A stretch of 18,664 nucleotides of DNA from Bdellovibrionales bacterium (GTDB lineage: Bacteria; Bdellovibrionota; Bdellovibrionia; Bdellovibrionales; UBA840), in the NCBI GenBank assembly GCA_037969075.1, contig JBBKWS010000095.1, positions 1-18,664 on the forward strand, written 5' to 3'. A program made the translations under genes and the position numbers. The notes under the pieces are model-generated. The model had not been told where the DNA came from. It searched no databases and saw only the letters and a program-made list of their open reading frames with translations. Of this stretch, positions 1 through 18,664 are shown piece after piece (positions within the stretch are counted from its first letter, which is position 1; every line of letters begins with the position of its first letter).

Positions 1-698
1 CGTCTAAAAAGTGCTGCTTGATATGGAGTTCCAGCATTTTCATATTCTGCTGCAAGGATCGCTCCCCATCCAATTGGCTCCCCTTTAACTAATTTTTCTT
101 CTACTGTTAGTCTCCAACGATCGTTGAGCCGAACTTCTCTTGAAAAATCTATTTCCCAACCCAAAATATCAGCAAGCTCTGAAATTAAATTGGGATCCAT
201 CTTAGCTTTAATGGCTGACTCCCATAAACTAGAGGTCACTTTTCCTGAAAACGATACTACTTTTATATCTACCTGCTCCGTAATCTTTTTGGCAGTCCAA
301 ACATCATCAACCTTTATCACTTCCATGGATTCTACAGCAGAAAAACGAAAGTGAATTCCGTTTAACTCTGGCTCGGGTTCGGCTCCATAGTAAACTTGAA
401 ACCTAATACCCGGCTGCAGTCTTGCTAAATTTTGAATAGGCTTTGATGCGGTAACAACCTCTTGAATGATTTGCGGCGAAACATCTAACCTTCTTAATGC
501 TTCAAACAAACTTGTGTTGGGCTCAATGACGTAGGGAAATGCTTCTTCAAGTGGTACGATGGGCAGTTGTTCGGTGTCTGCCAAGGTAGGATGATCCTCG
601 TCGATACCATTTTGATAGGTAGTAATCCAGATACTAAGGCCAGCGACAGTAAGGGCTACGAAGGAGAGTAAACTCCAGTGTATTCTTTTTAATTTCAT
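1..698 (-). CDS. M23/MepM-like peptidoglycan DD-endopeptidase, N-terminal part (runs off the left edge; not in the ORF track)
   Basis: Manual translation from ATG at 698 gives MKLKRIHWSLLSFVALTVAGLSIWITT (membrane anchor) ... LARLQPGIRFQV ... SGKVTSSLWESAIKAKMDPNLISELADIFGWEIDFSREVRLNDRW ... GAILAAEYENAG, open to the edge. The SL..SA...L..IF.W.IDF..E.R..D and ILAAEY segments are typical of the middle domain of MepM/YebA-like proteins. The catalytic M23 domain is outside the window. Confidence 0.8.
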   Translation of the reverse strand, partial: MKLKRIHWSLLSFVALTVAGLSIWITTYQNGIDEDHPTLADTEQLPIVPLEEAFPYVIEPNTSLFEALRRLDVSPQIIQEVVTASKPIQNLARLQPGIRFQVYYGAEPEPELNGIHFRFSAVESMEVIKVDDVWTAKKITEQVDIKVVSFSGKVTSSLWESAIKAKMDPNLISELADILGWEIDFSREVRLNDRWRLTVEEKLVKGEPIGWGAILAAEYENAGTPYQAALFR

Positions 699-704
699 AG
701 ACCA

Positions 705-733
705 AGCTTAAGTCGGAACTTTGAAAATGAAAA
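705..733 (-). promoter_or_regulatory. Putative sigma70 promoter for the M23-like gene (probably leaderless)
   Basis: On the minus strand, TTTTCA (733-728), a 17-nt spacer, TAAGCT (710-705), 6 nt, then ATG (698). There is no Shine-Dalgarno sequence. Confidence 0.4.
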
Positions 734-909
734 GCTGAGATCACTTAAAAAGTAAGTTTTCTGAGCAATTCTAGAAAATATTCATGCCAAAAATGATCAA
801 AAAATAAGCTTTCATTGAACCGTTAGATCGATAGAGATACGCCTAAAAATTATTCTTTTGTAGAGATAATAAGCACGTGTTACCAATAAGACATCAGGGG
901 GGAAGTATT

Positions 910-1593
910 ATGAAGTTAATAGTTCTATTGTGTTTAGTGTTTTCGGGTATAGCTCAAGCCGAGTCAAAAGTAGATAACAATCTATCTTGCCAACCTTATA
1001 GTAATGGATGGCAAGCTTACAGTCACCTAAGCCGCAGCTTTTTAGGAAATGGATTTTTTTATTCTAGAAACGATTGCAATACAGCCATCACAAATTCTCG
1101 CGGTGGATATGTTTGTGCGGCCCAATCGGGCGGAGGCATCATTGCTGATGTTGGTAATGGCAGACAAATTGGAAACGGATATTTTGTAAACTTCTATGAT
1201 TGCTTAAGCGCAGTTAGTAGAACCAGACATCAAGCAATTTGCGCCCCACAAAACGGTGGCTTGATTACTTACTCTAGAAGATTTGGTCAACTTGGTCAGG
1301 GCATTTGGCAACAGCTCAATGCATGCCAACGAACGATAGATCAAGCGCAAAATCGTATTATCTGTGCTCCACAATTTGGCGGCAGTATAATGATGAATTT
1401 AATAAATGCCGTTCAAATTTCTACCGGCTATTGGACCAATACTGAAGATTGCATCCAAGCCTCTCGTGTTGTAGTTAATGGTGAAGTTTGCGCTCCCTAT
1501 GGCGGTGCGGTAACAATTGCTAATGTAAATACAGGTGAAATTATTGGTGGTCGTTATTACTCTATATACGATTGCCAATCAGATTTAAAGTAA
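910..1593 (+). CDS. Secreted cysteine-rich tandem-repeat protein (5 repeats of about 42 aa), function unknown
   Basis: ATG at 910 follows GGGGGGAAG and is preferred over the track start at 877. Signal peptide MKLIVLLCLVFSGIAQA. Five repeats of the form C-[AQ]-[PA]-x-x-[GN]-[GA]...G-x-G-[YF]-[FWY]-x4-D-C. Confidence 0.8.
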   Translation: MKLIVLLCLVFSGIAQAESKVDNNLSCQPYSNGWQAYSHLSRSFLGNGFFYSRNDCNTAITNSRGGYVCAAQSGGGIIADVGNGRQIGNGYFVNFYDCLSAVSRTRHQAICAPQNGGLITYSRRFGQLGQGIWQQLNACQRTIDQAQNRIICAPQFGGSIMMNLINAVQISTGYWTNTEDCIQASRVVVNGEVCAPYGGAVTIANVNTGEIIGGRYYSIYDCQSDLK

Positions 1594-1605
1594 GATAATT
1601 ATTTT

Positions 1606-1624
1606 AGGGGTGTTAATCGCCCCT
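1606..1624. terminator. Possible bidirectional terminator hairpin between convergent genes
   Basis: AGGGGTG-ttaat-CGCCCCT inverted repeat (one G-U pair on the plus strand) between the stops at 1593 and 1624. The U-tracts are poor. Confidence 0.4.
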
Positions 1625-2301
1625 TATAATTTACTTGTAATCCAGTCTTTGAAGGCTTTATTTAAATCATCTATCTTACAATATGTCTTAATATAATCTT
1701 CCATCTTTCTCTCTACACTAAGCCTTATTAAGTTATCTAGTTTGCACTTTTTATCTAGCATCTCTGCGAATGCCTGTGAGGCTTTATATCGATACACTAT
1801 ACCACTAACACTCCCACTTTGCGGATGTGCTAACTCATGAAAATCTTTAATTGCGGGTTGTGCTGCTAACCACTTATAATTGACGGGCTCGGTCTTTGAA
1901 AGATGATTTGCTAGCCCCTCTTCGAACCATTTAGGAATAGCACTCTTATATTTTTGATAAACAATTACATGTACTAGCTCGTGACCAAATAACTTATCAA
2001 AGTTGTCTGTTGTAACACTTGGACCAATTAAAATTGTGGCCTCACCATTTGTATATTTTGTTACTGCGGCAGCACTTGGCCCTAGGTTGTGAGCATTTTC
2101 AAAACTAGATTTTGTAGTAAACCATTGTACTTTTACTCTTCTTGTAGACCACTCTAACTTATGTTGAATACGGCCGGTCACTCTTTCGACACGTGGGCTC
2201 TTTAGCCAATCTGGTGCACCTTCGATAATGACGGCATTTGTACGCATAACATTGCCATAACTAAAATGCATATAAGAAAATAGTAAAAATAAAAGTGTCA
2301 C
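1624..2301 (-). CDS. Secreted gluzincin-type (clan MA) zinc metallopeptidase-like protein
   Basis: GTG start with AGGAG RBS and a hydrophobic N-terminus. HELVH (HExxH) is followed by PKWFEEGLA, the third-ligand Glu motif. Confidence 0.75.
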   Translation of the reverse strand: MTLLFLLFSYMHFSYGNVMRTNAVIIEGAPDWLKSPRVERVTGRIQHKLEWSTRRVKVQWFTTKSSFENAHNLGPSAAAVTKYTNGEATILIGPSVTTDNFDKLFGHELVHVIVYQKYKSAIPKWFEEGLANHLSKTEPVNYKWLAAQPAIKDFHELAHPQSGSVSGIVYRYKASQAFAEMLDKKCKLDNLIRLSVERKMEDYIKTYCKIDDLNKAFKDWITSKL

Positions 2302-2327
2302 GACTTCTCCTGCTATTAAAATTATAA

Positions 2328-2352
2328 AATAAGATTAAGGCTGAATCTTATT
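2328..2352. other. Perfect 9-bp inverted repeat (terminator of the upstream gene or operator)
   Basis: AATAAGATT-N7-AATCTTATT. On the minus strand it is followed by TTATAATTTT and sits just upstream of a TATAAT (2326-2321) in front of the peptidase gene. Confidence 0.4.
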
Positions 2353-2361
2353 AAATGCTAG

Positions 2362-3303
2362 CTACTTTATGTCAGACTTAAACTTTGGATGATTAAAGTG
2401 CAATCTGTGGTCACAATTTTCACCGGCAAATGCTTGTGTGTAGGTGATTGTTCCTACCGGAAAGAACTTTTGCTTTTGAAAAAACGAAGTATTCTTTGCC
2501 TCTCCAGCAACTTCAATATTAAAAACTATCTTTCCTTTTTCATTAATGTTTTCGATAATTTCATCTCTAAAATCAACGGCTTCACTAAAATCAAAACCCT
2601 CGGCACCACTTAATCTCATCCATTTAGGTGTGTGAACATCTTCAACTTCTTCATTCATTTCTGAGATTTGATACAACTGTCTGATACCTGGATTTTTATC
2701 TGTTACTACAAACACTCCCGCTACAAACGCTGCCACATCAGCAATAAAAACTGATCCCAATCGCACACTGACCTTAGGTTCGTTGGTTAATTTTGCCCCC
2801 ATAAATTTTGGTTCTTTTGTACCACCTAAATCATCTATCGTAAAAAAGTTTGCTGTCTTTAGTTTCTTAGTGTGCATAAAATTAGAGGTTGGGTAGATCT
2901 TACCCGTTAAACCAAAGCCCCTATACTCTCCTCGCTCTGTATCAGACAATGCTACTGAGGCACGAGATATAATCACTGCCTTAGTTCCTTTGCGGTATAA
3001 TCCAGAATATGGGTTTTCTTCAGAAATTTTCCAAGTACCTAATAAGCATATTCCATTAGGATGAACTAACTTTTCAAAATACGGTAGGATATCTGACTTA
3101 TCATCGATGGTTCGGTTTGCCGATTCACTAAGCGCATTGACCCCCCAGCGAGTGAGCCTTGCCATATTTACTTTCTCTTGCGGTAGTGTTGTGTAAGCAC
3201 TGTCAGTAACTACATCCCACACCTCGCTGGCGATTGAGCCCTCATAATTTGCATTAGCAAATGGACCCGTAAGAATTAAAGTCAACAAGACGAAGTGTTT
3301 CAT
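2362..3303 (-). CDS. Secreted catalase-fold (catalase-related) protein, C-terminally truncated
   Basis: Signal peptide MKHFVLLTLILTGPFANA. EKLVHPNGICLLGTW ... IISRAS ... RGFGLTGKIY aligns by eye with the catalase motifs ERVVHAKG.GA.G.F ... ARFS ... RGFALKFY. Confidence 0.55.
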   Translation of the reverse strand: MKHFVLLTLILTGPFANANYEGSIASEVWDVVTDSAYTTLPQEKVNMARLTRWGVNALSESANRTIDDKSDILPYFEKLVHPNGICLLGTWKISEENPYSGLYRKGTKAVIISRASVALSDTERGEYRGFGLTGKIYPTSNFMHTKKLKTANFFTIDDLGGTKEPKFMGAKLTNEPKVSVRLGSVFIADVAAFVAGVFVVTDKNPGIRQLYQISEMNEEVEDVHTPKWMRLSGAEGFDFSEAVDFRDEIIENINEKGKIVFNIEVAGEAKNTSFFQKQKFFPVGTITYTQAFAGENCDHRLHFNHPKFKSDIK

Positions 3304-3324
3304 TTAGCCCCCTATGGCATGCCG

Positions 3325-3353
3325 AGACTAAGCCTGCATGGCTTATATGTCAA
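3325..3353 (-). promoter_or_regulatory. sigma70 promoter for the catalase-like gene
   Basis: On the minus strand, TTGACA (3353-3348), a 17-nt spacer, TAGTCT (3330-3325), then an AGGGGG RBS before the ATG at 3303. Confidence 0.65.
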
Positions 3354-3424
3354 ACTGGCCGCAGTTAAGGTTAAAAATTCCAAATGATTGCCTAAATAAC
3401 ACATAAATGTTACGTATCTAGCAT

Positions 3425-4111
3425 ATGGGTGAGTTAAATCAGACTAAATCTTGTGGAAATTGCGGTGCCTTCACCAAAACAAATTTTTGCGACTTGAGCC
3501 AGTCGGCTGTTGCAGTTTTAGATAAATACAAAATCCATTCAAAGTATAAAAAAGGACAAGTCTTATTTAACGAAGGAAACACCCCTGTAGGCCTATACTG
3601 CATTAGTGCTGGAGTCGTAAAAGTAGTCAGCCAAAACGAAAACGGACAAAACATTCTTTTACGTCTTGTAAAACCTGGAGGAGTTCTGGGATACCGCTCA
3701 CTTTTAGCTAGTGAGCCTTACCATGGCACAGCCGTAGCACAAGAAGACACTCAGCTATGTATTATACCAAAAGAAGCTATCTTTTCACTTCTAATTGCAG
3801 AACCAGTTTTAGCCTTAAAATTCCTGTCACAAATTTCAAAAGAACTTCATATTGCAGAGGCGAGAATGCTGGGTCTTATCTCAAAACCAGCTGCGGCAAG
3901 AGTCGCTGAAGCTCTACTTATTTTAAAAGACTGTCTAGATAGTACAAAATGGACAAGACAAGATATCGCTGAGTGGGCTGGAACAACCACAGAAACTGTT
4001 ATCAGAACGCTAGCTAACTTTGAAAAGAAGCACTGGATTAATCAGACCGGCAGAGAAATCAATATACTCAGTCATAAAGATTTATTAGCACAAGTGAATC
4101 CTGACGTATAA
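3425..4111 (+). CDS. Crp/Fnr family transcriptional regulator, Fnr-like (probable Fe-S oxygen sensor)
   Basis: N-terminal C-x2-C-x9-C (SCGNCGAFTKTNFC), a cNMP-like beta-roll (KKGQVLFNEG, GVVKV, PGGVLG), a central Cys in QLCII and a C-terminal HTH TRQDIAEWAGTTTETVIRTL. It lies next to the cbb3 operon. Confidence 0.9.
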   Translation: MGELNQTKSCGNCGAFTKTNFCDLSQSAVAVLDKYKIHSKYKKGQVLFNEGNTPVGLYCISAGVVKVVSQNENGQNILLRLVKPGGVLGYRSLLASEPYHGTAVAQEDTQLCIIPKEAIFSLLIAEPVLALKFLSQISKELHIAEARMLGLISKPAAARVAEALLILKDCLDSTKWTRQDIAEWAGTTTETVIRTLANFEKKHWINQTGREINILSHKDLLAQVNPDV

Positions 4112-4774
4112 TTACGGAGGGCTACAAAACAAAAGGCTTGCTGAACTTTTATTTTTTGCACCTGATACTTCGGGTTTATAGAAATGCATAATAACACTCA
4201 TATTAAATAGTAAAAAAACGACTACTATTTTTATGTATCTGTTATTAATAACATGGCTCAAACTAGATATTCTAAATCTAATTTGCTTTATAAAGAAAAT
4301 CGGAACTGTGCCCACCCAAAAAATAAATACAAGAATCAGAAGTGGAGCTATCTTAATCTCTCTACTAAGAGAGTACAAAAAAAGGCTTAGCCAAGCACAT
4401 GGCAATAACCCCGTAAAAAATCCTCTCAAAAATACTCCTCTGATAAACTTAGGAGTAGATGGCACTTTACAACAGCCGCCATTTAACTCCTTAATTACTG
4501 AATATGTAATGTATGCTAGAAAAAATAGACCAATACCTATGCGCAAAAAAAGAACAGTATCAGTTAAAAGTATTAGAGCATGGGTGAGTATCGCCAAGCA
4601 GAAGTAGGCGAGTAGTCTTCCGGTGTGATAATACTTCATATTTTTTATGGAAATATTATAAGTAAGTGGCAAACACATGACTGCACAGTGCGGACTCCCA
4701 ACCAGACTTAGAAGTAAAACTAAAAAAGGAAGGGCCGCTGACGGTGCACCAATAGAGTTAATTAGGTCCAACAA
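4112..4774 (-). CDS. DsbD_2/TauE-SafE-like membrane protein of cbb3 oxidase assembly clusters
   Basis: Motifs SPHCAVMC and GLLPC, plus FWVGTVP and several TM segments. The likely start is TTG at 4774, after AGGAGA-TTAATC and overlapping the ccoG stop, rather than the track start at 4825. Confidence 0.8.
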   Translation of the reverse strand: MLDLINSIGAPSAALPFLVLLLSLVGSPHCAVMCLPLTYNISIKNMKYYHTGRLLAYFCLAILTHALILLTDTVLFLRIGIGLFFLAYITYSVIKELNGGCCKVPSTPKFIRGVFLRGFFTGLLPCAWLSLFLYSLSREIKIAPLLILVFIFWVGTVPIFFIKQIRFRISSLSHVINNRYIKIVVVFLLFNMSVIMHFYKPEVSGAKNKSSASLLFCSPP

Positions 4775-6170
4775 GATTAATCTCCTGGCTAAGCTGAACA
4801 TTGGTGTGCTCACCTGATACGTCAAAGCTTATTGGAATTATAATTTTCTTTTGGGAGCCAAGTAGTTCTTTTTTAAATTTAATAATAAATGAGAAATTTG
4901 TGCTGGAATTTTTTTGAATCTTTACACTGTTTACTGGAATGATCACCTCAACTGATGGCGGTAACACACTTGCACTCATCGTATAATTTAACTCTTCAGT
5001 CCCTTGATTATGTAAATGCAGAGAGATGTGATTGATAATTTGCTTAGACCCGTCACTTAGTGTTTGCTCTACGTAGGGTGCTGATGATTTTCTTAACAGA
5101 GTGATCGCGGCGACTTGATGCTGCCTTAATGAAAAAATAAGAGCACCCGATAGTAAAATGATTAACATTACATATATAATAACCCTAGGGGTTATTAGTT
5201 TTTTCTTAAGACTTATGTCGGTTTTACTTATCAACTCTTCTTCTGATGCATACCGAATCAAACCTACTGGTTTTTTAACTTTTGTCATAATATCATCGCA
5301 AGCATCTATGCAGGCGGTACAACCTATGCACTCCATTTGTATACCACGTCTGATATCAATTCCTGTTGGGCAGACCTCTACACACCTTCTACAGTTTACA
5401 CAATCCCCACGACTTCCCATCGGAGCCAAACCTTTGCGTGGCTCCCCACGGTTATAATCATACAAAACTGTTGTAGTACTAGAATCCATAAGTACTGATT
5501 GAAACCTACCGTAGGGACAGGCGATAATACAAAATTGCTCTCGAAACCAACCAAAATCAAAAAGCAACAATAACGTCATGCTCAGAACAATTAGAAATGC
5601 AGTTTTATTTTCCTCAGGACTTCCTTGCATCATCTCTAGCAAGCGTTCACTTCCAACAAAATAAGCTACAAAAGAATGTGCAATCACAGTAGACACAATA
5701 ATAAAACAAATCCATGTTAGACCTAGCTTAATAAATTTTTCTAAACCCAAAGATTTAGCCTGCAGCTTTCTTCGCTTAAAATATTTACCCTGGATCATAA
5801 CTTCGATCTGTCTATATATTGCATCTATAAATACCGTTTGCGGGCAAGCCCAACCGCACCAGATGCGGCCAAATACTGCGGTCACTGCAGCTAGCCCTAT
5901 CCCACCAATAGCCAGTAATAAAAATAACATTGGGGCATCGTGTGACTTTAATAAAATTCCAAAAAATATAAATGTTCTGTTTGGTATATCCAGTAAAATT
6001 AATTGCAGGCCATTCCAATGAACCCAAGGTACTGCCAAAAATACACATAGCAATAATATATGAACCACAGTGCGATAGCGTCTAAAAATTCCCTTTACCT
6101 CTGCTGGGTGAAGAAACAATCTTCCCCCAGACTCATCAGTAGTACCAAGACGCTCATCACCCAAAGACAT
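4758..6170 (-). CDS. ccoG: Cytochrome c oxidase accessory protein CcoG (FixG), 4Fe-4S cupric reductase
   Basis: GRIWCGWACPQT, FREQFCIIACPYGRFQS, CVNCRRCVEVCPTGIDIR and ECIGCTACIDACD. Confidence 0.95.
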   Translation of the reverse strand: MSLGDERLGTTDESGGRLFLHPAEVKGIFRRYRTVVHILLLCVFLAVPWVHWNGLQLILLDIPNRTFIFFGILLKSHDAPMLFLLLAIGGIGLAAVTAVFGRIWCGWACPQTVFIDAIYRQIEVMIQGKYFKRRKLQAKSLGLEKFIKLGLTWICFIIVSTVIAHSFVAYFVGSERLLEMMQGSPEENKTAFLIVLSMTLLLLFDFGWFREQFCIIACPYGRFQSVLMDSSTTTVLYDYNRGEPRKGLAPMGSRGDCVNCRRCVEVCPTGIDIRRGIQMECIGCTACIDACDDIMTKVKKPVGLIRYASEEELISKTDISLKKKLITPRVIIYVMLIILLSGALIFSLRQHQVAAITLLRKSSAPYVEQTLSDGSKQIINHISLHLHNQGTEELNYTMSASVLPPSVEVIIPVNSVKIQKNSSTNFSFIIKFKKELLGSQKKIIIPISFDVSGEHTNVQLSQEINLVGPN

Positions 6171-6718
6171 TAGTCTTTCACCTCTACTCCTTCTGGTCCC
6201 TTGGCTCCAGCAGGAGTACTCCCCTTAAGGCTCAATACAAATGCAACCACAGAGGCTTGCTCAGAAGGATTTAGTATAGACTCCCACCCAGGCATTCCCT
6301 TTTCTGGCACTCCTTTTTGTACAGAATGAAGTACATCTTCAGGCTTTCCAGTGCCATGTATCCAAAAATTATCTGTAAAATTGGGTCCTATAAGACCCTG
6401 CCCCTTGTCTCCATGACACATATAACATTTTTCAAAATATATTTTTGAACCAACTTGTATGAACTCTTCATTTCCAACTGCAGATGCCAAATCTATTGCC
6501 TCGGAACTTTCTGACTGTCTCATCTCGGTTAATTGTGCAATACCGACAGCTAGTTCTTCATCGGTTGTTGGGCCGCTATGCGATGTGTAGTGTAGATAAT
6601 AAATCATCGAGTAAATAATTGAACCCAAGAAAATTGCAATCCACCATCTAGGTAAAGGGTGATCATGCTCAATGATCCCATCATAATGTTTGTTTGAGTT
6701 ATCGTTATCTTCAGTCAT
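6170..6718 (-). CDS. ccoP: cbb3-type cytochrome c oxidase subunit III (monoheme CcoP)
   Basis: N-terminal HYDGIIEHDHPLPRWW, one TM helix, a single CYMCH heme site, GPN and GMPGW (axial Met). AGGAGG RBS. Confidence 0.92.
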   Translation of the reverse strand: MTEDNDNSNKHYDGIIEHDHPLPRWWIAIFLGSIIYSMIYYLHYTSHSGPTTDEELAVGIAQLTEMRQSESSEAIDLASAVGNEEFIQVGSKIYFEKCYMCHGDKGQGLIGPNFTDNFWIHGTGKPEDVLHSVQKGVPEKGMPGWESILNPSEQASVVAFVLSLKGSTPAGAKGPEGVEVKD

Positions 6719-6881
6719 TACTGCCCTCCTTGTTTAAGGGAATGTTTGACATTCTTTTGATATAATTTGGATCAGATTTATATACACAAATGATCATGTA
6801 AACAAAGAAACTGAAAAAAATAACAAGCCCTATTAAAGTAAGCCAAGTGTCTGTAAAAAATAAAAGTCCTTCTTGCTTCAT
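6711..6881 (-). CDS. ccoQ: cbb3-type oxidase small subunit CcoQ (56 aa; not in the ORF track)
   Basis: Manual translation gives MKQEGLLFFTDTWLTLIGLVIFFSFFVYMIICVYKSDPNYIKRMSNIPLNKEGSND*. ATGA overlap with the ccoNO stop, one TM helix, the MSNIPL tail typical of CcoQ, and the canonical position between ccoO and ccoP. Confidence 0.88.
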   Translation of the reverse strand: MKQEGLLFFTDTWLTLIGLVIFFSFFVYMIICVYKSDPNYIKRMSNIPLNKEGSND

Positions 6882-8998
6882 TTTTTCCCCTTTTGCCCTA
6901 AAGCCTGCAGATAAGCAATCAGTGCCACAATTTGTTTTTCTTCTAGCTTATCTGTTTCTATTCCCTGCAGTCTTAAGTCTGCAGCAATAACCTTAGCTTC
7001 TTCAATCGCAATTAGATCTGCGCGACTCAGCTCTTCATCTGTATAGGGAACGCCGAGTTTTTGCATTACCGAAAGTTTCTTACGCAATATTAAAAAATCA
7101 GTGCGACTGGTGAACAGCCAAGGGTAATTTGGCATAATTGATCCTTGTGATGTGGATCTAGGATCTAACATATGTTGAAAATGCCACATATTCGGATATT
7201 TTAAACCTAATCTTGATAAGTCAGGGCCCGTACGCTTAGAGCCCCATTGAAAAGGACGATCCCACATAGACTCTTCAATCGTCGATGCAGCTCCATACCG
7301 CAAAACTTCTGCAGGCAACTTACGAATCATTTGTGAGTGACAGGTATAGCAACCTTCTTTTACATAGATATCTCTTCCAGCCAGTTGAAGAGGAGTAAAA
7401 GGATCTGTAATCTTACTAGGCTCTACATATTTATGTAGAGATAACGTTGGAACAATTTCGATAATCGACCCAACAGCAATTGCAATAAATGACAATACTG
7501 TGAAGGTAAATCCCATGCCTTCCAGCTTTTTATGCCCCGTCTCTTCACCAACATCACTATCTATCGACATGGAAGTAGTAACCTCGGTGTCTTCTACTTT
7601 GTTTGGTGCTAATTTAATTGTTTTATAAATATTGTAGACCATTACTAAAAAGCCTATGAAGAATAATAAACCCCCGCCAGCTCGCACCCAATATAGTGGT
7701 ACAATCTTTGTCACTGTCTCGATAAAATCAGGATAAACCAGTCTTCCTGTTGAATCCACCGCAAGCCACATTAGTCCCTGTGTAACCCCCGCAGTTACCA
7801 TCGAAATATAATATAATAAAACACCAAATAACCCGATCCAAAAATGAGTGGTCGCTAGCTTTAAGCTATATAACTGCGTTCTCCACAACCTTGGGACCAA
7901 ATAGTAGATCATAGCAAATGTTAAAAAGCCATTCCAACCCAAAGCACCTGCATGTACGTGACCAACAATCCAATCTGTATAGTGACCCACAGCTGACACA
8001 CTTTTAATAGAAAGAAGCGGTCCTTCAAATGTTACCATTCCATAAAATGTAATGGCAGCAACCATGAATTTAACTAGAGGATCATCTCTTAATAGATGCC
8101 ATGCCCCACGCAAAGTTAAAAGACCATTGATCATTCCACCCCAACTTGGCGCCCACAGCATTAATGAAAATATCATTCCTAATGTTTGAGCCCAGTCAGG
8201 CAAAGCAGTATATAGTAAGTGATGGGGACCAGCCCAAATGTAAATAAATACTAATGACCAAAAATGTATAATAGAAAGCCTATAAGAATATATAGGGCGG
8301 TTAGCAATTTTTGGCATGTAGTAATACATTAAACCTAAAAAGGGCGTTGTTAAAAAGAATGCTACGGCGTTATGTCCATACCACCACTGAACCAAGGCAT
8401 CTTGAATACCCGCATACACCGGATAACTTTGAAACCAACTGACTGGTAACTCTATTGAGTTAACTATATGTAGTACAGCGACAGTAATAATCGTTGCAAT
8501 ATAAAACCAAATCGCGACATACATATGCTTTTCACGTCGCTTTTTTATCGTACCAAAAAAGTTAACAGCAAAGACCACCCAAATCAAAGTAATGGCAATA
8601 TCAATAGGCCATTCTAACTCTGCGTATTCTTTTGATTGGGTGTAGCCCAATGGTAAAGTGATGGCTGCTGCCACAATAATTAATTGCCAGCCCCAAAAAT
8701 GAATTTTACTTAAGGCATCTGAAAACATCCTTGCCTTTAAAAGTCTCTGTGTTGAGTGGTAGATACCCGCAAAGATAGCGTTACCAGCAAAAGCAAAAAT
8801 TGCGGCATTTGTATGTAATGGTCGCAATCTACCAAAAGTAATGAATTCAGAATTAAAATTGAGTGGCCAATAAGCCAACTGCAAAGCCGCTAAAAGTCCA
8901 AACAACATTGCGGCACATGCCCAGATTATCGTTGCTATAACAAAATTTCTTACGATCTTATCATCGTAAAAAAAACTTTCAACTTTTTCGCTTATCAC
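6878..8998 (-). CDS. ccoN: Fused cbb3-type cytochrome c oxidase subunits I/II (CcoN-CcoO)
   Basis: CcoN motifs FGRLRPLHT, WWYGHNAV, WAGPHHL and GHVHAG, then CcoO motifs EGCYTCHSQMIR, WGSKRTGPDL and SIMPNY in the same frame. The likely start is GTG at 8998, after AAGGAG-AAGTCA; the track start is 9022. Confidence 0.95.
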   Translation of the reverse strand: MISEKVESFFYDDKIVRNFVIATIIWACAAMLFGLLAALQLAYWPLNFNSEFITFGRLRPLHTNAAIFAFAGNAIFAGIYHSTQRLLKARMFSDALSKIHFWGWQLIIVAAAITLPLGYTQSKEYAELEWPIDIAITLIWVVFAVNFFGTIKKRREKHMYVAIWFYIATIITVAVLHIVNSIELPVSWFQSYPVYAGIQDALVQWWYGHNAVAFFLTTPFLGLMYYYMPKIANRPIYSYRLSIIHFWSLVFIYIWAGPHHLLYTALPDWAQTLGMIFSLMLWAPSWGGMINGLLTLRGAWHLLRDDPLVKFMVAAITFYGMVTFEGPLLSIKSVSAVGHYTDWIVGHVHAGALGWNGFLTFAMIYYLVPRLWRTQLYSLKLATTHFWIGLFGVLLYYISMVTAGVTQGLMWLAVDSTGRLVYPDFIETVTKIVPLYWVRAGGGLLFFIGFLVMVYNIYKTIKLAPNKVEDTEVTTSMSIDSDVGEETGHKKLEGMGFTFTVLSFIAIAVGSIIEIVPTLSLHKYVEPSKITDPFTPLQLAGRDIYVKEGCYTCHSQMIRKLPAEVLRYGAASTIEESMWDRPFQWGSKRTGPDLSRLGLKYPNMWHFQHMLDPRSTSQGSIMPNYPWLFTSRTDFLILRKKLSVMQKLGVPYTDEELSRADLIAIEEAKVIAADLRLQGIETDKLEEKQIVALIAYLQALGQKGKK

Positions 8999-9155
8999 TG
9001 ACTTCTCCTTGCTTAAAATCATTATCTTCTAAAAGTAGTAACGGTGGCGTGTCAAGATCATCAAACTGACCTGATTGATTCGCCTTAATAAAGCACCATA
9101 AAAAAAATACGGCCAAACCAAACGCTAGTGGAATTAAAATCACAATTATATTCAT
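8979..9155 (-). CDS. ccoS: cbb3-type oxidase assembly protein CcoS (FixS)
   Basis: MNIIVILIPLAFGLAVFFLWCFIKANQSGQFDDLDTP matches the CcoS signature (TM helix + SGQFDDL). The ATG at 9155 overlaps the ccoI stop as ATGA. Confidence 0.92.
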   Translation of the reverse strand: MNIIVILIPLAFGLAVFFLWCFIKANQSGQFDDLDTPPLLLLEDNDFKQGEVSDKRKS

Positions 9156-11230
9156 TTCATTATCCAAAGAGTATTGCATATTAATACTAGCGAGCTAATG
9201 GGCATTAGTATAGCCGCCGCCAATGGATTGATAAACCCGAGCAAGGCCAAAATACCCGCCAAAGAGTTATACACAAAAGATATTGTCATATTTGAAATCA
9301 AGCATTTGCGTAGTCGTTTGGCAATTGTAATCAAGTGAGGTAAAGACGAAATCCCGCCATTTAAAAAATACACATCTGCCTGCTCTAAACTTAAACTAAC
9401 GTTACCCCTAGTTGATATTCCTACATCGGCGCCTTGTAGGGCCAATACATCATTAATACCATCACCTATCATAATTGAGTTTTTATGATTCTTTATGATT
9501 TTTAGTTTTTCACTAGGGGTCTTGTCTGAAAAAATCCTATCCTTTGGAATATTTAACTTACTTCCAACTTCCAACGCATTCATCTGAGTGTCGCCAGTCA
9601 ATAGATATAGTCTTTTATCTTGCAGCTTTTCAATAGAGCCATAAGTCATTTCTCTTATTTGATCTTCAAATGCATAAGATACAATCTTTAGATTGTCAGC
9701 GTACAGATCAACAATAATTTTATTAGAATTATTGCCACTTTTTTTTAATTGATAAAATACTCCATCAATTGCACCTTCAACGCCAATGCCTATATTTTCT
9801 TTAAAGCCACTTACCGGTAAATCCTTAAACTCTCTCCCCCATGATTTTCTGAAAGCAAAGGCTACAGGATGAGAAGATGTCTTTTCTAGATTTAAAATAA
9901 TATTAGCGTGTTCCGCGCCCGAATCAGTGATTAGTTCTAGTTGACCGTAGGTCAACGTGCCCGTCTTATCAAAAAAAATATTTTTCACTTTATTAAGTTT
10001 ATCAAAAATATTTTGCTTTTTAACAAGAATGTCTGCTCCTCTGGCTCTATGTACTGCCATAGCATAGGCAAGAGGTGTCCCCAAGGCCAACGCGCATGGG
10101 CACGCAACAATCAACAGGGCAAGAGATCTTTGAAACCCCTCTAGAGGATTTATTGGTAAGTAATATATAAAAAATAAAATCGCAACAGTGAAAATAGTGA
10201 AAATCAAATAGTGCGAAGCCTTATCTGATGCTTGAGAGAACGTACCCTTGGTCTTCTTTACCTCTTCAACTTTTTGAATCAATTGGTATAACTGACTAGT
10301 TCTAAATGAGTTAATTGCTTTTACTACAACGCCCTCTGATAACGCTATACTCCCGCTTCCTAACTCCATATCACTATTGAATACTCTTGGTAGGGATTCA
10401 CCGCTAACAAATGATGTATCAAATTCAGCATATGGATTCACTAACGTAGCATCCACGGGTAGCACCATGCCTTGCCTTAAATAAAACTGATCCCCTTTTT
10501 GTATATCTTCCGCCTTAAAGGATACGCCTGTCTCGACTCTGATATATTTCGCGCTATTTACTTGATCGTATAAATTATCAACATAAACATAGTGCTGTTG
10601 TACCCGTCTTAAGAGATACCTAGATGTCAGTATTAAAAAAACAAAGCTAGCGGTAGAATCAAAATATAAAAAATCATATTTTTTTATAAAAATATTGTAG
10701 CATGACAATACAAAGCCCGTAGTTAATGCAACCGCAATTGGCAAATCAATGCTTAATGTTTTTGTTTTTAGTGCGCTGAATGCGTTTTTATAAAAATCTA
10801 AAGAACAATATCCTAAAACTGGTAAAAATAAAAATAGACTCAGAAAAACGAAGGACGTTTTATAGGCGCCCTCTTCAACTCCTGTATATAGCGGAATTGT
10901 GAACAGCATGATGTTCGCTGTTAAAAACCCAGCGACAGCGAGTTTGTTTAATAACCTTTTATTTTCATTTTTTTCTAAAAGAAAGCCCTCCGACTCATTT
11001 TTCAAAAATTTGGCTGTAAATCCGATTTTTGAAATCAAGGCTGTTACTTCATCGACACTTACCTTTGAGTCAACCCTGGCCTCTAATAATGACTGACCAA
11101 AATAAAGGTGAGCATAATGTATATTAGGGTGCATATCTTTTAATTTCTCTAATTTTCCAATACAAGAATGACAACGAATTCCATCTATGTGAAATAGATA
11201 AGATGAAAGCGCTTCTTGTGCTTGTTCCAT
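9152..11230 (-). CDS. ccoI: Copper-translocating P1B-type ATPase CcoI (FixI)
   Basis: HMA motif GIRCHSC, SGES, ACPCALAL, FFDKTGTLT, SSHP, GDGIND and YN...MPISS. The ATG at 11230 has an AGGTGG RBS; the track start is GTG at 11239. First gene of the cco cluster. Confidence 0.9.
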   Translation of the reverse strand: MEQAQEALSSYLFHIDGIRCHSCIGKLEKLKDMHPNIHYAHLYFGQSLLEARVDSKVSVDEVTALISKIGFTAKFLKNESEGFLLEKNENKRLLNKLAVAGFLTANIMLFTIPLYTGVEEGAYKTSFVFLSLFLFLPVLGYCSLDFYKNAFSALKTKTLSIDLPIAVALTTGFVLSCYNIFIKKYDFLYFDSTASFVFLILTSRYLLRRVQQHYVYVDNLYDQVNSAKYIRVETGVSFKAEDIQKGDQFYLRQGMVLPVDATLVNPYAEFDTSFVSGESLPRVFNSDMELGSGSIALSEGVVVKAINSFRTSQLYQLIQKVEEVKKTKGTFSQASDKASHYLIFTIFTVAILFFIYYLPINPLEGFQRSLALLIVACPCALALGTPLAYAMAVHRARGADILVKKQNIFDKLNKVKNIFFDKTGTLTYGQLELITDSGAEHANIILNLEKTSSHPVAFAFRKSWGREFKDLPVSGFKENIGIGVEGAIDGVFYQLKKSGNNSNKIIVDLYADNLKIVSYAFEDQIREMTYGSIEKLQDKRLYLLTGDTQMNALEVGSKLNIPKDRIFSDKTPSEKLKIIKNHKNSIMIGDGINDVLALQGADVGISTRGNVSLSLEQADVYFLNGGISSLPHLITIAKRLRKCLISNMTISFVYNSLAGILALLGFINPLAAAILMPISSLVLICNTLWIMK

Positions 11231-11278
11231 TGCGACCACCTGAAGTAAGTATAATTAGCTATAAAATAGCATATTGAC

Positions 11279-11294
11279 TATGATTCATATCATA
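11279..11294. promoter_or_regulatory. Fnr-type binding site upstream of the cco operon
   Basis: Palindrome TATGAT-TCAT-ATCATA contains the TGAT-N4-ATCA core of the FNR box (TTGAT-N4-ATCAA). It lies about 40-45 nt upstream of the start implied by a minus-strand -10 TATACT (11253-11248). Confidence 0.65.
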
Positions 11295-11369
11295 TTTCAA
11301 CAAATTGACCGCCACGTTTGCTCTCTTTTTAATCATTAAATATACGTAATGCACAAAAGAGATAAAGTA

Positions 11370-11397
11370 TTGCATCACTCACTTATCAGCGTAAAAT
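11370..11397 (+). promoter_or_regulatory. Putative sigma70 promoter of the hydrolase / GNAT-PEPC operon (probably leaderless)
   Basis: TTGCAT (11370-11375), a 16-nt spacer, TAAAAT (11392-11397), 6 nt, then ATG (11404). No Shine-Dalgarno sequence. Confidence 0.45.
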
Positions 11398-11403
11398 ACT
11401 TGG

Positions 11404-12300
11404 ATGACAAATACCATACGAGTTGCCTCACTACAGTACTTTATCCGCCCCGTTCGCTCTTTTGATGACTTTGCCCTACAGGTCGAAGCATTGGTAGAAA
11501 CAGCAAAGGATTACAAAGTAAAACTTTTAGTATTTCCTGAATACTTTACTACGCAATTGCTGACTCTTGGCAATATCAAGCGCCCGATTGCAGAGCAAAT
11601 TAGGGACCTTGCTGGGCAAGAAGACAAAACCGTAGATTTTATTGCTGGTCTTTCAAAAAAACATAAGTTGATTATTGTTGGCGGAACACTTCCTGGATTT
11701 AATGAAGACAAAACTAAAGTTTTAAATAAGTGTTATGTGTTTTCACCAGATGGCAGTCAAAACTTACAGGCCAAACTTCATATGACTAGATTTGAAAAAG
11801 AAGAGTGGCTAGTTAGTTCGGGCTCACGCCTACGAATTTTTGAAACAGACTTTGGTAAATTTGCAGTAACCATTTGCTACGATGTAGAATTTCCTGAAAT
11901 TGCCAGAACCGCAGCCCGTCTTGGTGCGCAGTTTTTAGTAGTCCCTAGCTGTACAGATGACCGTCAAGGTTACTTACGAGTAAGATATTGCGCACAAGCT
12001 AGAGCTATAGAAAATCAAATGTATGTAATACACTCGCCTACTGTAGGATCTTTACCAACCGTACCGGCTGTATCTTTAAATTATGGGCAAGCGGCTATCT
12101 ACACTCCAAGTGATTATGCATTTTCAAGAGACGGCTTATTAGCCGAGGGCGCAGTGAACCAAGAGAGTATGATCATTGGTGAGATCAATTTAGGTCTTAT
12201 TGATGAAGCCAGAAAAAATGGTACTGTGTTACCTCTTCGAGATAGTCAAACTACAGAAGAACTACTGAAAGTGGTAGATCATGTCAGACTCTCCAATTAG
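11404..12300 (+). CDS. Carbon-nitrogen hydrolase (nitrilase superfamily), YhcX-like subgroup
   Basis: Catalytic triad E46 (VFPEYF), K124 (QAKLHMT) and C158 (ICYDVEFPE). VPSCTDDRQGYLRVRYCAQARAIENQ is typical of the GNAT-associated subgroup. Confidence 0.92.
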   Translation: MTNTIRVASLQYFIRPVRSFDDFALQVEALVETAKDYKVKLLVFPEYFTTQLLTLGNIKRPIAEQIRDLAGQEDKTVDFIAGLSKKHKLIIVGGTLPGFNEDKTKVLNKCYVFSPDGSQNLQAKLHMTRFEKEEWLVSSGSRLRIFETDFGKFAVTICYDVEFPEIARTAARLGAQFLVVPSCTDDRQGYLRVRYCAQARAIENQMYVIHSPTVGSLPTVPAVSLNYGQAAIYTPSDYAFSRDGLLAEGAVNQESMIIGEINLGLIDEARKNGTVLPLRDSQTTEELLKVVDHVRLSN

Positions 12301-15283
12301 TCGCACCTATGTATTAATTAACCCTCGACCAAAGCACTTCGAACAAATTCAAGAGCTTTGTAAGCGGGTTTATCCATTTTCAAAACCTTGGTCTCTAGAG
12401 CAGCTCGAGTCACACCGCGCTTGTTTTCCTGACGGACAATTGATTGTCGTCGAAGAAGAAACTGAAAAGGTAGTGGGTCTTGCGTTTAGTTTAATTGTTA
12501 TGTGGAACGATTATTCATCTCAAGATAACTGGAAAGATTTTACCTCTGGTGGTTTTTTTCATAATCACAATCCCAACAAAGGTAAGACTCTATACGGAGC
12601 AGAGGTAATGGTCGATCCTGAGTTGCGCGGTCAAGGTATTGGAAAAATGCTTTATCAGGGGCGAAAACAAATCGTTGAGAAATATGGACTCAAAAGAATC
12701 CGCGCTGGTGCTAGATTAAGAGGTTATGGGAAGTTTCAAGACAAGTTAGAACCAGACGCATATGTTAAGCAAGTGGTTGAAAAAAAGATATATGATCCAA
12801 CACTTAGCTTTCAACTCAATCAAGGGTTTGAGGTTATCGACGTTGCTCCTAACTATTTATTTAATGATCCTGAGAGCCTAGGTTATGCAGCCGTCATCGA
12901 ATGGCTTAATCCAAACACTGCCTCTCAAAAGGATATCGACAAGCAACAACACCGAATCAAAAACTTTTTAGAAGACGAAAAACTTGTATTAGAGTTTTTA
13001 CCACGAGAGCTTAGACGACTTGTCAGAAAAGCCACTCTTACCTTAGGGCAAATCATAAGAGAATCCGAAGGAGATAAGTTTTTTAGGCGGGTTGAATATT
13101 ACCGAGAGCAACTTAAAAAAACCAGAAAGACAAAAAGTAAAGAGCGCTTAATACAACTGCTAGCTGAGCTAAAAAAAGAAAGTAAGGCTGATAGACAAAA
13201 GCTAGCTCACGCATTTTCTTTACAATTAGAATTAGTTAATATTTGTGAAGCAGCATACAGAACCTGGAGACTTCGACAAAAGCCCATCACTCAAGGTGTT
13301 AAATCGAAATTAAGCCTAACCTACGTACTAACCGCCCATCCTACTGAGGCAAGATCAAAATTAAATGTAGAAATCTTAAATAAATTAGAAAAATTATTCA
13401 TAGATGCTATTCATGGTAATTTTTTATTTAATGATGATGAGCTATCTAGTAAAATGCGAATGATTTGGCTGCATCCGCTTTCGAAGATAAATACTCCAAC
13501 AGTATTGGATGAAGCTGAGTATATGTACTCTCTAATCTTTTCACCAGATTTGTTTGATTTTATATTAAGCGATAAGCCCAGCTATGATCTAAAGCTGCGA
13601 ACATGGGTGGGCGGAGACAAAGATGGTCACCCGTATGTAAATAAAGACGTAATGAAAGAATGTTTAAACCGATCTAGAACTTACATACTAGAAATAGTAC
13701 AAGAAAAAATCGAACTAGTTTTATCTGATTTAAATAAGCTAAAAGATTCTGGTAAAATTAAAAAAAGTGAAGTTGATGGACTCAAGTCCTTAATTATCGG
13801 TCTTAAAAAGTTACAAACTATCACTACAGGTGATGGTACAAAACTTAAAACATGGACCATGAAATATCATTCTACTTTAAAAGGCGCTGGAAAATTAGTT
13901 AAAAGACACTCACAGATTTTATTAATAAATCGATTACTAATAATGTTTCCCGCTTTTGTGTTTCCAATAGAGCTTCGGGAAGATGCGGGATTGATTAAAG
14001 ATGGGCTAAAAGATAACTCATCCGCTATCCGAGGAATGTTAAGTGAGTTGAGTAAGGCAGCTGGGGCTCTAGATATTACATCTTATGCTCGCGGCTTAGT
14101 CATTTCACATTGTGAATCTGCAGAAGACATCGAGAATGCTTGCAATCTCGTATACCAAGTAACCAAGAGAAAAACTCTACCCGTTATCCCATTGTTTGAA
14201 ACAAACAATGCCTTAGTTAACGCTAAGAAAATATTACGCAATTGGCTTAAAGAAAGAAAAAATCAAGACCTCGCCATTAGACAGTGGGGCGGAAGATTTG
14301 AAACCATGCTTGGATACTCAGACTCTTCTAAACAAACAGGGGTATTACCCAGTCGCTACTTAATAGCTAAAGCTATGGTAGAAATTGAAAAAGTGATTAA
14401 AAGCACAGGCATTAAACCTATATTTTTTCATGGATCAGGCGGAAGTGTCGCCAGGGGTGGTGGCAGCCTAAAAGAGCAAATTGCTTGGTGGCCAAATTCT
14501 GCCATAGATAATCCAAAGTTTACCGTACAAGGCGAAATGATCCAGCGGCAGTTTGCTACGAAAGAAATTTTAAATTCTCAATGTATCCATATGGCCAATG
14601 AATCCAGAAGAAGAAAGTTAAGGTCTGTACAACTTGATCAGAGCAAAGAGCTAGAAAATTTTGTAAGTTTGGTTCAAACTGAATATACAAAATTAGTTGA
14701 GAATGGACCGCTCTTAACTAAACTTTTAGAGGCCACTCCATATCGCTACCTAGATAAATTAAAAATTGGCTCTAGACCATCCAAGCGTCCTGGAAAAGTC
14801 GTGTCTTTATCAGCACTGCGTGCCATACCATGGGTGCTTTGTTGGACTCAATCCAGAGCCCTGCTGCCCACATGGTGGGGTGTTGGCGCTGCTTGGAAAG
14901 CCCTAAGTGTAGAAGAAAGAAAGAAGATCGTAGATCTATTTTCTACTAGTCCTTTTTTATCTTCTTTCGTAAAGGCCCTAGGATTTTCTTTGGCTAAGGT
15001 TGAGCTTGAGATATGGGAGCTTTACTTTGCTAAAAACGCAGATGACCAATTGTTTAAGGATTTAAAAAAAGAATATCTAGGTGCAATAAAATTCGTTTTA
15101 GAGGTTAGTCAGCAAAAAACTCTCATTTGGCATAGACCATGGCTTGAAGAAAGTATAAAACTTAGATCCTCAAATATTCACATTTTAAATTTACTTCAAA
15201 TTATAGCTATCAATGATGCAGACGAAACTTTATTAAAAGAAACTATCGTAGGAATTGCTTGCGGTATGTTAACGACCGGCTAA
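12281..15283 (+). CDS. ppc: GNAT N-acetyltransferase - phosphoenolpyruvate carboxylase fusion protein
   Basis: Residues 1-211 are GNAT ([53 protein letters not shown]). Residues ~240-1000 are bacterial-type PEPC ([82 protein letters not shown]). One uninterrupted frame. Confidence 0.9.
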
Positions 15284-15290
15284 CTTGAAT

Positions 15291-15752
15291 ATGTTAAATA
15301 TTTATATAGATGCAGATGCTTGCCCCGTAAAAGATGAAACCTATAAGGTAGCCGCACGTTATAAATTAAAAGTATTTGTTGTGGCAAATTCATATATAAA
15401 TATTCCACTTAGTCCACTCATTGAGATGGTACAGGTCAGCGGGGGCTTTGACGCCGCAGATGACTGGATCGTTGAGCGCGCAGAAAAAGGAGACATTGTC
15501 ATAACCACTGACATCCTTCTTGCTGATCGCTGCATTAAAAATGCAGTCCGTGTCTTGGGACATAAAGGTGTTGAGTTTACAGAAGATAATATTGGTTCCG
15601 CAGTTGCTCAAAGAGAATTAATGGAAAATTTAAGACATATGGGAGAGATGGGCGGCGGCCCTAAACCAATGCAAAAACAGGACCGCTCACATTTTTTAGG
15701 GAAACTCGATCAAATCATTCAAGCCATTCGTAAATCCAGCCCTAAAAACTAG
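15291..15752 (+). CDS. yaiI: YaiI/YqxD family protein (UPF0178/DUF188, PIN-like fold)
   Basis: [31 protein letters not shown] and [13 protein letters not shown]...LD. The start is ATG at 15291 or TTG at 15285. Confidence 0.9.
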
Positions 15753-15776
15753 GGCCAGAAAATATATTTATTATGT

Positions 15777-16205
15777 CTACTCGTTTCTCATAGGGTGATC
15801 GTTCATTAGCTCCACCGGGAGGGCTTCCTCCTCTACAGAAGCGGGCTCTCTGTAGCTGTTACCCACACCTAATGCAGATAGAGTTTCGCTGTTAATTTTT
15901 CCTGTAATTGAAAGTTCGCGGTCCGTTTGAAACTCTCTAATAGCTTGCTGCGTATTAGGACCAACCACTCCGTCTACCCTAACTTTGTAGCCTTCATCTT
16001 TTAGCGCGCTCTGCATGGATCTAACTGTATCAACCTCAACCATACGAATCGTCTTATCAGACATATTGGTATTTTGCATATGCCGCATATCTCTACCTTG
16101 CATATTATGCATATAGTTACTGCCCGAATAGGAGTTATCAGCAGAAGCTATTACTCCTAAACCTGATACCATCATTGCAACCAGTATCTTTCTTTTTGCC
16201 TTCAT
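15777..16205 (-). CDS. Secreted peptidoglycan-binding domain protein (PG_binding_1)
   Basis: AAGGAG RBS and a signal peptide. VRSMQSALKDEGYKVRVDGVVGPNTQQAIREFQ..RELSITG.I..ETL..LG is the PGBD consensus. No catalytic domain is visible. Confidence 0.85.
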   Translation of the reverse strand: MKAKRKILVAMMVSGLGVIASADNSYSGSNYMHNMQGRDMRHMQNTNMSDKTIRMVEVDTVRSMQSALKDEGYKVRVDGVVGPNTQQAIREFQTDRELSITGKINSETLSALGVGNSYREPASVEEEALPVELMNDHPMRNE

Positions 16206-16270
16206 AACAACTTCTCCTTTAAAAAAGTTTTGTTACTAGCGACTATAATTTAAAGAGATCTAAAAATCCT

Positions 16271-17188
16271 TTAGAGGTTATGAAGTAAAGCTGAAGAATT
16301 AGTAACACTTGCTACTTTCTGCCTGTGCGAGCCTTGTTTACGACTGCTAAACATATGATATTCTTGACATGCCACTCTGGCTGTAACCACCGCTGCCGCC
16401 TGCGATGAACCTGTTTTGTAACCAAATCTGTTTTGAGGTAATGACGAGTAAATTTTACTGCCTTTAGCAGCCAGGTTCGGCTTGTTATGATTTCGATTAC
16501 TAGTAACTAATATTTCGCCGTCATTGTTGGTAGCAACTACAGATAATACATTAGGAAGCTCGTAGGCCGCCGGGTAAAATCTATAATCTTTTTCGCCCAA
16601 ACGCTTGTTACCTGCTGCTGCCACGATTTGAATACCTAGGCTCTGCGCTATTTTAAAAAGATTTAATTCTTCAGAATTCTTCGTTCTTCCACCGGCAGAT
16701 ATATTTATTATATCTGCTTTTTTGTCTATAGCGTAATGTAAGGATTTTAAAAATGCATTTTGCTGTTCTTTATAGGTCATACCTTTTTTATAAAACTTTA
16801 GCACCATGAACTCATAAGCGACCTCGGGGTCGATTTGAGTAATATTACTTTTTATAACTCCAGCTATATGAGTTCCATGCCCCTCAGTATCCACAACATT
16901 CTTAGAGTTGTCAGAAAAGCTCCAACCACTTACATCATCGACCAAACCGTTTTTATCATCATCTATATTATTTGAAGATTTTTGATTTCCATATCGGTCA
17001 ATCCCTGTCTCGCCAGGATTTACCCACATATTGTTTTTTAGATATTCATGCTGTGTATCTATGCCAGTATCAATAATAGCAATTTTAATCTTTTTAACAT
17101 TTTCAGGGGCAAAAGCTGGCGCCGTAGATGTAATTAAAATTAACATCCCAATCAGTACTGATAGTGCTGTAATAAAGACTTTGCTCAA
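16271..17188 (-). CDS. Subtilisin-like S8 family serine peptidase
   Basis: IAIIDTG (Asp), GHGTHIAG (His), AAAGN (oxyanion Asn) and TGSSQAA (Ser). NPGE...DDDKNGLVDDVSGW insert and a hydrophobic N-terminus. TTG start. Confidence 0.9.
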   Translation of the reverse strand: MSKVFITALSVLIGMLILITSTAPAFAPENVKKIKIAIIDTGIDTQHEYLKNNMWVNPGETGIDRYGNQKSSNNIDDDKNGLVDDVSGWSFSDNSKNVVDTEGHGTHIAGVIKSNITQIDPEVAYEFMVLKFYKKGMTYKEQQNAFLKSLHYAIDKKADIINISAGGRTKNSEELNLFKIAQSLGIQIVAAAGNKRLGEKDYRFYPAAYELPNVLSVVATNNDGEILVTSNRNHNKPNLAAKGSKIYSSLPQNRFGYKTGSSQAAAVVTARVACQEYHMFSSRKQGSHRQKVASVTNSSALLHNL

Positions 17189-17367
17189 TATAATTTTCCC
17201 AAATTAATCCCAACTTCATTCTATCATGTCTTAAAATAGAAATCGTTAAAAAATGGCTCCCACGGACTTATTAGGAATATTTTTCTAGATTTATTTTAAA
17301 CCATATAAATTGACTAAGCATTGTCTAAAGATGGTGTAATTACGGTAAAAGTATTTTAGAGTGCGCC

Positions 17368-18009
17368 ATGACTAATTTACCTCTAAGTAAACCTAGATTG
17401 CGTGGATACCTTCATCAAGAGGCTTTTTTTGTCGCGCTTGGCGCATGCATTTTACTGTTAGCAAAATGCGAAACTAAAACTCAGTGGGTTACATGTATAA
17501 TATACTCTTTATCATTACTAATACTATTTGGCATTAGTGCCATCTATCATCGTCCGCACTGGCAACCAAAGCAGAGAAAGTTTTTAAAACGATTAGATCA
17601 CTCTGCTATATTTATTGTGATCGCAGGAACCTTTACCCCCGTAAGCGTACTTTCTCTACCCCCTAACATGGGACTCACGCTTGCAGTCATCGCTTGGAGC
17701 TTCGCACTACTGGGAATAATACAATCTGTATTTTGGACTACCGCCCCAAAGTGGCTGACAGCTATGCTTTATATTGGCATGGGATGGCTGGCTTCACCAT
17801 TTTTAAGAGAGTTACATGATGGACTAGGATCTAATAGCTTAGCTCTAATTATTGTTGGAGGAGTTGTTTACACAATCGGCGCCGTATTTTATGCACTTAA
17901 ACGCCCAAAATTAAATCCAATAATATTTGGTTACCATGAGTTGTTTCATTTATTTACTATCATCGGAGCCACCCTACATTTTGTAGTGATCTATAAACTC
18001 ATAAATTAG
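17368..18009 (+). CDS. Hemolysin III family (PAQR/TrhA) membrane protein
   Basis: KPRLRGYLH, SAIYH, RLDHSAIFIVIAGTFTP, YIGMGW, GGVVYTIGAVFY and GYHELFHLF; about 7 TM segments. Confidence 0.93.
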   Translation: MTNLPLSKPRLRGYLHQEAFFVALGACILLLAKCETKTQWVTCIIYSLSLLILFGISAIYHRPHWQPKQRKFLKRLDHSAIFIVIAGTFTPVSVLSLPPNMGLTLAVIAWSFALLGIIQSVFWTTAPKWLTAMLYIGMGWLASPFLRELHDGLGSNSLALIIVGGVVYTIGAVFYALKRPKLNPIIFGYHELFHLFTIIGATLHFVVIYKLIN

Positions 18010-18664
18010 GTTTCAACGATCCAACTATCATGATCAGAAAACAGTGGCATAAAGATTTCATTGATCGCAAAGTCTTCATCAGAAAATAATTCGTATTGAG
18101 TAATGGCCATATCTGACAACGCATTATAAGCTTCGCACTTTTCAAAATACTCCGATTTTGTCATGCTTGGAGTTGGCATTTTACCGTGAACTTCTTTTTG
18201 TCCAAACAAAATGGTATCATAGCTATTACTATTAAATACCAGCGGCTCATAGGCAGTAAATCCAGAGGCAGATCCAAAGTTAGATCGGCTAAGAGGAGGA
18301 CGCTCGTTAAAGAGCTTAATGATTTCTTTCGCATCACCTATATCACAATTCTCTCTGCACCACTGCCAAAATTTAGTGTCTAATTTTTTATTAAACTTAT
18401 AGTGAACACCGATAAACGATCTGAATGTATCCCAAGTAGCGGCAATTTCTTTATTGATGGCGGTTATAGAACTAGTGTCTTTCAAAGAGTTAGGCATTAT
18501 CTTACAAAGAATCATAATGGACTGTATAACAGTTTGGATTGCAGTAGATTCAAGTGGCTCGATAAATGCGTATGCGTTTCCGAGAGAAAATACATTTTTG
18601 TTCCAAGCTAACTCGTGGCGCCCTGATTTAAAGTTTATGACCTTATGAGATTTTATATCTCCGA
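18006..18664 (-). CDS. Tryptophan halogenase family flavoprotein, C-terminal part (start lies beyond the right edge)
   Basis: The frame of track ORF 18006-18515 stays open to the edge: GDIKSHKVINFKSGRHELAWNKNVFSLGNAYAFIEPLESTAIQ ... WDTFRSFIGVHYKFNKKLDTKFW. The W.KN....G....F.EPLEST and HY......DT.FW motifs match the PrnA/RebH family. Confidence 0.85.
   Translation of the reverse strand, partial: GDIKSHKVINFKSGRHELAWNKNVFSLGNAYAFIEPLESTAIQTVIQSIMILCKIMPNSLKDTSSITAINKEIAATWDTFRSFIGVHYKFNKKLDTKFWQWCRENCDIGDAKEIIKLFNERPPLSRSNFGSASGFTAYEPLVFNSNSYDTILFGQKEVHGKMPTPSMTKSEYFEKCEAYNALSDMAITQYELFSDEDFAINEIFMPLFSDHDSWIVET

Follow-up and report, generated by a model that had tools for sequence, protein, structure and literature searches.

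How does a GNAT-fold acyltransferase domain come to be joined to a phosphoenolpyruvate carboxylase (PEPC), and what could it do there? The window, which is the whole 18,664-nucleotide stretch of Bdellovibrionales DNA analysed here, contains a single open reading frame (ORF) combining the two, next to a gene for a nitrilase-family amidase (Table 1). That the fusion is real and that its GNAT is part of an amidase module we hold with high confidence. Proposals for what the GNAT contributes to the PEPC are put forward at lower strengths and are weighed below against the evidence that bears on each.

Table 1 Features of the amidase and GNAT–PEPC locus (positions in the window)
Feature	Position	Strand	Description
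GNAT–PEPC fusion ORF	12281..15283	+	1000 aa, 1000 codons, uninterrupted; Pfam, homologues and AlphaFold2
Nitrilase-family (carbon-nitrogen hydrolase) amidase	11404..12300	+	298 aa; last 20 nt overlap the fusion start
GNAT domain	12281..12913	+	aa 1–211; CurA/GphF/SxtA GNAT-like fold; conserved aromatic/acidic insert at aa 75–100
CoA pyrophosphate-binding loop (putative)	12611..12655	+	aa 111–125 (15 residues); RGQGIG from aa 116
Junction	12914..12988	+	aa 212–236; C-terminal helix belonging to the GNAT; length constant, sequence poorly conserved
Compact PEPC domain	12989..15283	+	aa 237–1000, ends GMLTTG; E. coli Ppc is the closest match in sequence and fold

A sequence-only reading of the window had described one 1000-aa GNAT and PEPC frame, and this was borne out by Pfam matches to both domains: Acetyltransf_1 at aa 23–142 (32.7 bits; cut-off 20.7) and PEPcase over the remainder (340.8 bits, above cut-off). 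AlphaFold2 modelled the whole fusion with a pLDDT of 88.8 and a pTM of 0.81. All the motifs cited in that reading (RGQGIG, AHPTE with His353, the LFET Glu, the GYSD Asp and Lys, the RAIPW Arg) lie where it had placed them. It had also seen no in-frame ATG in the linker; this holds for GTG and TTG too, as aa 196–265 contain no start codon of any kind, which rules out a second, overlapping gene that starts internally, and Met is absent between aa 124 and 391. Positions 11416–15300 were spanned gap-free by a 44-kb contig and 12216–13438, across the junction that had been proposed for checking, by a second contig with zero differing letters; both contigs are from one sediment sample, possibly the window's own source, and hence are not independent. 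A homologue search using aa 1–420 of the fusion as the query matched 124 proteins. Among the 120 listed, 93 carried both domains (87 of these reaching the C-terminus), 21 were unfused PEPCs of 747–787 aa and six were partial or of another build. The fusion thus occurs in other genomes and, together with the supporting contigs, these homologues rule out an assembly or read-through artefact. No stop or frameshift was found at the junction, relatives do not always encode two genes, and no description of a GNAT–PEPC fusion was found in the open literature searched. This agrees with the sequence-only reading, to which no characterised fusion of this kind was known.

We examined how widely the fusion occurs and how it may have arisen. 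A genome scan gave 62 loci, 25 with the fusion, whose titles were Bdellovibrionota lineages save two labelled Proteobacteria. The fusion was present in 13/221 genomes of its own order and in 14/301 of the phylum, four of the latter from other orders; the order, phylum and scan samples overlap and related genomes are not independent. On this comparative evidence the fusion, carried by a group of uncultured predatory-type bacteria, is old, conserved and present in more than one Bdellovibrionota order. Its database name is plain ‘phosphoenolpyruvate carboxylase’. In a GNAT tree built from 82 of 139 rows, with one in four database proteins retained, all 45 fused rows fell on one side of a single branch (SH-aLRT 88). 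In a midpoint-rooted PEPC tree (68 of 130 rows) a clade with support 100 comprised 38 fused and 13 unfused rows, one of which (P0101) may be a truncated call, and its two deepest branches were fused. The fused or unfused state changed eight times, at least six of these changes being forced by starred branches, and no GNAT remnant was seen in the three nested unfused PEPC loci examined. A single fusion origin followed by repeated GNAT loss is the simplest reading of these trees, not proof, given the midpoint root.

This repeated shedding of the GNAT, and the 64/221 genomes of the order in which the compact PEPC is unfused (a hand count of rows), are consistent with a passive operon fusion, whereby both domains would keep their usual jobs and the join would merely enforce co-translation. 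A precedent is E. coli MadA, in which an N-terminal GNAT likewise sits on an enzyme that also occurs unfused, a hot-dog malonyl-ACP decarboxylase, with no effect of the GNAT on the decarboxylase documented in the available part of the source (PMC8666670). MadA carries a different enzyme, and the likeness noted here is in architecture. Against a passive join, it has been kept across 45–71% whole-protein divergence with a near-constant junction length, it persists in three genomes whose amidase gene has moved away, and two further linkages between ppc and the amidase–GNAT module were found (described below). We therefore regard a purely passive fusion as unlikely, albeit a serious competitor.

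The PEPC domain found its best fold matches in E. coli and maize PEPC, and shares the fold of E. coli Ppc (PF00311, PDB 1fiy/1jqn; Foldseek E 1.7e-35, TM 0.74 on target). Its catalytic motifs are AHPTE (His353), LFET (Glu640), GYSDSSK (Asp681/Lys684) and LRAIPW (Arg847). Counted along the alignment, E. coli His138, Glu506, Asp543, Lys546, His579, Arg587, Arg699, Arg713, Lys773 and Arg832 correspond to H353, E640, D681, K684, H717, R725, R832, R847, K906 and R962, each of which was kept in 98–101 of 101 fusions; H353, R566, E640, D681, K684, R725, R832 and R847 were each found in 99–101 of the 101. We take these residues to include the catalytic His, the metal-binding Glu and Asp, the bicarbonate Lys and the PEP-binding Args, and on this mapping the active site is intact. 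E. coli R587, K773, R832 and N881 presumably form a four-residue aspartate site; the equivalents R725, K906 and R962 are kept and the Asn is Thr998 in 95/101 fusions and in unfused compact PEPCs.

In comparison to E. coli Ppc (883 aa), the compact PEPC has ~765 aa and an N-terminal GNAT, and E. coli Arg581 and the C-terminal MRNTG are replaced by Ser719 and MLTTG in both fused and unfused compact members. The cut-off of the NCBIfam Ppc equivalog PRK00009 (815 bits) lies far above the fusion (342) and an unfused compact PEPC (L084, 345), whereas a canonical ppc product from a genome with the unfused module (L078) scored 883. The fusion also fell short of the cut-off for archaeal-type PEPC (TIGR02751, 47 bits against 146), enzymes given as 55–60 kDa in the available text of a review (PMC8100219). 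Judged by these scores, the PEPC part is a compact, divergent subfamily that also occurs unfused. The fusion is the only PEPC found in its own genome (90% complete), which also has a malic enzyme frame of 763 codons; no member of the pyruvate carboxylase or ATP-PEPCK families turned up in that 90% complete genome.

The GNAT domain alone gave a confident predicted fold, and it combines the GNAT fold with a CoA pyrophosphate loop, in which P113, G119 and Y125 were invariant across 86 aligned fusions; we assume the binding role of this loop from general knowledge of GNATs. The junction had been described as a charged linker of about 30 aa. Its lack of start codons stands, but it is not a mere linker: a helix is predicted at 216–230, and aa ~212–232 resemble the C-terminal tails of unfused Bdellovibrionota GNATs (L080, L081 and L048), which fits the join of neighbouring operon genes. 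A complex prediction for the GNAT (aa 8–232) with the PEPC (aa 236–1000) returned ‘no answer’ (score 0.00) and counts neither way. In the ESM Atlas, aa 1–225 retrieved only unnamed GNAT clusters and the whole protein gave no usable match.

By profile and by fold, the solved structures nearest to it were the GNAT-like domains of SxtA (7uci), GphF (6mfc) and CurA (2ree), which share the same extended GNAT fold (Z ~22, next row 17.2; rmsd 2.3–2.5 over 193–196 residues; profile E 4e-8 to 7e-4). Common to all three are a Thr/Ser, a His and an Arg, presumably catalytic; in the fusion GNAT these positions are nearly invariantly Ala144, Gln178 and Leu193. In many GNATs a Tyr serves as general acid at the position of Gln178, so the fusion GNAT may not be catalytic. 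No polyketide synthase context was seen around the fusion. According to the available text of the sources, the SxtA, GphF and CurA domains are decarboxylases (PMC10127204, PMC11685415). A related activity on a malonyl thioester or on oxaloacetate would account for the structural kinship, but given the nearly invariant replacement of the three shared residues we consider it highly improbable.

The upstream amidase matched Pfam CN_hydrolase (114 bits) and fell under all NCBIfam cut-offs. Its translation contains FPEYF, QAKLH and ICYDVEFPE motifs, which we take to hold the catalytic triad. Among solved structures, yeast YLR351C and Nit2 are its nearest relatives in sequence, the kinship with Nit2/Nit3 being distant. 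An amidase 73–88% identical lay directly upstream in 19 of the 22 fusion loci with upstream DNA, and the remaining three genomes had a 68–72% copy elsewhere. Two genomes with a nested unfused PEPC contained no amidase above 37%. The order survey (221 genomes) gave the same picture: an amidase at ≥64% occurred in 12/13 fusion genomes and 5/5 unfused-GNAT genomes, all 17 genomes with a full-length amidase at ≥64% had a close GNAT (converse 17/18), and a close amidase was absent from all three genomes whose PEPC had lost the GNAT. The exception is G088, a complete genome that carries the fusion and, in place of a close amidase, a 39% GNAT–amidase fusion.

This association extends beyond Bdellovibrionota. 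The nearest unfused GNATs were from Acidobacteriota, Gemmatimonadota, Myxococcota, Verrucomicrobiota and others, with an amidase upstream in 93/96 loci that had >300 nt of upstream DNA (113 examined) and adjacent in 13/13 loci of a later set, one of them convergent. One-protein versions also occur, both hydrolase–GNAT (L045, L076, P0099) and GNAT–hydrolase (L013–L015). The long amidase fusions that L047, L056 and L060 appear to encode were rejected as upstream frame extensions in GC-rich DNA. By gene order and homology, amidase–GNAT is a widespread uncharacterised two-gene module of several phyla. Among the 87 full-length fusions, mean identity to the query was 75% for the GNAT, 35% for aa 211–240, and 52% and 60% for the two PEPC halves; as measured by sequence identity, the GNAT is thus more strongly conserved than the PEPC, and it accompanies the amidase. 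The architecture given in the sequence-only reading holds, but that reading missed the amidase partner, and GNAT retention tracks the amidase rather than the PEPC.

Three roles for the GNAT had been offered earlier: a sensor of acetyl-CoA, an acetyltransferase acting on PEPC or a small effector, and acyl transfer to a product derived from oxaloacetate or aspartate. Retention with the amidase, and not with the PEPC, favours small-molecule transfer over either a dedicated sensor or a PEPC lysine acetyltransferase. Our preferred, though tentative, reading is hence a bifunctional enzyme that would tie the acyl chemistry of GNAT and amidase to oxaloacetate and aspartate supply. The GNAT gene of an amidase–GNAT operon would have joined in frame, once in Bdellovibrionota, to a downstream compact ppc. 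From PEP and bicarbonate the PEPC domain would form oxaloacetate, refilling the TCA cycle. The GNAT would bind a short acyl-CoA, acetyl-CoA being the likeliest, and use it to acylate a small amine, for which an amino acid or amide of the aspartate/glutamate family is the best candidate. Either the resulting amide or a relative of it would be hydrolysed by the amidase. That the module takes from the oxaloacetate/aspartate pool, or supplies it, may be why the fusion has been retained, and the acylated product could conceivably act in salt or osmotic stress.

Amidase and GNAT could instead form a protein eraser and writer, the GNAT acetylating either the PEPC, on a lysine, or a different protein, with the amidase removing the mark. 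N-terminal acetyltransferases were the next-best fold matches (Z 16–17), although protein acetyltransferases lie 5 Z units under the GNAT-like domains and cover ~150 of 225 residues. Nitrilase-family amidases as a rule act on small molecules, and the amidase–GNAT pair mostly occurs without ppc, which both count against such a cycle. PEPC activity in Corynebacterium glutamicum is lowered by lysine acetylation, as reported in the available part of the node review (PMC8100219). Overall, we judge this reading to be very unlikely.

A further possibility is a built-in sensor, in which acetyl-CoA on the GNAT would switch the PEPC allosterically, possibly besides the job with the amidase. The model here is the hybrid malic enzyme MaeB, known from the same metabolic node and from Bdellovibrio, in which an acyl-CoA-binding transferase domain (PTA) likewise sits on an enzyme of the PEP–pyruvate–oxaloacetate node (PMC7902834, available text). 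Acetyl-CoA typically activates bacterial PEPCs (PMC8100219, available text). In the fusion the CoA loop is intact and the decarboxylase residues are missing; Arg249 was present in 101/101 fusions compared to 6/12 nested unfused PEPCs; and Ala724 and Leu961, beside Arg725 and Arg962, changed in four and three of six loss lineages. These site changes were not significant, however (8 independent pairs, median P 0.125–0.375), and the sites were chosen post hoc out of 220 columns. A putative acceptor pocket common to unfused GNATs is also retained in the fused one, and its tie to the amidase sets it apart from a retired sensor. The MaeB PTA differs: its fold is unrelated, catalytic residues have been lost and its sensor role is proven, whereas the fusion GNAT retains an outside partner and its sensing is putative. 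A sensor of this kind appears rather improbable. We give similarly little credence to a broader version, a PEPC with its own acyl-CoA-reading switch, in which the GNAT would move the enzyme directly or make an N-acyl amino acid effector locally that the co-translated amidase would erase; such control of anaplerosis would replace the usual allosteric sites in the compact PEPC subfamily.

Further links between ppc and the module bear on the preferred coupling to oxaloacetate and aspartate supply. A canonical ppc lies 30 nt upstream of amidase–GNAT in L078, and likewise in L079 of the same genus; the L078 product is 24% identical to the compact PEPC. In GC-rich L107 a canonical ppc, 32% identical to that of L078, lies two genes downstream of the module. 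Overall, ppc was near the unfused module in 3/115 loci and 0/13 later loci. Chance would give 0.11–0.19 in the 556 kb of flank of the 115 loci, and two or more lineages with P = 0.006–0.015, under a model that is rough and post hoc, the metagenome scan having been seeded with the L078 GNAT. Most unfused modules are without a nearby ppc, so an adjacent PEPC is not needed by the module.

No constant gene was seen among 138 neighbour proteins scanned, and flanks otherwise vary freely. Recurrent neighbours included MscS channels, Na+/H+ exchangers, amino-acid permeases and AmpG-like transporters. By tblastn, an MscS homologue occurred in the fetched flank of 20/144 close-GNAT loci, six of which had provided the queries, an AmpG-like transporter in six, an exchanger in five, a permease in four and trehalose synthesis genes in three; in the fusion's own genome, MscS occurs at three places in 2.5 Mb. 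As a lead, these neighbours hint at salt or osmotic stress. The downstream YaiI/YqxD gene was rejected as a member of the unit, being found elsewhere only in L027, distant and on the opposite strand. A promoter and terminator scan did no better than chance (9 against 12.0 and 3 against 3.6), and no RNA holder was listed.

In relation to known systems, nitrilase–GNAT fusions, which we take to be nitrilase class 12 or B. subtilis YhcX type, contain the same two domains as the module; GNAT–amidase proteins of related genomes have 513–524 aa and are 34–39% (GNAT) and 39–41% (amidase) identical. Here, by contrast, the GNAT is joined to PEPC, with the amidase encoded separately by the gene upstream. 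A regulator of GNAT fold that binds CoA is known in PanZ (PMC3496974, available text). The node review describes, in its available part, four PEPC types, none with a fused accessory domain, and little-known post-translational control in bacteria (PMC8100219). From sequence comparison, the GNAT–PEPC architecture is conserved and apparently undescribed. Fusion to the module GNAT suggests an undescribed tie between carbon fixation and acyl-group chemistry. Detachable acyl-CoA control of PEPC, if true, would be of interest for engineering both carbon fixation and the production of aspartate-family compounds. Fused, secondarily unfused and ancestrally unfused PEPCs coexist and form a natural experiment, so any GNAT-dependent control should be readable by comparing them. 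Finally, the PEPC and the recurrent osmotic-stress neighbours provide a first metabolic handle on the common but uncharacterised amidase–GNAT pair.

Upstream of the amidase gene that precedes the GNAT-PEPC fusion lies an ordinary cbb3-type oxidase cluster comprising the fused ccoN-ccoO, ccoP, ccoG, a ccoI-type P-type ATPase and a DsbD-like gene, with a Crp/Fnr regulator gene divergent to it. The Pfam scan here covered the P-type ATPase and the regulator; the remaining genes were named by reading. The same scan assigned no Pfam family to three ORFs with signal-peptide-like starts, the first of which contains Cys-containing repeats. Close to the contig end, a 169-aa ORF matched tryptophan halogenase in its C-terminal part only.

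Locations of features in the window and in compared loci (L-numbers).
Feature	Location	Strand	Basis
ORF, signal-peptide-like start	window 877-1593	+	
ORF, signal-peptide-like start	window 1624-2301	-	
ORF, signal-peptide-like start	window 2362-3303	-	
cbb3-type oxidase cluster	window 3425-11239		sequence reading
Fused ccoN-ccoO	window 6878-9022		sequence reading
Compact PEPC, ~765 aa	window 12989-15283; L005-L012, L084-L086		
169-aa ORF	window 18006-18515	-	Pfam scan
Canonical ppc + unfused amidase-GNAT pair	L078:4260-8578	-	
Canonical ppc + unfused amidase-GNAT pair	L079:1-2941	+	
Canonical ppc + unfused amidase-GNAT pair	L107:4054-9794	+	

In two lineages, the unfused amidase-GNAT pair has a canonical ppc beside it. 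Genes for MscS, a Na+/H+ exchanger, trehalose and an AmpG-like transporter were repeated neighbours of the pair in several phyla (loci L017-L169 and L198-L214). In one genome with an unfused PEPC, an MscS gene is preceded in frame by a 66-aa segment that shares 91% identity with the amidase (L087:5783-7153); this segment looks like a remnant of the amidase-GNAT module. Elsewhere, a frame break within the PEPC part of a fusion gene (L037:1830-1884) represents either a pseudogene or an assembly error.

The compact PEPC subfamily, of which we found no description, ends in GM(L/M)TTG and carries Ser in place of Arg581 of E. coli Ppc. Unfused members occurred in 64/221 Bdellovibrionales genomes (survey rows counted), and this ~765-aa subfamily is the common PEPC of the order.
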